This document shows, in pieces, positions 1-55,072 of a stretch of DNA of 55,072 nt. Where the stretch lies: assembly GCA_030638575.1 (NCBI GenBank), contig DAOWEJ010000105.1, positions 1 to 55,072 on the forward strand. Direction: 5' to 3'. The stretch is from Deltaproteobacteria bacterium (lineage in GTDB: Bacteria > Desulfobacterota > Desulfobacteria > Desulfobacterales > JAUWMJ01). A program made the position numbers and the translations under genes. The first letter of the stretch is position 1. The number at the start of each line of letters is the position of its first letter. The notes below the pieces were generated by a model that was not told the origin of the DNA, did no database searches, and saw only the letters and a program-made list of their open reading frames with translations.

Positions 1-331
1 AATTGTCATCAGGATCAGGCGCAACTGCTGTGCAGTCACCGCCGTGCGGAACCACCTGCGTGGTTGTACCAAGAATACTTCCACCCGCGTTAGCCACAAA
101 TTCCACCGTGTATGTGTCAATGGCAAAGTTCGCATAGATCGTCATAGGCGAGGTAACATTCGTCACAGTCAGTGGATCTTCAGTGCCTGTATGATCGCCT
201 GTCCAGTCGACAAAGTGATAATTGTCATCAGGATCAGGCTCAACTGCTGTGCAGTCACCGCCGTGCGGAACCACCTGCGTGGTTGTACCAAGAATACTTC
301 CACCCGCGTTAGCCACAAATTCCACCGTGTA
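1..331. repeat. 219-bp-period intragenic tandem repeat (73-aa domain)
   Basis: 1-112 matches 220-331 with one mismatch (position 21). Confidence 0.95.
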
Positions 332-1708
332 CGCCAAATATTCGTAGGCACCCATATCAACGATCGGGATCCCTAAGACACCGGCGTTGCCAGTATCTCC
401 AGTCGCGGGGTCATCAAAGCGACGCGGGTTGTCGTCCAGATCGTTCGGGATCACCTCGCCTGTGTCGGTATCGTTATCAAGATCTGCTAAATCGTCTGGA
501 AGTGCATCGTTGTCGGCCGCATCAATAGCCGGAGATCCTGCAACTATATGATAGTCAAGAACCCCGGCGAAATCAGGATCCTGGCTAATATTCCCGTTAC
601 CGGCATATCCTGTCTGATCAATATCGGAGTAAGAAACATCAGGCGTACCGCTAAAAGTATAGATCTCATTCCCATCAGTAGTTGCTGTATCTCCCCACAG
701 GATGCAGTTTGTGATGACGGGGCTGGATGCATAGTTAAAGATCGCGCCACCGTAGTTTGCGTCGTTTTCCGAAAAAGTGCAGTTTGTGATAATGGGGTTG
801 GATGTGTCGTTCCTGATTGCCCCCCCCTGGTAATCTGTGTTATTTCCCGAAAAAACGCAGTTTGTGATGATGGGGTCAGAGCCGCTGTTGCAAATCCCGC
901 CGCCTTCCCCGCCGGTATTTAGGGAGTTATCCCAGAAGGTACAGTTGGTTATGATGGTAGAAGGTGAAGTCCTGTTGTAGATCGCGCCGCCGTTGTCTGC
1001 GCCGTTATCTGAAAAGCTACACCTGGTAATCATGGTATCTACTGAGTAAATGTAGATCCCACCGCCGTCCCCTGCGGTGTTTCCCGAAATAATACAGTTG
1101 GTGATGGTAACAGTGGATGGCGAGTTGATCATGAAAATCCCGCCGCCCAGGGTTGTAGCCTCGTTTGATTGAACGGTGCAGTTGGTAATAGTGGGGGAGC
1201 AAGCTTCGATGAAGATTCCCGCACCGCGATCATTTATGCTACCACCATTAGCAAGACCTCCGGTGATAGTAAATCCATCTATGGCTGCATCTGCGGTCAT
1301 ATAAAAACAGTGATAAACCGCATTATTCCCATTCACCGTGGTCACAAATGTTTCCCAGTCCCTGTCCCCCCAGCCGGGATCTCCACCCGTGGGGAAACCA
1401 CCATAGATATAAACCGCCTTGTCCACATCAATTTGAGAGGTAAGGGTATATGTACCTTCCCTAACCCAGATTTCGTCGTCCGCCACGGTCGCCACATCGT
1501 CTATAGCCGCTTGAATTGTCTGAAAGGCCAGAGCCCAAGTTGTTCCATCTCCCCCGCCGGCCGCACCCACATCCACGTAAACCGTATCAGCTTGAGCGCT
1601 GGATAATGGGCTTAGCGTAAAAGCAAGTACGCAAAAAACCGCCAACCACAAAACCTTAATAATACGATTATTTTTTACCTTAAAAAGACCTCTCATGTTT
1701 ACCTTCAT
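1..1708 (-). CDS. Large secreted/surface protein (runs off the left end): signal peptide, right-handed parallel beta-helix repeats, choice-of-anchor-Q-like segment, then tandem InlB B-repeat-like (Flg_new_2-type) domains
   Basis: Absent from the ORF track because no stop is reached in the window. ATG at 1708 with AAGGAGG RBS at ~1714-1720. Manual translation of parts: MKVNMRGLFK...LSSAQA-DTVYVD..GDGTTWALAFQTIQAAID..EIWVREGTY; GSPAIDAADN...DLDDNPR...VDMGAYE; YTVEFVANAGGSILGTTTQVVPHGGDCTAV...YHFVDWTGD...IYANF. Confidence 0.85.
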   Translation of the reverse strand, partial: MKVNMRGLFKVKNNRIIKVLWLAVFCVLAFTLSPLSSAQADTVYVDVGAAGGGDGTTWALAFQTIQAAIDDVATVADDEIWVREGTYTLTSQIDVDKAVYIYGGFPTGGDPGWGDRDWETFVTTVNGNNAVYHCFYMTADAAIDGFTITGGLANGGSINDRGAGIFIEACSPTITNCTVQSNEATTLGGGIFMINSPSTVTITNCIISGNTAGDGGGIYIYSVDTMITRCSFSDNGADNGGAIYNRTSPSTIITNCTFWDNSLNTGGEGGGICNSGSDPIITNCVFSGNNTDYQGGAIRNDTSNPIITNCTFSENDANYGGAIFNYASSPVITNCILWGDTATTDGNEIYTFSGTPDVSYSDIDQTGYAGNGNISQDPDFAGVLDYHIVAGSPAIDAADNDALPDDLADLDNDTDTGEVIPNDLDDNPRRFDDPATGDTGNAGVLGIPIVDMGAYEYLAYTVEFVANAGGSILGTTTQVVPHGGDCTAVEPDPDDNYHFVDWTGDHTGTEDPLTVTNVTSPMTIYANFAIDTYTVEFVANAGGSILGTTTQVVPHGGDCTAVAPDPDDN

Positions 1709-1727
1709 TTTTTCCTCCTTTTGTAGT

Positions 1728-1906
1728 GGAATGGATTCGATTTTATTATTTTTTATTAGACAGGATTTATAGGATTCTTTGTTTATGACTTTCCAGAAGA
1801 AAGTCATAAAATTCCCCAGTTAAATGGTCCTTCGGAATTTAACGCGGCAGGCGGGCCCCGGTTAAATTCGCTTCGCTCCTCATTGGCATGAATTTAACAA
1901 GGCAGG
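1728..1906. repeat. Partial family-A cassette (left end) with two nested GGCAGGC-tailed hairpin inserts
   Basis: GGAATGGATTCGA 1728-1740, GACAGGATTTATAGGATT 1759-1776, hairpin 1782-1810, inserts CCCC..GTTAAAT..ATTTAAC..GGCAGGC at ~1814-1851 and ~1856-1906. Confidence 0.75.
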
Positions 1907-1958
1907 CCTGCAGCAAACAGTATGACATAAGAAATTTTGAACTCTGAGGGTGGTTATA

Positions 1959-1975
1959 AGCAATTGATGTGCCAA
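1959..1975 (-). promoter_or_regulatory. sigma54 (-24/-12) promoter for the surface protein gene
   Basis: Minus strand TTGGCACATCAATTGCT matches TGGCAC-N5-TTGC. Confidence 0.85.
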
Positions 1976-2117
1976 ACGGGCTGATTTTCCTTTTAAAATA
2001 TAATATTTATATTTAGATGAATTATCAGCAGGTTAGTCAACAGGTTGTAAACTGTGATCATATAAACTACAAGTGTTTTTCAGGGGTTTGGTTAGAGTAG
2101 GTAAATTATTACATAAT

Positions 2118-2311
2118 GAGACCTTTGAAAAACGGCACTTTTCGAAGTCTTGCGCTTATCTGCCCGATTTCTGCGTCAGGCTCAAATTTCGGCACTTTTG
2201 TGAAGCTTTAGCGCTATCCTCGATCCGCCTTAGGTGGACCTGTGGTTGATCCGCCTTGGGCGGATCGCCTTCCTTGAACTCGAACAAAAATTACCATTTT
2301 TCAAAGGTCTC
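2118..2311. mobile_element. MITE family C, copy 1 (IS5-like ends)
   Basis: TIR GAGACCTTTGAAAAA...TTTTTCAAAGGTCTC; flanks ATAAT/ATTAT (degenerate 5-bp TSD); homologous to 24676-24842 and 25255-25396. Confidence 0.85.
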
Positions 2312-2450
2312 ATTATAATAAGTAAATATAGGTAATTCATTACACATTTTATGAAATAAATTGCACTTTGAAATTTTAAATCCGAACGAAAACTGCATCG
2401 CTTCGCGAAGTTTTTACTGCCCAAAGGGCATGCAACCTTTTCCTGGCTTC

Positions 2451-4148
2451 CTACCCTCCCAGCTTTTTCCCATTTACTTCGTCTTTAATACGCTTTACAT
2501 GACCCCGGCCTAAGCCTTTTACTTCACAACCGAGTTCAAAGTATCGTCGAATCTTGTTATCATCAAGCAGGCCAAAGCAATCGATAACAGCTGCAGGGCG
2601 GCCTATAAATTCTACCACGGTCTCCGGACTTAACTCCATGTATTCCTGGTGTCTGACGGCAAGCACAACTGCATCAGCGCCATGGAGTGTATCTTGTAAG
2701 TCTTTTTGAACACGAATTTCATTAAGATTTTCCTGGTTGCGGAAGAACCTTGCCATGGAGTGGCCGGGTGCAGGATATGTATCCTGTTTTTCAAGTTCCC
2801 ACCAGTGTTTGACATATGGATCGTGAACAACGACATCTCCTCCCATTTCCGTTATTTTCCTGACGATAATCTCAGATCCGCTGTAACGCGTATCTCCCAC
2901 ATCCTCCCTGTATGAGACTCCAAGAACGGCAACCCTTGAAGCAGCAACGATTTTTCCCATGTTCCGAAGTGCATCCCGAACCAGTTGGGCCACATGAAGT
3001 GATCTGGTATCGTTTATGTTAATAGAGGACGGTGTGATCTGAAAAATATCATCTTCAAAGCCCATGAGTGTGTGATAGGCCCATACACCCAACCCGCCGT
3101 CTTTTGGCAGGCAGTATCCACCGATTCCGGGCCCTGGAAAAATAATATTTGAATGGGTTGGCCGAACCTTAATGGCTTTAATCACTTTTGTCAGGTCCAC
3201 ACCATTTCTTTCGGAAAACAGACTCCACTCATTTAAAAAAGCAAGTATTGAAGCGCGATAAGAATTCTCTACTATTTTGCACGTTTCGCTTTCAATGGGA
3301 CGATCCAACACCGTAAGAGGATATTTATCCACATTGATAATATTTGACAGGAAATCGGTAACACGTTTGCGCGCTGCTTCGTTGATACCACTGCAAACCC
3401 GCCAAAAATCGCGGATGGAAGCCACATAATTTCGACCAGGCATGACGCGTTCAAAAGAATGGGCAAGAAGCGGTTCTGTATTTTGAAGGCCTCGATTTTC
3501 GAAGGACTTTTTGATAATGGGGTAGGCCACGTATTCAGTTGTACCTGGAGGAACAGTCGTTTCTATTAAAACCAGGCATTCGGGGTTAATTCTCTCCCCT
3601 ATAGTTTTCAGGCTGCTTTCCAGGGCTTCAATATCGGCACGACCCTGCATGACATTGCCGAAAGTTTCCTTGTAATAGTCACACTGAACATCCACGACAA
3701 CAATATCGGCAAGGGCAAGGACATCGTATGTATATGTCGCCGTCAATGTCTTTTTGTCATTAACACATCGGTAAATCAAAGGCGCCACTTCCGGATCTTC
3801 TGCTTCTACCGGAGCAATTCCGCGGTTGAGATAAGGAATTTTCCAAAAGGATCTAACTGAAGGTCTCTGCATACCGATGACAAAATATTTTGGATCTCCG
3901 GAATCAGAGGAAATTGAGTCTGCAACGACTCCTGCCATAACAGCACCTACAAAGCCAACACCCATTACAACAACAATTTCCCGCCCCATAAGTCGTTGCT
4001 CGTTGATAACTTTTTGCAGTCGCTTGAATTCTTCTTTGTAATCTTCTTCACATGGAAGCTGGAAGGTTTCACCGGAAGGGCAAATGGAAACCGCTTGTTC
4101 AGCTTGATCAGTTTCAGTTTTAACAGTCAGTTCTCTTGGTTGTTGCAT
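2451..4148 (-). CDS. Nucleotide-sugar dehydrogenase (UDP-GlcNAc/GDP-mannose 6-dehydrogenase family, WbpA-like)
   Basis: GVGFVG Rossmann motif, ETTVPPGTT, PGPGIGGYCLPKD, DTRYS; 565 aa. Confidence 0.9.
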   Translation of the reverse strand: MQQPRELTVKTETDQAEQAVSICPSGETFQLPCEEDYKEEFKRLQKVINEQRLMGREIVVVMGVGFVGAVMAGVVADSISSDSGDPKYFVIGMQRPSVRSFWKIPYLNRGIAPVEAEDPEVAPLIYRCVNDKKTLTATYTYDVLALADIVVVDVQCDYYKETFGNVMQGRADIEALESSLKTIGERINPECLVLIETTVPPGTTEYVAYPIIKKSFENRGLQNTEPLLAHSFERVMPGRNYVASIRDFWRVCSGINEAARKRVTDFLSNIINVDKYPLTVLDRPIESETCKIVENSYRASILAFLNEWSLFSERNGVDLTKVIKAIKVRPTHSNIIFPGPGIGGYCLPKDGGLGVWAYHTLMGFEDDIFQITPSSININDTRSLHVAQLVRDALRNMGKIVAASRVAVLGVSYREDVGDTRYSGSEIIVRKITEMGGDVVVHDPYVKHWWELEKQDTYPAPGHSMARFFRNQENLNEIRVQKDLQDTLHGADAVVLAVRHQEYMELSPETVVEFIGRPAAVIDCFGLLDDNKIRRYFELGCEVKGLGRGHVKRIKDEVNGKKLGG

Positions 4149-4167
4149 TTTATCTCCTGTGTTGAGT

Positions 4168-4387
4168 GGAATGGATTCGATTTTATTCTTAATAATTTAG
4201 ACAGGATCTACAAGATTAACTGGATTTGTTTTTCCAGGTTGTATTGGTATGTCATAGAAAGTAACGAATTGTCTGCGCTATATGAACTTACACGGGTGTT
4301 TTTTCCGCTGAAAGCGGATTATGTTTTTCCGGTTTCTTCCGGAAACCGGAAAACAAACATCCTGAAAATCCTGTAGATCCTGTCTAA
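4168..4387. repeat. Family-A inverted 9-mer cassette
   Basis: TTAGACAGGATCTACAAGATT (4197) and AATCCTGTAGATCCTGTCTAA (ends 4387) form a 20/21 inverted match; internal CCGCTGAAAGCGG and TTTCCGGTTTC..GAAACCGGAAA hairpins; outer GGAATGGATTCGA at 4168. Confidence 0.9.
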
Positions 4388-4857
4388 CTTATTTCTCGTA
4401 TAACCCTGGCGGGATTGCCGGCAACGATTACTTCATCCGGAACGTCCTCGATCACCACACTGCCTGCACCAACAATTGAACCGGCTCCTATTGTTATTCC
4501 GCACATTATGGTTGCATTGGAACCGATGGATGCTGCCTGCTTTACAATAGTTGGAACAACCTCCCAGTCTTCTTCTGTTTGAAGGCCACCTGAATCACTG
4601 GCAGCCCTCGGAAATTTATCGTTAATGAACATCACACCGTGACCGACAAAAACGTCGTCTTCAATGGTTACGCCTTCGCAAATGAAGGTGTGGCTGGAAA
4701 TCTTACAGCGGTTTCCGACTGAAGCGTTTTTCTGCACCTCTACAAATGCTCCTATCTTTGTGTCATCTCCTATCCGGCAACCATAGAGGTTAATAAAACT
4801 ACCTAAAAATACATTTTTGCCAAGGATGACATCAGGTGCTATTTTTTTTGTTTCCAT
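4384..4857 (-). CDS. Hexapeptide-repeat N-acetyltransferase (WbpD/WlbB-like)
   Basis: Left-handed beta-helix repeats, FINDKFPRA, AGNPARV. Confidence 0.9.
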   Translation of the reverse strand: METKKIAPDVILGKNVFLGSFINLYGCRIGDDTKIGAFVEVQKNASVGNRCKISSHTFICEGVTIEDDVFVGHGVMFINDKFPRAASDSGGLQTEEDWEVVPTIVKQAASIGSNATIMCGITIGAGSIVGAGSVVIEDVPDEVIVAGNPARVIREIS

Positions 4858-4875
4858 ATTATTTATTGAATTTTT

Positions 4876-5318
4876 TTAGACAGGATTAACCCCGGTGAAA
4901 TGGTTTTTAATTTCACTGGGCAGGCAGGATAGACTGGATTTTCTGTTCACGGCTTTCCAGAATAAAGCCATGAAATACAATCGCCTTCGGCGAAGAAAAG
5001 ATAATGACATGCATTATTTATAGCACATTACATTGGTCGTATTCATATCAAATGAAAGTTTAAAAAATAAGCTATATTAACAGTCTATTTCCGCTGAAAG
5101 CGGATTAAGTTTTCCCACTTCCATCCAGCCGTCGCAGCTTGGCAGATGCTATGGCGAGGCAAGCAGCGAAGTGGGAAAGAATAAAAATTATCCTGAAAAT
5201 CCCTGGCCCAGACCTGGTTTTAAGAATAACACCTAACTGAAGCTATTATCTAACACTTAATAACAACATATAAACGAAACTGCTCTCGTCGCGCCAGGGC
5301 AGGCTTGTAAATCCTGTC
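4876..5318. repeat. Family-A cassette with three nested inserts
   Basis: TTAGACAGGATT...AATCCTGTC ends; TCGCCTTCGGCGA and CCGCTGAAAGCGG hairpins; inserts at ~4890-4925, 5126-5164 and ~5200-5304. Confidence 0.85.
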
Positions 5319-5332
5319 AGCTAATAATTTGT

Positions 5333-6343
5333 TCAAGAAATATCAACAGGAGCACCCTGGTTTTTCAGGGATTCTTCTGAGGCCACCAGAATTTTAACCA
5401 CTTCAAGGCCTGCAACTCCGTCTGTCTCCGGCTGTTTTCCATTTAAAATACAATCTGCAAAATGTTCTGCCTCCATTGCCAAAGCTTCGCAGTCGTCCAG
5501 TTTTGGGGCAAGCATATCACCTACTCTATACTGGACTTTCAGGTGATACAAATCCTCTTTTGTCTCATAAAGATCGACGCCCTTGTCATAGATCTTTATT
5601 TTTTCGCTCGGCTCATTATCATCATAAAGAACCATTTTAGCAGTACCCCCGATCAATGTCTGGCGTAGCTTAACAGGTGATACCCAGCTGACGTTGATAT
5701 GAGCCACGATATTTTTTTCCATGTAAATCGTAAGAAGGGACTTGGGGACTATGCCGTTTCCATAAAAATGCGATCCGGTTGCGGATACGGCAACCTTTTT
5801 AAAGGGCATTAAATAATCCATTATCGAAATGTCGTGTGGTGCCAGATCCCAGACAACATTTACATCCTGCTGAAAAAGACCCAGGTTCATCCGTGTGGAA
5901 TCATAGTATATCAAGTCGCCCAGCTCGCCCTTTTCAATGATTTCTTTTATCTTACGAACCGCTCCGGTATATACAAAAGTATGGTCAACTAATAAAACCT
6001 TGTTTTTCTTCTGTGCAAGATCAATTAACTCTTCACCCTGCTCAACCTTCTCAGTCATGGGCTTTTCCAACCATACATGTTTACCTGATAAAATAGCATT
6101 TTTAGCCAATTCAAAATGTGTTGAAACCGGGGTAGCGACAGCGATTGCATCAAGTTGGGTATCGTTAAAAAGCTCTTCGACATTGCTGACCAGTTTCACA
6201 TTAGGATACAATTTACCGGCAGCCTCCAACCGGTCTGGAGAAAAGTCACATATTGAAGAAAGTTCTATTTCAGAGTTGTTGTTAAAGTTTCTGGCCAGGT
6301 TCGGCCCCCAATAGCCATAGCCTATTAGTCCTATTTTTATCAT
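5333..6343 (-). CDS. Gfo/Idh/MocA oxidoreductase (WbpB/WlbA-like)
   Basis: GYGYWG, EKP, WDLAPHD motifs. Confidence 0.9.
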   Translation of the reverse strand: MIKIGLIGYGYWGPNLARNFNNNSEIELSSICDFSPDRLEAAGKLYPNVKLVSNVEELFNDTQLDAIAVATPVSTHFELAKNAILSGKHVWLEKPMTEKVEQGEELIDLAQKKNKVLLVDHTFVYTGAVRKIKEIIEKGELGDLIYYDSTRMNLGLFQQDVNVVWDLAPHDISIMDYLMPFKKVAVSATGSHFYGNGIVPKSLLTIYMEKNIVAHINVSWVSPVKLRQTLIGGTAKMVLYDDNEPSEKIKIYDKGVDLYETKEDLYHLKVQYRVGDMLAPKLDDCEALAMEAEHFADCILNGKQPETDGVAGLEVVKILVASEESLKNQGAPVDIS

Positions 6344-6369
6344 GATATATCTCCTTATTATTTAAAAGA

Positions 6370-6777
6370 GGAATGGATTCGATTATATATCGTTTGGTGG
6401 ACAGGATTTACAGGATTTTTTGGATTGTTTTTGTTGTTTTCAGTTTCCTGAAGAAACTGAAAACACACAATCGCCTTCGGAGAAACTTATTTATTTTCCA
6501 AATAAAAAACTCCGAATAGTTACGACTAAATTAAGTTTGCTTTATCTAATGACCAAAAGACTTTTTTACCGTAGCAAGCGGAACTTTTTTTGGGTTTTTA
6601 GCGGCTCAGCAATAAATAGGTCGTCAAAAAGCGTAGCTTTGTATTGTAGCAATAAATGTTTAATTCTTCGCCGGAGGCGAATGGAACTTTCAGGCTTTCT
6701 TCCGGAAAGCCTGAAAAAACATCTTGTCCATCCTGTTAATCCTGTCAAAAAATTACACTAAAGATCAAATCCATTCC
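6370..6777. repeat. Family-A cassette with complete outer inverted repeat
   Basis: Outer GGAATGGATTCGAT (6370) / ATCAAATCCATTCC (6764-6777); inner GACAGGATTTACAGGATT / ATCCTGTTAATCCTGTC; two internal hairpin pairs. Confidence 0.9.
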
Positions 6778-7886
6778 TATTTATTATTCATGAATTCTTT
6801 TATAGATTCTGCAACGTATTCAATCTGTTCTTTTGACAATTGAGGGTACATTGGAAGAGAAATCAAGCGGCCGGCCACATTTTCGGTGACCGGAAATGCT
6901 CCTTCTTTAAACCCAAAATGCGCATACGCCTTTTGAAGATGCAACGGTGCGGGATAGTGTAAGCCTGTTGCAATTCCCTTATCGCCTAGGAACTGTTGCA
7001 GGCGGTCACGATCATCTATTAAAATAACGTAAAGGTGGTAAACCGATACGGCAAAATCAGCTTCTACCGGTATGGTGACTCCTGGAATTTCAGACAGGAG
7101 TTCGTTGTAATAAGCGGCATTTTCCCTGCGAGAACGGTTCCAAGCACCGAGTCTTTTAAGCTTTATGCGTAATACACCGGCCTGGATGGCATCGAGGCGG
7201 CCATTGTATCCTTCGATTTGGTGAAAATATTTCTTTTCTTGGCCATGGTCTCTGATCATGCGAATCTTATCAGCGATTTCATCGTCCTGTGTCACAACCG
7301 CACCTGCTTCTCCAAATGCGCCCAGATTCTTTCCCGGATAAAAACTGAAACATCCCGCAATACCCATAGCTCCGGCCTTCTTTCCCTTATATAAAGCACC
7401 ATGTGCCTGGCATGAGTCTTCAATAACGACCAGGTCATGCCTTTTAGCGATATCGAGGATTGGGTCCATATCCGCCGGCTGACCATATAAGTGAACAGGG
7501 ATAATTGCTTTTGTCTTTTCAGTAATTTTGTCTTCAATCTGAAAAAAATCGATATTGGAAGTATCAGGGTAAATATCAACAAAGACAGGAACAGCACCGA
7601 CCTGGGAAATTGCTTCTGTTGTTGCAATAAAAGTATTCGGCACCGTTATTACTTCATCACCCGGACCGACCCCGACTGCCATGAGAGCAAAACGAAGCGC
7701 GTCGGTTCCAGAACCGACCCCCACACAAAATTTACTGTCACATAAACTTGCGAACTCTTCTTCAAAACCGGACACCTGTGGGCCTCCGATGAATGAGGCG
7801 TTCTCCATAGCATCAGTCACCATGGGTAAAACTTCCTGTTCAATCTCTCTATACTGAATTTTCAGGTCAAGAAAAGGTACTTTCAT
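6777..7886 (-). CDS. DegT/DnrJ/EryC1/StrS PLP aminotransferase (WbpE-like)
   Basis: GSGTDAL, VHLYGQ, EDSCQAHG, FSFYPGKNLGAFGEAG. Confidence 0.95.
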   Translation of the reverse strand: MKVPFLDLKIQYREIEQEVLPMVTDAMENASFIGGPQVSGFEEEFASLCDSKFCVGVGSGTDALRFALMAVGVGPGDEVITVPNTFIATTEAISQVGAVPVFVDIYPDTSNIDFFQIEDKITEKTKAIIPVHLYGQPADMDPILDIAKRHDLVVIEDSCQAHGALYKGKKAGAMGIAGCFSFYPGKNLGAFGEAGAVVTQDDEIADKIRMIRDHGQEKKYFHQIEGYNGRLDAIQAGVLRIKLKRLGAWNRSRRENAAYYNELLSEIPGVTIPVEADFAVSVYHLYVILIDDRDRLQQFLGDKGIATGLHYPAPLHLQKAYAHFGFKEGAFPVTENVAGRLISLPMYPQLSKEQIEYVAESIKEFMNNK

Positions 7887-7918
7887 AATGATTCTTCTCC
7901 TTGAATTTTATTTTTATC

Positions 7919-8173
7919 GACAGGATTAACCCCGGTGAAATGGTTTTTAATTTCACTGGGCAGGCAGGGCAAGCAATCGCCTTCGGCGAACAAGAGATAA
8001 TGACATGCATTTTATAGCACATTGCATTGGTCGTATTCAGATCAAATGAAAGTTTAAAAAATGAGTTGTATAAACAGTCTATTTCCGCTGAAAGCGGATT
8101 AGATTTAATCACTTCCATCCGGGAAGTGATTAAAATAGAAACTATCCTGTATAATCCTGTCAATCCTGTCTAA
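7919..8173. repeat. Family-A cassette, close relative of 4876-5318
   Basis: GACAGGATTAAC...ATCCTGTATAATCCTGTCAATCCTGTCTAA; long near-identical stretches shared with 4880-5107. Confidence 0.9.
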
Positions 8174-8176
8174 TAT

Positions 8177-9031
8177 TTAATTTAGTTTTGTTAGGAGGAT
8201 CAGGAGTTGCTCTGCAACCTTTTTCCGGCCTGTTTCATTAAGGTGACCACCGTCGTAAGTGTATTCCGGGACAAGGGTATAATAAGTTTTTCCGCTTTTT
8301 GTAAATGACGAACGCGTCCCATCGGGAAAAGTTGATTCTATCTTTGCGAGGTCGAAGATGGGAGCTTTCCCATCGTATTCTTGAACAAGCATCTCATTGA
8401 AGAGACTCCTTTTTATATTGTCATGATAGTCAAAAACAGGTCTGCCGATAATCTTCTTTATTGCATTCTTGGCGCTCCTGATCAAACCCTGAAGGCCGAC
8501 TGGTTTGGAAGTGAGGGGTACGGTAACATGAACAAATGTTGTATTCGGATAAGCGTCTATTAATTTTGAAAGAGTATTTTTATAGTCATTGAAAATATTC
8601 CGAATTTCGGTTCCAGCCCTTACATCCACATAACAGAATTTAAAAAAGGCGATGTCCGCTTCCTTACCGATACCTCTATCCATAAAATTTGCAAAGGCGT
8701 CTATTTTTGATCCTGGATCAGTATTCTTACCAACCTTTGAATGTGCAAAAAGGCCAGATTTAAAATCAGATTGGTCGGTAGTTTCAATAATATTTAGCTT
8801 AATCTGAGGATTTTCTTTCATAAGGTCTTTGATGCCGTCTATGATATTGAAACCTACTGACTGGTGGCCAAAATATATCTTTTTTTGAGAAAGTTTTTCC
8901 CATTTAGCAGTCGGAATATCTTTTACGCTGGGAAATCGAGCTGCTTTTTCTGGCATTTCTCCTCCACTGCAACTGATTAATAAAAATGAAAACAAAGTTA
9001 TTATTAATAGAGATTTGTTGTTTAGTGTCAT
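8177..9031 (-). CDS. Lipoprotein, possible SGNH/GDSL-like fold
   Basis: Lipobox LISC; GHQSVG near the N-terminus and DGGHLN near the C-terminus. Confidence 0.7.
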   Translation of the reverse strand: MTLNNKSLLIITLFSFLLISCSGGEMPEKAARFPSVKDIPTAKWEKLSQKKIYFGHQSVGFNIIDGIKDLMKENPQIKLNIIETTDQSDFKSGLFAHSKVGKNTDPGSKIDAFANFMDRGIGKEADIAFFKFCYVDVRAGTEIRNIFNDYKNTLSKLIDAYPNTTFVHVTVPLTSKPVGLQGLIRSAKNAIKKIIGRPVFDYHDNIKRSLFNEMLVQEYDGKAPIFDLAKIESTFPDGTRSSFTKSGKTYYTLVPEYTYDGGHLNETGRKKVAEQLLILLTKLN

Positions 9032-9049
9032 TTTAGCCTCTCTGTGTTT

Positions 9050-9473
9050 GACAGGAATTACAGGATTTTCAGGATTGATTTGGTTTTTGGGTTTCTCAGT
9101 TTCCCCCTGCCCGCCATTGCTCTCGCGCAGGCGAGGCGGGCGGGGATGAAACTGAGAAAATACCCCAGGTTAAATACGCTACGCTGTCTTTTTTAAAGAA
9201 TTTAACAAGGCAAGCAATCGCCTTCGGTGAAGAAAATAGGTATTATTACTTTCGGCTGAAAGCGGATTAAGTTTCAGCACTTTCTTCCAGAAAGTGAGGG
9301 GAATAATAACTATCCTGAATATCCCTGGCCCAGACCTGGTTTCAAGAACAACAGTTAACTGAAGCCAGTATCTAACACTTAATAACAACATATAAACGAA
9401 ACTACTCTCGTCGCGCCAGGGCAGGCCCCGGTACCATCTGCCGGAGCTACAGGGCAGGCATGTTCATCCTGTC
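9050..9473. repeat. Family-A cassette with four nested inserts
   Basis: GACAGGAATTACAGGATTTTCAGGATT...ATCCTGTC; insert 9322-9426 is near-identical to 5200-5304. Confidence 0.85.
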
Positions 9474-9622
9474 AAAGATAAAAATACTTTAGACGCTTAT
9501 ACAGCTCCGCCTTCTGGATTACATACCTTGATGTAATCAAACTATATGTTATTACTACATTATTTAAACACAAACTTAAATTTTCATGAGAAGAGGTAAT
9601 TATGCTCTGAAGCGTTGTTATA

Positions 9623-9639
9623 AGCAATTGATGTGCCAA
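9623..9639 (-). promoter_or_regulatory. sigma54 promoter for the lipoprotein-wbp operon
   Basis: Minus strand TTGGCACATCAATTGCT, identical to 1959-1975. Confidence 0.85.
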
Positions 9640-9750
9640 AACGGATGATTTAGAATTTAAATTGCTGTATTATTATATATTAATATTTCAGACTGTTATG
9701 TGACAGTTTGTGTAATTAATAATATAAATGAAATAGGCCTTTTAAAGATG

Positions 9751-9830
9751 TGGTTAGAATGGGAAGGTTATTACACAATAACAGGGAAAGATAGGTAATT
9801 TATTGCACATTTTATGAAACTTATTACACA
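9751..9830. promoter_or_regulatory. Putative enhancer (bEBP upstream activating sequences)
   Basis: GTAA/GAAA-N5-TTACAC-like boxes; the block is homologous to 2089-2117 plus 2328-2366, at a similar distance (~112-114 bp) from the -24 element. Confidence 0.6.
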
Positions 9831-10005
9831 AACAAGGCTGGAAAGCTTGGAAACCAGGAAGCTTGGAAGCTGAATAGACCGAAATTTAGTATACTAGTGA
9901 TAAAAAAGAATGATCCTGAATATTATTGCCTGCCCCGTAGGGAGGAACTATCGTACTGGGGTGTGTCTGCCTGCCCCGTGGCTCCGGCAGATGGTCCCGG
10001 GGTGG

Positions 10006-11346
10006 CTAATTGTTAACGGGCGGTCTGCCTATACTGAAATACGCAAAGCCTTGGTCTGCAACAAATGATGGGGAATAGAGATTTCGGCCATCAAAGATTA
10101 CCGGTGCTGTTAATCCCTTTTTAATGCGTTTAAAATCCGGATTTCGAAACTGGTTCCAGTCTGTTACCACGGCCAAGGCATCAGCACTTTCCAGGACTTC
10201 ATATTGATTTTTGAGGATCTTTACAAGAGAGTTATCTGCAAGAGCTTTTTTTGCATTTTCTCCGGCAACAGGATCGAAAGCACGTATCTGCATACCCTTG
10301 GAAGTCAACTCCGTAATAATTTCTAAAGAAGCTGATTCGCGAATATCATCAGTGTTTGCTTTAAAGGAAAGCCCCCAAAGCGCCAGGGTTTTGTTTTTTA
10401 CACCGTTTTTACCGGAAAAATAATCCTTTATCTTATCAGCCAGAACCTTTTTCTGCCTCGTATTGACCTCGTCCACAGCTGTAATGAGTTTTGGTTCGTA
10501 GCCGTTTTCCTGTGTTGTATTAATAAGCGCTTTAACATCTTTCGGAAAGCATGAACCCCCGTAACCTACACCCGGGTATATAAAATGGTAGCCGATACGG
10601 TGGTCGGAACCGATACCGATTCTTACATCACTTACATCTGCACCTACGTGTTCACAAATGTTGGCGATTTCGTTCATGAAGGAAATTTTGGTTGCCAGCA
10701 TGCAGTTGGCGGCATACTTGGTCAGTTCTGCACTTTTTATACTCATTACAATCATCTTTTCGCGACTGCGTGCAAACGGCGCATACAAGGTCTCCATCAG
10801 TTTAGAGGTGCGGATATTGTCCGTCCCTAAAATTACTCTGTCAGGTTTCATAAAATCGTTGATTGCATCGCCTTCTTTTAGAAATTCAGGATTTGAAACA
10901 ACATCAAATTCAATATTAATCCCCCTTTTTTCAATCTCTTCCTGAATAATTTTTTGCACCTGATCTGCCGTTCCTACCGGAACAGTCGATTTATTTATTA
11001 TGATCTTGTATTCATTCAAAGTTCGACCGATTTGAGATGCCACCTGATAAACATAGGAAAGGTCGCAGGAGCCATCAGGTTTTGAGGGTGTACCAACACA
11101 ATTTAATATAAACAAAGCGTCTTCAATACCATCTGTCAGGTTAGTTGAAAAAGTTAGTCGTCCTTGTTCAATATTTCTCTTTACGAGCTGTTCAAGGCCT
11201 GGCTCATATATATGTATTTTTCCTGATTTTAGCTTATCGATTATTACTGAATCAATATCAATGCAGCAGACATCATTGCCCATTTCTGCGAAACAGGCTG
11301 CCGTAACAAGTCCTACATATCCGGTTCCTACTATGCAAATATTCAT
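10006..11346 (-). CDS. ugd: UDP-glucose 6-dehydrogenase
   Basis: GTGYVG, SNPEFLKEG, GYGGSCFPKD, FDGRN. Confidence 0.9.
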   Translation of the reverse strand: MNICIVGTGYVGLVTAACFAEMGNDVCCIDIDSVIIDKLKSGKIHIYEPGLEQLVKRNIEQGRLTFSTNLTDGIEDALFILNCVGTPSKPDGSCDLSYVYQVASQIGRTLNEYKIIINKSTVPVGTADQVQKIIQEEIEKRGINIEFDVVSNPEFLKEGDAINDFMKPDRVILGTDNIRTSKLMETLYAPFARSREKMIVMSIKSAELTKYAANCMLATKISFMNEIANICEHVGADVSDVRIGIGSDHRIGYHFIYPGVGYGGSCFPKDVKALINTTQENGYEPKLITAVDEVNTRQKKVLADKIKDYFSGKNGVKNKTLALWGLSFKANTDDIRESASLEIITELTSKGMQIRAFDPVAGENAKKALADNSLVKILKNQYEVLESADALAVVTDWNQFRNPDFKRIKKGLTAPVIFDGRNLYSPSFVADQGFAYFSIGRPPVNN

Positions 11347-11371
11347 GATCTATAGTCTTCCTTTCAAAAAT

Positions 11372-11685
11372 TGAATTGATTCTATTTTATGTTCTTTTAT
11401 TAGACAGGATTATACAGGATAGTTTTTATTTTAATCACTTCCCGGATGGAAGTGATTAAATCTAATCCGCTTTCAGCGGAGGTAAAAATTACATGGTGCG
11501 TAGCTTGCAATTCATCAATATAGCATAATAATACTTTCGCCAAAGGCGAATTGCACTTCATAATTTTCATCCAGCCGTCGCATCTTGGCAGATGCTATGG
11601 CGAGGCAAGCAGGAAAATTATGAATTAATCAATGTAATCCTGTAGATCCTGTCTATTAAGCAGTTAATAAGATCGAATCCATTCC
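11372..11685. repeat. Family-A cassette (reverse orientation)
   Basis: TAGACAGGATTATACAGGAT...AATCCTGTAGATCCTGTCTA...GATCGAATCCATTCC; CCGCTTTCAGCGG precedes TCGCCAAAGGCGA; insert 11572-11610. Confidence 0.85.
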
Positions 11686-11718
11686 TCTGTAGTATTTAAT
11701 AAGTTTTTATGGCAATTG

Positions 11719-13293
11719 TTATCTGGCTATTATCTTCTTGCACCCGTTTCGATCAATTTTGCCATTGGTATTTTTTGGAAGAGAACGAACTAATTTAATA
11801 GAGCTGGGCAATTTATATTTTGGCAAACTATCAGCACAAAGACTCATGATTTTTTTTTCGCTGCTGGTTCCATTTTTTGGTACTGCCAGGGCAATTAGTC
11901 TGTTGCCCAACAGTTCATCCGGTATTCCTATAACTGCAGTTTCAATAACGAGCTCTGTGGCCATTAACACATCTTCGATTTCTTGCGGGTTGATCCGGTG
12001 TCCACCAACTTTCAGCAAATTGTCACTGCGCCCGCTAACATAAAAATACCCTTCTTCGTCATAGTAGCCCAAATCTCCTGTGTGGTATCCGTTTTTATCC
12101 AAAACAGCGGATGTTGCCTTGTTATCCTTCCAATAGCCCTGCATAATATTATAACCTGAAGCTACAAGTTCCCCTTTCTGCCCGGTTTGAAGTTTCTTTC
12201 CTTGTTTATCTAAAACCCGCATCGCGACTCCAGGAATCGGTTTGCCGATAGAAGCCATTTTATCCGTAAATCGATCAGGCTCAAGGTAAGTAAGTCTGGC
12301 AGACGCTTCTGTTGCACCATACATAATATAGATCTGCGTGTGTTCAGGTAATACCTGCCGAAGTTCTTCTTTAATCTTACTGGACATATGCCCGCCGGCT
12401 TGAGAGCAATAACGCAATGAACCAAGCCTGTCACGATAGTTTTTCAAAGGGGAACGATGAAGAAGATAGGCATAGGTGGAAGGTACACCCGAAAAACCGG
12501 TAACCTTCTCATCTACTATCTGCTTTATAACTGCCGCAGGAAAAGCGAACTTATTATTGATAACTACGGTTCCTCCAACTGCAAAGTGCGTATTCAAAAG
12601 AGACTTTCCCATCACGTAGAAAAAAGGAAGTACTACCATCTGGATGTCTTTATGCGTCAGGTTCAGATACCTGCAGATCGATTTAGTATTTGACACAATA
12701 TTTCCATGTGACAGCATTACTCCTTTTGGTTTTCCGGTAGAACCTGAAGTATAAATAATGCTTGCAAGATCTGAATCTCCAATCGAAATGTCAGGATTAA
12801 AAAATTCATCATTTGTAATGATATCTTCCCATGAAATAAGAGCAAAAGGATAAGATGACCAGTTCTGCTTTGGATATTTTAATAATAGCGCTTTTATATT
12901 ATAAGGTTCAAGATCCGTTGCTTTAAGGAGTCTTTCGAATCTTGAAGAAGAGATAATTACTTTAGGCTCCAGTTCTTTCAAGAGAGGCTTCAGACCGTCA
13001 GGCTTCAGCTCACTGCTAAGGGGTACTGCCACTGCGCCTGCCTTAAGTATACCGTAATAGCCGGCCACATATTCCAGGCTGTTTTCTAAAACCAGTACAA
13101 CACGATCACCCTTGATGATTCCAAGGTTTATGAGCCAATGGGCCAATTGATTGGCTTTTACATTTATCTGCGCATAAGTAGCCCTGATTTCTTCATGTAT
13201 GAGTGCTGGTTTATCCGGAAAGATTTTTGCACTTTCTTCCAGGAAATGATGGATGAGTCTTGCTTGTTGTCCGTTGTTGTTTGTCATTTGCAT
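11719..13293 (-). CDS. AMP-dependent acyl-CoA/acyl-ACP ligase (class I adenylate-forming enzyme)
   Basis: YTSGSTGKPKG, YGATE, TGDLG, GKIDR. Confidence 0.95.
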   Translation of the reverse strand: MQMTNNNGQQARLIHHFLEESAKIFPDKPALIHEEIRATYAQINVKANQLAHWLINLGIIKGDRVVLVLENSLEYVAGYYGILKAGAVAVPLSSELKPDGLKPLLKELEPKVIISSSRFERLLKATDLEPYNIKALLLKYPKQNWSSYPFALISWEDIITNDEFFNPDISIGDSDLASIIYTSGSTGKPKGVMLSHGNIVSNTKSICRYLNLTHKDIQMVVLPFFYVMGKSLLNTHFAVGGTVVINNKFAFPAAVIKQIVDEKVTGFSGVPSTYAYLLHRSPLKNYRDRLGSLRYCSQAGGHMSSKIKEELRQVLPEHTQIYIMYGATEASARLTYLEPDRFTDKMASIGKPIPGVAMRVLDKQGKKLQTGQKGELVASGYNIMQGYWKDNKATSAVLDKNGYHTGDLGYYDEEGYFYVSGRSDNLLKVGGHRINPQEIEDVLMATELVIETAVIGIPDELLGNRLIALAVPKNGTSSEKKIMSLCADSLPKYKLPSSIKLVRSLPKNTNGKIDRNGCKKIIAR

Positions 13294-13316
13294 AAATTTT
13301 TTCAGAAGATATTATA

Positions 13317-13424
13317 TTACCGCCCATTCGCTCCGCTCATTCGATGCACAGAGCACGCAAAGAGTTACATCTTATTCCTTTTCGCTGAGAGGCGCGAAAA
13401 GGAATAAACCCAAGCCCTTCGGGC
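13317..13424. repeat. Orphan half of a GxxExxY-type cassette end
   Basis: GCACAGAG-CACGCAAAG units plus hairpin TTATTCCTTTTCGC-TGAGAGGC-GCGAAAAGGAATAA, with the same TGAGAGG loop as the hairpins flanking the GxxExxY gene. Confidence 0.65.
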
Positions 13425-13583
13425 AGATAATGTTAAATTCGATCAACTAAAGGTTCATGATAAAATAACTTTACATTTTTATGAGTCGAGTCGCCTGCAT
13501 GGCAAGGCGCGAGGAAGGCGAATTGCGAGCTATTTAACTGATGAGCAACGCAGCCAGGCGGTGCAGGCACAGACTTAATTTCT

Positions 13584-13826
13584 CTAATCTTCAGGTTCTA
13601 CCCATACTATGTGCTCTTTATTAACAATCAGGGTTTTATCCTCCCCTTCCTTTGAGCGTGCATCAATAATAACTATAAACGGGCTGGCACTTTTCGTAAA
13701 TAAGTCTGAAACTCTTTTATTTGGAGTAAGATTTACCATTCCCTGCAGGGTTCTGCCGTCTGAAGTTCTTATTGTAATTGTTTTGTATTCAGGCTTGTTG
13801 CTGCTTGGTTGCTCATTTTTTTTCAT
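13584..13826 (-). CDS. Small conserved hypothetical protein (DUF6812-like)
   Basis: 80 aa, RBS GGAGG, RVSDLF...LIVNKEHIVWVEP; family assignment from memory. Confidence 0.7.
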   Translation of the reverse strand: MKKNEQPSSNKPEYKTITIRTSDGRTLQGMVNLTPNKRVSDLFTKSASPFIVIIDARSKEGEDKTLIVNKEHIVWVEPED

Positions 13827-13842
13827 TCCGACTATACCCTCC

Positions 13843-14091
13843 TTATACTGTTATTTTCCTTTCCAGAAAGGCTGTTACATTGTTGATGGAATCTAAGTTT
13901 TCCGGCACAAGTTCTTCATCTTCAACACTGATTGAAAACTCTTCTTCCAGAAAAGTAACCAGTTCAAGGATTCCTGTTGAATCAATGATTCCATCTTCAA
14001 GAAATGAAGTGTCATCTCCCAAACCGTCTTCGCTTCCAAAAAGGAAGTTTTCTACAATAAATGTTTTAATTTTTTCTTTTGTTTCGTTCAT
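13843..14091 (-). CDS. Acyl carrier protein
   Basis: 82 aa, acidic, GIIDSTG phosphopantetheine-attachment motif. Confidence 0.95.
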   Translation of the reverse strand: MNETKEKIKTFIVENFLFGSEDGLGDDTSFLEDGIIDSTGILELVTFLEEEFSISVEDEELVPENLDSINNVTAFLERKITV

Positions 14092-14110
14092 TTCTATCCT
14101 TTCTTATTTA

Positions 14111-14701
14111 TTCCACCGCAAAGGCGCTCAATTCGCTGAGATAATTAGTTTTTTGTTTTCCGTTGAGAGGACGGAAAACAAAAAAACAGTCTTTTACGGC
14201 TATTCTTCCAATTGATTAACGAGTCTAACAATACCATCTTTCATAACCGAAACATTAAAATTGAGTAGCAACCCTAATTTTTGGCCTGATAATTTCAGGT
14301 AGGATAATAGCTGAGCCTTGTGGATTGGCTCTATCTTTTCAATGGATTTCAATTCGGTAATTATTTTATTATCAATAACAATATCGAGACGGTATCCACA
14401 ATCCAGTCTTTTTCTTTTATAGATAATCTGTAAAGCTTTCTGTCTTTCGAATTTTATCCTTCGAAGCTCTAACTCATAACAAATACATTCTTCGTATGCA
14501 GATTCTAACAGACCTGGGCCAAGAGTCCTATGGACTTCAATAGCCGCTCCGATTATCTTACTGCTTAGTTGATTAATGTCCATTTTTGATCTTACCTTAA
14601 ATGGCAAAAAGCATCAGTAACAATGCTGTTTTTCTATTGTCGGCCTCTCAACGACAATAGAAAATTGTTCATCTCTGCGACCTTTGCGACTTTGCGGTGA
14701 A
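14111..14701. mobile_element. GxxExxY cassette bounded by inverted 9-mer arrays and twin hairpins
   Basis: CACCGCAAAGGCGC..TCGCTGAG (14113-14140) versus CTCTGCGACCTTTGCGACTTTGCGGTGAA (14673-14701); hairpins 14149-14187 and 14630-14664 share CGTTGAGAGG in inverted orientation. Confidence 0.65.
14200..14583 (-). CDS. GxxExxY protein (PD-(D/E)XK nuclease-like, PDDEXK_3/TIGR04256-type)
   Basis: LGPGLLESAYEEC, YRLDIV, ELKS, AQLLSYLK, GLLLNF; likely start ATG 14583 rather than 14607. Confidence 0.92.
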   Translation of the reverse strand: MDINQLSSKIIGAAIEVHRTLGPGLLESAYEECICYELELRRIKFERQKALQIIYKRKRLDCGYRLDIVIDNKIITELKSIEKIEPIHKAQLLSYLKLSGQKLGLLLNFNVSVMKDGIVRLVNQLEE

Positions 14702-14709
14702 TATACCTT

Positions 14710-15702
14710 TTATTTTTTTATTTCAGGGACGTCATCTACCAGAAGAGGTTGCAGGTGTAAATAGCGCGTAGTTAACCTTTTGGTGTCGATATCATCGTAC
14801 ACCCTTTGTATCTGTTCCGGCTCTAAATCGAGGTATTCAGCAACAGTCTCAACCGAAATGCCATTGTTCTTTCCATATAAGCAGAGATCCATTCTATCAT
14901 AGGGAAGGGAGAAATAGAATTCATCCTGGCCCTGGGAAAGCGAATAGGTATCTGTTGTAGGCGGCCGTTCTCTGATTTCTTCGGGAACACCGAGATATTC
15001 TGCTAATTGGTATACCTGCGTCTTATAAAGATGGGCTATCGGCTTTACATCCGCAGCACCGTCACCCAGTTTTACAAAAAAGCCCTGGTCATATTCCAGG
15101 CGGTTCGGGGTCCCGGCCACAGCAAAGTTAAGTCTGTCAGCATGATAGTATTCAAGCATTTTGCGTATGCGTTGCTTGAAATTAGTCGCCGCAACAATTT
15201 CAAGATATGCCCTCAACGTAAGCCGCTTTTTTACAATAGTATTGTCAGGGCTTTGAGCAACAATTGAAAATAAATTAAAACCTTTTGTTTCAATAACGTT
15301 CGGGGTGACAATCTTAGACTTCCATCCGTCTCCGTATCCAGGGACAACCATTCGTACAGCATCATCATATCTCTTGTAGAAACCCACCGACTCGAGTATT
15401 CCGGAAATATCTTCATGAACTTTATCAACACCAAAATGATCTGCCACCATTTGGCTTAGTTCAAGGGTATCAGCGGCAGAATGACGCTCAGGCATCAACA
15501 ACGCCAAAACCCGATCCCGGCCTAAAGCTTTTGCTGAAAGTGCAGTGGTGACACTGCTGTCAATGCCACCGGAAAGCGCGACGATCAAGCCTCGTCGTTT
15601 AAACTGGTTTGCCGTAAAACTGATAAGTTGTTTGGTGATTTTTTCTACTTCTTCTTCCGGATCGATTATTAAAACATCTTTTGAGAATTTTTGGTTTTTC
15701 AT
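14710..15702 (-). CDS. nadE: NH3-dependent NAD+ synthetase-like protein
   Basis: SGGIDS, GFFVKLGDG, KPIAHLYKTQV; no glutaminase domain. Confidence 0.8.
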   Translation of the reverse strand: MKNQKFSKDVLIIDPEEEVEKITKQLISFTANQFKRRGLIVALSGGIDSSVTTALSAKALGRDRVLALLMPERHSAADTLELSQMVADHFGVDKVHEDISGILESVGFYKRYDDAVRMVVPGYGDGWKSKIVTPNVIETKGFNLFSIVAQSPDNTIVKKRLTLRAYLEIVAATNFKQRIRKMLEYYHADRLNFAVAGTPNRLEYDQGFFVKLGDGAADVKPIAHLYKTQVYQLAEYLGVPEEIRERPPTTDTYSLSQGQDEFYFSLPYDRMDLCLYGKNNGISVETVAEYLDLEPEQIQRVYDDIDTKRLTTRYLHLQPLLVDDVPEIKK

Positions 15703-15735
15703 AAATATCCTTTTTGTTTTTTATTAGCCGGCTTC

Positions 15736-17748
15736 CTATCTTCCCAGCTTCCCGGCCTCCTGGCCTTTTCCAAATATTTTGACATCATCCGGCTCTTGAA
15801 TCGGATGAGTAGGGAAATTTTGTATAAACTGGTGATCTAAAAGCTGAGTGGAAAGAATTCCGACCATGGCCATATTCTCCCGTTCACTTAAAATTTGCCC
15901 TTCCTTCTTCCTGCATTTCATAACAAGCCTTGAAACCTTTTTATTATCAAAATAGCCGCTTCTCTTGATTGCACTTTCTGACAGCAAATCTTCCACATAA
16001 TCGACAGGTTGATTACCAAAAAAACATTTACTTATGGGTGCACGATACGGTTGTTTGGGTCTGTCAATTACTTCAGCAGGAATAAGGCCGCGAGCTGCCT
16101 GCTTTAAAATGAATTTTTCCTTAAGCCCGTTCATTCGATAGCATGGCGGAACCCGGGTGGCAAACTCAACCACGCGATGGTCCAGAAATGGATAGCGTCC
16201 TTCGACGGCATTTGCCATGGCCATCCGATCTCCTTGGGAAGACAAAAGATAATTTGAAAGAAAAAGATTGATTTCAGTAAATTGGGCTCTTGACAGCGGA
16301 TGCCATGACATGAAATCCGCCGGCAGCGTAGAAACAAATCTATCGAAAAATTCTTCCTGGGTTCCGGTTTCCTTCTGCAAATCATCCGAAAAGAAACCTC
16401 TCAGGTGGGCAGTATTTTGCCATCTGAGCAAGTGAGAATAAACAGGTGAGTTAGTTTCGGAAAGACTTTTTCTGAAAAATCCCTCCAGAAATGCTTTTGC
16501 CTTACCGTTTTGCTGGGCAAAAACATAGGGGTAAAGTCTTTCAAGGAGCATGGGCCGCATCCTGGAATCAGGGTTCCGTGCCCAGAACCTTCGCACCCTG
16601 TCTTCTTTGAAGATATTATAGCCGGCAAATATCTCATCAGCCCCTTCACCTGTCAGCACTACCTTGAAGTTGTTTTCTCGGACCAGCTTTGAAAGATGAT
16701 AAAGGGGAGCGGGAGCTGTCCTTAGTACTGGCACTTCCGTGTGCCAGATGACTTGAGGGAAAGCCTCTCCGATATCTTTTTCAGCACACCTAATATCTCG
16801 ATGTTCAGTTTCAAGGGCATTAACTGCTATTTCTTGAAAAGGAGTTTCGTCGAAACGGCTATCTGTGAAACTGACTGAAAAAGTACGAAGTAAATTGTTG
16901 AAATTGCGTTTTACGAGTGCACTGGTATAGGTGCTGTCAAGTCCGCCGCTTAGATACGCTCCAACAGGAACATCCGCACGGAGCCGAATTCTTGCAGCAT
17001 CACGAAGCAAATGGTTTAATTCTTCTGTCCATTCTAATAAAGGTCGTTCACTTGGGTATTCATCACTTTGACTGTTAAAAGATAATTTCCAGTAGCGATG
17101 TGTTCTGAAACCCTTCTTAGAGAACCTGGCATAATGCCCCGGCGGAACCTGATATATATCCCCGAACGGCGTAGAAGAACCAACAGGTGTCCAGCATGTA
17201 AATATATCTGAAAGTGTCTGTGAATCGAGTTTGCGTGGAATCGTTGGGTCAGCAAACAGAGCTTTTACTTCAGAACCGAATACCAGCCGCCCGTTATTTT
17301 GGTAGTAGAAAAGAGGCCTGATACCCACCCTATCACGCCCAAGCAGCAAGGCTTCCTTTTTTTGGTCCCACAGGGCAAATGCAAACTGTCCGTTCAGGTC
17401 ATTAAACATTTCCGAACCGTGTTCCTCATATAAATGCACCAGGACTTCCGTGTCGGTTTGAGTGTAAAACCGGTGGCCCCGTGCAACTAAATCTTCCCGG
17501 AGTTCCGGGTAGTTGAATATTTCACCGTTGAACACTATCCACACAGATCGATCTTCATTGTGAATCGGTTGATCTCCGCCACTTAAGTCAATGATACTCA
17601 ACCTTGCATGCGCCAATCCCGCATTAGGGCTTATGAAAATACCTGAGGCATCCGGCCCCCTGTGACGAATAAGTCCGATCATCCGGCAAAGGGTGCCTTG
17701 CATGTCTTCAGCGTGATTATAATTAATTATTCCTGCTATTCCGCACAT
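15736..17748 (-). CDS. asnB: Asparagine synthase (glutamine-hydrolysing) family amidotransferase
   Basis: MCGI N-terminus, HRGPD, NGEIFN, LSGGLDS, GEGADE. Confidence 0.92.
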   Translation of the reverse strand: MCGIAGIINYNHAEDMQGTLCRMIGLIRHRGPDASGIFISPNAGLAHARLSIIDLSGGDQPIHNEDRSVWIVFNGEIFNYPELREDLVARGHRFYTQTDTEVLVHLYEEHGSEMFNDLNGQFAFALWDQKKEALLLGRDRVGIRPLFYYQNNGRLVFGSEVKALFADPTIPRKLDSQTLSDIFTCWTPVGSSTPFGDIYQVPPGHYARFSKKGFRTHRYWKLSFNSQSDEYPSERPLLEWTEELNHLLRDAARIRLRADVPVGAYLSGGLDSTYTSALVKRNFNNLLRTFSVSFTDSRFDETPFQEIAVNALETEHRDIRCAEKDIGEAFPQVIWHTEVPVLRTAPAPLYHLSKLVRENNFKVVLTGEGADEIFAGYNIFKEDRVRRFWARNPDSRMRPMLLERLYPYVFAQQNGKAKAFLEGFFRKSLSETNSPVYSHLLRWQNTAHLRGFFSDDLQKETGTQEEFFDRFVSTLPADFMSWHPLSRAQFTEINLFLSNYLLSSQGDRMAMANAVEGRYPFLDHRVVEFATRVPPCYRMNGLKEKFILKQAARGLIPAEVIDRPKQPYRAPISKCFFGNQPVDYVEDLLSESAIKRSGYFDNKKVSRLVMKCRKKEGQILSERENMAMVGILSTQLLDHQFIQNFPTHPIQEPDDVKIFGKGQEAGKLGR

Positions 17749-17755
17749 GGATTAT

Positions 17756-17878
17756 ATAGCTCATAGCTGATAGCTCAGAGTTGACAGCTCAAAGCTGATA
17801 GTTCAGAGCTCATAGGGGTTAGGTACTGACAGCTCAGAGATCAAAGCTGATAGGAGTTAGGTGATAATCATGGGTCAT
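17756..17878. repeat. 7-mer array (AGCTSAT-type) on the 3' side of the four-helix-bundle gene
   Basis: ATAGCTC ATAGCTG ATAGCTC AGAGTTG ACAGCTC AAAGCTG ATAGTTC AGAGCTC... Confidence 0.95.
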
Positions 17879-17891
17879 AACAACTAAGCCT

Positions 17892-18251
17892 TTAAGCTTT
17901 AATTGAATTGATGAGGCCGGAAAGCATTCTATTTATTTCTTCGGCTTCTGAATACAATTCATTATACTTTTCTCGTTTCAGCCATTTCTTCTTTAGAAAT
18001 ATTTGTAGCATTGTTACAGTCTCGTAAAGAGACCCCCTGGAAATGTACAAAAAGTGTTTAAACTCCTTTTTCGAATATCTCCCTTTCCCTTCCGATATAT
18101 TCAAAGCCACTGAAGTACTAGAAGCTTCTAACTGTTCGATGAGCCTATAATGTTTCCGTGACGTATCGAGTTCGTCAACGAGATTAATCACTGAAACTGC
18201 AAAATCCAATGCCCTTTGATAAACTTGTAATTCCTCAAAAGCAAATCCCAT
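17892..18251 (-). CDS. Four helix bundle protein (23S rRNA IVS protein / TIGR02436 family)
   Basis: FEELQVYQRA, QLEASSTSVALNISEG, FLYISRGSLYE, MLSGLI; likely start ATG 18251 (AAGGA RBS); track start 18266. Confidence 0.92.
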   Translation of the reverse strand: MGFAFEELQVYQRALDFAVSVINLVDELDTSRKHYRLIEQLEASSTSVALNISEGKGRYSKKEFKHFLYISRGSLYETVTMLQIFLKKKWLKREKYNELYSEAEEINRMLSGLINSIKA

Positions 18252-18267
18252 TATCAATTCCTTCATT

Positions 18268-18353
18268 TATGAGCTGTGAGCTACCATCTGTCAGCTATTC
18301 CCTTACCTATCAGCTATTCCCTATGAGCTGTGAGCTATTACCTGTGAGCTATC
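18268..18353. repeat. Inverted 7-mer array (TGAGCTR) on the 5' side of the four-helix-bundle gene
   Basis: TATGAGCTGTGAGCTA...TATGAGCTGTGAGCTATTACCTGTGAGCTAT, reverse complement of the left-array unit. Confidence 0.95.
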
Positions 18354-18354
18354 C

Positions 18355-19710
18355 TCATCTTCCCGTCCTGTATGGCTGACTGCGAGTTAACGTTATGCTC
18401 AAAAGGCCTCGATTTTCAACGTAATCAATTGGATCAGTTGAGTCAAAGTTGCGATAGGAATATTCAACCCTTATGCTAAAGTTGATGTTTGAAGACAGCC
18501 ATCTTTCATATTCATATGTAAGCCCGACGCCGCCTCTTGTGGTCTTGTCTCTACGCACAGGGTCCTCGTCCTCATATTTGTCCTGCCGGTATGAACCGAA
18601 AATATCTCCGGTAACGCGCCTTGTAAGATTGTATTCCGCTTCCAGGCCGGCCTCATAAAATATTGACAACCCCAGGCTCTCGGCACCAAAATATGCTCCA
18701 TCGTACCCACCTGATCCTGCTAAGCTTACCGAGCCTCTTTGAAATGTTTTTTCAAAAACGACATCTGCTGTCGGGCCAGATTTGTCATCACGTCCTTCAA
18801 TTTGCTCGTCATAATCCTGGACAAAATAACCGACATCAACGTCAATTCTTTTATCCTGAGCAACCTCGTAATTAAAACCGATATATGGATTATAAATTTG
18901 ATAATCTTCTTCGGTTTTTTCAAAATCAACGTAAATATGGGTATAAGCTAAATGCCCTTCAAGTTGCCGGGAAAACCGTTTTATCAATCGTATATTGCCG
19001 TCCCATGCATTAAAATCATCTGATGGTATACCAATAAATCCATCTTCCCTGTCGTACTCAGCCTTTATATATGATACTATTATTTCACTACCCCATCGTG
19101 GAGTAAACCAATAAGTAAGACCTGCTGACGGAATATGCCGTGAATTGTCTTCAAGGGTTTCATCTTCGTTTTCAAGGATGCCGTACGCATATTCAAGATA
19201 GAAAGAATCGTTTTCACCAAACTGATTGGTAAACCTTAAACTGGCAATGTTTCTAATGTATGGCTCTCTTGATGTTCTTAAAGTAGGATCTGCTCCTATG
19301 GCAGGATCATCGGAACGCAAATAATAAATATCTTCCTCTCCAAACGGATCTTCAGTTCGCACGAAAGCATTACGTATTTCCAGCCTGCTGTTTCGCGTCA
19401 GGTCTGACCAGCCGTAAAGCAGAGCAGTATGGCGCCATGTGTCGTTCTCAGAGAACTCGTTGTAAATGGCATATGCAGGATCGTACGATATTTCTATTCC
19501 GCTGTGTTGCCACAAGAGTTCAGTAGTAAATCCTAGAGAGATAACGGTAATAAACTCATCTTCTTCAGCATCTTCCAACAGGAAATAATTATCTGTATAT
19601 TCACCGCTAACAGACATCCTTGGTAAAAACGTGGCCTGGAAACCGGCAGCGTTAGATGCAATAAATAAAATAGTGGATATTGCCACGCAAAGATAAATTT
19701 TAAATTTCAT
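18355..19710 (-). CDS. Outer-membrane beta-barrel protein (EPS/PEP-CTERM-associated porin-like)
   Basis: Signal peptide, alternating aromatic beta strands, C-terminal YVENRGLLSITL; next to the Wza-like gene. Confidence 0.75.
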   Translation of the reverse strand: MKFKIYLCVAISTILFIASNAAGFQATFLPRMSVSGEYTDNYFLLEDAEEDEFITVISLGFTTELLWQHSGIEISYDPAYAIYNEFSENDTWRHTALLYGWSDLTRNSRLEIRNAFVRTEDPFGEEDIYYLRSDDPAIGADPTLRTSREPYIRNIASLRFTNQFGENDSFYLEYAYGILENEDETLEDNSRHIPSAGLTYWFTPRWGSEIIVSYIKAEYDREDGFIGIPSDDFNAWDGNIRLIKRFSRQLEGHLAYTHIYVDFEKTEEDYQIYNPYIGFNYEVAQDKRIDVDVGYFVQDYDEQIEGRDDKSGPTADVVFEKTFQRGSVSLAGSGGYDGAYFGAESLGLSIFYEAGLEAEYNLTRRVTGDIFGSYRQDKYEDEDPVRRDKTTRGGVGLTYEYERWLSSNINFSIRVEYSYRNFDSTDPIDYVENRGLLSITLTRSQPYRTGR

Positions 19711-19787
19711 AATTGCTCCACATTGTTGTCCGTTGTATGTTGTAAGTTGTCCATTGAGAAAAGCAAGCCTAATAGCTTTTTAATTAT

Positions 19788-20105
19788 TTAGCCACCCCAG
19801 TACCATCTACCGGAGCTACAGGGAAGGCAGACACACACAGACTCACACGGACATCTGTCCGAGCGGGTCGCTCGGATAAATACAGTCATCCGCCAAAGGC
19901 GGATAAAACTGATCATTTTATCGTTGCCAAAGCTGATAATCAGCAAATTCGCAGCTATTGCAAGCAGGCTAAAATATAATGTTTTTTACTGCCCAAAGGG
20001 CATACAACCTTTTCCCGGTCGGACTCGGCCATGAAAAAAATTTGTCTGTGTATGTCTGTGTGGAGCTTGCCGAGTCGAAGCGTGCGAAGCCTGGTCGGTG
20101 GCTAA
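19788..20105. repeat. Family-Q inverted 10-mer cassette
   Basis: TTAGCCAC[insert]AGACACACACAGACTCACACGGAC ... GTCTGTGTATGTCTGTG[insert]GTGGCTAA with internal hairpins; orphan right ends at ~9961-10009 and 52811-52899. Confidence 0.8.
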
Positions 20106-20113
20106 TATTCAAA

Positions 20114-20716
20114 TTAAGGCACAATAATGGTGTCATCAGCCTGAAGCTGAACATTTTGACTGAAATCTTTCCCTTTTAAAATATCTTTATAGTTGATTCT
20201 TATCGTTTTCTCCTTTCCATTTTCTTTCCTGAAAAGGATAATCTCTTTTTTAGATGCCCATTCCGTGAATCCCCCTGCAAGGGCAAATGCCTGGAGAACC
20301 GTAAGGTTTTTTACAAGAGGGTACTCTCCGGTATTGACGACTTCTCCTAAAATATAGATCCTCTTGCTCGCCGGACTTCTGATAGTTACAGTGACAACAG
20401 GATTGGATATATATCCCTTTAATTTATTCTGGATATCTTTTTTAAGCTCCAAAGGCGTTCGGCCACCTGCCTGGACATCGTCAAGAAGAGGAAAAGAAAT
20501 TTTTCCGTCGATCCTTACTAAAATTTCCTCCCTTGAAAAATCAAGCTCTTTCCACGTAGTAATATCTATAATATCACCGCTGCCGATCCTGTAAGGATTT
20601 ACACTGAACTTTGTATCTGCTGCTGAAGGCTTTTGTTCACCTGCATAGACATTGGATGCAGTATATGTGAGAATAAATGCCAAACAAATGCTTATGAAGA
20701 TAAAATGCTTTTTCAT
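20114..20716 (-). CDS. Polysaccharide export protein (Wza/Poly_export + SLBB)
   Basis: YRIGSGD, DGKISFPL, GEV..G.YPL, ALAGG, DDTIIVP. Confidence 0.92.
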   Translation of the reverse strand: MKKHFIFISICLAFILTYTASNVYAGEQKPSAADTKFSVNPYRIGSGDIIDITTWKELDFSREEILVRIDGKISFPLLDDVQAGGRTPLELKKDIQNKLKGYISNPVVTVTIRSPASKRIYILGEVVNTGEYPLVKNLTVLQAFALAGGFTEWASKKEIILFRKENGKEKTIRINYKDILKGKDFSQNVQLQADDTIIVP

Positions 20717-20740
20717 GATGATTTCTCCATTTCAATATTT

Positions 20741-20968
20741 TTAGACAGGATTAACAGGATGGTCAGGATTATATTTATTTTTTCACTTCCCGGATGGAAG
20801 TGAAAAAGCCTAATCCGCTTTCAGCGGAAAGAAGTTTTCTTTTCGCCGAAGGCGAATTGAATTTTCTCAGTTTCCTGCAGCCGTCGCAGCTTGGCAGATG
20901 CTATGGCGAGGCAAGCCGGGAAGTGATGAAAATTTAAAATATCATGTATAATCCTGTTTATCCTGTCT
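20741..20968. repeat. Family-A cassette (reverse orientation)
   Basis: TTAGACAGGATTAACAGGATGGTCAGGATT...AATCCTGTTTATCCTGTCT; insert 20878-20916. Confidence 0.9.
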
Positions 20969-21111
20969 GATTAAAAATTTTTTATATAGCTCCGCCTGGT
21001 CAATTACAACTGGTTTGTGCAATCAACGCAGACAAGCAAAGCATAACAATCGTACCTTTAAGACGAGATTTAAAAATAAACAAATAAGACTAAAAAGAAC
21101 CTTAACAGCCT

Positions 21112-21960
21112 TTAGTCTTTACCGTAGTATTTACCATATTGGGAATATTTGCCGTATCCGTAATATGCAGATGAACGTACATCGAACCAATTAACAACAA
21201 TTCCGAGCACCTTTTCTTTCCCCATCATTTCAAGCAAATCCCCAACAAGCTCACGCCGTGTACTGCCTGCTTTCACGACCAGAAGAATCCCGTCAACCTG
21301 CCTGGCGATGACACTTGTCTCTGATGTCAGGTGCGGTGGCGGTGAATCTATAATAATATAACGGTCATTATATCTTGACGTTACTTCTTTAAGAAGCTCT
21401 GCCATTTTTTTTGAAGACATAAGTTCAGCCGGATTTTGAGGCGGTCTACCGCCCGGTAAAATGGTCAACTTGTTTATCTCGGTCTTTAAAAGCAGCGAGG
21501 ATAAAGATGTACCTTTTGACAGATGTTCGCTAAGTCCTTTAACATCATGAAATCCGAAATTGCCATGAATAGTGGCTTTGCGCATATCACAGTCCATCAA
21601 AAGAACATGCTGATCAATATTCTGGGCAATGCTTACCGCCAAATTGGATGACACGAAAGACTTTCCCTCGCCAGGAACAGCACTGGTTACCATTATTGAA
21701 CGGGGGGGCTTACCGGAAACAGGAAACAAAATATTTGTTCTTAGATGTTTGAATTGTTCAGACTCAAAAGATTGGGGCTCAAGAAGCGACACAATATTCT
21801 CATCGACGTCCCTGCTTTTAAAAACTGTCTTGATTGCCCCGGAGGACGCCTTTTCTCTTGCATTTCTGTCATATACTTTAAACATAGAGGCTTTATCTGT
21901 TGAGACTGAAGCCTTGTTTTCCTTGTCTGATTTTATCAGTGCATCGTTTATTTTGCCCAA
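21112..21960 (-). CDS. BY-kinase (CpsD/CapB tyrosine autokinase)
   Basis: GEGKS, DCDMR, DSPP, C-terminal tyrosine cluster YYGYGKYSQYGKYY. Confidence 0.95.
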   Translation of the reverse strand: MGKINDALIKSDKENKASVSTDKASMFKVYDRNAREKASSGAIKTVFKSRDVDENIVSLLEPQSFESEQFKHLRTNILFPVSGKPPRSIMVTSAVPGEGKSFVSSNLAVSIAQNIDQHVLLMDCDMRKATIHGNFGFHDVKGLSEHLSKGTSLSSLLLKTEINKLTILPGGRPPQNPAELMSSKKMAELLKEVTSRYNDRYIIIDSPPPHLTSETSVIARQVDGILLVVKAGSTRRELVGDLLEMMGKEKVLGIVVNWFDVRSSAYYGYGKYSQYGKYYGKD

Positions 21961-21997
21961 TTTTCTTCCCTCACCAAATTAATATATTTATAGTTGA

Positions 21998-23548
21998 TTA
22001 TGTAATGCCTTTAAGGCCCGCAAGGTCAAAACCGGTCAGTGAAATAAAAGTAAAACTTGCCAGCAATGCAAATGATACTATGACGAAAAAAATACTCAAA
22101 ACCTGATTAAATCTTTGCTTTCTTATATCTTTAGGGTGGAGGACTAAAGGAATAGTGGCAAGAACAGGGAGTTCAAGAAACGACTCAATCTCTTCAGGCC
22201 GCCTGAAAGAAGTGTCAAGATATTCCAGTAAAAAGACAAACCCGCACCCTATCCCCAGGCCTGCAGCTACAAAAAGTAAAAACAATTTGTTCATATCGGG
22301 CTCGCTCGGCCGTTCTGCCATCCTTGCAGGATCAATAATTCGGAATTGCTCACCCTTTTTCTTTATCTCCATATTTACCGATATTTCTGCTTCGAGCTTA
22401 CGGCCCAATAGAGAATTATATGTTTCATTTATATTATCATAATCCCTTCTTAAAGATAAAAGCTCCTGTTCTCTTTTCGGAGTATCTTCAACCCGCTTTT
22501 CAAGATTTTTTATCTGGTTAACTATTTGTAAAATATCCGCCTCCAGAGTCTTTTTTTCACTTTTTATCTCTTCATACTGTCTCCTATCCGAAGCATTCAA
22601 GCCCGACACACCTACAGGCGACTCTACTCCATCTTTATTGGCTGCCTCAAGATCTGCCAGGATCCTTGTAAGCCTGATAATGTCAGGATGCTTATTTGTA
22701 TATCTTGTTTTAAGGTTTGCGAGTTGTTCTTTTATTTGCACGGGATCCGTAGAATCTTCGATTCCCGGTTGAACCGGTTGGGTGGGTGTTTGAGTTCCTG
22801 TTATTCTTGGTATCTGGTTTTCCAACATTGCAAGTCTGTTCCTGGCATCCCGGAGGCTTTCCTGTTTTTCACCCATCTGCACCTGCAATCTGTCAAGTAT
22901 TCTTAAGTTGGTTTCAAGCTGTTCCGGAAGGCTTCCCATGTATCTTTCACGGTAATTCTTAATTCCCTGTTCAACTTCCACAAGCCTTTTTCTCATGGTG
23001 CTGAGTTCATCTTCAAGAAAGACATTCGTTCCTATAGCCCGTTCTTGTCTGTATTTGAGATTTTCAATTATAAAATAATTTGCAAGAGCATTTGTTACAT
23101 CTTTAACAGTTTTAGGATCTTTCCCTTTAAATGAAATCGAAAAGGCATCGGCAGGAGCCCGGCGTCGTCCTCTTATAAGGTTAATGGAAATCCTCTTACA
23201 AATCGCATCAACTTTATCCTCCATAAAAATCTTGTCATGCTCCGGCTTCGGAAATAGATTGAATTCACCTATTATCTTTTCAATGTTTGTACGACTTGTT
23301 ATCTGCTGCGATATGGTGTTTATCATGGAGTCAAGATCAACAGAAATGACCGGGCGGACGAACTCTTCAGGGACTCTTTGGGGTTGAATCAGAATCAAAG
23401 TATCTGAAGTGTAAATCTTAGGGGCAGTCAGAACAAAGCAAATCCCCACGATCATGGAAAGACAAAAAGGGATAATAATGTACCAGCGACGTCTTAAGAT
23501 TATCTCTATAATGTCTCCAGGTTTTATTGTTTCTACGGGGTTGCGCAT
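21998..23548 (-). CDS. Polysaccharide chain-length determinant / Wzc N-terminal (GumC-like)
   Basis: N- and C-terminal TM helices, coiled coil, YTNKHPDI, FRIIDPA. Confidence 0.92.
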   Translation of the reverse strand: MRNPVETIKPGDIIEIILRRRWYIIIPFCLSMIVGICFVLTAPKIYTSDTLILIQPQRVPEEFVRPVISVDLDSMINTISQQITSRTNIEKIIGEFNLFPKPEHDKIFMEDKVDAICKRISINLIRGRRRAPADAFSISFKGKDPKTVKDVTNALANYFIIENLKYRQERAIGTNVFLEDELSTMRKRLVEVEQGIKNYRERYMGSLPEQLETNLRILDRLQVQMGEKQESLRDARNRLAMLENQIPRITGTQTPTQPVQPGIEDSTDPVQIKEQLANLKTRYTNKHPDIIRLTRILADLEAANKDGVESPVGVSGLNASDRRQYEEIKSEKKTLEADILQIVNQIKNLEKRVEDTPKREQELLSLRRDYDNINETYNSLLGRKLEAEISVNMEIKKKGEQFRIIDPARMAERPSEPDMNKLFLLFVAAGLGIGCGFVFLLEYLDTSFRRPEEIESFLELPVLATIPLVLHPKDIRKQRFNQVLSIFFVIVSFALLASFTFISLTGFDLAGLKGIT

Positions 23549-23565
23549 TGTTTTGTAGTCCTCAT

Positions 23566-24522
23566 TTATGTAATATTGTATGCCTTTATTTTATTCAGAA
23601 GGGATTTATAACTTATATTTAGCATCGTTGCAGCCTTTTTTCTGTTCCAGTTTGTCCTTTCAAGAGCCTGTTTCATAAGCTTTTGTTCAGCCTGTGCATT
23701 AATTTCCCTGCAAATATCCTTTAAGGGCAAATTTCCTGAGTCATGTATATAGTTATTAACATCGGCAACCTGTCCAAGATTATGGGTGTATTCATTTATT
23801 TTGCTTTGACTGTTAAGTAGGCTGATTATGCTGTCTTCATTGCCGAGAGCCACTGCACCTTTTACCATATTTTCCAGTTCCGATATATTCCCTGGCCAGT
23901 GATAGTTGAAAAGTGTGTTTTTGATTTTCCGTGACAACCTGTAACGGCTTTTGCCCAGTTCAATACAGTACTTATCTGTAAAAAAATCGGCCAGAAAAGG
24001 TATATCCTCTAGCCTGTGCCTAAGCGGCGGCATCTTCATGCTGATTGCATTTAAGCGATAATAAAGATTTTTCAGGAAAACTCTTTTATGAACAAGTACT
24101 TCAACATCATTGCTGGTCGAGGATATAATTCGAACATCGATATTTCCTTTTAGAATTAAAAGAAGCTCGGCCTGGTAGGCAGCCGGCAGTTGTCCAATTT
24201 CATCTAAAAAGAGGGTCCCTGTGTTTGCGACAGCAAATATTCCCTCTTCATGCTGATTTAAATCCTTAAAAGCAGGGACATTTCTCCCCAGCAGGTCTCT
24301 TTCCGACATTTCATTCATCAGGGCAGAGCAGTTTACCTTGATAAATGGATTATCTCGCCTGTCTGACCGGTATTGTATAATCTTTGCCACAAGTTCTCTG
24401 CCCGTTCCTTTTTCTCCTTTTAGTAAAACCGGCTCCTTCGAACGGCTCAAATCAGGAATCATCTCTTTGATTTTAACAATCTCCGAGCTGTTTCCTATGA
24501 TTGTCGGGCATTCATTTAGCAT
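23566..24522 (-). CDS. Degenerate sigma54 enhancer-binding protein (AAA+ and Fis-type HTH, no GAFTGA)
   Basis: GEKGTGRE, FIKVNC, TLFLDEIG, YYRLN, WPGN; GAFTGA position reads PAFKDL. Confidence 0.85.
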   Translation of the reverse strand: MLNECPTIIGNSSEIVKIKEMIPDLSRSKEPVLLKGEKGTGRELVAKIIQYRSDRRDNPFIKVNCSALMNEMSERDLLGRNVPAFKDLNQHEEGIFAVANTGTLFLDEIGQLPAAYQAELLLILKGNIDVRIISSTSNDVEVLVHKRVFLKNLYYRLNAISMKMPPLRHRLEDIPFLADFFTDKYCIELGKSRYRLSRKIKNTLFNYHWPGNISELENMVKGAVALGNEDSIISLLNSQSKINEYTHNLGQVADVNNYIHDSGNLPLKDICREINAQAEQKLMKQALERTNWNRKKAATMLNISYKSLLNKIKAYNIT

Positions 24523-24675
24523 TTTTTTCTTTGTCCTAAAAAAATTGTCAGTTGTCAGTTGTTTATGTTTGCCTCAGTGAAATACGCTTCGCTGTCAATA
24601 ATGTGAATTTCACGGGGTAAATTGTCTATTGATTGTTGTCCTTATATATGATCTTGTTCCGCCACAACTTAAGGT

Positions 24676-24842
24676 GAGACCTTTGCAAAACGCCCCCTTT
24701 CGAAGTCTGCGCTTATCTGCCCAATCTCTGCGTCAGGCTCAAATTTTGGCACTTTAGTGAAGCTTCAGCGCTATCCTAGATCCGCCTCAGGCGGATCGCC
24801 TTCCTTGACCTTGAACAAAATTGAACATTTTGCAAAGGTCTC
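24676..24842. mobile_element. MITE family C, copy 2
   Basis: GAGACCTTTGCAAAA...TTTTGCAAAGGTCTC with perfect 5-bp TSD AAGGT. Confidence 0.9.
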
Positions 24843-24853
24843 AAGGTGTGAAT

Positions 24854-24870
24854 AGCAAATCGCATGCCAA
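24854..24870 (-). promoter_or_regulatory. sigma54 promoter for the EPS export operon
   Basis: Minus strand TTGGCATGCGATTTGCT. Confidence 0.8.
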
Positions 24871-25254
24871 GTAATGGAATGGCCTTTTAAAAACCACGGA
24901 AGAAACAGACAATTTAACCAATATCAGGGAAAACTATTACTATTTATTGGTAAAATATTACTTTTAATATTTGTAAGATTTTGTTAAAATTAATTTTTAT
25001 ATAACATTTATTAAACTTGATTTATAAAAAATGAGAAATAATTTTCCTATAATGTGAATATAATTTCATGATTATTGTGAAAATTTATGCCATTCTACAC
25101 AATACTTTTCAAAATAATATGCTTGTTAAATTCTCATGAATGCTTTATATAAATTTTAAATAATTTACCACAAAAAGACACGGAATATCACTGACAAAGA
25201 CAAAAGACTCGCATCCTGTTGTAATCACCATAAAAGTATATAACTTAAACAGGT

Positions 25255-25396
25255 GAGACCTTTGAAAAACGCCCTCTTTTGTCCGATTTTTGCGTCAGGC
25301 TCAAATTTTAATCCTCGATCCGCCTCAGGCGGACCTGTGGTTAAAATTTTCGCCTTCCTTGAACTCGAACAAAATTGAACATTTTTCAAAGGTCTC
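25255..25396. mobile_element. MITE family C, copy 3
   Basis: GAGACCTTTGAAAAA...TTTTTCAAAGGTCTC with TSD AGGT. Confidence 0.9.
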
Positions 25397-25424
25397 AGGT
25401 TCAGTGAAAATGGAAGGGGTTGAA

Positions 25425-25802
25425 ATGAACAAATCATACAAACTATTGATAATTGATGATAATAAGGAAACCCTGTCAATGCTTCATGCATTTTTTAGCA
25501 AAAAGAATTATGAAGTTGTCTCTTCCCTAAGCGGCCTCGATGGACTTAAATTGTTTGAATCTGAAAAAAAGGGGTTCGATCTGGTTATAACGGACCTTGT
25601 GATGCCCAACATCAGCGGGGTTGCAGTCATTTCTATTATAAAGAAAAAAAATCCCGATACGCCTGTTATAGCAATAACGGGATGGGGTGAACATCCGGAA
25701 GCTTTGGCTTCAGAGGCAAAAGCCGACCTCATATTGTCAAAACCATTGCAGCTTGATGAACTGGAAGTTTCAATTCTCGATTTGCTTTCAATAAAAAAGT
25801 AG
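25425..25802 (+). CDS. Stand-alone response regulator receiver protein
   Basis: LLIIDD, DLVITDLVMP, AITG, KP; the track's 25290 start lies inside a MITE. Confidence 0.9.
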   Translation: MNKSYKLLIIDDNKETLSMLHAFFSKKNYEVVSSLSGLDGLKLFESEKKGFDLVITDLVMPNISGVAVISIIKKKNPDTPVIAITGWGEHPEALASEAKADLILSKPLQLDELEVSILDLLSIKK

Positions 25803-25812
25803 GCCTTGATAT

Positions 25813-26862
25813 ATGGAGAAAGATAAACAAACAGCACCCACCATAATCGGTTTAAGCCCGAATGTAGTAAAAACAAAAGAGCTTATAAATCACGTTGCTG
25901 ATACAGGTTTAAATATAATTATCTGTGGGGAAAGCGGCGTCGGAAAGGAAGTTGTTGCGCAGAACCTTTACCATCGTTCTCCCAGGAAAGGAAAGCCTTT
26001 TGTAAAAATCAACTGTGCAGCATTACCGGAGGGGCTTCTTGAAAGCGAACTGTTTGGCTTTGAACAGGGGGCTTTTACCGGTGCTGAACGCAGAAAACGC
26101 GGAAAATTCGAGCTGGCTCATGGAGGAGTTTTATTATTGGATGAAATCGGCGACATGTCCCTGTCGCTTCAGGCAAAACTTCTTCATGTCCTTCAAAGCG
26201 GCGAGTTCTCTCGATTAGGCTCTGAAAAAGAGTTAAAAACAGACACCTGGATTTTAGCAGCCACCAACCATGAACTCGAGGAGGACATTAAAAATGAAAA
26301 ATTCAGGGAAGACCTGTACTACCGGCTCAATATTATTAAAATCTACCTTTCTCCGCTTCGTGAAAGACCTGAAGATATTCCGGTCCTAATAGACTATTAT
26401 TTAAAAAAATATTCTCCTCGATTTAGGAATAATTCGCTAAATCCCGATTACAGTTTAATTGAAAAGCTGCAAGAATACCACTGGCCCGGAAATGTCAGGG
26501 AACTTCAGAATGTTCTAAAACGGATTCTCGTTCTGGGTAACTGGGAAGAGATTGTTGATGAGCTTACACGCAGTACTTATGCCAAAAACGATTCAACTTC
26601 GGACAAGGCGTCTTCAAAAGAGCCTTCAGTTGTCTCTGATATATTGAATTCTGCCGATGGGCCATTGCAGAATCTTGAATCATTTTCCCTTAAGGACATT
26701 AAGAGAAGAGCACTCAATAGAGTCGAAAAAGAGGCAATCTCTTATGTCCTTGATAGAACAGATTGGAACCGGAGCAAAGCAGCCAAGATTTTAAAAATCA
26801 GCTATAAGACATTATTATACAAAATAAGCGATCTTAAGATAGTGCCCCCAAAAAAATTCTAA
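25813..26862 (+). CDS. sigma54 enhancer-binding protein without an N-terminal sensory domain
   Basis: GESGVGKE, ESELFG, GAFTGA, LLLDEIG, FREDLYYRLN, WPGNVREL, Fis-type HTH. Confidence 0.95.
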   Translation: MEKDKQTAPTIIGLSPNVVKTKELINHVADTGLNIIICGESGVGKEVVAQNLYHRSPRKGKPFVKINCAALPEGLLESELFGFEQGAFTGAERRKRGKFELAHGGVLLLDEIGDMSLSLQAKLLHVLQSGEFSRLGSEKELKTDTWILAATNHELEEDIKNEKFREDLYYRLNIIKIYLSPLRERPEDIPVLIDYYLKKYSPRFRNNSLNPDYSLIEKLQEYHWPGNVRELQNVLKRILVLGNWEEIVDELTRSTYAKNDSTSDKASSKEPSVVSDILNSADGPLQNLESFSLKDIKRRALNRVEKEAISYVLDRTDWNRSKAAKILKISYKTLLYKISDLKIVPPKKF

Positions 26863-27049
26863 GGATCAACGGCTTCGTAAAAAATCCAACTTCTGCGTTG
26901 CGCTGCATAAGGACTATCAGGGAGTGCCGAAAGTTCGGATATTCATTTTATATTCCTGAAAGAAGAAGCAAGGAACGACGCAACGGAAAAAATAGAAGAA
27001 AAATTATCGGCTAATACCCGTTTGTACAATTGTAAAAAAGGGCAATAAG

Positions 27050-27084
27050 AAACCGCCCTGGGATTTTATCCAGGGCGGTTTTTT
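27050..27084. terminator. Intrinsic terminator between convergent genes
   Basis: AAACCGCCCTGG-loop-CCAGGGCGGTTT followed by a T-run. Confidence 0.8.
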
Positions 27085-27110
27085 GTTAAGCTGTTTTGTA
27101 ACGTTTTTTA

Positions 27111-27332
27111 TTACTTTTTGAATAGTTTTTTACGTCCAAGACCTGCTAAACCAATAAGACCTATGCCAAGCAACATCATTATAGCTGGTTCGGGAATGGT
27201 TGCAGCAGAATTTTTATCCAAAATGTTAATTGTCTTTGAGAGATTGAACGCAAAAACGTGTCCTGTAACTAAAAAATTTATAAAAAATACAGCTAAAATT
27301 GAAAAAATTAAAACAAATGATATCTTTCTCAT
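27111..27332 (-). CDS. Minimal PEP-CTERM sorting-domain protein
   Basis: Signal peptide ending VFA, then IPEPAIMMLLGIGLIGLAGLGRKK. Confidence 0.9.
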   Translation of the reverse strand: MRKISFVLIFSILAVFFINFLVTGHVFAFNLSKTINILDKNSAATIPEPAIMMLLGIGLIGLAGLGRKKLFKK

Positions 27333-27414
27333 AATATTTTTCCTTTAATAAAAAACCAAATTTTGCGATTTGTTAAATTTTAAAAAAATTTTGAGTGAAC
27401 TTATAGATGGTATC

Positions 27415-27431
27415 AGCAAGAGATGTGCCAA
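27415..27431 (-). promoter_or_regulatory. sigma54 promoter for the PEP-CTERM gene
   Basis: Minus strand TTGGCACATCTCTTGCT; GTAATAATTACAC and TGTAATGTTTTTCACA boxes at ~27591-27627. Confidence 0.85.
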
Positions 27432-27635
27432 TTGGGTAAAACAGTGGAGTTGATTTAATATTAATTTTTTTGCTTAAATATTATATTTAATATTAGATAG
27501 TTATTAAGTTACCACTTAAATTTTCTTGAAATAAAATATTTTGCCACTAATTGAATTATAACAATTAAGCCTCGTTATTATGAAAAAAAAGTAATAATTA
27601 CACAGAAACTATGTAATGTTTTTCACAAATTTTTA

Positions 27636-28334
27636 TTAAATATGGGTTTTAGATATTTTAATACTTTGAAGAGCATGAAGAATCGGTTTTACCTTAACCT
27701 TATGTTCAGGTGGTAAAAGTATGGCTTTGATCGGCTGGTTTTTTATCATGACGGTATCTGCAGTTTTTAAAGTTTCTTTTCGATATGATTTGATTTTTAC
27801 TTGTGATTGAACAAAAAGGAGAACGTCTGTAAGATTACCAAAATAACCGTCCTTGTCGACATGTTCTATATACTGTAGAAGCAGATCATTAACTGTCAAA
27901 ACGAACGGATCGATCTCGGCATAACCTCTTTCCATACAACCTATCCTGGAAACAAAACACCTGCACCCAAATGGCCTTACCGGGTATATCGGACATTCGT
28001 TATCCGTTAAAAGTGGGCACGCACCCCTATTTATACCACTATCTTCGTCTGGAACATCCTTTCCCTGCTCACATAGTTCTGCAAGCCGGTTCGTACTCAC
28101 TTTAGGCTGAAAACGCTTTTGACTTGTGGCTTTCCGAACCTTTGCATATAAATCCGATTGTCCGTTCGACTCTAAATATAAAGCAATTTTATATCCTTCA
28201 ATGGTTGTCATTGTAACATTATAAGTGCAGCAGTGCGCACAATATCTCTTGCACGCGATATCAAGCCCTTTGGCAAAATCATTATAAATTTTGTAAATCC
28301 GGTCTAAAATCGCCAGTTTTGTATTAAGATCCAT
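27636..28334 (-). CDS. YkgJ/CxxCxxCC-type Cys-cluster (Zn/Fe-chelating) protein
   Basis: CKRYCAHCC...CPLL..ECPIYPVRPFGCR. Confidence 0.8.
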   Translation of the reverse strand: MDLNTKLAILDRIYKIYNDFAKGLDIACKRYCAHCCTYNVTMTTIEGYKIALYLESNGQSDLYAKVRKATSQKRFQPKVSTNRLAELCEQGKDVPDEDSGINRGACPLLTDNECPIYPVRPFGCRCFVSRIGCMERGYAEIDPFVLTVNDLLLQYIEHVDKDGYFGNLTDVLLFVQSQVKIKSYRKETLKTADTVMIKNQPIKAILLPPEHKVKVKPILHALQSIKISKTHI

Positions 28335-28687
28335 TGGCTGAAAAATACTTGAAATTTATCCTTGTTGATTGAAAAAAAATTAATTATAAGAATAGAGGAT
28401 TGGGTTGATAAATGTCAATATTTGACTTTGTAATTTATTGCTGAATAATGATACTAAACATTTAAATGATAAGGGATTGCATGAACAGCTCATAGCTCAA
28501 AGCTCTCAGGAAAAAAGGATTTTTCATCATTTAATCCCGCTTGCAGCGGGACTATTAACGCATTGCTTTTGTCCAAAAAAAATAGTATATTTCTTAACAA
28601 AATGTTCGAGGTCTGATATTTGACTTTTTAAGCAAAATTAGCCAAATTTTCAAATAGCAAAATTATTCCAGAATAAAAGGAGGTATT

Positions 28688-29239
28688 ATGCCAAGAAAAA
28701 AGGCCCAAAAATTTGAACCCGTGGGGAAAAAAATAAAGAAAGTAAGGATGCAAAAAAAAGTCGGTTTTAACGACCTGGCCAATGAAACCGGTTTTTCCGT
28801 CGATTATATCAAGGATATCGAAGCCGGTAAAGAAATTCCGCCGGTTGGTGCCCTTCTGCAAATTTCAAGGGCCCTGGAGATAGATTCAGGTTTTCTTTTA
28901 AGGGAACAAAAAACGACCCTGAAAAACCGCGTCAAGGCATATACTGAGCGCACGGAAAACTATGCCTATACAACCTTAACTCCAGGAGCTGAAAACAAAC
29001 ATCTTAAAGCCTTTAAGGTTGTTATCGACCCTCTGAAGGATCATAAGGGAGTTGGGTATCAGCATGAAGGAGAGGAATTTGCTTATGTACTGTCAGGAAA
29101 TGTGGAAATCATTGTGGGAGAAAACGTAAACAAGTTAAAAGAGGGAGAATCCCTTCACTTTAACTCGGGAATTCGGCACAAATTAAAAAATGCAGGTAAA
29201 GAAAAAGCAGAACTTATTGTTGTGATATATGGACCATAG
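28688..29239 (+). CDS. XRE-family HTH regulator with cupin domain
   Basis: N-terminal HTH; HEGEEFAYVLSG...HFNSGIRH. Confidence 0.92.
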   Translation: MPRKKAQKFEPVGKKIKKVRMQKKVGFNDLANETGFSVDYIKDIEAGKEIPPVGALLQISRALEIDSGFLLREQKTTLKNRVKAYTERTENYAYTTLTPGAENKHLKAFKVVIDPLKDHKGVGYQHEGEEFAYVLSGNVEIIVGENVNKLKEGESLHFNSGIRHKLKNAGKEKAELIVVIYGP

Positions 29240-29242
29240 CAC

Positions 29243-29320
29243 AGGCTTGGAAGCCTGGAAGCTATGAAGCTAAAAAGCCTATCAGCCTCCCGGCTTCATA
29301 GCCTCCCAGCTTCATAGCTT
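29243..29320. repeat. Empty inverted 8-mer cassette (GGAAGCTW / WAGCTTCC; family K)
   Basis: AGGCTTGGAAGCCTGGAAGCTATGAAGCT then AGCCTCCCGGCTTCATAGCCTCCCAGCTTCATAGCTT, directly followed by the RBS. Confidence 0.85.
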
Positions 29321-29339
29321 TTTTAGGAGGATTTTATTT

Positions 29340-30479
29340 ATGTCGATTAAACTTACAGATGAACAGTTGATGATTCAAACCATGGTCAGAGATTTTGCAA
29401 GGGAAGTCATTGCCCCCACCGCTGCGGAACGTGACAAGACCAAGGAGTTTCCGGCCGAAAATCTGAAACAGCTTGGGGAACTTGGATTTATGGGTATGAT
29501 GGTTCCGCCGGAATATAACGGTTCAGGAGCAGATACCATCAGTTATGTCCTTGCCCTTTCCGAGGTTGCTTATGCCTGCGCTTCAACTGCCGTAGTGATG
29601 TCCGTACATAATTCCATCGTTTGCGAAAGTATCCTTCGATACGGCACGGAAGATCAGAAACAGCGATTCTTAAAACCTCTCGCAACCGGAGAAATAATCG
29701 GTGCCTTTGCCCTGACCGAACCTAATGCGGGTTCGGATCCGGTGCGGCAGACCACCAAGGCCGTCCGGGACGGAGACAGTTATATTTTAAACGGAACCAA
29801 GCGCTTTATTACAACAGGAAAGAATGCAGGTGTTATCATCGTAACGGTAAAAACGGATGAGGCCAAACGCCACAAGGGAATCAGTGCATTCTTGGTTAAA
29901 AAAGATACACCCGGCCTTTCCGTGGGACCCCTTGAAGATAAAATGGGCCTTCGTGGTTCTGATACCGTGGATCTGCTTTTCGAAGACTGCCGTGTATCTG
30001 CAAAAGACATGCTGGGAGAGGAAGGGGAAGGGTTTAAAATAGCCATGACAGGTCTTGACGGAGGCCGCATCGGCATTGCAGCTCAGTCAGTAGGTGTTGC
30101 GCAGGCGGCTTTTGATGCCGCTGTCCAATATGCCAAGGAAAGAGAGCAGTTCGGTCAATCTATTTCCAGGTTTCAGGGCCTGCGCTGGATAATTGCAGAC
30201 ATGGCTGTAGAAATTGAGGCGGCCCGGCAATTGATGATGTCCGCTTCTGCAATGAAAGACAGGGGAGAAAACTATACCGCCCAGGCCTCAATGGCAAAAC
30301 TTTTTTCTTCTGAAATGGTCAACAGGGTTACCGCAAAGGCTCTTCAAATCCACGGTGGTTACGGCTACATCAAGGAATATCCTGTTGAACGTTACTACAG
30401 AGATGCAAGGGTCTTTACGATCTACGAGGGCACTTCGGAAATCCAGAGAATTGTTATTTCCAATCATGTTTTCAGATAA
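29340..30479 (+). CDS. Acyl-CoA dehydrogenase (butyryl-CoA/short-chain type)
   Basis: ALTEPNAGSD, GTKRFIT, QIHGGYGY, IYEGTSEIQR. Confidence 0.95.
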   Translation: MSIKLTDEQLMIQTMVRDFAREVIAPTAAERDKTKEFPAENLKQLGELGFMGMMVPPEYNGSGADTISYVLALSEVAYACASTAVVMSVHNSIVCESILRYGTEDQKQRFLKPLATGEIIGAFALTEPNAGSDPVRQTTKAVRDGDSYILNGTKRFITTGKNAGVIIVTVKTDEAKRHKGISAFLVKKDTPGLSVGPLEDKMGLRGSDTVDLLFEDCRVSAKDMLGEEGEGFKIAMTGLDGGRIGIAAQSVGVAQAAFDAAVQYAKEREQFGQSISRFQGLRWIIADMAVEIEAARQLMMSASAMKDRGENYTAQASMAKLFSSEMVNRVTAKALQIHGGYGYIKEYPVERYYRDARVFTIYEGTSEIQRIVISNHVFR

Positions 30480-30508
30480 ACGGAATCTGTAAAATATCCG
30501 GAACTATC

Positions 30509-30866
30509 TATTTAAATGAGGGGTCGGGGAGTTTTTCCTCAAAGGCTTTTTTTAGTGAACCGTTTGTGTTTTAATGATTGTCAACGGTTCGTCTGGGGAA
30601 TAGCCTATTAGCCCGTAAAAACCTTAACAAATGTGAACAGTCCCCTGTACACGCCCCCTATCTTCTGCGCTAAGTCCGTACAGGCAGAAAAGATCATCGC
30701 CGTCGTGGGAATCTGTCTTCTGGGGCTGGCTCAAATCTAATTTAAGCGAGATAGCTGCCGTACGACAGTTCCTCGATTTTATTGTTAAGGTTTTTACGGG
30801 CTAATAGGCTATTCCCCAGACGAACAGAGCAGAGATCGAAAAACTCCTCGACTCCTCATTTAAATA
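30509..30866. mobile_element. Nested inverted-repeat element (MITE within MITE)
   Basis: Outer 29-bp IR 30509-30537 / 30838-30866 (2 mismatches); inner perfect 44-bp IR 30587-30630 / 30782-30825. Confidence 0.8.
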
Positions 30867-30961
30867 AAAGTATAAATTTGGATTATTAAAAACATGCTCA
30901 AATGAGCATTCAGGTGATCCGGTTTTAAAGAGGGGCGCTGTTTGAATGTAAGGAGTATGCC

Positions 30962-31708
30962 ATGAAAGTAATTTTTCACGACGATTTTTACCAGGTTTAT
31001 ACATCCGATCCTGCCGCTGAAAGGGGCAGAATGGAAGCCATTATGGACGTGATTGAATCGGAAGTCGATTTATTAGAAGCCAGGCCCGCATCCGAAGAAG
31101 ACATTACCGCGGTACACACAGAAGACCATATAAACGACGTACAACAAAGCGGCCTGTACTCCATCGCCGTCCTGGCTGCAGGAGGAGCAGTCCAGGCGGC
31201 TGAGATCGGATTAACCGAACCGTGTTTCGGACTTATTCGCCCGCCGGGCCACCATGCTTCCGCAAGTGCATCGTGGGGGTTCTGTTATTTCAATAACATG
31301 GCCATCGCTCTCGAAGCCTTAAAACACAAGGGAAAAATCGAAACCGCCTGTGTGCTGGATATAGACATGCATTATGGTGACGGCACAGTCAATATTTTAG
31401 GGGATAGAAGTGATGTTGAAATTTATAATGGGGCCACTAGAGATCGCGAGGTCTACATGGATGAAGTAACTTTGGAAATGGAAAATTGCCAGGCTGATAT
31501 TATCGGAATATCCGCAGGCTTTGACTATCATATAAATGACTGGGGCGGGGTGCTCAGTACGAAGGATTATTTCGACATCGGCCTTAAAGTTCGCAAAGCA
31601 GCCATCAGAAACAAAGGAGGATGTTTCGGTATTCTCGAAGGCGGATATAACCATAAAGTTTTAGGCAAAAATGTACTTGCCCTGATTCAGGGGATGGAAA
31701 GCCAGTAA
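30962..31708 (+). CDS. Histone deacetylase family protein
   Basis: RPPGHH, GFCYFNN, DIDMHYGDGT, SAGFD, LEGGY. Confidence 0.95.
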   Translation: MKVIFHDDFYQVYTSDPAAERGRMEAIMDVIESEVDLLEARPASEEDITAVHTEDHINDVQQSGLYSIAVLAAGGAVQAAEIGLTEPCFGLIRPPGHHASASASWGFCYFNNMAIALEALKHKGKIETACVLDIDMHYGDGTVNILGDRSDVEIYNGATRDREVYMDEVTLEMENCQADIIGISAGFDYHINDWGGVLSTKDYFDIGLKVRKAAIRNKGGCFGILEGGYNHKVLGKNVLALIQGMESQ

Positions 31709-31808
31709 GCTGGAAAGCTGATAGCGGAGGAAGCTGGGAAGATAGAAGGTTAGGAAGCTAAAAAACTTCTCAGCCTCCTGGCTTCATAGCTTCCCAGCTT
31801 CATAGCTT
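31696..31808. repeat. Empty inverted 8-mer cassette (family K)
   Basis: Same layout as 29243-29320, also ending GCTTCATAGCTTTTTTAGGAGG. Confidence 0.85.
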
Positions 31809-31825
31809 TTTTAGGAGGTATTCTA

Positions 31826-32407
31826 ATGAGTTCAAAAGTTCCAACCAGAGAAGAAGCATACAATCTTTTAACTGAATATAATAAAAGTGATAGTCTTATA
31901 AAGCATGCCTTAGCGGTAGAAGGTGTTATGCGTTATATTGCCCGTAAGCTCGGAGAAGACGAAGAAAAATGGGGAGTCATAGGCCTTATCCATGACCTCG
32001 ATTATGAAAAGTTCCCGGAGCAGCACTGCCGCAAGACTGAAGAAATTCTAAAGGAAAACGACTGGCCGGAAGAATACATAAGAGCTGTGATAAGCCACGG
32101 TTGGGGAATTTGCATTGATGTTGAGCCCAAAACAAAGCTGGAAAAGACACTTTATGCGATTGATGAGCTCACCGGGCTTGTGGTTACAAATGCTCTGGTT
32201 CGCCCTTCCAAAAGCGTTTTGGATATGAAAGCAAAATCTGTAAAGAAAAAATTCAAGGACAAAAGATTTGCAGCCGGTGTCGACAGATCCGTTATTGAAA
32301 AAGGCGCCAAGATGTTAGGGGTAGAACTGACCGATCTGATTACCGATACCATTATGGGCATGCGGGAAGTAGCCGATCAAATCGGCCTGAAAGGGACAGT
32401 AGGATAG
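31826..32407 (+). CDS. HD/HDIG-domain metal-dependent phosphohydrolase
   Basis: KHALAVE, GLIHDLDYE, SHG, DEL, FAAGVDR. Confidence 0.9.
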   Translation: MSSKVPTREEAYNLLTEYNKSDSLIKHALAVEGVMRYIARKLGEDEEKWGVIGLIHDLDYEKFPEQHCRKTEEILKENDWPEEYIRAVISHGWGICIDVEPKTKLEKTLYAIDELTGLVVTNALVRPSKSVLDMKAKSVKKKFKDKRFAAGVDRSVIEKGAKMLGVELTDLITDTIMGMREVADQIGLKGTVG

Positions 32408-32477
32408 GGGGCGAGAAAGCTCTTAGCTCAAAGCTGATATCTCATAGTTAATAGAGTAAGGGCCGGGAAGGGATCAA

Positions 32478-33311
32478 TTATAATTTTGTGAAATTCTGTG
32501 CTATTCCGTGATAATTTTTTAACGTTGCTGCTTTGTATTTTCGAACCTGGTCGGCTATAATTAAAGCCATATCAGGATTATCCAGATTATCCTCGATGAT
32601 CCGCTCGAAAGCGCTGCCTATCACCACCCCGTCTGCAACAGATGCTATTGCCGCCACATCGTTCACCGTGGAAATACCGAACCCTACACAAACCGGTAGA
32701 TAGGTTACACGGCGAAGAGAATCTATCTGCAAACCTATGCTTTCCGTCTTCAGCCCACTGCTGCCGGTAACGCCGGTCTTGGAAACAAGATAAATAAAAC
32801 CACTTGCATCTTCTGTTATTTTCGACATCCGTTCTTCAGACGTAGTTGGTGCAATCAAACGTATCAGTGCCAAGTCGGAGCCGGACCACCTCCCTGTCAT
32901 TTCCTCTGACTCTTCGGGGGGCAGATCAACTACTAAAACACCATCAGCACCGGCTGCGAGAGCATCCCCATAAAATTTTCCTGTACCGTAAGCATATATA
33001 GGATTGTAGTAACTGAAAAGAATTATCGGGATTTGTGTTTCTTCCCTAAGCTTTCGGGTCATTGAAAGAACTTCCTTTAGACTTACTCCCTTCGAAAGCG
33101 CCCTTGCCGATGACCTCTGAATTACCGGGCCGTCGGCCGTGGGGTCTGAAAACGGAACTCCCAGTTCCAGAACATCCAAACCTGCCCTGCACATTGATGT
33201 AACTATGTTCAAAGATTCCGGTATGTCAGGATCACCCGCCGTTACAAAACCCACCAGCGCTTTTTCACCTCTTTTTTTTAATTCTTCAAATGCTATATCT
33301 ATACGGTTCAT
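32478..33311 (-). CDS. trpA: Tryptophan synthase alpha chain
   Basis: ELGVPFSDPTADGPVIQ, GVTG, VGFGIS. Confidence 0.97.
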   Translation of the reverse strand: MNRIDIAFEELKKRGEKALVGFVTAGDPDIPESLNIVTSMCRAGLDVLELGVPFSDPTADGPVIQRSSARALSKGVSLKEVLSMTRKLREETQIPIILFSYYNPIYAYGTGKFYGDALAAGADGVLVVDLPPEESEEMTGRWSGSDLALIRLIAPTTSEERMSKITEDASGFIYLVSKTGVTGSSGLKTESIGLQIDSLRRVTYLPVCVGFGISTVNDVAAIASVADGVVIGSAFERIIEDNLDNPDMALIIADQVRKYKAATLKNYHGIAQNFTKL

Positions 33312-33441
33312 GATCTTTTATTCTCCATTTACGGCTTTATAAATCCATCAAAGGAGGACTCAGTTGCCGTATGATGTTAAATTTACTATTGCTTAATCGA
33401 CACCAAATATCATTAACTTAGATAGAAAGTCTCTCTATCAA

Positions 33442-33627
33442 GGCGCGAAAGGGATATTTATTTTCAGCGGTATCTTACACAACTGGCATCATTTTTCGCA
33501 GTATCCGGATATTGGAGGTTGACTGCTCTGAATAATTCACCGGTTAAAATCAAGTCCAACCTTCAATATCTGGATACGCTAGTCAAAATTAAATGATAAC
33601 GTTGAAAAGAAATATTCCTTTTGCGCC
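33442..33627. mobile_element. Long imperfect palindromic element between trpB and trpA
   Basis: GGCGCGAAAGGGATATTT... / ...AAATATTCCTTTTGCGCC outer arms; inner GTATCCGGATATTGGAGGTTG / CAACCTTCAATATCTGGATAC arms. Confidence 0.65.
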
Positions 33628-33662
33628 ATACTCATATCTAAAAAGAATGACATTTAGCGTCA

Positions 33663-34901
33663 CTATAATAAACCATCTTTGTTTTGATGAGAAAAAACAA
33701 TTCCAAGATCCTTATCTCCCCTTCCTGAAAGATTAATGACGATAACCTCGCTGCCTGGCCGTGTGCATGCATAATCAGCGGCCCATGCAACTGCATGGGA
33801 ACTTTCAAGTGCCGGAATAATCCCTTCAAAGGAACAAAGGGTGTAAAACGCTTTAAGGGCCTGGTTATCATCCACCGATACGTATCGGACTCTTTTTGAA
33901 TCCTTAAATAATGCATGTTCCGGTCCGACACCCGGGTAATCGAGACCTGCTGAAATCGAATGAGCTTCTTTGATTTGACCCTTTTCATCCTGGAGCACAT
34001 ATGATTTTGACCCGTGAAGTACTCCAATAGAACCTTCTGAAAGAGTGGCGGCATGTTTTCCACTCTTTATCCCTGTTCCCGCAGCCTCCACTCCAACCAT
34101 TTCCACAGGATCATCCATAAAGGAGTAAAAAAGCCCCATGGCATTACTTCCACCGCCCACGCAGGCAACAAGCATATCCGGCAGTTTTCCCGTGAATTCA
34201 ATAATCTGCTTTCTTGTTTCCTCACCTATCACCTTTTGAAAATCACGAACCATGACTGGATAAGGGTGGGGACCTGCAACCGATCCTATTACATAAAACG
34301 TATCCATCACCGCTCCGACCCAGTAACGCATGGCCTCATTCATTGCATCTTTAAGCGTTCCTGTTCCCGAAACTACTTTTATAACCTCAGCTCCGAGCAG
34401 TTCCATCCGCTGAACATTCGCCGCCTGCCGGCGGATGTCTTCTTCCCCCATGAAAATGCGGCATCCCATCCCGAAAAGTGCAGCTACCGTCGCTGTAGCA
34501 ACGCCGTGCTGCCCCGCGCCGGTCTCGGCTATCAATTTTTTCTTTCCCATCCAGCGGGCGAGAAGCGCCTGCCCAAGTGTGTTGTTAATTTTGTGAGCAC
34601 CGGTATGGGCAAGATCTTCCCTCTTTAAATAGATCGATGCCCCTTTAAGATGATCGCTAAGCCGTTTTGCATGAAAAAGGGGAGTCGGCCGGCCCGCATA
34701 ATTTTGGAGCAAAGCATAAAATTCATTTTGAAAAGCTTTGTCCGGTAAAAACTTTTTATAGGCTTCTTCCAGGTCCAGAAGCGCGGGCATGAGAGTTTCC
34801 CCGACATACCGTCCGCCATAAGCCCCAAAATGGCCTTTTGAATCGGGTACTACACTTTCCATGTATGTTCCGCTTTCCTCGGAATAGCTTTTGTTTTGCA
34901 T
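33663..34901 (-). CDS. trpB: Tryptophan synthase beta chain (C-terminal part of the 643-aa trpF-trpB ORF; has its own RBS and ATG)
   Basis: [37 protein letters not shown]; AGGAG upstream of ATG 34901. Confidence 0.93.
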
Positions 34902-35594
34902 TAAAAAAATTCTCCTTGTTTTCCTTTTTCGATTACACCTTGAAACAGCCTTAATAAAAGCCTCAACTTTACTAATATCCTTTCGACCCGGACCAAATTC
35001 AACACCGGAACTTACATCCACAGCATCCGGAGTACTTTTTAAAATAGCCTTGCCAACATTTTCAGGGTTCAGCCCGCCGGCAAGGATTACCTGATGGTTT
35101 TTCACCAAAAACCGTGCATTTTCCCAGTTCCAGGAAAGCGCATTACCGCCCGGAAGCACCCCGCCGCCACACTCCACTAAAAACGCCGAAGGCTCATAAT
35201 ATATTGCGCTGTCAAAGGTCGGTACTGAGTTAACAAATAATGTTTTGATCACCGTAATATTCTCTTTGCGAAGACGGCGAACAAGTTGGGGCGATTCCCT
35301 GCCGTGTAGCTGTACCGCCTTAAGAAAACAGTGCTGTACCTTTTCCATGATAAAAGAAAAAGACTCGTTTACAAAAACGCCCACGGTTACGGCCTTAGAA
35401 GAAATCGCCAGGCATATATCTCTGGCCTCATCATCAGTTACATGCCTGGGGCTTTTCGGATAAAACACGCAACCTATTGCATCTGCTCCCAGTGCAATAC
35501 ATTCCAACGCATTTTCAACTCTCTTAAGCCCGCACACCTTGACCTGAGGGGTGTGGGTATTGTCCGTTGTTTGTTGTTTTTTGTAATTTTGCAT
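34902..35594 (-). CDS. trpF: Phosphoribosylanthranilate isomerase (reads in frame into trpB in this assembly)
   Basis: VKVCGL, KSPR, VGVFVN, QLHG, LAGGL, DVSSGVE. Confidence 0.92.
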
Positions 35595-35620
35595 ATGCCT
35601 AAACCTTATAAAAAAAAAGC

Positions 35621-35775
35621 CGAGCGCTTCGCTTTAAGAGCACTACGTTCGAAGAGCGCTTCGCTTGAGGATTAAGGCTTTAGCCTCAAGGACGTCAGTC
35701 CGCTCTTCAAGGACGCAAGTCCGCTCTTCAAGGACGCAAGTCCGCTCTTCAAGGACGCAAGTCCGCTCTTCAAGG
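35621..35775. repeat. Inverted hairpin-studded arrays including a 4.3x 21-bp tandem repeat
   Basis: TCAAGGACGCAAGTCCGCTCT units at 35686, 35707, 35728 and 35749; AAGAGC+GCTTCGCT-type units at 35621-35669. Confidence 0.9.
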
Positions 35776-35841
35776 CTTTTAGCCGCTCAGTAATTGCGTA
35801 GGTCGATTTCTTCAAATAATTTTTTGCCACAAAACGCACAA

Positions 35842-36627
35842 CTAAGCGCCTAAAAGAAACTGCAAAAAAGCCCTTGCATCCGGCGCTCTTACAAGGCTTT
35901 CACCAACCAGAAAATTCCAGATCCCGGCTTCCCGTAGTTTTTCAATGTCTTGGCGTCCCTTGATTCCGCTTTCCGCCACAGCTACCTGACCTTGATTAAG
36001 AATAGAAACCAGCTTGGCAGATGTTTCAACGTTCGTCTTAAAAGAACTCAAATTCCTGTTGTTGATCCCGATAAGCCTTGCGCCTGCTAAGGTAGCTGTC
36101 TCAATATCCTTTTCAGAATGTGTTTCCACCAGAACGTCCATGCCGATTTCTATGCAAAGATCCATATAATCTTTAAGCTGCTGTTGGGAAAGAATTCGCA
36201 CAATAAGGAGCAAAGCATCAGCTCCAATTACTGAAGATTCGTAAATCTGGTACGAAGATATCAAAAAATCTTTACGAAGCACCGGAATTGAAACAGATTT
36301 TCTTGCCTTTTTAAGGTCTTCAATACTTCCACTGAAATAGCGCCTGTCCGTTAAAACCGACAGGGCGCTTGCACCGCCCAGCTCGTAGTCAGAAGCATAT
36401 TTTGCCACGTCCAGATCAGGTCGAATAATTCCCCTGGACGGAGAAGCACGCTTGATTTCAGCAATCACGTTCACCCCAAACGGTCCTGGTTCCAAAAGCT
36501 GTTTTACAAATGGGCGCCTTTTCTTCGGGTAGAATACCTGATCGCGCAGTTCATTTTCAGGCAGCCGATTTTTAGCCTTTGCGATTTCCTGTTTTTTATA
36601 CTCAACGATCTGTTGTAAAATATTCAT
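35842..36627 (-). CDS. trpC: Indole-3-glycerol phosphate synthase
   Basis: IAEIKRASPS, SVLTD, LRKDF, GINNRNL, ESGI. Confidence 0.97.
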   Translation of the reverse strand: MNILQQIVEYKKQEIAKAKNRLPENELRDQVFYPKKRRPFVKQLLEPGPFGVNVIAEIKRASPSRGIIRPDLDVAKYASDYELGGASALSVLTDRRYFSGSIEDLKKARKSVSIPVLRKDFLISSYQIYESSVIGADALLLIVRILSQQQLKDYMDLCIEIGMDVLVETHSEKDIETATLAGARLIGINNRNLSSFKTNVETSAKLVSILNQGQVAVAESGIKGRQDIEKLREAGIWNFLVGESLVRAPDARAFLQFLLGA

Positions 36628-36654
36628 TCTATATATCGAGCCAATTTCAAAAGA

Positions 36655-36861
36655 GCATTCAGGTGATCCGGTTTTAAGGCGGGTCGCTGTTTGAAGGTAT
36701 TAGTAAGCGTTAAGAAAGAACAACAAACAAGCACATTTTATATGCAAGGCAAATAATATGTTCGTTTAGCAACGCTTTTTATAAAAGGATTGCACCTGTT
36801 CTTTCTTTACGCTTACTTTTGCCTGAGTTCGACACGTCCTAAAACCGGATTATCTGAATGC
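36655..36861. mobile_element. Palindromic MITE-like element between trpD and trpC
   Basis: GCATTCAGGTGATCCGGTTTTA / TAAAACCGGATTATCTGAATGC (20/22), inner IR ~36702-36722 / ~36797-36817; left end repeated at ~30904-30946. Confidence 0.75.
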
Positions 36862-36898
36862 GGCTTTGTTTAAAAGAGCTAAAATATTATCATTCTCT

Positions 36899-37915
36899 CT
36901 ATCCATTTTCCCTTGTGAACCTGACAAGCGATCTAAGCTTTTCCGCTGCAGCCCCGCTGTCGATCGAAGTTTCGGCAAGGCTGATTCCTTGAGTTAAATT
37001 GTCAGCTTTTCCAGCAACGACAAGAGCTGCCGAGGCATTCAAAAGGACAACGTCACGTCTGGAGCCTTTCTCCCCGCCAAGGATTTCGTTCGTAATCTCA
37101 GCATTTTCTTCCGGCCCGCCCCCGGCAAGTTCTTTGGAATTAGTCTGTTTTCCGAAAAACTGTTCAGGATCGATATCGTAAGTGCGAATAAGGCCGTCTT
37201 TAAGTTCTGAAACTCTGGTTAAGTCACAGACGGAAATTTCGTCAAGCCCGTCGTGCCCATGAACAACAAAGGCTCGTTTTGCACCAAGAAGCTTCAATGC
37301 ATTTGCAAACATCTCCGTTAATTCCGATGCATAAACCCCTAGGAGCTGGCAATCGGCGCCGGCAGGGTTGATAAGCGGACCGAGCATGTTGAAAATACTC
37401 CGAAGCCCCACCTCTTTCCTGGCATTGGCTGCATATCGCATAGCACTGTGATACAGGGGCGCAAATAAAAATCCTATACCGATTTCCGAAACAGCTTCCT
37501 CTACTATTTCAGGGTTTGTATCCAGATTCACCCCTAATGCTTCCAGTAGGTCCGCGCTGCCGCATTTGCTTGAAACCGACCTGTTGCCATGTTTTGCAAC
37601 GGTTACATCGCAGCCTGCGACAACAAACGCTGTGGTTGTTGAAATATTAAAGGTATGAGCGCCGTCCCCGCCCGTCCCGCATGTATCCACAAGAGCAGGC
37701 GATGAAACCTGAATCCGCAACGCTTTTCTACGCATGGCCGTTGCTGCTCCGGCAAGCTCTTCAATTGTTTCGCCCTTAGTGGCAAGTGCCGCCATAAATG
37801 CCCCAATCTGTGCATCAGAAATGTTACCTGATAAAATTTCGTTTATCATAAAAGACATTTCTTCTTCTTTTAAATCGTTTCCTTTTACGATCTTATTTAA
37901 GTTTTCGCGAAACAT
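36899..37915 (-). CDS. trpD: Anthranilate phosphoribosyltransferase
   Basis: DTCGTGGDG, KHGNRSVSSKCGSAD, GLDE. Confidence 0.97.
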   Translation of the reverse strand: MFRENLNKIVKGNDLKEEEMSFMINEILSGNISDAQIGAFMAALATKGETIEELAGAATAMRRKALRIQVSSPALVDTCGTGGDGAHTFNISTTTAFVVAGCDVTVAKHGNRSVSSKCGSADLLEALGVNLDTNPEIVEEAVSEIGIGFLFAPLYHSAMRYAANARKEVGLRSIFNMLGPLINPAGADCQLLGVYASELTEMFANALKLLGAKRAFVVHGHDGLDEISVCDLTRVSELKDGLIRTYDIDPEQFFGKQTNSKELAGGGPEENAEITNEILGGEKGSRRDVVLLNASAALVVAGKADNLTQGISLAETSIDSGAAAEKLRSLVRFTRENG

Positions 37916-37917
37916 AT

Positions 37918-38499
37918 CTATATGTCCTCCTTTGAAACCATGTTTAAAAAATTCTTTAGAAGTCTTTTTCCCACCGGGGTCATAATCGATTCGGGATGAA
38001 ATTGAATCCCTTCTGTTGGATGTTTCTCATGCCGAAGCCCCATAATTTCTCCGTCTTCCGATTGAGCGCTGACTTTAAGGCATGCGGGAAGATTTTCTCT
38101 TGAAACCGCAAGTGAATGGTACCTCATGGCCTTAAAAGGCTTGCTTATACCCTGGTACAATGTCTTCTTGTCGGACGTTATGGTTGACGTTTTTCCGTGC
38201 ATGAGCTTTTTTGCTGAAACAACTTTACCTCCAAATGCAACGGCAATTGCCTGATGCCCCAGGCATACGCCGAGAATTGGAATTTGTCCGGAATACTGTT
38301 TCACCACGGAAAGTGTTACGCCCGCTGACTCCGGCCGGCCAGGCCCGGGCGATATAACGATCCCTGCCGGATTCAAAGAGTCAAGAGTTGATAAAGACAC
38401 CACATCGTTCCTGAACACCAGCACCGGAGCACCAAGGGTCTCAAGGTATTGTACCAGGTTGTAAGTAAAAGAATCATAGTTGTCTATCATGATTATCAT
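37918..38499 (-). CDS. trpG: Anthranilate synthase component II (glutamine amidotransferase)
   Basis: IDNYDSFTYNL, SPGPG, GVCLGHQ, QFHPES. Confidence 0.95.
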   Translation of the reverse strand: MIIMIDNYDSFTYNLVQYLETLGAPVLVFRNDVVSLSTLDSLNPAGIVISPGPGRPESAGVTLSVVKQYSGQIPILGVCLGHQAIAVAFGGKVVSAKKLMHGKTSTITSDKKTLYQGISKPFKAMRYHSLAVSRENLPACLKVSAQSEDGEIMGLRHEKHPTEGIQFHPESIMTPVGKRLLKNFLNMVSKEDI

Positions 38500-38566
38500 T
38501 TCGATTTCTCCTTAAGGCCGCTAATTTTTGATTTTTTATTTCGCTCCAACAAACTTCCTATCAACT

Positions 38567-38669
38567 TTGAGCTATGAGCTTACAGGCTTCCCAGCCTCCC
38601 AACCTGCTTCTTGCCAGCCATGAGCTATCAGCTGTCACCTATGAGCTATGAGCTGTCAGCCATCAGCTC
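38567..38669. repeat. Orphan 7-mer (TGAGCTA) and 8-mer arrays overlapping the trpE 3' end
   Basis: TTTGAGCTATGAGCT..GGCTTCCCAGCCTCCC..ATGAGCTATCAGCTGTCACCTATGAGCTATGAGCTGTCAGCCATCAGCTC. Confidence 0.85.
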
Positions 38670-40136
38670 CAACGCTTTCTGCATAGCCATTGCCTTGTTG
38701 AGTGTTTCTACCCGTTCTTTCTCCGGATCGGAATCGGCCACAATCCCGGCCCCGGCCCGAACCGTCATCCGCCCGTTCTCTATGCAGGCGGTCCTGATTG
38801 TAATGGCCATATCCATATTCCCGTCAAAAGAAACATAACCTACCGCACCGCCGTAAGGTCCCCTGGGCTCTTGTTCAAGTTCGTCAATAATCTCCATTGC
38901 CCTTACTTTGGGCGCCCCGGATAAAGTCCCGGCGGGAAATGTGGAAGAAAGAAGATCCCATGCATCACAACCCGATTTAAGATCGCAGCAGATGTTCGAA
39001 ACCAGATGCATGACATGTGAATACCGCTCTATAACCATCAGATCGGTAACCTGGACTGTTCCGGTCGCTGCCACCCGTCCAAGGTCATTTCTCCCCAGAT
39101 CGACAAGCATAAGGTGCTCGGCCCTCTCTTTCTCATCTTTAAGAAGTTCATCTGCGTTGACTCTGTCCTCCTGTTCGTTTTTTCCCCTGGTCCGCGTACC
39201 GGCAATAGGACGCAGTGTTGCAATCCCTTTTTCCAGCCTGACCATGGTCTCCGGAGAAGACCCGACGAGCGCAAGGCCATCCAGATGGAGAAAATAAAGA
39301 TATGGGGACGGGTTGATAAATCGCTGCGCTCGGTAGAGAGACCAAAGATCTAACAGAGGTTCACAAACAAAGGGTTGAGAAATGACGGTCTGTATAACAT
39401 CTCCCTTCTGTATATATTTTTTAACCTTCTCAACCTGAGATAGAAAGATCTCATCTTTCAATTGAGCTTTCAGCTCATAATTCCTCCGAACAGGCAAATC
39501 ATCAATTTTCAAATTTTCCTTTAAATCCTGTTTTGTTTTTGCAAGCATTGACTCGATACGGCTATGTGCGGTTTCGTATATTTGACCTGTATTTTCTTTC
39601 CCATCCGTAAAGGAAATTACAACGCAAAGCAGAGTGTTACGAACATTGTCAAAAATAAGCATCTCATCCGGTACCATGAAATGAGCAAGAGGCTGTTTTT
39701 CCGGCAGCCTGTTGGGGATCGATTCAATAAAAGAGACCATCTCATACGTTAAATAACCTACCAGCCCTCCCCAGAATCTCGGAAGACCGGGCACAAAGGC
39801 GGGTTTGAACTTTTTCATAAAATCTTTCAGGGCATTGAACGGGCTGTCATGATGAGAGATCTTTTCAGAACACCCGTTTTTTTCTATCTCAATAAAATCC
39901 GGATAAACCTTAATATAACAGCGGGCAGATGCACTCATAAAACTGTATCTTCCCCATCGTTCACCACCTTCCACGCTCTCGAAAAGAAAGACAGGCCCTT
40001 TGTTTTTATAGATTTTTCTTAAAAGAGAAACAGGTGTTTCAGTATCTGCCAGCACTTCAGAACAAACCGGGATTACATTATAATCTCTGGCCAGGCTCTT
40101 AAACCGCTCTTTGTCCGGAAATTTATTTAGCTGCAT
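38646..40136 (-). CDS. trpE: Anthranilate synthase component I
   Basis: LFESVEGG..GRYS, NPSPY, SSPE, EHLMLVDLGRND, GAPKVRAM, AGAGIVADS. Confidence 0.97.
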   Translation of the reverse strand: MQLNKFPDKERFKSLARDYNVIPVCSEVLADTETPVSLLRKIYKNKGPVFLFESVEGGERWGRYSFMSASARCYIKVYPDFIEIEKNGCSEKISHHDSPFNALKDFMKKFKPAFVPGLPRFWGGLVGYLTYEMVSFIESIPNRLPEKQPLAHFMVPDEMLIFDNVRNTLLCVVISFTDGKENTGQIYETAHSRIESMLAKTKQDLKENLKIDDLPVRRNYELKAQLKDEIFLSQVEKVKKYIQKGDVIQTVISQPFVCEPLLDLWSLYRAQRFINPSPYLYFLHLDGLALVGSSPETMVRLEKGIATLRPIAGTRTRGKNEQEDRVNADELLKDEKERAEHLMLVDLGRNDLGRVAATGTVQVTDLMVIERYSHVMHLVSNICCDLKSGCDAWDLLSSTFPAGTLSGAPKVRAMEIIDELEQEPRGPYGGAVGYVSFDGNMDMAITIRTACIENGRMTVRAGAGIVADSDPEKERVETLNKAMAMQKALELMADSS

Positions 40137-40155
40137 ATTTTATTCCTTATTAAAT

Positions 40156-40226
40156 AAAAAAAGGACCGTGAAAATTTCCACGGCCCTTTTAAATAAAAAA
40201 ACCGTGGGCTAAGGTTTACCCACGGT
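40156..40226 (-). terminator. Two tandem intrinsic terminators (trp attenuator)
   Basis: Hairpin 40201-40226 plus T-run, and hairpin 40163-40186 plus T-run, on the minus strand. Confidence 0.85.
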
Positions 40227-40276
40227 CAAGAATTTTAAGTTATTTATTAGTCAAGACGATCTCATGAGGCAAACCA

Positions 40277-40354
40277 CTACCATAGCGTTTGCCACCACCA
40301 CTCATTTAAGTCTATGTTGTTAATAGTGATATTTTGAATATTATATGCTTCCAT
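40277..40354 (-). CDS. trpL: trp operon leader peptide
   Basis: MEAYNIQNITINNIDLNEWWWQTLW* (25 aa), GGAG RBS, overlaps a GGCAAAC..GTTTGCC hairpin, upstream of the terminators and trpE. Confidence 0.9.
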   Translation of the reverse strand: MEAYNIQNITINNIDLNEWWWQTLW

Positions 40355-40424
40355 TTTTTCTCCAAAGATACATAAATGTTAACTAAATTATATAGCTCCT
40401 GTCAAGCTTTTTTTCCTGCGCCTT

Positions 40425-40700
40425 CAGGGTAAACGCATTTTTAAAATAATATTACCTTTAGAACTGGGCCGGAGCTTAAAAATTTTTTCTCCAGCCAATA
40501 TCAACCTATACTGTACGGGGTGACCCGATATTCCATGATTTTGCGTAAATATTTTAAAGAATGAGATAATCTGTACATCAAATCATAAATATCGGGTCAC
40601 TACGATATATCCTGCAAACTGAAAAAGATATTGTCTGGAGAAAAAACCTTTAAGCCCCTCCTTTTAAACTGATTTTGTTTTTCCAAATGCGTTTACCCTC
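40425..40700. mobile_element. Palindromic MITE with ~10-bp target duplication (IS4-like)
   Basis: AGGGTAAACGCATTT / AAATGCGTTTACCCT; flanks CCTGCGCCTT (40415-40424) and CTTGCGCCTT (40701-40710); further nested internal IRs. Confidence 0.8.
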
Positions 40701-40795
40701 CTTGCGCCTTGTTCATTACAAAAATCTGATGTATAGTTTGAATAAAAGTATTCCGGAGCCGGAGTTCCAGCTCCCGATTCCTGGTAGTGACCACT

Positions 40796-41737
40796 ATGAT
40801 TAAGAAAAAGATTTATGGAAACACCTTAAAAGAACAGCTTCTTGCCAGTTCTAAAGATCGCTTATATAATTTCTTTTTAGCCGGCGGGACTGTCCGGGGT
40901 GTTATAATGAACGGCACACGGATGATTAACGAAATGAGAGCAAACCACGAACTGGGAATTTTAGAAACACTGGTGCTCGGACGCGCCTACCTTGGTATTG
41001 GATTAATATCGACGAACCTGAAAGACAATGATCGAATAAGCCTTCAAATCGATTGCTCCGGCCCGATAAAAGGTCTTTTTGTTGAGGCAAACGCCTTTGC
41101 TGAAGTGCGTGGATTTTTGAAAAGAGTCCCTATTCCCATTGACAAACCAATGGAGAACTTTGATCTTTCACCATTCTTTGGCGCGGGTTTCCTGGAAGTC
41201 ACCCGACACCTTCAGGATGCCAAACAGCCGTTTATCGGTAATGTCATTCTTCAGTATGGAAATATTGCCAAGGATCTGGCAAATTACTATCTGACATCAG
41301 AACAGATCCCCACCGCCTTTAACCTAAGTATTCACTTTGATAGAGAAGGTAATGTTACAGGCGCGGGCGGACTCTTTTTACAGGCCATGCCGGATGCCGG
41401 TGATGAAATAACCGCCGAGCTTGAAAACTTGATTTCAGAATTCCCCTCACTGGGAGCTGTTTTTTCTAAAGGGGGTAACCCGAAAGAATTAATCCATGAA
41501 GTTTTTCATAAATATATTCCAAAATTCCTGGCAAGCAAGAGAGCTGAATTTATGTGCCATTGTAACAAAGACCGTGTACGCAGCCTTTTAACACTCCTTC
41601 CGATAAAAGAAATCAAGGATATTCTCGAAAAAGGTCCTTTTCCTGTTGAATTGCAATGTCATCACTGCAATACTCCATATCTTTTCAGCAAAGCAGATAT
41701 TCAGCAAATTTATGGTAAGCGTTTTCCGGATAACTAA
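40796..41737 (+). CDS. hslO: Hsp33 redox-regulated chaperone
   Basis: SEQIPT, AGGLFLQAMP, CHC...CHHC zinc centre; ATG 40796 preferred over GTG 40787. Confidence 0.9.
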   Translation: MIKKKIYGNTLKEQLLASSKDRLYNFFLAGGTVRGVIMNGTRMINEMRANHELGILETLVLGRAYLGIGLISTNLKDNDRISLQIDCSGPIKGLFVEANAFAEVRGFLKRVPIPIDKPMENFDLSPFFGAGFLEVTRHLQDAKQPFIGNVILQYGNIAKDLANYYLTSEQIPTAFNLSIHFDREGNVTGAGGLFLQAMPDAGDEITAELENLISEFPSLGAVFSKGGNPKELIHEVFHKYIPKFLASKRAEFMCHCNKDRVRSLLTLLPIKEIKDILEKGPFPVELQCHHCNTPYLFSKADIQQIYGKRFPDN

Positions 41738-41761
41738 TGGCATAGATGTTAAAGTTTGAAT

Positions 41762-44062
41762 ATGCTTAAAAAACTCTTTAAATTAACCGCCCTTATCTTT
41801 ATTTTGATATGCGCCGCACTTATCCTTTATAGCTGGTATCTCTCTGTCAGGGTAGAAAAGCGTTTTTCAAGCCGACGGTGGAGTATCCCTTCTTCTGTTT
41901 TTTCTGATATCACCCTTTTGTATCCCGGCCAGCAAATCAACCTTCGCTTTTTTAATCAAAAGCTGCTCAGTCTTGGATACCGGGAAGTTTCTCATAACCC
42001 TAAAAAGAAAGGAGAGAAAAAGACTTCAAATTCTGAAATTTTCATCTACCTTCATGACCTTAAAATACCCTCACAAACAAGGGAAGGATTTCCTGTAAAA
42101 ATCGGATTTTCCCAAAACAGGATTGAAACTATTGTGCATGCGGGTACTGGTAAGCCTGCCCCTATTTTAGAACTCGAACCTGAGGAAATTATGCAGTTTT
42201 TCGGGCCTGAGCGCGAAATGCGGCATCTTGTTTCCATCCATCAGGTCCCTGAATATCTCATTTACGCTGTGCTATCTGCAGAAGACGGCCGATTTTACCA
42301 GCATCACGGCATCGACCCTCGTGGCATACTCCGGGCTCTTTACACTAACTTGCGTCACGGCGCAATCCGGCAAGGTGGATCTACTTTAACCCAGCAGTTG
42401 GCTAAAAACTACTTTCTGACCCCGGAAAGAACAATATCCCGCAAAATAAATGAGGCTCTTCTTTCCGTCATCATCGAAGCCATATATGAAAAAGACGAAA
42501 TATTAGAGATTTACTTGAACGAAATCTACCTTGGACAGAAAGGTTCAATCTCCATCAACGGTGTTGGTGAAGCTGCTTTTTTCTATTTCGACAAACCGGT
42601 CAGCGATCTCTCCCTGATAGAATCTGCCACTATCGCCGGACTGATAAAGGGACCAAATCATTATTCACCGTATATTAATAAAACCCGCTGCCTTTCCAGG
42701 AGAAATGCAGTGTTGCGTGCCATGCACAAGAAGGGGTGGATCACCGATTCACAGCTTCAGGCAGCTTTGCCACTGAAGATTCAAACCGCCGGCTATAATT
42801 TGCAGGGAAAAAAAGCGCCTTATTTTATAGATTATCTTTCACGGCAGCTTGAAAAATTATACCCTACGAAAGTTTTAAACAGCCTGGGGCTTTCAATATA
42901 CACAACTCTCGACACTCAGGTTCAGGCAGCGGCAGAAAAAGCCCTGGAAAAGGGTCTGGCCAGACTGGAAAAATCGAATCCTGCTTTAAGGCGAAAAAAA
43001 GGTGAAAAAAAACTTCAAGGTGCTGTCATAGTAATGCAGCCCAAAACAGGCTATATTCTTGCAATGGTGGGAGGACGCAATTACACGGATAGCCAGTTTA
43101 ACAGGATTACCCAGGGGCGGCGTCAACCGGGGAGTGCATTCAAGCCTTTTGTCTACTTAACCGGCCTGGATGATTTTACGCCGGCTTCCAGACTGTCTAA
43201 TGAACCCATAACCTACATGATCGATGGAAAACCATGGGAACCTCAGAACTTTGCGCCGTCAGACGAACTTGATGTGAGTATGAGATCGGCCATTACAAAA
43301 TCTTTTAATCTTGCAACACTTGACCTGGCCAGGAAGGTTGGTCTTGATAAGATAATCAAGACAACCGAAAGATTTCTATTCTCAACTCCTGTAAAACCAT
43401 ATCCCTCCCTTGCCCTGGGTGCGTTTGAGGTTATACCCCTTGAACTGGCACGAGCATACTGTGTATTTGCGGCAAACGGCATGCAGCCCTATCCTTTGTC
43501 ACTGAAAGATGTAACCGATGAAAACAAAAACATTATAAAACAAAAACACATGAATATTGAACGTTTGACTAGTCCTGCAAAAGCTTTTATTATGAGTTCA
43601 ATGTTGCAAAGCGTGGCAACCGAAGGAACCGCACGATCTCTGATAAGTAGAGGCATATGGTGGCCGGTTGCGGGTAAAACCGGAACAACAAACGACTTCA
43701 GGGATGCATGGTTTGTTGGATATACACCGGACATACTGGCGCTGGTGTGGGTTGGGTTTGATAACCAGGATTCCATTGTTGTCACCGGATCTGCCGCAGC
43801 TCTGCCTATCTGGGCCGACCTGATGAATTCGATTCCCCAGTATATATCCGAAGAATGGTATAAAATGCCGACCGGTGTCGTAAAAGAAACCGTATGCTCT
43901 GAAAGCGGTCTGCTTGCTCATAAAGGCTGTCCGGAAAGTATGGAAGAACTTTTCCTTAAAGAAAATATACCGACCGTCTTTTGCCCGGTTCATAAAAAAC
44001 CGGGGTTGCTTAGAAAAATATTTGATTTTATGAGAAAAGATGAAAATGATAACAAAAAATAA
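41762..44062 (+). CDS. mrcB: Class A penicillin-binding protein, PBP1B type
   Basis: TM plus UB2H-like region, EDGRFYQHHG, QGGSTLTQQLAKN, SAFK, SFN, KTG. Confidence 0.85.
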   Translation: MLKKLFKLTALIFILICAALILYSWYLSVRVEKRFSSRRWSIPSSVFSDITLLYPGQQINLRFFNQKLLSLGYREVSHNPKKKGEKKTSNSEIFIYLHDLKIPSQTREGFPVKIGFSQNRIETIVHAGTGKPAPILELEPEEIMQFFGPEREMRHLVSIHQVPEYLIYAVLSAEDGRFYQHHGIDPRGILRALYTNLRHGAIRQGGSTLTQQLAKNYFLTPERTISRKINEALLSVIIEAIYEKDEILEIYLNEIYLGQKGSISINGVGEAAFFYFDKPVSDLSLIESATIAGLIKGPNHYSPYINKTRCLSRRNAVLRAMHKKGWITDSQLQAALPLKIQTAGYNLQGKKAPYFIDYLSRQLEKLYPTKVLNSLGLSIYTTLDTQVQAAAEKALEKGLARLEKSNPALRRKKGEKKLQGAVIVMQPKTGYILAMVGGRNYTDSQFNRITQGRRQPGSAFKPFVYLTGLDDFTPASRLSNEPITYMIDGKPWEPQNFAPSDELDVSMRSAITKSFNLATLDLARKVGLDKIIKTTERFLFSTPVKPYPSLALGAFEVIPLELARAYCVFAANGMQPYPLSLKDVTDENKNIIKQKHMNIERLTSPAKAFIMSSMLQSVATEGTARSLISRGIWWPVAGKTGTTNDFRDAWFVGYTPDILALVWVGFDNQDSIVVTGSAAALPIWADLMNSIPQYISEEWYKMPTGVVKETVCSESGLLAHKGCPESMEELFLKENIPTVFCPVHKKPGLLRKIFDFMRKDENDNKK

Positions 44063-44444
44063 ATGGCTAAAAATCCTTTTAGCAGCAGCGCTGTTTTTGC
44101 CGGCTGCCGGTTGTATGAAACCTGTCTTAACCCCGCAGCCATCACAACCTGTTGAACAACCTAGCGCCCGCGTACTTGCTTCCCTGCAGTTAACTGAGCA
44201 GGGCCATACCTTGCTGGAAAGGAATAAACCTGATGCCGCCATTCGTGTACTTGAACGTGCAATCAACCTGAATCCGGGCAACGGTGAAAATTATTATTAT
44301 CTTTCCCAGGCCTGGCTGATGAAAGGAGAAGCGAAACAGGCAAAAGAGTTTAATAGCCTGGCGGAAGCCTATTTGAAGGAGCAAACCGATTGGGCAATTC
44401 GTGTAGCCCGCCAGAAAGACCGGATCCAGGAGCTGGAAAAGTGA
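44040..44444 (+). CDS. TPR lipoprotein (LpoP-like PBP1B activator candidate)
   Basis: Lipobox AAGC, Pro/Gln linker, TPR (AIRVLERAINLNP...YYYL); overlaps the PBP1B stop. Confidence 0.75.
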   Translation: MKMITKNKWLKILLAAALFLPAAGCMKPVLTPQPSQPVEQPSARVLASLQLTEQGHTLLERNKPDAAIRVLERAINLNPGNGENYYYLSQAWLMKGEAKQAKEFNSLAEAYLKEQTDWAIRVARQKDRIQELEK

Positions 44445-44453
44445 GGCTGCGGA

Positions 44454-45611
44454 TTGGCTCATAAGATATTCATAGCAACTCTATGCCGTGTTATCCTGAA
44501 TACTGCCAGGAGATTTGCCTATCCCTTCGCTCCTGTCCTGAGCCGGAGCCTGGGAGTTGAGCTTACGGCAATCACTTCCCTTATTGCAGTAAATCAGGCC
44601 ACATCCCTCTTTGGCATATTCTTCGGACCTGTTGCGGATCGCCTGGGATACCGGTTGATGATGTTGACGGCAATGGCAATGCTTGCTCTCGGCATGTTTG
44701 CAGGAGGTTTTTTTCCTTTTTACGGTGTCATTCTGATCGCTTTATTTCTGGCCGGCATGGGAAAAACCATCTTTGATCCTGCTGTGCAGGCCTATGTCAG
44801 TGAAAGGGTCTCTTTTAAACGGCGTGGACTGGCCATAGGCCTGATTGAATATAGCTGGTCGGCAAGCACCCTTGTTGGAATACCTCTGATTGCTCTTTTA
44901 ATTGACCGGTTTGGCTGGCGTGCACCTTTCTTTGTCCTGGGCGGGTTGAGTTTGCTTGGCATGGTGGCTCTTGGCATTCTGATTCCAGGGGAGAATAAAA
45001 AATTTGATGCACACCAGGCCTGGGCGCCTTTTCGGAGTGCCTGGCGCCGGCTATTCAGGAAACGGTCTGCCCTGGGTGCCATAGGATTTGCTTTTTTTTT
45101 AAGTCTTGGAAACGATAATCTTTTTGTTGTGTATGGGGCATGGCTTGAAAAATCTTTCGGTCTGAGCATTATTGCCCTTGGGATGAGTACCGCCCTTATA
45201 GGTCTGGCCGAATTATCCGGAGAGACGTTGACAGCCGCTTTTGCCGACCGTTTCGGAATAAAGCGGACAGTACTTACCGCTCTGACCCTGTGTTTGATAA
45301 GCTATGGGATATTGCCTTTTTTAGACCGTAACCTCCCTCTATCGCTCACCGGATTATTCTTCATCTTTTTAACCTTCGAATTTACAGTTGTCACCGGTAT
45401 ATCTTTGTGCACCGAGCTTTTGCCGGAATACCGTGCAACAATGATGTCGTTCTTTTTTGCTGCAGCAGGTATGGGAAGGATTGCAGGTGCGCTGATCGGG
45501 GGGCATGTATGGCTGGCAGGGGGAATACTTGCAACAGGCCTTGTTTCCGCCGCTTTCAGCAGCCTGGGACTTGCCTCGCTGGCCTGGGGATTGTATGGAT
45601 GGCGGCGGTAA
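44454..45611 (+). CDS. MFS transporter
   Basis: About 12 hydrophobic segments; GPVADRLGYR and ADRFGIKR motif A. Confidence 0.92.
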   Translation: MAHKIFIATLCRVILNTARRFAYPFAPVLSRSLGVELTAITSLIAVNQATSLFGIFFGPVADRLGYRLMMLTAMAMLALGMFAGGFFPFYGVILIALFLAGMGKTIFDPAVQAYVSERVSFKRRGLAIGLIEYSWSASTLVGIPLIALLIDRFGWRAPFFVLGGLSLLGMVALGILIPGENKKFDAHQAWAPFRSAWRRLFRKRSALGAIGFAFFLSLGNDNLFVVYGAWLEKSFGLSIIALGMSTALIGLAELSGETLTAAFADRFGIKRTVLTALTLCLISYGILPFLDRNLPLSLTGLFFIFLTFEFTVVTGISLCTELLPEYRATMMSFFFAAAGMGRIAGALIGGHVWLAGGILATGLVSAAFSSLGLASLAWGLYGWRR

Positions 45612-48314
45612 CTAATCCTCATCAAGAATCTCGGCGATCTTTTGAGAAAGCTCCTTCATGTAAAAAGGTTTTTGAATAAAACCATTACAGCCCTTGTCCA
45701 TTATTTCGGAAGCCTCGCTATTCATGCTGTAACCGCTTGAAAGGATAACCTTTACACCACTATTGATTTCCTTTAGCCTTCGAAAAGTTTCACCGCCTCC
45801 CATAACAGGCATAATCATATCTAAAATAACAATATCAATAATATCTATATTTTCTCTGTATATATCTATAGCACCCTTTCCGCTGCCGGCCGTAATCACA
45901 TCATAGCCCAGCTTTTTGATTATTTTCTTTCCTACATCAATTATCATTTTTTCATCATCTACAAGGAGAACCGTTCCTTTGCCCCTTATCAGTTTCTCAG
46001 AAAGCTTTTTTTCTTCAGTAACAGTCTTTTCAGATGCAGGCAGATAAACAGTAAAAGTGGTTCCCACGCCCAGCTCGCTGTAAACGTTTATGAATCCCTC
46101 GTGATTTTTGATGATTCCGTAAACAGAAGCCAGCCCCAGCCCCGTTCCCCTCCCCATCTCTCTTGTTGTAAAAAACGGCTCAAATATTCTTTGCCGGGTA
46201 GCCTTATCCATACCCACACCGGTGTCGGTAACCGAGATTCTCACGTATTTGCCCGGTATCACTTGAAAGGGGGCTTTGTAACTTTCATCCAGAGTTATAT
46301 TTTCTGTCTGAATATAAAGATCACCGCCGCCAGGCATGGCCTGCCATGCATTTACATAAAGATTAAGCAGTACCTGCTCGATCTGGCCACGGTCAACCTC
46401 TACGGTCCAGATATCCTGTCCGAAATTTTCGTGAATAGAAAGCTCTTTTCTTGTCCGGGCGAACATCTGAGTCTGATTTATCGTCAGCTCGTTTAGATCG
46501 ATGGGCTTTGTCTCGTATTTTCCGCCCCTGGCAAAACCTAATAGCTGTTTGGTAAGATTTACTGAACTTTTAACATGGTTCCTTATTTCATTGAGGTGCT
46601 CAAAGTGGGGATGTGATGAATCAATATCCATCTGCATTAGCGAGGTATGTCCCTGGATACCCATCAGCAGATTATTAAAATCATGGGCAATCCCTCCTGC
46701 CAGTGTTCCTATGGCCTCCATCTTCTGAACCTGGCGAAGTTGTGTAGCCATCCATGCCTTTTCATCCTCGGCCTTCTTGCGCTCGGTGATGTCGCGCCAG
46801 GCCGAAAGAATGGCCTGACCACCATGGAAGGTGATAGTTTCCCCCTTTACTTCACAATACACAGGCTTTCCGTCGAAACGAATTAACTCAATCTCCGCCA
46901 CTGATATTTTTTTTTCTTTTTGTATCAGCTGAATCCGCTTTTTTAATTTTTCATGATAATCAAGGTGGGCAACCTCCCATAACGATCTCCCGATAAGCTC
47001 CTCTGGATCGACTGCACCAAGTATCCTTGCCGCAGCCGGGTTGGCAAAGGTGATTTTCTCATCGACCCATACCACAACACCATCAGGCATCAGTTCCATC
47101 AGCTTGCGATAACCCCTCTCGCTTTTCCGTAGATTCTTTTCAGCCTGCTTCCGCTCGGTGATGTCCATGCTGATAGTCTGAATCATGATTTGCCTCTGAT
47201 GTCTGAAGGTAGTACCGGTCGATTCCACATAAATTACTTGGCCGTCTAAGGTGATAAAGCGATGTTCTCTTAGAGGAGCACTCCACTCCTCTTTTAAAGC
47301 TTTTTGCATTCGCTCTAAAGACCCGGCCCTGTCGTCCGGGTGTACCAATTCTATATATGGCCGTCCTATAAGCTCTTGGGGGCCTGAAGCTCGAAAAAGT
47401 TTCACTCCGGCTGGATTTACATACTTGATTTTGCCGTCGATGTGGACCAGGACTGTGTTTGGTGAGATCTCCACAAGACGGCGGTATTGTTCCTCTGACT
47501 GGTCAAGGGCCTCCTCTACAAGCTTTCGCTCACTCACATCATCTAAAATGACAATAATACAATCCTGCTCCTCGTCTTTAATCGGAATTATGTTCAGTAA
47601 AACCTGTTTATTGTTTAAGACAACTGCCAGGTCCTCACCAATTTTCTCCATCGATAGAGTGGTTGCCCCCACCACCATGTCGCTTACCTTTTTAAAATGA
47701 TTATCAGCAAAAAGTCTTGTGAAATCAGACCCTAAAAGTTTTTCCTCCTCAATGCCGGATAGCGAAACCGCAACAGGGTTGGCATAAATAATCTTGCCAT
47801 CTATTGTCAGTTCAAAAATACCCTCGGCCATATTCTCTATTATAACCTGAAGATGTCTTCTTGTGGAAAGAAGTTCCTTTGTAATCTCCCTCTTATTAAT
47901 ATCTTCAATTCCTACCACTTTTTCTGCAAATCCGCTTTTATCTCCTTTTTCCCATCTCTTAAGCAGAGCAAGAACATGAGCCGACATTTTATCAAAGGGC
48001 CCCTTGGCGATGCATGCATCAGCTCCAAAACCGACAAAATCGAAGTCATCCTCGGCAGCAATGGCGGAAAGGATAACAAGGAAAGTATCTTTCATATGCG
48101 GCATACTGCGAATAATCCTGCAAAGTTTTTCCCCGCTGATATTAGGCATTATCAGGTCGATAAAAATTACATCCGGAGTGTATGTTTTTAAAACATCAAG
48201 GGAGGAAATACCGTCCTTGGCCGCTTTAACCTGATAACCCTCTTTTTCAAGCAAAGTGGTCATAAATTTCAATATCATCCGGTGATTATCCACAACCAGT
48301 ATCTTTTTTTTCAT
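45612..48314 (-). CDS. Hybrid sensor histidine kinase (REC-PASx3-HisKA-HATPase-REC)
   Basis: AGGIAHDFNN, LNLYVNA, DTGVGM, FEPFFTT, GTGLGL; receiver domains at both ends. Confidence 0.95.
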   Translation of the reverse strand: MKKKILVVDNHRMILKFMTTLLEKEGYQVKAAKDGISSLDVLKTYTPDVIFIDLIMPNISGEKLCRIIRSMPHMKDTFLVILSAIAAEDDFDFVGFGADACIAKGPFDKMSAHVLALLKRWEKGDKSGFAEKVVGIEDINKREITKELLSTRRHLQVIIENMAEGIFELTIDGKIIYANPVAVSLSGIEEEKLLGSDFTRLFADNHFKKVSDMVVGATTLSMEKIGEDLAVVLNNKQVLLNIIPIKDEEQDCIIVILDDVSERKLVEEALDQSEEQYRRLVEISPNTVLVHIDGKIKYVNPAGVKLFRASGPQELIGRPYIELVHPDDRAGSLERMQKALKEEWSAPLREHRFITLDGQVIYVESTGTTFRHQRQIMIQTISMDITERKQAEKNLRKSERGYRKLMELMPDGVVVWVDEKITFANPAAARILGAVDPEELIGRSLWEVAHLDYHEKLKKRIQLIQKEKKISVAEIELIRFDGKPVYCEVKGETITFHGGQAILSAWRDITERKKAEDEKAWMATQLRQVQKMEAIGTLAGGIAHDFNNLLMGIQGHTSLMQMDIDSSHPHFEHLNEIRNHVKSSVNLTKQLLGFARGGKYETKPIDLNELTINQTQMFARTRKELSIHENFGQDIWTVEVDRGQIEQVLLNLYVNAWQAMPGGGDLYIQTENITLDESYKAPFQVIPGKYVRISVTDTGVGMDKATRQRIFEPFFTTREMGRGTGLGLASVYGIIKNHEGFINVYSELGVGTTFTVYLPASEKTVTEEKKLSEKLIRGKGTVLLVDDEKMIIDVGKKIIKKLGYDVITAGSGKGAIDIYRENIDIIDIVILDMIMPVMGGGETFRRLKEINSGVKVILSSGYSMNSEASEIMDKGCNGFIQKPFYMKELSQKIAEILDED

Positions 48315-48338
48315 CAAACCAAACCCCTTATTTTTGGC

Positions 48339-48637
48339 TCTTCTCCAAATTAGTTGGAGAAGAGGATTCTAGGATTCAAGGGTTCAAGGGTTCAAGTGAA
48401 TGCAAACGGCTTGATACAGATGACATAAACACTTGCGTCTTCTCTGCCCTTACTCCTTAATCGTTTCAAAGTATGTCTATATAAAAAGACGGTTCCAAGA
48501 GTCAGGGATTTTTCTGTATGTATTTGTTTTCCGGTCATTTTCACTCGAACCCTTGTTTGCCCGGCGTAGCCGAAGGCGAAGCTTGGACCCCTTGAATCCG
48601 TGAACCCTGATCAATCGACCAACTCTTTGGGAGATGA
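48339..48637. repeat. Family-M cassette: outer IR plus inverted 8-mer (GGTTCAAG) arrays around a non-coding core
   Basis: TCTTCTCCAAATTAGTTGG / CCAACTCTTTGGGAGATGA; arrays 48363-48400 and 48540-48608. Confidence 0.8.
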
Positions 48638-48858
48638 TCTTTATTTTATAACATTTTAGCGCTTAAAATATTATCTTATTCAGGTAATTTTGAAATTTCC
48701 ATATGCCATTTATGCCATACAAATCGTATTTGTAAAGCATATAGTTACGACTTTCGGGTGCGGCTTCCATCGTAACATTAACTGGAAAACCCCATTATTT
48801 CGCGACTGTAAGCCACTACTACGCCTCATGATTATCCCGCTTTAGCGGGACACGCCTT

Positions 48859-48910
48859 GAATTTGAACTTTTTACGAAACCGTCTAAATCGGACTTTTTA
48901 CGAGTTCATC
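48859..48910. repeat. MITE family D right end
   Basis: 48859-48906 is identical (48 bp) to 52531-52578. Confidence 0.85.
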
Positions 48911-48994
48911 AAATGTGATGGAGTCTCTCATAACTTTGTTTCTTCCTTGCTTTTTTGCCTCGTACATGAACTTATCGGCCAGATGATTGAGTGG
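48884..48994 (-). pseudogene. C-terminal remnant of a GGDEF (diguanylate cyclase) domain
   Basis: LADKFMYEAKKQGRNKV matches the AD.ALY.AK..GRN.V end of GGDEF domains; no start codon or upstream part. Confidence 0.65.
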
Positions 48995-51952
48995 TCAGTT
49001 TTTTAATACCCATTTCTCAATTACCTCAAAGACAAGCTCCTTTTTAATCGGCTTTTTGATATAATCATTCATACCTGCTTCAAAACATATCTCCCTGTCA
49101 CCCTTTATGGCATTGGCGGTCATGGCGACAATCGGAACATGTTCCGATTGAGTTGATAGCTGACAGATGATAGCTGATAGGTTTGGTTCTTCCTTTGCTG
49201 CATGCTTTGAGCTATTGGCTGTGAACTGTGAGCTGTCTGCTTTGAGCTGTGAGTTGTGAGCTATGAGCTCTTCCTCCCACTTTCTGATTTCCTCTGTTGC
49301 CTCAAGACCGTCCATTTCAGGCATCTGGATGTCCATGAAAATCATGTCAAAATCGTCCGGAGACGAGGTGTATTTTTCAACTGCTTCCCTGCCGTTATTG
49401 GCAACTTCCACATGATAACCTGCCTTTTTTAGCATTAATGTTGCCAGCTTCTGGTTGACAGGATTGTCCTCGACAAAAAGTATACACATAGAATGCTTGG
49501 CTTCTTCCTTAATGGAATGTTGGGTAACAATTGCGCTTTGCTCCGGTTTTTCTTTGAGCTGTGGGCCATGAGCTGTAAGCCTTTCAATCATCTTTACAAG
49601 TTTTTCTCTGCGAACAGGCTTACTCAAGAAGCCGTCAAATCCTGCGTTTTCGCATTCTTTTGCGCTCCTCTCCATAAGTGAAGAAAGGGCAAGAAGCACT
49701 ATTTGGGTCGGTTCGATCCCGTCATTTGACATTTGACATTTATCATTTGCGTCTTCTTCAATCAATGACTTCTCCCAATTTCGGACTTCTCTTGCCACAT
49801 CATACCCGCTAACGGACGGCATCTGTATATCTAAAATGCAAAGGTCAAAAGGTTCCCCGGTTTCCAAGGCTTTTTGCAGTGCATGTACAACCTCCTTTCC
49901 GTCCAGCAGAGTAACTGCATTAATTTCTGCCGAATTTAAAGTATGCCTTAATATCTCCAGGTTTGTACGGTTGTCATCAACAATGAGAATCTTTTTACCG
50001 ACAAGCGAAACAGGAGCAACTCTTTTGACTTCTACTTTTTCAACCTTTTTGAGCCATGCGGTAAAGTGAAAAACGCTTCCGGGGTTTTGGTCGGAGCGTA
50101 GCGTAGATCCCGCAGAAGGCGGGATTGGTGGTTGAGTAGTTGAGTGGTTGAATGAAGGGCTTTGAGCCCAGACATCTCCCCCCATAAGCTTGGATATTTT
50201 CTTGCATATGGAAAGACCCAGGCCTGTTCCTCCGTACTTTCTCGTGGTTGAACCGTCCGCCTGCTCAAAGGGCTCAAAAATGGCGGACAGTTTTTCTTCA
50301 GGAATACCTATACCGGTATCGCGTATTTTGGCATGAAGCTTAATCCTTTCTTCATCTTCCTCCTCCACCTCAATGGAAAGTTCAATCTCACCTGTTTCAG
50401 TAAATTTTGGGGCATTACCCATAAGGTTTGTAAGAACCTGCCTGTACCGCGTCGGGTCACCTTGAACCATTGCAGGAACGTTATCCCCGATACGGCACAA
50501 AACCTCGATGGGTTTTGATTCAATCTTCGGGCGAATCAGTTCACAGATGTCGTAGGCAAGAAGCTCGAAATCAAAATCTATCTCTTCAAAATCAAGTTGC
50601 CCTGCCTCGATCTTTGAAAAATCTAGGATATCGTTAATCAATGAGAGCAAAGATTCTCCGCTTCTTTTAACTGTTGCCACATAATCGTTCTGCTCTTCAT
50701 TAAGGTCAGTATCAAGGAGCATGTCTGAAAAACCTATAACTGAATTCATGGGTGTGCGGATTTCGTGGCTCATGTTGGCAAGAAATTCACTTTTTGCCAT
50801 GCTGGCAGCCTCGGCCATTAAAGCCATATCGTTGGCCCTCTCAATGGCCTTCTCAAGCTGGCGGTTGGTTTCAGCAAGCTGTTCTTCGGCCTGCTTGCGC
50901 TCTGTAATATCAGAATCGACCCCCCGATAGCCGATAAGCTCACCTTTTTCATCAAGTATCGGAATTCCGCTGGTTAAAAAACAAACCATTTGTCCGTCTT
51001 TTGTAAAATTCCAGTTTTCCAGGTTACGTATTGGGCGCTTATCTTTGACAATCTCACTAAAGATAGCGCCGATTCTTTCCTTCTCATCAGGATGCATGAA
51101 ATCAATGGGGGTTTTGCCTATCATTTCCTCTGCCTTATAACCCAGGATTTCTTCCACCTTTCCCGAGCAATATGTATACACCCAACTCCTGTCTGTCTCC
51201 CAGATCCAGTCAGACATGCTTTCCACAATGTTTCTAAAACGGCTTTCTGATTGCTCGCGATTGGTGATTTCAGACTCAAGTTTCTCGTTGAGTTTTTCAA
51301 CATGTTTCTTTTCATTTTCTAAATGCTTAATCAGATTGGTATTTTCAAACCGAATTTCCAATGAACGAAAAATACTTGTGTTCAAACGCAGTGCGGTAAC
51401 TATCATTATAACCATGAAGAGAAATATCATTCCTGCTATAGCGATGTAAAGATCACTTCCCTGCAGTAGGAGTCGAATAATAAGGGGAATCGATGCTGTA
51501 AGACTGAAAGCTAAAAAAGCTCTCATCATTATTGAATATGTTCCCAGCGCTCCTGCTATCATCCCCCCCATAACGAGGATAAGAAAAATCTGGTGCAAAT
51601 CAGAGTTCACACTAAACAGAAAGAATCCAGCAAAACCCCAAACAATACCGCTAACGGCTATTCCTGTTATAAGCACTATATTCCAGTAATCGGCTTTAAG
51701 AAGTTTAGATGAACTGCGCTTGTATTTATACAGCGATATATACCTGATGAACGTTATCAGAAAATTGCTGAGAAGCCATATGATCAATACCGTATGCGAA
51801 ACAACATTCCAAAGGATGAAAGTCAGGATAGCCGAATTCACTATAGTTGCGATCATGCTTACAGAAACGTTTCCATAAAGGATATTAACTTGCTCTGCGT
51901 ATAAACCTGTTTTATTTGTGTTTTTTGACATATTTAAAAGCTGTCCTTTCAT
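48995..51952 (-). CDS. Membrane-bound hybrid histidine kinase (TM-PAS-HisKA-HATPase-REC-REC) with repeat-derived insertions
   Basis: [44 protein letters not shown]. Confidence 0.95.
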
Positions 51953-52158
51953 TTTATCCCATGGCTTTCTTATTTGTGTGATTTAACGATTCGATTTCTC
52001 TGGGTTTTCCTTATCAACCTCTGTATCAAGCGTGCGCCCGTCGATTTTAGCCTGATTGTCTGCTTTAAAAATTATGGAGTTCAACAGTATTGCCCCTAAA
52101 CCCCGATTCTTGGCTCCTGATACGATTATCTTGCTAATTCCACAATATTACAGATAAA

Positions 52159-52175
52159 AGCAACAAACATGCCAA
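52159..52175 (-). promoter_or_regulatory. sigma54 promoter for the hybrid kinase
   Basis: Minus strand TTGGCATGTTTGTTGCT. Confidence 0.7.
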
Positions 52176-52393
52176 TATAATTAACCGTTTTGTGGAAAAA
52201 GGTGAATAAATATGTTTATCTGTTATATCAATAGGATATTAAACAATATTGCCGCATTATTTCTTTTTAGGCATGGAAAGGGGATAAAACATAGCTGGAA
52301 AGCTTAACTTTATGTCAAAGCTTTGACGCTATATCGGTGGAAATACAATGGGTTTGAAGGCAGGCAAAACTGTTACCGGTTAAATCAAAACAT

Positions 52394-52582
52394 GACGGTC
52401 TCGTAAAAAGTCTCCCGCTTCAGTTCAGCGGGACGTTGTGCTGCATTTCGTAATCATTCAACGTACGATAAGTACTTCTTGTGATTACAAAATTTGCACG
52501 CCCTTCTTGTCCCGTTGCTTTTTAGCGGGGGAATTTGAACTTTTTACGAAACCGTCTAAATCGGACTTTTTACGAGTTTATC
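52394..52582. mobile_element. MITE family D
   Basis: GACGGTCTCGTAAAAAGT (52394) / ACTTTTTACGAAACCGTC (52539-52556), plus a second right end to ~52582; related left end at ~26869-26908. Confidence 0.75.
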
Positions 52583-52920
52583 AAAAAATAAATTCCGATT
52601 TACCGGAAATGGTTAAATTCCTTATCAAATGGAAGAAGAAGTGTTAGCGTGATAACTTGCTGGTCATTTCATCTTCAATACCTTTTAAAAGCCATAAATT
52701 TTCTACATGAACATATTGTTTCGAAATTGTAGATGATATTCCTCCCTTGACAAAACAGGGATGATTTTCATAAGATACATTTTTTATTTAAGAAAATTGT
52801 TTATTTTAATGTCTGTGTCAGTCTGCCTATCGAAGCAAATCATAGATACCGTATATCAGAGCCCGATTGAATAAAAACTCATTCAATCGGAGTGGCTAAT
52901 ACACAAATAAAGGAGCTAAA

Positions 52921-54171
52921 ATGAAGGATGTCGTAATCGTTTCAGCCTGTCGGACGGCCATAGGAGCATTCGGCCAAAGCCTGCGGGGCAGTAATGCCGC
53001 GGTTTTAGCCGGCGTTACAATGAAAGAAGCTGTAAAAAGAGCAGGCATAGACCCGGAAGTTATAGATGATATACGATACGGCTGTTGTATGGAACCTGTG
53101 GATGCTCTTAACGTAACACGCGTTGGTGCACTTTTAGCCGGTCTGCCTGATACGATTCCTGCGGTAACGATCAACCGCGTGTGCATATCTTCAATGGAAG
53201 CTGTGATCTCCGGTATGGCAATGATCCAGGCAGGCATGGCCGATGTGATACTTGCAGGTGGTGTCGAGCACATGTCCGGAGTACCATACACCGTTCCCGG
53301 CGCAAGGTGGGGATGCCGCCTCCAGGATGGTGTGTTTGTCGACTCCATGATCCACGCCCTTCATTGCGGATCACACATCATACCCCATCCTGAAGACGGA
53401 CCCGTAAACGCTAATGAGCCACCTTTAAGTTTTTTCAAGGGAAAGCCATATATTATGGGTCATACCGCAGAATTCATAGCCCAACACATGAATATTTCCA
53501 GAGAAGAAATGGATGAAGTTGCATTAAGAAGTCAGAATAATGCGGAAAGAGCGACAAACGACGGTTCGTTTAAAGATGAAATTGTTCCTGTTGAAATTGT
53601 TCAAAAAAAACTGGATCCTATTATTTTTGATAAAGACGAACATTTCCGGCCTGGTTTGACCATGGAACAACTCAGTAAGCTTCCACCTGCCTTTCTTCCA
53701 AAAATCGGCAAGGTTACGGCAGGGAATTCCAGCGGAATTAACGATGGGTCCGCTGGTATTGTAATCATGTCTGCAGAAAAGGCAAAAGCACTCGGCATTG
53801 ATCCCATTGCCAGGATAAAGGCTGTGGGAAAAGGTGCATGCCACCCTTCAGTGATGGGAATGTCACCCGTACCTGCTGTAAATGACCTTTTTAAGAGGAG
53901 CGGTTTTAGGATAGAAGATTTTGAGCTTATAGAGCTAAACGAGGCATTTGCAGCCCAGTACATAGGCTGCGAAAAAGAGCTGGGCCTAAACAGGGAGATC
54001 ACAAATGTTAACGGGTCTGGAATCGGCCTGGGGCATCCTGTGGGTGCGACAGGCGCCAGAATCATGATAACTTTAATACATGCTATGAAAAAAAGAGGTA
54101 AAACTCTCGGCCTTGCCACCCTTTGCGGCGGCGGTGGGGTGTCAATGGCGTGTGCAATAGAGATTGTATAA
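52921..54171 (+). CDS. Acetyl-CoA C-acetyltransferase (thiolase)
   Basis: NRVCISS, NEAF, GHPVGATG, CGGGG. Confidence 0.95.
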   Translation: MKDVVIVSACRTAIGAFGQSLRGSNAAVLAGVTMKEAVKRAGIDPEVIDDIRYGCCMEPVDALNVTRVGALLAGLPDTIPAVTINRVCISSMEAVISGMAMIQAGMADVILAGGVEHMSGVPYTVPGARWGCRLQDGVFVDSMIHALHCGSHIIPHPEDGPVNANEPPLSFFKGKPYIMGHTAEFIAQHMNISREEMDEVALRSQNNAERATNDGSFKDEIVPVEIVQKKLDPIIFDKDEHFRPGLTMEQLSKLPPAFLPKIGKVTAGNSSGINDGSAGIVIMSAEKAKALGIDPIARIKAVGKGACHPSVMGMSPVPAVNDLFKRSGFRIEDFELIELNEAFAAQYIGCEKELGLNREITNVNGSGIGLGHPVGATGARIMITLIHAMKKRGKTLGLATLCGGGGVSMACAIEIV

Positions 54172-54237
54172 AAATATGGGAATACATTCGCAAAGTCTTA
54201 TTTTTCAAACAATTTAAAAGATAAAAAGAGGTGTGCA

Positions 54238-55072
54238 ATGATCGTAGGAATCTTAAAAGAAATCAAGGCTGAAGAAAACCGTATCTCCATGACACCGGCA
54301 GGGGTGGAAGTTATGAAGCAAAACGGTCACACGGTTTTAGTGGAAAAAACGGCGGGTATGGGCAGCGGTTATGAAGACAGCACATATATCAAAAGTGGAG
54401 CCGAAATAATCGATACACCGTCAGAAATTTTCAACCGTGCCGATATGGTTATGCATGTTAAAGAACCTTTGCCGCCGGAGTATAACCTTATCAGGGAAAA
54501 CCAGATTGTTTTTACCTATCTTCACCTGGCGGCAGCGGAAGAACTGACCAATGTGCTTGTTAAAAGCAAAAGCATCAACATTGCATATGAAACCATCCAG
54601 AAAGAAGACGGCTCCCTGCCCCTTCTTACACCCATGAGTGAAGTGGCCGGTCGCATGGCAATCCAGCAGGGAGCAAAATACCTTGAAATGGCTTACGGAG
54701 GAAGAGGACTTCTGCTGGGCGGCGTTCCCGGAGTAAACCCCGGAACGGTTCTTGTTATCGGCGGCGGAGTAGTCGGAACCAATGCTGCCAAGATGGCTTG
54801 CGGCATAGGAGCCAAAGTTTACATCCTCGATTTCAACCTTGACCGGTTGCGCTATCTTAGCGATATAATGCCAGCCAACTGTTTTCCCTTAATGTCGAGC
54901 CCGGCTACTATTCGCAAACTTGTTAAAGAGTCCGACGTTGTGGTAGGCGCTGTTCTTATTCCCGGAGCAAAAGCGCCGAGACTTATCACAAAAGAAATGC
55001 TGAAAACCATGAAAAAGGGATCTGTAATCGTGGATGTTGCCATAGATCAGGGCGGGTGCTTTGAAACATCGA
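54238..55072 (+). CDS. ald: Alanine dehydrogenase (runs off the right end)
   Basis: Absent from the ORF track. [57 protein letters not shown]. Confidence 0.95.

Follow-up and report, generated by a model that had tools for sequence, protein, structure and literature searches.

The window, a 55,072-nt stretch of contig DAOWEJ010000105.1 from a Deltaproteobacteria bacterium (genome G000; G001 and G002 are congeners in the same genus), carries two small genes, each enclosed by inverted short-repeat arms within an operon spacer (table 1). Profile matches assign one to the GxxExxY family (TIGR04256, E 5.5e-45; PF13366, E 2.3e-43) and the other to the four-helix-bundle family (TIGR02436, E 4.1e-33; PF05635, E 3.4e-32), and the arm pairs reported for both in the initial annotation were located. 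The ORF map showed the GxxExxY cassette filling the spacer from the NAD synthase-like stop to the ACP start, and the four-helix-bundle cassette occupying the one that separates the PEP-CTERM outer-membrane stop from the asnB-like start. The small genes are neighboured by ACP, NAD synthase-like, AsnB/PEP-CTERM-type amidotransferase and PEP-CTERM outer-membrane protein genes, which bears out the operon context first described. Residues G24, E27, Y30, D67, E77 and K79 of the GxxExxY protein were invariant in 16/16 aligned sequences, and its AF2 model reached a pLDDT of 95.1. With D67, E77 and K79 conserved, the nuclease looks competent. The PDB relatives of the four-helix-bundle protein, 2RLD and 2GSC, contain five chains each.

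In the four-helix-bundle cassette, positions 18302-18353 are complementary to 17756-17816 (48-51 nt, 75-77%). Each arm holds about 4-9 heptamers, which TRF detected as 7/14-nt arrays of 8.6 and ~6 copies. Seven forward motifs occur in 160 nt on the 5' side, against a background of 0.044, while the 3' arm has seven reverse and no forward motifs. No second copy of the inner sequence of this cassette was found in the genome. The GxxExxY arms (14653-14699 complementary to 14114-14160; 47 nt, 72%) comprise ~3 nonamers and one perfect inner hairpin per side. The earlier description of 9-mer arrays around this gene held for the inverted arms but overstated the arrays, which have only about three units and of which TRF detected one (14676-14696). 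Sequencing depth spiked at 14042-14212, covering the 3' inner hairpin, in three DNA runs. In RNA folds, a terminal stem closes the four-helix-bundle spacer (MFE -170.1 kcal/mol, z -3.81 versus 20 shuffles), and the arms and both inner hairpins of the GxxExxY cassette are paired (MFE -165.3 kcal/mol, z -5.29). Complementarity between arms is only 72-80%. Because arm mismatches are mostly transversions (94) and sense-strand G:U pairs are not in excess (31 vs 25), there is no signature of selection for RNA pairing as such. Neither window cassette contains a promoter- or terminator-like site on the gene strand. PF01797, the sole transposase profile searched, had no match on this contig, and no target-site duplication was evident, in line with the initial annotation.

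Table 1. Cassettes, arms and gene-less elements in the window (arms named in gene orientation).
Feature	Position	Strand	Remarks
Whole GxxExxY cassette	14092..14709	-	basis: ORF map, RNA fold
GxxExxY PD-(D/E)XK gene	14200..14583	-	127 aa
5' arm, GxxExxY cassette	14673..14699	-	~3 CGCAAAG-type 9-mer units, CACCGC terminus at end
3' arm, GxxExxY cassette	14114..14140	-	9-mer units, degenerate
Inner perfect hairpin, 5' side of GxxExxY gene	14630..14664	.	13-bp arms
Inner perfect hairpin, 3' side of GxxExxY gene	14149..14185	.	15-bp arms; highly multi-copy in source community
Whole four-helix-bundle cassette	17749..18354	-	basis: ORF map, RNA fold, empty junction in G002
Four-helix-bundle / 23S rRNA-IVP gene	17892..18251	-	119 aa; own AAGGA Shine-Dalgarno-like site
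5' arm, four-helix-bundle cassette	18268..18353	-	AGCTSAY heptamer array; TRF period 7/14/21
3' arm, four-helix-bundle cassette	17756..17862	-	heptamer array, inverted
Gene-less GACAGGATT-type inverted-array element	4149..4383	.	operon spacer
Gene-less GACAGGATT-type element	4858..5332	.	operon spacer
Gene-less GACAGGATT-type element	7887..8176	.	operon spacer
GACAGGATT-type array end and modules	9032..~9330	.	right limit approximate
Gene-less GACAGGATT-type element	11347..11718	.	orientation opposite
Gene-less GACAGGATT-type element	20717..~20990	.	right limit approximate
Gene-less ACACACAGAC-type inverted pair with inner hairpins	19828..20061	.	
GGAAGCYW-type array hairpin	29240..29339	.	then T-run and AGGAGG
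GGAAGCYW-type array hairpin	31709..31825	.	then T-run and AGGAGG
GAGCGCTTCG-type inverted arrays	35622..35775	.	includes 21-mer x4.3
GGATTCAAGG-type array	48363..48600	.	inverse ~200 nt off
Gene-less AGCTSAT inverted pair	49154..49270	.	cognate to four-helix-bundle cassette arms

The same layout recurs in the window without a gene in other flavours, as first noted: pairs of GACAGGATT, ACACACAGAC, GGAAGCYW, GAGCGCTTCG and GGATTCAAGG type are present. Elements of the GACAGGATT type occupy six spacers, and 10/11 matches to this family fall on this one contig, so it is almost confined there, a distribution as compatible with local dispersal or a local function as with transposition. Other flavours have links to the gene-bearing cassettes. 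The inner 160 nt of the ACACACAGAC-type element are 84% identical to DNA adjoining a GxxExxY gene in G001, the GAGCGCTTCG-type flavour is that of the arms of a four-helix-bundle cassette on contig C94, and the GGATTCAAGG-type flavour is that of decayed copies of the four-helix-bundle gene at other genomic sites. In G000 overall, 8/14 four-helix-bundle matches contain stops. Among 1146 neighbouring array pairs, 85 scored >=14 as inverted and 14 as direct, and ORF-less hairpins make up most of the at least 85 inverted pairs in this genome.

We then asked how often the genes themselves lie between such arrays, using an inverted-flank score with a threshold of >=18. The threshold was reached by 12/15 genes of the two families in G000 and by 19/1473 control ORFs of 90-160 aa, an enrichment that agrees with the initial annotation. 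Across relatives it was reached by 24/29 usable four-helix-bundle loci (23/28 without the window locus) and 21/29 GxxExxY loci (19/27 without G000), counts that overstate significance because kin are not independent. It was also reached by 15/18 loci in MAGs labelled as Nitrospinae, Melainabacteria, Bacteroidia, Alphaproteobacteria or Syntrophoarchaeum, labels that binning errors could underlie. The link of inverted flanks with both gene families is far beyond chance. In 41/51 loci the small gene shares its orientation with the genes on both sides, and in two it is antisense.

Comparison of relatives revealed that gene and arms are inherited together. In the clade of the window four-helix-bundle protein (54-81% identity), the AGCTSAT unit is kept in 11/11 members while synonymous sites are saturated (pS 0.69-0.96; dN 0.12-0.20 for the window gene versus relatives). 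AGCTSAN upstream with its complement downstream occurs in 11/11 clade members and in 0/3 distant relatives. In both families arm similarity increases with protein identity (Mantel-type permutations, 0/2000 for each), and arms are shared by 10/10 four-helix-bundle and 6/7 GxxExxY pairs of at least 70% protein identity; no effect of host genome on arm similarity was found. TRF gave period 7 in 20/28 four-helix-bundle arms in which it detected an array, and period 8-10 in 12/12 GxxExxY arms, never 7. Co-variation of the repeat unit with protein family and clade is thus supported. Orthologous junctions among congeners, compared as the initial annotation had suggested, are filled, empty or differently filled: the junction corresponding to the window's 606-nt four-helix-bundle spacer measures ~18 nt in G002, and a 113-nt gene-less CACGGATT-type pair in G001 occupies the site where C94 of G000 carries a 575-nt four-helix-bundle cassette. 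Gene and arms form one heritable, horizontally transferred DNA unit that enters intergenic spacers, differs between congeners by gain, loss or replacement, and degenerates to ORF-less hairpins.

The layout resembles that of intervening sequences (IVS) of rRNA genes, yet it is placed between ordinary operon genes. Our preferred reading, with a probability of roughly 60%, is that the two small genes are cargo of IVS-type selfish cassettes in polysaccharide operon spacers, with MITE-like derivatives, and that the arms serve as RNA stem and iterons. Each cassette would comprise a small ORF that brings its own ribosome-binding site, runs in the direction of the host operon and lies inside terminal inverted repeats made of tandem units. 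It would be transcribed as part of the operon, and base-pairing between its arms would loop it out of the mRNA, giving a stem of the RNase III type by analogy with the rRNA IVS, which share the protein family and heptamers. Besides forming this stem, the arms probably act as iterons recognised by the protein that the cassette encodes, because the units are kept despite saturated synonymous sites and this protein is the sole partner that travels with them between hosts. A pentameric four-helix-bundle ring could sit on ~4-5 heptamers, and the GxxExxY nuclease could read the nonamers of its own arms. Spread might proceed through the arms: cognate empty arrays could receive copies made with the help of the nuclease or of recombination, or a host enzyme could act in trans. 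Several observations weigh against this reading, namely the lack of an evident target-site duplication and of a PF01797 match, the single-copy interior of the window's four-helix-bundle cassette, the incomplete arm complementarity with no mark of selection for RNA pairing, the gene-less pairs in spacers of all types, and the near restriction of the GACAGGATT family to one contig. Of the repeat-guided mobile or RNA-processing system originally proposed, the transferable gene-arm unit, its gene-less derivatives and the variably filled junctions stand, and the sequences hint that each protein recognises the repeats around its own gene.

The inverted arrays could instead be RNA or DNA structures of the REP/BIME kind that benefit the host, tuning expression within operons as stabilisers, processing sites or attenuators between cistrons, with the small genes as incidental passengers. 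Both cassettes fold stably as RNA, many gene-less pairs lie exactly within intercistronic gaps of the EPS operon, to which the mosaic GACAGGATT family is nearly restricted, and a T-run and AGGAGG site follow the GGAAGCYW hairpins. However, gene-less pairs occupy spacers of all types and run in either direction. Genome-wide, 42 inverted pairs lie in co-directional, 17 in divergent and 16 in convergent gaps, with 10 at contig ends. Pairs in the genome are thus not confined to the stop-to-RBS gaps stressed in the initial annotation, and co-directional gaps are not enriched (42/75 placed pairs vs 1192/1622 baseline gaps). Orthologous spacers of congeners lack pairs or hold another flavour, the arms track the cargo protein across hosts and not the host operon, and an Rfam search of the window returned no known RNA family. 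We consider this explanation unlikely.

Slightly less likely still is that the host genome already contained the arrays as insertion targets or hot spots, and that mobility is confined to the small genes, which would home into the middle of palindromic arrays. Gene-less pairs of matching flavour do exist: 10 of the 85 inverted pairs in G000 are of AGCTSAT type and only one encloses a gene, another gene-less pair lies at the far side of the window (table 1), and in metagenome contigs AGCTSAT arms are joined across only 20-37 other letters. The different elements in one spacer of G000 and G001 would also be expected. Against this, the unit type is constant within a protein clade across very differently labelled MAGs, with no host-genome effect. 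The inner sequences of the elements form dispersed families with sharp ends, and since these boundaries fall outside the arms, the arms are part of the repeated unit. Both arms are also retained in C57:63405 and C93:11396, which derive from the C8 four-helix-bundle cassette by deletion.

Paired arrays might also be binding sites for host nucleoid or global regulators (IHF/HU), the reading offered for the same geometry in Geobacter metallireducens in the available text of PMC2700814; Correia elements, too, bind IHF (PMC2649163). This is very improbable here, as dozens of unrelated unit sequences coexist in one genome, the unit tracks the cargo protein across hosts, and periods of 7-9 are unlike the site of any one host protein. 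Chance replication slippage in AT-rich spacers, with a coincidental pairing with small genes, would account for the free variation of unit copy number among cassette copies but is refuted by the excess of inverted over direct pairs, by TRF rows (1444 vs 484 in a third-order Markov simulation) and by the control ORFs.

Several known systems share parts of this plan. The DGR accessory protein Avd is a four-helix-bundle pentamer that works together with nucleic acid as part of a mobile element or retro-element, whereas neither a reverse transcriptase nor a template or variable repeat lies close to the cassettes here. Cyanobacterial STRRs are intergenic heptamer direct repeats of a comparable kind. 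The TAACTGA heptamers of Beggiatoaceae, Cyanobacteria and Bacteroidetes are likewise short tandem repeats in intergenic DNA near start codons, with a patchy cross-phylum spread, but they are direct arrays enclosing no gene (169 direct sets and one inverted in the BOGUAY genome; PMC4679880). Neisseria Correia elements, bacterial MITEs co-transcribed with genes, also have terminal inverted repeats, intergenic positions, abundant non-autonomous copies and an RNA hairpin open to binding or cleavage by RNase III; as described in the available part of PMC2649163, they differ in having unique-sequence repeats and a TA duplication and in lacking a cargo gene, whereas the repeats here are tandem arrays, no duplication was seen and full-length copies contain a small non-transposase gene.

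The initial annotation called this a candidate undescribed system, which is too strong, as two precedents show that the cassette type is not wholly undescribed. In Geobacter metallireducens, intergenic pairs in which each member consists of 3-5 tandem 7-9-nt units were catalogued as 'global regulator binding sites' of classes 1-3. The members of a pair lie on opposite strands with varying spacing, and the pairs are multi-copy and of several flavours per genome; they are described as gene-less host sites, and the available text of PMC2700814 does not link them to four-helix-bundle or GxxExxY genes. The closer likeness is to the 23S/16S rRNA IVS with S23p/23S_rRNA_IVP ORFs of Coxiella, Leptospira, Brucella and Xanthomonas, for which we draw on the available text of PMC4990558. 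In the Coxiella 23S rRNA IVS, RNase III cuts a terminal stem of 28 bp, the tandem GACAGAT heptamers vary in number between two and three, and the ORF is a four-helix-bundle S23p ORF. Shared with the cassettes here are the PF05635 protein in the loop, the terminal inverted repeats closing a long stem, the tandem heptamers of variable copy number in the 5' arm, and the sporadic, horizontally transferred distribution with often decaying ORFs. RNase III cleavage is documented for the Coxiella IVS and putative for the cassettes here. The rRNA IVS sit in an rRNA helix, whereas these cassettes lie between protein-coding genes of an mRNA operon, have longer arrays on both sides, accommodate a second cargo family (GxxExxY) on the same plan, and are accompanied by many ORF-less derivatives dispersed in the genome.

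Two small genes interrupt the polysaccharide operon of the window, an entire 55-kb contig of a 2.3-Mb MAG (76% complete, 41% G+C) whose relatives carry Desulfobacteraceae and Desulfosarcina-type labels; one search found the window in 22 read runs, from cold seeps and marine sediment. Each gene with its flanks occupies the complete spacer from a host stop codon to the next host start (17749-18354 for the four-helix-bundle gene, 14092-14709 for the GxxExxY gene). An AAGG-type site was read from the sequence 8-9 nt ahead of the ATG of both ORFs, and no promoter- or terminator-like sites were found on the gene strand of either cassette. The initial annotation had described each gene as bracketed by inverted arrays of its own short repeat, and the alignments bear this out. 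In gene orientation, the four-helix-bundle gene has an array of AGCTSAY-type heptamers upstream and the complement downstream (best inverted alignments 48-51 nt, 75-77%). The GxxExxY gene has about three degenerate 9-mers on each side, ending in a CACCGC terminus, and further in, each side has a hairpin with perfect pairing over 13 or 15 bp; over its full length the inverted alignment covers 47 nt with 72% complementarity.

Features of the window (coordinates are window positions) and contigs on which the two gene families cluster
Feature	Location	Strand	Remarks
Acyl carrier protein	13843-14091	-	polysaccharide operon
GxxExxY PD-(D/E)XK gene	14200-14583	-	TIGR04256, PF13366; interrupts operon
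NAD synthase-like gene	14710-15702	-	polysaccharide operon
AsnB-type amidotransferase	15736-17748	-	polysaccharide operon
Four-helix-bundle / 23S rRNA-IVP gene	17892-18251	-	TIGR02436, PF05635; interrupts operon
PEP-CTERM-type outer-membrane protein	18355-19710	-	polysaccharide operon
Gene-less AGCTSAT pair	49154-49270		
Contigs with clustered GxxExxY and four-helix-bundle genes	G000 C94, C95; G001 C26, C103; G004 C7; G007 C73; G019 C63; G025 C32; G027 C7; G030 C13; G037 C162		G000, genome holding the window; other G numbers, genomes of relatives

Other repeats lie in the same contig. The final ~9 codons of the asnB-like ORF (15731-15753) enter a GCTTCCCA-type array; since its orthologues align to residues 1-661 of 670 only, the array appears to have displaced the stop codon. 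Three spacers (30480-30961, 36628-36898 and 40137-40786; self-complement scores 71, 60 and 68) contain long non-array inverted repeats; the first two spacers have a ~50-nt motif in common, and the inverted repeats there are another repeat family. Array hairpins of GGAAGCYW (29240-29339 and 31709-31825) are followed by TTTTTT and then AGGAGG directly ahead of the next gene, and look like intercistronic terminators or attenuators made from the same kind of arrays.

PF05635 and PF13366 are very large families spread across phyla, and we know of no function for either. The assignment of one gene to the four-helix-bundle family of 23S rRNA intervening sequences held, with TIGR02436 at 113.9 bits (cut-off 24) and PF05635 at 111.3 bits (cut-off 33.8); to our knowledge its protein has no catalytic motif. 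Residues Q31, S38, N42, E45 and E68 are invariant among 16 sequences and the Q..S...N..E core is present; the R of the published motif GxxRxxxSxxxNxxE (PMC3936711) is replaced by E in the window protein. Its phmmer matches, 2RLD and 2GSC, have five chains each as deposited, which suggests that it is related to pentameric structures. In comparison with its own clade, its dN is 0.12-0.20 while synonymous sites are saturated (pS 0.69-0.96), which indicates strong purifying selection on the protein. The GxxExxY protein scored 152.5 bits with TIGR04256 (cut-off 35). Its motif residues G24, E27 and Y30 are invariant in the alignment, as are the catalytic-type D67, E77 and K79 (D...ExK) in 16/16 sequences, and the AF2 model has a pLDDT of 95.1. 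This agrees with the PD-(D/E)XK-like nature proposed earlier, though the likeness in fold is weak, since the best Foldseek rows (the PD-(D/E)XK nucleases Cas4 SSO0001, lambda exonuclease and Hjc) reach only E values of 3e-3 or weaker and TM scores of 0.42-0.53.

Inverted arrays are enriched beside these genes over other genes, as the initial annotation led one to expect. In the genome holding the window (G000), TRF returned 1444 short-period rows versus 484 in a third-order Markov simulation, and 326 versus 63 for period 7. Array pairs within 1.5 kb (n = 1146) included 85 inverted versus 14 direct pairs with a score of at least 14. By eye, inverted-array flanks accompany 14/14 four-helix-bundle and 2/2 GxxExxY matches in G000. 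An inverted-flank score of at least 18 was reached by 12 of the 15 family genes with enough flank, versus 19 of 1473 control ORFs (90-160 aa; the family genes are counted among them). TIGR02436 was found in 32 and TIGR04256 in 23 of 41 same-order genomes, surveyed at about one locus per genome. At the same score, 24/29 usable four-helix-bundle loci qualified (23/28 excluding the window; one dropped for a short flank), as did 21/29 usable GxxExxY loci (19/27 excluding G000; one dropped) and, in five MAGs of other labels (Nitrospinae, Melainabacteria, Bacteroidia, Alphaproteobacteria and Ca. Syntrophoarchaeum), 15/18 usable four-helix-bundle loci (two dropped). The small gene was co-oriented with both neighbours in 41 of 51 loci and antisense in 2, with convergent or divergent flanks in 8. 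Counted by eye from the tables, 14 of 55 GxxExxY matches have a four-helix-bundle match within 5 kb, far above the prediction from their densities; the clustered genes occupy neighbouring spacers and do not form an adjacent gene pair.

Gene and arms are inherited together. Relatives of the window four-helix-bundle protein with 73-81% identity, plus one at 54%, occur in MAGs of very different labels. AGCTSAN upstream with its complement downstream was present in 11/11 members of this clade, at densities of up to 7-9 per 160 nt versus 0.044 expected, and in 0/3 relatives of 41-44% identity; the repeat unit thus follows the protein clade, a co-variation put forward as a check in the initial annotation. 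Across elements whose ORFs were intact and whose arms were good, similarity between arms correlated with protein identity for the four-helix-bundle (28 elements, Spearman r 0.24) and GxxExxY families (19 elements, r 0.49), values that 0/2000 permutations reached in either case, figures that overstate independence because the sequences are kin. Arms were shared by 10/10 four-helix-bundle pairs of at least 70% identity, by 22% at 50-70% and by 0-2% below 50%, and were not shared by same-genome elements with unlike proteins. The main argument is that the heptamer has been kept in non-coding arms despite saturated synonymous sites, so the unit sequence itself appears constrained, beyond pairing. 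Loci L049-L057 combine 73-81% identical proteins and the same arms in MAGs labelled Alphaproteobacteria, Ca. Syntrophoarchaeum (an archaeon), Nitrospinae and Pseudomonadota, which reflects either wide horizontal transfer or mis-binned contigs. At another locus (L058, match 256-723, in a Desulfovibrionales-labelled MAG), a gene of the window clade is split by a ~40-codon insertion, with one in-frame stop within the insert and one past it, and has retained its AGCTSAT arms.

Arm units vary widely from locus to locus, and their period differs by family. It was taken from TRF on the arms, as whole-arm autocorrelation is diluted by non-repeat parts. Four-helix-bundle arms had period 7 in 20 of the 28 arms with a TRF array, 8 in three, 9 in two, 12 in one and >12 in two; 11 more arms had no such array. 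GxxExxY arms had period 8 in 6 of 12, 9 in three, 10 in three and never 7, with nine more lacking a TRF array. Median copies per arm were 4.3 (IQR 3.1-4.7, n = 26) and 2.7 (n = 12), respectively. Across the order, the GxxExxY units are variants of CRCARAG plus two letters or of ACAGGATT.

Most of the 85 inverted pairs in G000 have arms 10-260 nt apart and no gene inside. The inner sequences of gene-less pairs form dispersed families of 75-95% identity, and two elements, C57:63405-63664 and C93:11396-11681, derive by internal deletion from the four-helix-bundle cassette at C8:24871-25355 (C numbers are G000 contigs). Terminal inverted repeats and dispersed copies with deletion derivatives are features shared with MITEs and TIR transposons. 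In a five-copy family the element ends are sharp and located outside the arms; no target-site duplication was evident by eye in five aligned copies of one family. A Y1_Tnp search gave three matches elsewhere in G000 and nothing connecting these genes to the cassettes. Cassettes also decay: 8 of the 14 four-helix-bundle matches in G000 contain stop codons, and several are truncated. The initial annotation had gene-less cassettes almost always filling the gap from a stop codon to the next RBS. In the window, six spacers contain members of the GACAGGATT family, mosaics of arms and small hairpin modules that occur in either orientation; the family is nearly restricted to this contig (10/11 hits). 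Genome-wide, however, placement is not operon-specific: 42 inverted pairs lie in co-directional gaps, 17 in divergent gaps, 16 in convergent gaps and 10 at contig ends, whereas the baseline consists of 1192 co-directional, 198 divergent and 232 convergent gaps.

Orthologous junctions vary, which is the turnover that the initial annotation had looked to. In a congener (G002) with 84% identical AsnB, ~18 nt separate the end of an outer-membrane gene remnant from the asnB start, compared with 606 nt in the window. The spacer on C94 that runs from the stop codon of one gene to the gatC start contains a 575-nt four-helix-bundle cassette, and the orthologous spacer of another congener (G001) has a 113-nt gene-less CACGGATT-type pair. 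At the junction of the GxxExxY cassette, the acyl carrier protein adjoined the NAD synthase-like gene in 0/4 relatives' loci examined. A separate 170-nt multi-copy element without tandem arms (G000:C8:23709-23878; L094:310-479) spans exactly the interval from a TAA stop to the GTG with which an obgE-like gene starts; this element is missing at the orthologous site in 3/3 congeners (2 nt there) and has CTAA at both junctions.

Excision and empty alleles were sought in contigs of four of the 22 runs (three DNA, one RNA). The joints of 17773-17789 to 18268-18321 have 20-30-nt sides and include 20-37 foreign letters in every case. They most likely represent gene-less AGCTSAT pairs of other loci rather than clean excision at this site. 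A single joint of 17748 to 18573 has a side of only 20 nt, too short to interpret. Contigs of the RNA run span 17773-18223 and 14507-14964; such cover shows neither transcription nor RNA ends, and gaps in it carry no meaning. Contig depth at 14042-14212 was 5-100x that of the flanks in the three DNA runs, and loose ends are numerous at 14145-14149 and 14184. The GxxExxY cassette's inner hairpin is a repeat of very high abundance in the community.

In predicted folds of the gene-strand RNA, the arms form a terminal stem that closes the four-helix-bundle spacer (MFE -170.1 kcal/mol, z -3.8) and the GxxExxY spacer (MFE -165.3 kcal/mol, z -5.3), with 0/20 shuffles as good for either. Sense-strand arm pairing in 15 cassettes comprised 608 Watson-Crick pairs, 31 G:U in sense, 25 G:U in antisense and 94 others. 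As G:U pairs lack strand asymmetry, we do not claim selection on RNA pairing and dropped RNA-level selection on the stem. This, together with mismatches that are mostly transversions (94) and arm complementarity of only 72-80%, argues against the RNA part of the mechanism that we propose.

The closest documented counterpart of the cassettes is the rRNA intervening sequence (IVS), and on this basis we read the window cassettes as, most likely, IVS-type selfish elements in mRNA operons rather than in rRNA. The gene-less pairs are most likely MITE-like derivatives of such cassettes. By analogy with IVSs and Correia elements (PMC2649163), the cassette would be transcribed as part of the operon, looped out by the arm stem and cleaved by RNase III. 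The arms are putative iterons for the cassette's own protein, as suggested by a unit conserved past synonymous saturation, a family-specific period and an encoded protein that is the arms' sole companion between hosts. Spread may occur by copying into cognate empty arrays; the intact D...ExK and the confident PD-(D/E)XK-like model of GxxExxY make nuclease-triggered copying possible. Jointly, PF05635 pentamers and PF13366 nucleases would be sequence-specific readers of their own flanking iterons and form with the arms a very widespread minimal mobile cassette that would lack a transposase of its own, be copied into cognate empty inverted arrays under nuclease or recombination guidance and, as an RNA stem, remove itself from host transcripts; classic rRNA IVSs would be merely the special case that landed in rRNA. 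We give this joint reading roughly a three-in-ten chance.

PF05635 and PF13366 each gain a concrete, testable candidate ligand in the flanking iterons, 7-mers and ~9-mers, respectively. One kind of element would connect rRNA intervening sequences, the 'paired regulator sites' of Geobacter and intergenic heptamer arrays. Because the cassettes split operons, and 23S_rRNA_IVP genes have also been noted between cas genes (PMC3936711), they may shape mRNA processing and mislead annotation as well as CRISPR and repeat finders. Specific reading of short tandem units, if it holds for these proteins, would make them a natural collection of small nucleic-acid binders that look programmable.

The arrays differ from CRISPR, which has 24-40-nt direct repeats and unique spacers, whereas the units here are of 7-10 nt, head to tail and paired inverted. 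REP/BIME-RAYT elements, whose GC-rich palindromes are short and unique and have a conserved head, also differ from these degenerate tandem arrays of many flavours. Separate parts of the cassette picture are already known, so the initial claim of an undescribed system stands only in part. Gene-less paired tandem-repeat sites on opposite strands are described in Geobacter metallireducens (in classes made up of 4 octamers, 3 nonamers or 5 heptamers) and ascribed to IHF/HU (PMC2700814), and IVSs are likewise documented (PMC4990558). The link to PF05635/PF13366 is what we did not find: a search outside subscription journals gave no report that inverted tandem-repeat arms generally enclose such genes where these lie outside rRNA. 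Nor was a report found of a period differing by protein family or a unit following the protein clade; the supplements of PMC2700814 (Table S4, Figures S3-S5) may bear on all these points and may list genes of this kind. The window had no match to Rfam families, and the 23S genes of G001 and G025 contained no such arrays; a 23S gene was not found in G000 (76% complete), G002 or G003. The Coxiella IVS reported by Warrier et al. (PMC4990558) is 428 nt long, is cut by RNase III in its 28-bp terminal stem and contains an S23p (four-helix-bundle) ORF in reductive evolution, preceded by two to three tandem GACAGAT heptamers of strain-variable number. The four-helix-bundle arms of one locus in a relative (L035, G030:C38, ~60850-61360) consist of GACAGAT/GACAGAA, the unit of this Coxiella 23S rRNA IVS (PMC4990558). 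The cassettes share with the rRNA IVS a stem of terminal inverted repeats enclosing the ORF, and tandem heptamers in the arm (PMC4990558). They differ in location, as the IVS sits in a 16S/23S rRNA helix, whereas both window cassettes lie between protein-coding genes.

Follow-up and report, generated by a model that had tools for sequence, protein, structure and literature searches.

A PF05635 gene cassette with inverted heptamer arms in a deltaproteobacterial operon and its likeness to the intervening sequences of 23S rRNA

Introduction

In Coxiella burnetii, the 23S rRNA intervening sequence (IVS), located at helix 45, is described as closed by a 28-bp terminal stem and as carrying three tandem heptamers (GACAGAT), in a number that varies between strains, ahead of an S23p ORF; RNase III cleaves at the first heptamer repeat, and the ORF is reported as decaying (PMC4990558). 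The same source cites Ralph & McClelland 1993 on the Leptospira IVS and for the proposal that the ORF serves mobility. The S23p family, PF05635, is described as resembling Avd and as belonging to the same superfamily (PMC10053308).

Other small elements are described within protein-coding operons. Bacterial MITEs that fold in mRNA include Correia/nemis elements in Neisseria, ERIC in Yersinia and Chunjie in Geobacter, and in Neisseria mRNAs RNase III cuts within the inverted repeats of Correia elements (PMC10969869). Insertion sequences of the IS66 family are described with ends that begin GTAAGCG and as making 8-bp repeats (PMC11946415), and for one member, ISDge4, the ends are given as GTGACTACTCAGCA and GTAACTGCTCAGCA (PMC12898284).

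Here we describe a PF05635 gene enclosed by inverted arrays of a 7-nt unit between two protein-coding genes of a deltaproteobacterial operon, and we follow its relatives through the same genome, the genus and the order. Our literature searches, supplements excluded, returned no account of a PF05635 gene lying between inverted tandem-repeat arrays at a site other than rRNA.

Results

Make-up of the cassette and its gene

The window, by which we mean the whole 55,072-nt stretch of DNA analysed (GCA_030638575.1 DAOWEJ010000105.1:1-55072), comes from an assembly of 2.31 Mb that is 76% complete. Its minus strand carries an exopolysaccharide-type operon encoding Wzz/GNVR, P-loop kinase-like, Poly_export, BBP2_2 / PEP-CTERM-type outer-membrane (OMP), asparagine-synthase-like amidotransferase and NAD-synthase-like proteins. 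Between the stop codon (18355-18357) of the BBP2_2 / PEP-CTERM-type OMP gene (18355-19710) and the ATG (17748) of the asparagine-synthase-like amidotransferase gene, which is asnB-like (15736-17748), lies a gap of 606 nt, in which an AGCTSAY array, a GAAGGA motif, an ORF and an RTSAGCT array follow one another in minus-strand order:

18268-18353, minus strand: 5′ arm (coding strand), AGCTSAY units AGCTCAC, AGCTCAT, AGCTGAT and AGCTGAC, at spacings of 7, 14 and 21 nt
18252-18267, minus strand: spacer with a Shine-Dalgarno-like GAAGGA before the ATG at 18251, from direct reading
17892-18251, minus strand: gene for a four-helix-bundle protein, PF05635 / TIGR02436, with a length of 119 aa if read from the ATG at 18251 and of 124 aa if read from 18266
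17756-17862, minus strand: 3′ arm (coding strand), RTSAGCT units, which are those of the 5′ arm reverse-complemented

Tandem Repeats Finder reports the array at 17756-17815 with period 7 and 8.6 copies (and also with period 14), and the array at 18268-18353 with periods 7, 14 and 21. Just one base (18354) lies between the OMP stop and the upstream array, and the downstream array is followed by seven bases (17749-17755) before the asnB ATG is reached. These arrays, together with the family matches of the ORF, bear out an earlier note made from the sequence, which had proposed a small IVS/Avd-like gene within inverted heptamer arrays, and had further proposed that the arrays fill the stop-to-start gap.

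Read from a further in-frame ATG upstream at 18266 (direct reading), the ORF at 17892-18266 on the minus strand matches PF05635 at E 3.9e-32 and 111.1 bits (cut-off 33.8), beginning at residue 11 of the 124-aa reading, and TIGR02436 at 113.9 bits (cut-off 24), exceeding the curated cut-offs of both models. Its sequence relatives in the PDB are 2rld (E 5.4e-12) and 2gsc (E 8.6e-9), with five chains in each deposit, and 2gsc is described as a pentamer (PMC4990558). The gene is under purifying selection, with dN 0.146, dS 1.85 and dN/dS 0.079 against the 77%-identical relative L098, an estimate that comes from L098 alone, synonymous sites being saturated in the 7 other relatives tested.

No sigma-70-type promoter-like site was found within 17600-18500, and the sole terminator-like site lies inside asnB, for which reasons we rejected a cassette with its own promoter or terminator. 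The reading as a known RNA family was likewise dropped, there being no Rfam match in 17500-18600 at E <= 1.

Complementarity and folding of the arms

The arrays had been proposed to be mutually complementary, and this held. The best inverted pairs between the arms are one of 51 nt (75%) and one of 40 nt (80%). When the whole cassette is folded as RNA, 56 long-range pairs join 18261-18353 with 17783-17860, and the minimum free energy of -170.1 kcal/mol compares with -148.0 +/- 7.8 for 20 shuffles, none of which reached so low a value; stable cross-pairing between the arms, the outcome sought by the folding check that had been suggested for the cassette RNA, is thus predicted. Cofolding of the two arms gives -79.5 kcal/mol, compared with -42.6 +/- 4.1 for 200 shuffles of one arm. 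The cassette therefore has complementary termini that form a predicted stem, with the sense S23p ORF in its loop. The repeat itself is far from a chance occurrence in this DNA, as AGCTSAYAGCTSAY, allowing at most one mismatch, has 22 matches in the window versus 0.09 expected, and 0/100 shuffles reached 22.

Insertion at the OMP-asnB junction

The cassette entered an 18-nt OMP-asnB spacer as a single block, in this lineage. In the same-genus genomes G149 and G018 the 3′ end of the OMP gene lies ~20 nt before asnB, and the junction of loci L017/L139 (G149), L140 (G018) and L018 reads stop, 18 nt, ATG. Since two same-genus genomes and one further close relative carry the 18-nt spacer alone, the cassette arrived as one block, and the empty alleles that had been suggested as a check are present in G149, G018 and L018. 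Among 80 asnB loci, an OMP homologue lies upstream in 14, with a gap of 12-22 nt in 6 of those; four more distant relatives have OMP-asnB gaps of 12-15 nt, and a PF05635 gene in the OMP-asnB gap was found in none of the 80. At two loci (L040 and L055) a PF05635 gene lies downstream of asnB.

Compared with the three empty sites, in which the spacer has diverged beyond the point where a target duplication would still show, none is visible at the cassette junctions. Reading of the cassette and of 10 further paired AGCTSAY hairpins revealed neither a terminal repeat outside the arms nor a target duplication. GTAA(GCG)-type ends and an 8-bp duplication, which would mark an IS66-derived element, are absent at the cassette, and no GTAA-type ends were found in the flanks inspected around the AGCT-core relatives of the cassette in other genomes. 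We also considered the stop codon plus CT of the relatives (TAGCT) as a target duplication or unit start and dropped it, one such tetramer per 20 nt being within chance.

Copies of the AGCTSAY repeat in the window and the genome

Five further sites in the window had been listed as orphan arrays of the same heptamer. A repeat search finds all five, but their orphan status does not stand, as most are short-loop hairpins of the same repeat family:

28487-28535, plus strand: half hairpin of the AGCTSAY family, with three AGCTSAY units, the loop core AAAAGGATTTTTCATCATTTAA common to short-loop members, then a small GC hairpin
32418-32446, plus strand: single AGCTSAY array, no partner arm seen in the repeat search
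38567-38669, minus strand: two AGCTSAY arrays between trpE and trpG, with a second repeat family interspersed among them
49151-49270, no strand assigned: complete short hairpin (AGCTSAY arm, ~25-nt loop, RTSAGCT arm), in frame inside a receiver domain
49553-49580, no strand assigned: short AGCTSAY array in the linker region of a 985-aa sensor-kinase ORF

The last AGCTSAY units of 38567-38669 overlap the C-terminus of trpE (ORF 38646-40136), and the sensor-kinase ORF (48995-51952, minus strand) contains both of the last two sites. Across the genome the AGCTSAY family comprises 41 clusters and 10 inverted pairs, of which only the pair in the window encloses a gene, while nested elements belonging to other families lie inside 2 pairs. 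Common to the short-loop members is a loop core of ~22 nt, which occurs in either orientation.

In one stop-to-start gap an AGCTSAY hairpin is retained in 4/4 genus members, in which it ranges from 2 to ~6 units per arm; its loop is inverted in G100, and in G018 its units have drifted to GGTTCAA/AGCTCAA-like forms. AGCTSAY hairpins are present in the same-genus genomes G100 (89% complete) and G149 (73% complete), where the cognate protein was not found at E <= 1e-10, which indicates that the arms can persist without the gene.

PF05635 loci and hairpins in the genome and the order

The assembly contains 16 PF05635 matches, of which 4 are full-length and intact and the others broken or partial. 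Flank complementarity scores of at least 16 occur in 11/15 PF05635 loci, compared with scores of at least 14 in 19/2000 random intervals. The arm unit is specific to each family, being AGCTSAY in the cassette and GGTTCAC-like, TCAAGGG-like, GAAATTA-like, GAGCGCT-containing or ACCCGTA-like elsewhere. Period 7 accounts for 572/1895 Tandem Repeats Finder rows in the genome, and array pairs within 1.2 kb are inverted in 117 cases versus direct in 32, with loops in the inverted pairs of <=30 nt (32), 31-120 nt (37), 121-300 nt (28) or longer (20). The mid-size elements of the GGTTCAC family hold internally deleted copies of the intact C8-type PF05635 gene, as in C57:63405-63664, where residues 1-27 and 84-128 are retained at 82-100% identity; short forms in that family therefore descend from gene-bearing ones. 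Several unit families have palindromic 4-mer cores (AGCT, TCGA, AATT, TTAA, GCGC), although by a rough, uncomputed estimate ~1/3 of random cyclic heptamers would have one.

Beyond this genome, a homologue at E <= 1e-10 occurs in 109/301 sampled Desulfobacterales genomes, and arms scoring at least 14 flank 19/29 loci taken from other genomes. The 10/29 loci without arms comprise one cut by a contig end and nine others, most of them below 42% identity and in other contexts, so the layout is not universal for the PF05635 family. Where arms are present, arms and protein diverge together between genomes: the unit is AGCTSAT at 66-100% protein identity, AGGTGAT at 74%, AGCTCAA/AGCTGAA at 55-64% and the 8-mers AGCTGATN at 53-55%, with unrelated units below 50%, and both arms of a cassette always change unit together among the loci of the order. 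AGCT-core units persist although synonymous sites are saturated, yet the orthologous hairpin has drifted in G018, and we treat unit conservation as a lead only.

The genomic contexts, compared by eye, differ, ranging from an arginine operon and a further OMP-Wzz junction to positions at the ends of unrelated genes. Orientation was scored by a crude longest-ORF rule, among genomes that are related and hence not independent: both neighbours are co-oriented with the ORF at 13/19 armed loci of the order and at 7/15 loci of the source genome, and both are opposed at 0. Taken with the lack of a promoter-like site in the cassette, this co-orientation suggests that the gene is expressed from host transcripts.

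Arm families with terminal inverted repeats and target duplications

What is new here is that, in three further arm families of the genome, terminal inverted repeats lie beyond the arms and AT-rich targets are duplicated over 8 bp, while the cassette's own family has neither feature:

T1: ends GGATCATCTCCC / GGCTCTTCTCCAA, exact (8-of-8) duplications in 5/13, 7-of-8 in 2
T2: end GTAACTACTCAGG, exact (8-of-8) duplications in 3/16, 7-of-8 in 2
T3: end GTAAGCGTTCACGG, exact (8-of-8) duplications in 2/21, 7-of-8 in 3

Displaced controls gave 0/50 duplications at 7 or more of 8. With at most two mismatches, the end motifs occur 211 (GGATCATCTCCC), 119 (GGCTCTTCTCCAA), 75 (GTAACTACTCAGG) and 75 (GTAAGCGTTCACGG) times, and one copy of the T1 family lies inside the window at 48336-48640. 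Two of the three families, T2 and T3, have ends of the IS66-family type. No IS66 or ISL3 genes were found in the 76%-complete assembly, a result that does not imply their absence. Among 12 IS66-family transposase loci inspected in genomes of the same order, the exact 13-nt T2 end bounds 2, L134 (G037) and L135 (G023); L134 has an exact 8-bp duplication, and at L135 the right flank falls outside the locus. G037 contains six equal-scoring matches to the L134 transposase, the ends having been read for L134 only. Heptamer arms are absent inside the ends of both L134 and L135, and such armless autonomous IS66-family elements indicate that the arms are not part of the transposase's ends. Some T-family elements hold internally deleted PF05635 genes or their remnants. 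Hairpin modules, some with PF05635 remnants, have so been packaged between borrowed IS66-type ends and amplified.

Upkeep of the arms at the RNA or the DNA level

Alignments of the arms of 31 cassettes contain 1241 Watson-Crick pairs, 53 mismatches of the G.U type versus 58 of the A.C type, and 185 others, which amounts to no excess of G.U over A.C (p = 0.70). This, together with the change in copy number and the loop flip at the orthologous hairpin, makes it look as if complementarity is kept at the DNA level rather than through selection on the sense RNA. In our reading the arms stay alike through slippage and arm-to-arm recombination, and flips putting the gene antisense would be lost or decay. 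The earlier suggestion of an 'mRNA intervening sequence' is upheld in part: kinship with the ORF-bearing 23S rRNA IVS stands on the ORF family, the loop position and the heptamer arms, while selection at the RNA level is not borne out by the G.U and A.C counts or by the DNA-level arm changes.

Public sequencing runs were examined as assembled contigs, which cannot give RNA ends. In the RNA-Seq-labelled run X9, the cassette and asnB are present in contigs at 99% identity or more, and their k-mer depths (27.5-47 for cassette contigs versus 17-22 for asnB contigs) cannot rank expression. Contigs of X9 and X7, RNA-labelled runs from two studies, begin at 17773, where DNA contigs continue, and one X7 contig covers 17773-18356, the RNA label of X7 being a guess for a run that equals a DNA-labelled one in size and may be DNA. 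Because contig ends arise at repeats too, we take the starts at 17773 as a weak hint of RNA processing. Stretches of the OMP gene have no cover in the RNA-labelled runs, to which we attach no evidential weight. Joints from 17773 to 18268, from 17773 to 18321 (with ~23 other letters between) and from 17748 to 18573 were considered as an empty allele and set aside, as their sides are only 20-30 nt and their most likely sources are other hairpins of the family or other organisms. Excision of the cassette from mRNA by RNase III is plausible by analogy, given that the Coxiella IVS and the Correia elements are cut by this enzyme; RNase III was not found in the 76%-complete assembly and is present in 3/3 same-genus genomes.

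Discussion

We propose, with a probability of roughly 0.55, that the insertion is an IVS-type gene cassette housed in an mRNA operon instead of 23S rRNA, made up of a PF05635 gene, its own ribosome-binding site and inverted AGCTSAY arrays. The gene would be expressed from the read-through transcript of the operon, on which the arms would pair into a stem of ~56 bp that brings the OMP stop and the asnB start together. By homology with the Coxiella IVS, this stem would be a likely substrate of RNase III. At the DNA level the arms may double as the ends of the element, and the protein may act on the element's own nucleic acid, which is the weakest step of the proposal.

The same predicted stem could be read more narrowly, as a pure 'mRNA intervening sequence' whose arms exist for RNase III cutting, so that the gene is looped out, the stop-to-start junction is restored and selection acts on the RNA stem. 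Its stability, its base at the OMP stop and near the asnB start, and the weak hint from the X9 and X7 contig starts would all suit such an element, as would the excision of the homologous Coxiella IVS by RNase III at its heptamers (PMC4990558) and the RNase III cuts in Neisseria mRNAs that carry Correia elements (PMC10969869). We nevertheless regard it as unlikely that this is the whole account, because G.U pairs show no excess over A.C (53 versus 58, 31 cassettes), arm copy number and loop orientation vary at the DNA level, of the two RNA-labelled runs one may be DNA and repeats too give rise to contig ends, and the arrival of the block is left unexplained.

Two further readings start from the DNA repeats. 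If the hairpins were REP/BIME-like intercistronic structures of the host, acting as an mRNA stabiliser, an attenuator or structural DNA, the gene would be a passenger that landed in, or was copied into, a loop. A gene in only 1 of 10 inverted pairs among 41 AGCTSAY clusters fits a passenger, and the short-loop members with their common loop core form a family of their own, one hairpin keeps its site in 4/4 genus members, and hairpins are also seen in genus members for which no cognate gene was found. We give this reading only a small chance of being right, however, since three close relatives have no hairpin at the cassette site, only 18 nt, the arm unit tracks protein divergence across the order, which is unexpected for a passenger, and the GGTTCAC short forms (C57:63405-63664) derive from gene-bearing ones. 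The second reading, an ordinary MITE that a DDE transposase moves in trans and in which an ORF is present by happenstance, applies to other families here, with their terminal inverted repeats, their 8-bp duplications and the matching autonomous IS66 elements in the order, and a T1 copy lies in the window itself (48336-48640). For the cassette we consider it very unlikely, as neither the cassette nor the AGCTSAY family has a terminal inverted repeat outside the arms or a duplication, the two autonomous IS66 elements read have no heptamer arms inside their ends, and the AGCT-core relatives in other genomes have no GTAA-type ends in the inspected flanks.

The reading as an IVS-type gene cassette can be extended, although here we are tentative and would sooner expect the extension to fail than to hold. 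PF05635 genes with inverted array arms would then form a widespread, undescribed class of autonomous hairpin elements, of which the 23S rRNA IVSs are a special case that happened to be seen first; the pentameric protein would recognise its own units and maintain or spread the element and its gene-free derivatives, as a RAYT does for REPINs, with host transcription providing expression and IS66-type transposases sometimes borrowed.

PF05635 / TIGR02436 is a very common 'hypothetical' family, for which we know of no function outside the DGR Avd. Should its members mostly turn out to be carried by hairpin-armed cassettes, the thirty-year-old question of what the rRNA IVSs are becomes testable in ordinary operons. 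Much of the 7-nt tandem-repeat content of such genomes, and many of their intercistronic hairpins, would likewise gain an origin, and annotation a rule for insertions that split operons at the RNA level. For some of the families, the IS66-type ends provide a first concrete route of amplification.

Comparison with known systems

The likeness to the 23S rRNA IVS is one of both content and layout. The ORF belongs to the same family in the two cases (S23p, which is PF05635), is sense to the host transcript and lies in the loop of a stem formed by complementary ends; tandem heptamers occupy the 5′ part, the occurrence among relatives is sporadic, and the old idea that the ORF serves mobility applies to both. 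In contrast to the IVS, the cassette lies between two protein-coding genes and not in an rRNA helix, each side has an arm that is an array of ~85-105 nt, where the IVS has a 28-bp stem, a Shine-Dalgarno-like sequence is found inside the loop, and purifying selection acts on its protein whereas decay is reported for the Coxiella ORF. Excision, described in Coxiella, is for the cassette a prediction.

Like the Correia, ERIC and Chunjie MITEs, the cassette is small, bounded by inverted repeats and multi-copy as a family, sits in an intercistronic spacer with the genes unbroken, and has common deletion derivatives. Those MITEs are non-coding, with defined terminal inverted repeats and target duplications, whereas the cassette has inverted arms built as arrays of 7-nt units but no target duplication, and its conserved gene is intact, hence it is not non-coding. 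The T2 and T3 families resemble IS66 insertion sequences and their MITEs in their T2- or T3-type ends and 8-bp duplications; the cassette in the window differs in lacking such ends, and autonomous IS66 elements differ in lacking heptamer arms.

In REP/REPIN-RAYT systems a family-specific hairpin repeat is spread across intergenic spacers, with inverted copies of that repeat on either side of a gene, as is likewise the case here. The gene of the cassette, however, encodes a 120-aa helical bundle and not a Y1 transposase, and its arms are tandem arrays. The genome has three Y1 matches, one of them full-length (C83:49401-49739), and Tandem Repeats Finder reported no heptamer-arm arrays around any of the three; with a PF05635 gene between the arms and Y1 genes free of heptamer arrays, the RAYT/REPIN reading was rejected. 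A DGR (Avd with a reverse transcriptase and a TR/VR pair) was rejected as well, as no match to reverse transcriptase (RVT_1) was found in the whole 76%-complete assembly, there is no template/variable repeat pair, the neighbours are EPS genes and the gene stands alone between the arms. The cassette probably functions as an IVS does and has the appearance of a MITE that bears a gene, and it is neither a DGR nor a REPIN-RAYT pair.

IS66-type ends and nested elements

Two IS66-family elements from other genomes of the order are bounded by the exact 13-nt end of the T2 family, a MITE-like family of the genome under study (G000). Among six equal-scoring transposase matches in G037, the ends were read for L134 alone.

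L134 (G037, contig C3), locus 1361-2940: single-ORF IS66-family element, ~1.6 kb
L135 (G023, contig C37), locus 807-2495: single-ORF IS66-family element, ~1.6 kb

Within G000, the loop of one AGCTSAY hairpin (C106, 1362-1620) contains a T2-type element with CTGAAGG arms. At C23, 15709-16022, a single AGCTSAY hairpin encloses nested elements from two further families.

The window itself carries a copy of a second MITE-like family, T1, flanked by two sensor-kinase genes.

48336-48640: T1 copy, ~305 nt, with ends AGATCATCTCCC... and ...GGAGAAGAGCC

Its arms are of the TCAAGGG type, and its core, which is common to at least 11 copies, is not PF05635. The adjoining target duplication, TAAAATAA/AAAAATAA, matches at 7 of 8 positions. 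One arm holds an extra GC-rich insert of ~35 nt that is also present in the arms of other copies.

PF05635 homologues in other settings

The asnB orthologues of two other MAGs are directly followed by a PF05635 homologue (L040, 6071-6412; L055, 6760-7032), which indicates that EPS operons have received PF05635-type genes at differing gaps. Six further loci from the order encode distant homologues, several of them as tandem pairs, that have no repeat arms and stand in other contexts. Four of them (L116, L119, L120 and L126) precede a conserved gene that encodes a protein with an ERCC4-type nuclease-like beginning, as judged by eye, and two (L117 and L125) precede a ribbon-helix-helix-like gene.

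Other repeat families in the window

The next intercistronic gap of the cassette's operon, 403 nt from the Poly_export-type gene to the OMP gene, is occupied by an inverted pair of a different repeat. In the trpE-trpG gap (38567-38669), AGCTSAY arrays are interleaved with a further family, whose unit is approximately AGCCTCCCAGCTTCAT or 8-mers GCTTCCCA and which recurs at three other window sites.

19828-20061: inverted pair of ~10-nt repeat arrays, ACACAGAC-type, 189-nt loop
15731-15753, 29284-29318 and 31766-31808: AGCCTCCCAGCTTCAT/GCTTCCCA family
35686-35775: almost perfect tandem repeat of a 21-nt unit, 4.3 copies with 97% matches

AGCTSAY hairpins between and inside host genes

The AGCTSAY hairpin at C77, 20485-20573, of G000 occupies a stop-to-start gap, as do its orthologues (the set comprises L158-L160 and L164), and is conserved in all four genus members, among which the unit number varies; in G100 the loop is inverted. 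Hairpin arrays of the same heptamer are also found within a coding sequence of the window.

48995-51952, minus strand: 985-aa hybrid sensor kinase, with AGCTSAY hairpin arrays at 49151-49270 and 49553-49580

These arrays are translated in frame and add ~40 residues to a loop of the receiver domain, resembling the palindromic elements found inside Rickettsia genes.

Follow-up and report, generated by a model that had tools for sequence, protein, structure and literature searches.

In-frame short-repeat inserts at four predicted loop sites of a hybrid histidine kinase from a relative of cold-seep sulfate reducers

Introduction

The loop between helix 3 and strand 4 (α3–β4) of hybrid-kinase receiver domains is a known permissive place that varies in length, and in the CheY fold this helix 3–strand 4 stretch faces away from the phosphorylation site. 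Cyanobacterial STRR heptamers are repeats comparable to those treated here. Heptamer direct repeats with the unit TAACTGA are described from marine Beggiatoaceae and cyanobacteria (MacGregor 2015, PMC4679880). Rickettsia palindromic elements (RPEs), as characterized in PMC10969869, are MITE-like repeats of about 150 bp that lie in frame in genes and yield a conserved peptide, with nearly half of them in open reading frames (ORFs). The tandem repeats of Borgs, in the account given by PMC9879509, occur both between genes and in ORFs, where the frame is never broken and the repeats probably encode disordered segments.

Here we analyse a kinase gene in a 55,072-nt stretch of DNA (the window) whose host is a relative of cold-seep sulfate reducers. 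A first-pass annotation, made from the letters of the window, had proposed that intergenic-type repeats are inserted in frame at four probable loops or linkers of the kinase and translated. We estimate at roughly three in four the probability that the four segments are pieces of the genome's own short-repeat system residing inside a working kinase gene and read through by the ribosome.

Results

Kinase gene and inserts

Judged by its residues, the 985-aa ORF qualifies as a hybrid histidine kinase, with a phospho-accepting His, N and G boxes, and receiver Asp and Lys (Table 1). Pfam models matched HisKA (4.4e-24), HATPase_c (3.6e-27) and Response_reg (2.3e-44), and H396, N509/N513, D545, G575–G579, D708, K778, D874 and K967 were invariant or nearly so in two alignments (A1 and A2). 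The receiver model of Pfam was interrupted at kinase residue 895, corresponding to profile position 70 of 111.

Table 1. Features of the kinase gene and comparator repeats in the window (nucleotide positions of the window unless residues are given).
Feature	Position	Strand	Description
Hybrid histidine kinase gene	48995–51952	minus	985 aa; ORF intact
Kinase domains	residues 238–354 (PAS), 386–451 (HisKA), 498–630 (HATPase_c)		preceded by membrane N-terminus
Kinase receivers	residues about 654–794 (receiver 1), about 823–983 (receiver 2)
Insert 1	50091–50156	minus	HATPase_c beta-hairpin turn after 'VWAQS', residues about 598–624
Insert 2	49721–49749	minus	receiver 1, α3–β4 region; peptide NDKCQMSND
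Insert 3	49553–49580	minus	inter-receiver linker; degenerate AGCTCAN array; peptide LTAHGPQLK
Insert 4	49151–49270	minus	receiver 2; complete 'empty' inverted cassette
Inverted AGCTSAN arrays	17756–17860 and 18268–18353 (17756–18353)		flank small gene
Short AGCTCAN array, spacer and TCCCGC...GCGGGA hairpin nested behind	28487–28560	plus	intergenic comparator
AGCTCAN/AGCTGAN array	32416–32444	plus	intergenic comparator
Arrays of AGCTSAN heptamer family	38561–38668		intergenic comparator, 3' end of ORF 38646–40136

The ORF and all four insert peptides read as first described. In an AlphaFold model of moderate quality (mean pLDDT 74.6, pTM 0.51), every insert was predicted to be a low-confidence loop or linker, in line with the placement proposed from the letters. 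Insert 1 lies between strands 594–597 and 627–636 (pLDDT <50 at 603–621), insert 2 after helix 716–736 and before strand 752–757, insert 3 after helix 782–794 (pLDDT <50 at 797–814) and insert 4 between helix 882–910 and strand 941–945 (pLDDT <50 at 914–936). The insert products are low-complexity, probably disordered loops; in the model, inserts 2 and 4 are partly helical, and low pLDDT is no proof of disorder. The further claim that inserts 2 and 4 occupy the equivalent spot of the two receivers holds to the residue: both start 16 residues past the phospho-accepting Asp, at R-x-W-E.

Insert 1 consists of an 8-nt array (50131–50151; 2.6 copies at period 8 in Tandem Repeats Finder, TRF), a nested 17-nt hairpin, TCCCGC-5 nt-GCGGGA (50108–50124), and a short tail. 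The peptide of the 8-nt array (S-L-N-H-S-T-T-Q-P) is present in close homologues, from which the hairpin part is absent. Insert 2 is made of four heptamers of the AAATGAC/AAATGTC type (TRF period 7, 49723–49749, 3.9 copies), a unit type with 3 further arrays in the genome (C14, C33 and C94). Insert 3 departs from three AGCTCAN units by 2 mismatches (match at 49555–49574, row C95); a homologue from the same genus (L090) has a cleaner array at this site that gives LTAHSLQLK. Insert 4 comprises a left arm of 7 AGCTCAN-type units (49221–49269), a spacer (49179–49220) and a right arm of 4 TCAGCTN-type units (49151–49178), and TRF reports period 7 in both arms (49154–49180, 3.9 copies; 49218–49269, 7.4 copies, also readable as period 21).

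Repeat families of the genome

The repeats in the kinase belong to families dispersed through the genome in numbers beyond chance. A pattern of three AGCTCAN units, with up to 2 mismatches allowed, has 78 matches in the genome versus 3 for the reversed pattern used as a control, and the hairpin pattern TCCCGC...GCGGGA has 59 versus 0. One detector found 129 arrays of period 7, falling into 46 unit types, versus 1, 1 and 4 arrays for periods 4, 5 and 6, respectively. The designation of these repeats as intergenic-type is borne out by their distribution: long open frames (at least 50 open codons on each side) contain only 8 of the 129 heptamer arrays, 2 of them in the kinase gene, and only 1 of the 59 hairpins, the one inside the kinase gene. 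Likewise, genome-wide TRF placed 39 of 368 regions of period 7, 14, 21 or 28 within long open frames versus 159 of 366 for periods divisible by three (score 30, at which many matches are weak and two-copy; the summary proportions alone are used). Two further proteins with in-frame arrays were found in this genome.

Cassette copies occur elsewhere in the genome (C64, C77, C27, C50, C101, C33 and C106), and the arm–spacer–arm order of insert 4, spacer included, is collinear with five of the intergenic ones (C64, C77, C27, C50 and C33), as expected of the full empty inverted cassette that it had been taken for. Within the window, inverted arrays flank a minus-strand gene (17892–18266) of the 23S_rRNA_IVP family (PF05635, E = 3.9e-32). 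The genome has 4 homologues of this 23S-IVS protein (tblastn); an array was found adjoining 1 of them by a detector that is blind to alternating units, and the arrays adjoining the copy in the window were missed by this strict detector because their units alternate. Rfam returned no family match within the window.

The coding copy has departed from its intergenic relatives in both stops and folding. Over its three sense frames insert 4 has 0, 1 and 1 stops, with 0 in the kinase frame; in six intergenic cassettes, stops interrupt 35 of the 36 frames. In the sense arm of insert 4, 1 of 7 heptamer units has T as its seventh base, compared with 124 of 192 in other arrays. The arrays and hairpins might instead be kept as nucleic-acid signals (sites bound by a repeat-binding regulator, RNase III-type cleavage sites or pause sites) through which expression of the kinase and its receivers is tuned or split, with the peptides as a by-product. 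This account draws on the strong folding of intergenic cassettes (z-scores of −3.7 to −10.7 and −0.28 to −0.47 kcal per nt in five copies), on the occurrence of arrays at the same sites in many genomes and on the post-transcriptional regulation that MacGregor 2015 proposes at TAACTGA repeats, as set out in PMC4679880. Pairing is, however, mostly lost in the cassette within the gene (z-score −2.4; −0.17 kcal per nt), the unit sequences at one site vary by genome, and the window lacks any Rfam match, and we regard retention as a nucleic-acid signal as quite improbable.

Homologues

Alignment with homologues delimited the inserts. Insert-free baseline loops measure 4 aa at site 1, 6–8 aa at site 2 and 6 aa at site 4 ('KGFDT'), are found in L009, L010, L016 and other homologues and, for site 1, occur in 28 of 119 homologues. 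Relative to these insert-free homologues, the kinase segments are true insertions. Across 115–119 homologues, lengths ranged over 3–96 aa at site 1, 6–61 aa at site 2 and 5–62 aa at site 4, and the DNA of expanded loops had a lag-7 periodicity of 0.63–0.83. Of 120 proteins, 69 have exact 5-aa peptides of heptamer arrays at the four sites and 2 have them elsewhere, a count that speaks to localization and gives no unbiased frequency, since the units were picked after being sighted at these sites.

Nor are the inserts confined to this genome. Several homologues (among them P0009 and, from a genome of the same genus, L090) share the site-4 cassette with the kinase, and a portion of insert 1 and the surroundings of insert 2 are likewise shared. 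Site-4 indels between the window and L090 measure 21 nt and 30 nt, all multiples of 3. In the alignment with P0009, a hand count gives about 36 conserved residues of 44 for insert 4, compared with 73% for the whole protein; insert 4 is thus about as conserved as the rest of the protein, which fits either shared age or peptide constraint, and neutrality is not established by it. A search of representatives yielded no further close orthologue. Many of the best stretches in that search stop at query residues 890–902 or 598–604, matching insert borders (uncounted).

The same sites carry different repeats in different genomes. Genomes whose kinase loops contain CAATCNN units have 68, 80 and 30 matches to CAATCAA arrays versus 3 in this genome, and AGCTCAN, with its 78 matches here, has 45 in a genome with the same cassette (G002) and 9 (control 4) in one whose kinase loop is shorter and decayed (G001). 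A 27–30-nt palindrome occurs at 12 places in G002, 2 of them inside its kinase in opposite orientations, and at 0 places in G000 and G001; L090 carries it at sites 1 and 4, again in opposite orientations, and among homologues P0005 has the palindrome peptide PVCVRTRTGRQ at site 3, whereas P0003 and P0006 have it at site 4. A paralogue with 44% identity, present in G002 and G003, also contains four AGCTCAN units, and these occupy the same receiver loop. The first-pass reading would have been undermined by repeat-free genomes whose orthologues carry the same segments; instead, the homologue genomes that were checked carry repeats of their own. The comparison of homologous loci shows that the four sites are hot spots of length variation across the kinase family, filled by the repeat families of each host genome.

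The lengths of site 2 peak at 10, 17 and 24 aa in alignment A2 and run 8, 15 and 22 aa in the DNA loci, and in the kinase this site is longer by exactly 7 aa than in P0008 and P0020, which read ...EKITND.... The heptamer insert described at this site stands; as for an inserted cassette, growth in place by three heptamer units (7 aa) accounts for the data at least equally well. Such slippage could be extended to all four sites, with proto-repeats in ancestral loop codons expanding, nothing imported and the likeness to intergenic repeats due to a genome-wide 7-nt slippage bias: about two units are present even in site-2 loops of baseline length (AAATCCGAAATC in L010 and L017, for instance), both series of site-2 lengths and the 7-aa excess of insert 2 fit, and heptamers are over-represented and slippage-prone according to the literature summarized in PMC4679880. 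Against purely local slippage, insert 4 reproduces the full arm–spacer–arm order of intergenic cassettes, the hairpin of insert 1 belongs to a dispersed set of 59 and is lacking in close homologues, the PVCVRTRTGRQ palindrome sits at differing sites and is oppositely oriented at the two sites of L090, and loop unit types track the dispersed repertoire of each genome. We consider it an unlikely explanation for the set as a whole.

Preservation of the frame, which the first reading had asserted for the kinase, extends to the family, with no internal stop in the kinase or in any of the 58 homologous loci listed. This weighs against the arrays acting as a contingency locus in which frameshifts would toggle the kinase, or receiver 2 alone, between off and on. 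One 7-nt unit gained or lost would indeed shift the frame, and with arrays both ahead of receiver 2 and within it, a frameshift there would leave a truncated, still plausible protein. Yet all 58 of these loci are open, the tracts are imperfect (75–85% TRF matches) and no indel was listed in contigs of four runs, though contigs drop rare variants. We consider phase switching very improbable.

Assembly and RNA

Contigs of runs from four studies contain the insert stretch and bridge the inserts without indels, and we rejected an assembly artefact, the other outcome that would have told against the initial proposal. One run (X7), whose sample is not flagged as source, yielded a contig covering 48903–49863 with 4 base differences and no gap and a second covering 50009–50764 with 2 differences. 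Contigs from an RNA library matched exactly at 49511–49718 and 50115–50374; these cover insert 3 and only part of insert 1, and might stem from DNA in the library. Some contig joints 'skip' about 172–178 nt around site 4, with short flanks (20–27 nt) at the low-likeness setting. We read these skips as homologues from other organisms with other loop contents and not as evidence of excision, and one such joint (run X7) has a different heptamer array between the flanks.

It could still be argued that the inserts are absent from the mature product, removed from the RNA like intervening sequences, or that they are assembly chimeras, given that the genome has a 23S-IVS-protein gene between inverted arrays and that in one run, X4, the cassette is split between two De Bruijn contigs (records 17 and 18, overlapping at 49186–49210). 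Every insert is nevertheless bridged gap-free by contigs of other runs (X2 record 9; X7 records 25 and 29), and the RNA-library contigs hold insert 3 and part of insert 1 unchanged, a weak hint. RNA-level removal would not select for an intact frame, multiple-of-3 lengths or avoidance of stops, and all three are seen, making it very unlikely; to removal and chimerism taken together we give next to no credence.

Discussion

Origin of the inserts

The kinase inserts are most likely translated and tolerated repeat insertions and expansions. That they are translated is suggested by the frame and the stop statistics. The repeat system consists of tandem arrays of 7–9-nt units, often as two inverted arms around a small hairpin, and its pieces sit at permissive places in the model, namely the beta-hairpin turn of the ATPase, the α3–β4 stretch in both receivers and the linker that joins these two domains. 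We infer two routes of entry. Along one, ready-made modules (the site-4 cassette, the site-1 hairpin and the 27–30-nt palindrome in the kinase of a sister genome) would be imported, either inserted or copied in from elsewhere by gene conversion; along the other, heptamer units would be gained or lost locally by slippage. Selection on the kinase may then pass only stop-free variants and changes that keep the frame, such as three heptamers (21 nt, 7 aa), and would permit the hairpins to decay. The inserts seem to lack a specific function, and their effect is most likely neutral or mildly modulating.

A more speculative extension, which we consider doubtful, is that the four loops serve as landing pads, where arrays attract further arrays and hairpins and each genome rewrites its kinase loops with its own repertoire. 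This could proceed through array-targeted insertion or through gene conversion with the many intergenic copies. If true, signalling proteins would be gaining new loop sequence from a generator that is driven by mechanism and specific to each lineage, and these bacteria might use it to keep their many paralogous hybrid kinases distinct.

Significance

The locus offers a probable case of non-coding repeat DNA turning into protein sequence without breaking a conserved enzyme. Repeats of 7 nt, incompatible with the reading frame and almost barred from genes, would still enter four permissive kinase loops and persist there in three-unit steps. Since the same sites are filled by differing, genome-specific repeats in dozens of relatives, the family forms a natural series, one suited to studying the interplay of permissive sites, slippage and mobile hairpins, the rate of loop turnover and any effect of extended receiver loops on the phosphorelay. 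For annotation, the low-complexity stretches of such kinases would not be errors, and LIAHSSQ, LSAISYQ and QPATRNP can serve as marker peptides.

Comparison with known systems

Ordinary variation of the α3–β4 loop resembles what we describe in that many homologues have a few extra residues there. Here, in contrast, the extra residues are encoded by the repeat families of the genome and the DNA has lag-7 periodicity. A literature search found no published account of heptamer arrays in receiver-domain loops, with the proviso that the supplementary ORF lists of PMC4679880 might include kinases.

Like the TAACTGA repeats as portrayed in PMC4679880, the heptamers of this genome form abundant tandem arrays, mostly between genes, in which every frame of one orientation contains stops; a few are read in frame the other way (LSVISYQ there, LSAISYQ-type peptides here). 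They share with TAACTGA and STRR repeats the over-representation of tandem intergenic heptamers; the unit itself is different, being AGCTSAN, AAATGAC or one of 44 others. The main unit here is TAGCTGA/TAGCTCA, and the nearest is one base from TAACTGA. By the description in PMC4679880, TAACTGA repeats within ORFs are found mainly in hypothetical proteins or towards the termini of proteins. Here, folded domains of a conserved kinase contain the heptamers, which occupy four sites and come with inverted-arm cassettes and nested hairpins. The 46 unit types of this genome likewise differ from the one favoured unit that PMC4679880 describes for the TAACTGA genome.

With Borg repeats, as presented in PMC9879509, the kinase inserts have in common fast-evolving nucleotide tandem repeats that occur between genes as well as in ORFs, where they leave the frame unbroken and give low-complexity, probably disordered segments. 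In-ORF Borg units are perfect and divisible by three; those here are imperfect (75–92% TRF matches) and of 7 or 8 nt, so that the frame is kept only in three-unit steps, and the arrays are rare in ORFs.

The parallel with RPEs that was drawn at the outset is apt as an analogy between different elements and does not extend to membership. Compared by description, the kinase inserts appear to work like RPEs as PMC10969869 portrays them: a dispersed, multi-copy palindromic family is also found in frame within a functional gene, at permissive places compatible with the fold, and contributes new protein sequence. Unlike RPEs, they are tandem arrays of 7–9 nt and hairpins of 17–30 nt, almost excluded from ORFs, whose sequence differs between genomes and which turn up repeatedly in a single protein family, always at the same four sites. 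What is new here is that these four sites vary in length family-wide, and do so with genome-specific repeats.

Repeat-derived inserts in the kinase gene

The histidine kinase gene is intact and conserved, and the four insert peptides in its product, together with their coordinates, were recovered exactly as the first-pass annotation gave them. They occupy a turn of the HATPase_c domain (site 1), receiver 1 (site 2), the inter-receiver linker (site 3) and receiver 2 (site 4); Pfam recognized Response_reg in three stretches, the best of which ends at residue 895, matching position 70 of the 111-position profile. TRF placed period-7 and period-8 arrays inside the open reading frame, and insert 3 differs from three AGCTCAN units by two mismatches. 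The source contig (C95) belongs to a 2.3-Mb assembly that is 76% complete, relatives of the kinase that carry names come from Desulfobacterales or Thermodesulfobacteriota MAGs, and the runs holding the kinase stretch are labelled as cold-seep and marine-sediment metagenomes. The gene has copies of a ~95-nt dispersed repeat on either side (window 48761–48935 and 52531–52585); this repeat has 58 BLAST matches across the genome, includes the TCCCGC...GCGGGA hairpin and matched no Rfam family.

Coordinates of the kinase, its inserts and related repeats (window positions unless a contig of the same genome is named)
Feature	Location	Strand	Remark
Kinase ORF	48995–51952	minus	985 residues
PAS	kinase residues 238–354		Pfam
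HisKA	kinase residues 386–451		Pfam
HATPase_c	kinase residues 498–630		Pfam
Insert 1	50091–50156	minus	site 1
Insert 2	49721–49749	minus	site 2
Insert 3	49553–49580	minus	site 3
Insert 4	49151–49270	minus	site 4
Period-7 array	49154–49180		in kinase ORF; TRF
Period-7 array	49218–49269		in kinase ORF; TRF
Period-7 array	49723–49749		in kinase ORF; TRF
Period-8 array	50131–50151		in kinase ORF; TRF
17-nt hairpin, TCCCGC-5 nt-GCGGGA	50108–50124		within insert 1
Intergenic inverted cassettes	C64:2066–2188, C77:20485–20579, C27:3685–3760, C50:19245–19330, C101:10064–10163
Intergenic cassette	C106:1362–1620		payload of ~230 nt
9-nt family ACAGGATTT	4359–4383, 6401–6418, 8144–8174, 9051–9076, 20745–20771

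The inserts are real and not an artefact of assembly, given that contigs from several runs bridge them without insertions or deletions. Seven runs from four studies contained 80% or more of the words sampled from 49000–50300, and six of them were flagged as possible sources. Four runs were compared with the stretch, all as Logan contigs, and no insertions or deletions were listed for their contigs. Zero differences were seen across 48900–50774 (run X2, record 9) and 49186–50316 (X4, record 18); X7, a run not flagged as a source, covered 48903–49863 without gaps and with 4 differences (record 25) and 50009–50764 with 2 (record 29). Contigs of a run recorded as RNA (X15) were identical to 49511–49718 and 50115–50374, which take in the whole of insert 3 and a portion of insert 1, only a hint that RNA keeps the inserts, because such libraries may contain DNA.

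A genome-wide repeat system

Using a detector that requires self-identity of at least 80% at the chosen lag across 21 nt, we found 129 arrays of period 7 in the genome (periods 4, 5 and 6: 1, 1 and 4; periods 8 and 9: 38 and 19). The heptamer arrays comprise 46 unit types, the AGCTSAN types (AGCTCAN or AGCTGAN) ranking among the commonest, and the unit of insert 2 (AAATGAC) forms three further arrays. A three-unit AGCTCAN pattern (≤2 mismatches) gave 78 genome matches versus 3 for the reversed control, and the TCCCGC...GCGGGA hairpin 59 copies versus 0.

This genome-wide system avoids genes: only 8 of the 129 heptamer arrays and 1 of the 59 hairpins, the kinase copy, lie within frames open for at least 50 codons on both sides. 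Of the eight arrays, the kinase contains two, the linker of a MurE–MurF fusion another two and a dihydroorotase-like protein one; a further array lies upstream of where a LipB-like ORF probably starts, and the last two fall in a 147-aa ORF that is unlikely to be a real gene. A looser TRF census placed 39 of 368 repeats with periods of 7, 14, 21 or 28 inside long open frames, and 159 of 366 with periods divisible by three.

The Mur fusion (L186; C114:18625–21765 of the same genome, minus strand) is a 1047-aa open frame with two full Mur ligase domain sets, MurE-like then MurF-like, connected by a 29-aa linker encoded by the two heptamer arrays; a repeat-filled intergenic spacer appears to have turned into an in-frame linker. 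The other protein (L187; C75:2806–4188, minus strand) is a dihydroorotase-like amidohydrolase, of which residues 64–75 carry the heptamer-array peptide E-Q-P-A-T-R-N-K-Q-Q-A directly ahead of the Amidohydro_1 match. Within the window, a 21-nt unit different from the heptamer families is repeated in tandem almost perfectly (35686–35775; 4.3 copies, 97% matches) between the ORFs at 33663–35594 and 35842–36627, and a 9-nt family and its complement occupy several intergenic spacers in a run of minus-strand genes.

Intergenic AGCTSAN arrays often consist of two inverted arms and a spacer of ~28 nt holding its own small hairpin, with the TCCCGC hairpin sometimes nested behind the spacer (C33:29016 and window 28535). 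Insert 4 is collinear with these cassettes, both arms and the spacer aligning; its fold is weak (−21.7 kcal/mol, z −2.4), and five intergenic copies gave z of −3.7 to −10.7. The inserts are filtered for frame and stops. Insert 4 contains no stop in the kinase frame and one in each of the remaining two sense frames; in six intergenic cassettes, 35 of 36 frames contain stops. At its seventh base, where T creates TAG with the AG of the following unit, the unit has T in 124 of 192 copies elsewhere and in only 1 of 7 in the kinase sense arm.

Two inverted AGCTSAN arrays (17756–18353) also enclose a 124-aa gene (17892–18266, minus strand) of the 23S rRNA intervening-sequence protein family (23S_rRNA_IVP, PF05635, E = 3.9e-32). 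The layout is reminiscent of a stem-loop intervening sequence, though in intergenic DNA; the protein has just 4 homologues in the genome, and no general association with arrays was demonstrable among them.

Expanded loops at the same sites across the kinase family

AlphaFold2, run on a 120-sequence alignment (mean pLDDT 74.6, pTM 0.51; receiver cores ~90), predicted insert 1 between strands 594–597 and 627–636, insert 2 at the end of helix 716–736 and in the loop preceding strand 752–757, insert 3 beyond helix 782–794, and insert 4 as an extension of helix 882–910, a loop and a short helix (926–934) followed by strand 941–945. Residues 603–621, 797–814 and 914–936, at inserts 1, 3 and 4, respectively, had pLDDT <50. 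Inserts 2 and 4 both begin at R-x-W-E, 16 residues past the phospho-accepting Asp, and the earlier claim that they occupy the equivalent receiver loop therefore holds. In the CheY fold, this face is far from the active site.

The four insert sites are also the indel hot spots in homologue alignments, which include full-length orthologues (P0003–P0005; 73–75% identity; 984, 953 and 930 residues) and many further homologues with 60–77% identity across residues 200–985 and another sensor part. From baselines of 4 aa (site 1), 6–8 aa (site 2) and 6 aa (site 4; K-G-F-D-T), loop lengths ranged over 3–96, 6–61 and 5–62 aa, respectively, in 115–119 homologues of the alignment; site-2 lengths peaked at 10, 17 and 24 aa, and were 8, 15 or 22 aa in DNA loci. 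DNA identity in expanded loops was 0.63–0.83 at lag 7, exceeding all other lags tested, and amino-acid self-identity was highest at lag 7 in 22 of the 63 site-2 segments that were 14 aa or longer. Units at these sites include CAATCTT, CAATCGT, CAATCAA, AACCCGT, CAACCAG and AATCCGA. We predicted the 5-aa peptides that perfect arrays of 14 units would encode; of 120 proteins, 69 had exact matches at the four sites (8,587 residues searched) and 2 had them elsewhere (107,056 residues), a count that speaks to localization only, because the units were picked after seeing the loops. By sequence comparison, the site-4 peptide is conserved between the window and the homologue P0009 about as well as the rest of the protein (~36 of 44 residues, counted by hand, versus 73%).

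Each genome fills the kinase loops with its own repeats. CAATCAA arrays (≤3 mismatches) numbered 68, 80 and 30 in the genomes of kinase loci L012, L013/L015 and L009, whose loops are built of CAATCNN; the L011 genome had 9 and the window's genome 3. AGCTCAN arrays numbered 78 in the window's genome and, in two genomes of the same genus, 45 (control 7; G002) and 9 (control 4; G001). The G002 kinase (L090, on C182) shares the site-4 cassette with the window and has a clean array at site 3; the G001 loop is shorter and its array decayed. At site 4, the window and L090 differ by 21 nt (three heptamers) and a 30-nt palindrome in the left arm. In L090, this palindrome (27–30 nt) is nested in both the site-1 and the site-4 arrays, in opposite orientations, either of which gives an open 10-aa peptide. 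It occurs at 12 places in G002 (2 in L090) and 3 in a further genome (G003), and a pattern search found none in G001 or the window's genome. P0005 carries the palindrome's peptide, P-V-C-V-R-T-R-T-G-R, at site 3, and P0003 and P0006 carry it at site 4.

A paralogue with only 44% identity to the query carries four AGCTCAN units in the matching receiver loop in both G002 and G003; in G001 its loop is of equal length but decayed sequence. These loci (L181–L183; G001:C85, G002:C202 and G003:C611) form a separate, three-receiver family of hybrid kinases that has repeat-derived segments at the same ATPase-turn and receiver-loop sites.

Origin of the inserts and comparison with known systems

The inserts descend from the repeat system of the genome and sit at permissive places, in support of the first-pass reading of repeat-derived, in-frame sequence. 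Two processes may have contributed: import of modules, by which the cassette, hairpins and palindromes would enter kinase sites (the palindromes being seen in both orientations and at differing sites), and local growth and shrinkage of arrays, probably in steps of 7 aa.

The kinase inserts are a real finding, and the general phenomenon of in-frame repeats is already known. Our literature search found no account in which units specific to each genome, together with nested hairpins, recur at four fixed loops of one conserved kinase family. Palindromic repeats lie in frame within Rickettsia genes (PMC10969869), and tandem heptamers of Beggiatoaceae and cyanobacteria are mainly intergenic and at times read in frame (PMC4679880). 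The unit described in the latter, TAACTGA, is one base off the TAGCTGA unit here, and its peptide LSVISYQ one residue off LSAISYQ. In Borgs, tandem repeats within ORFs generate disordered regions (PMC9879509); those units are divisible by three, whereas the kinase arrays have units of 7 or 8 nt.
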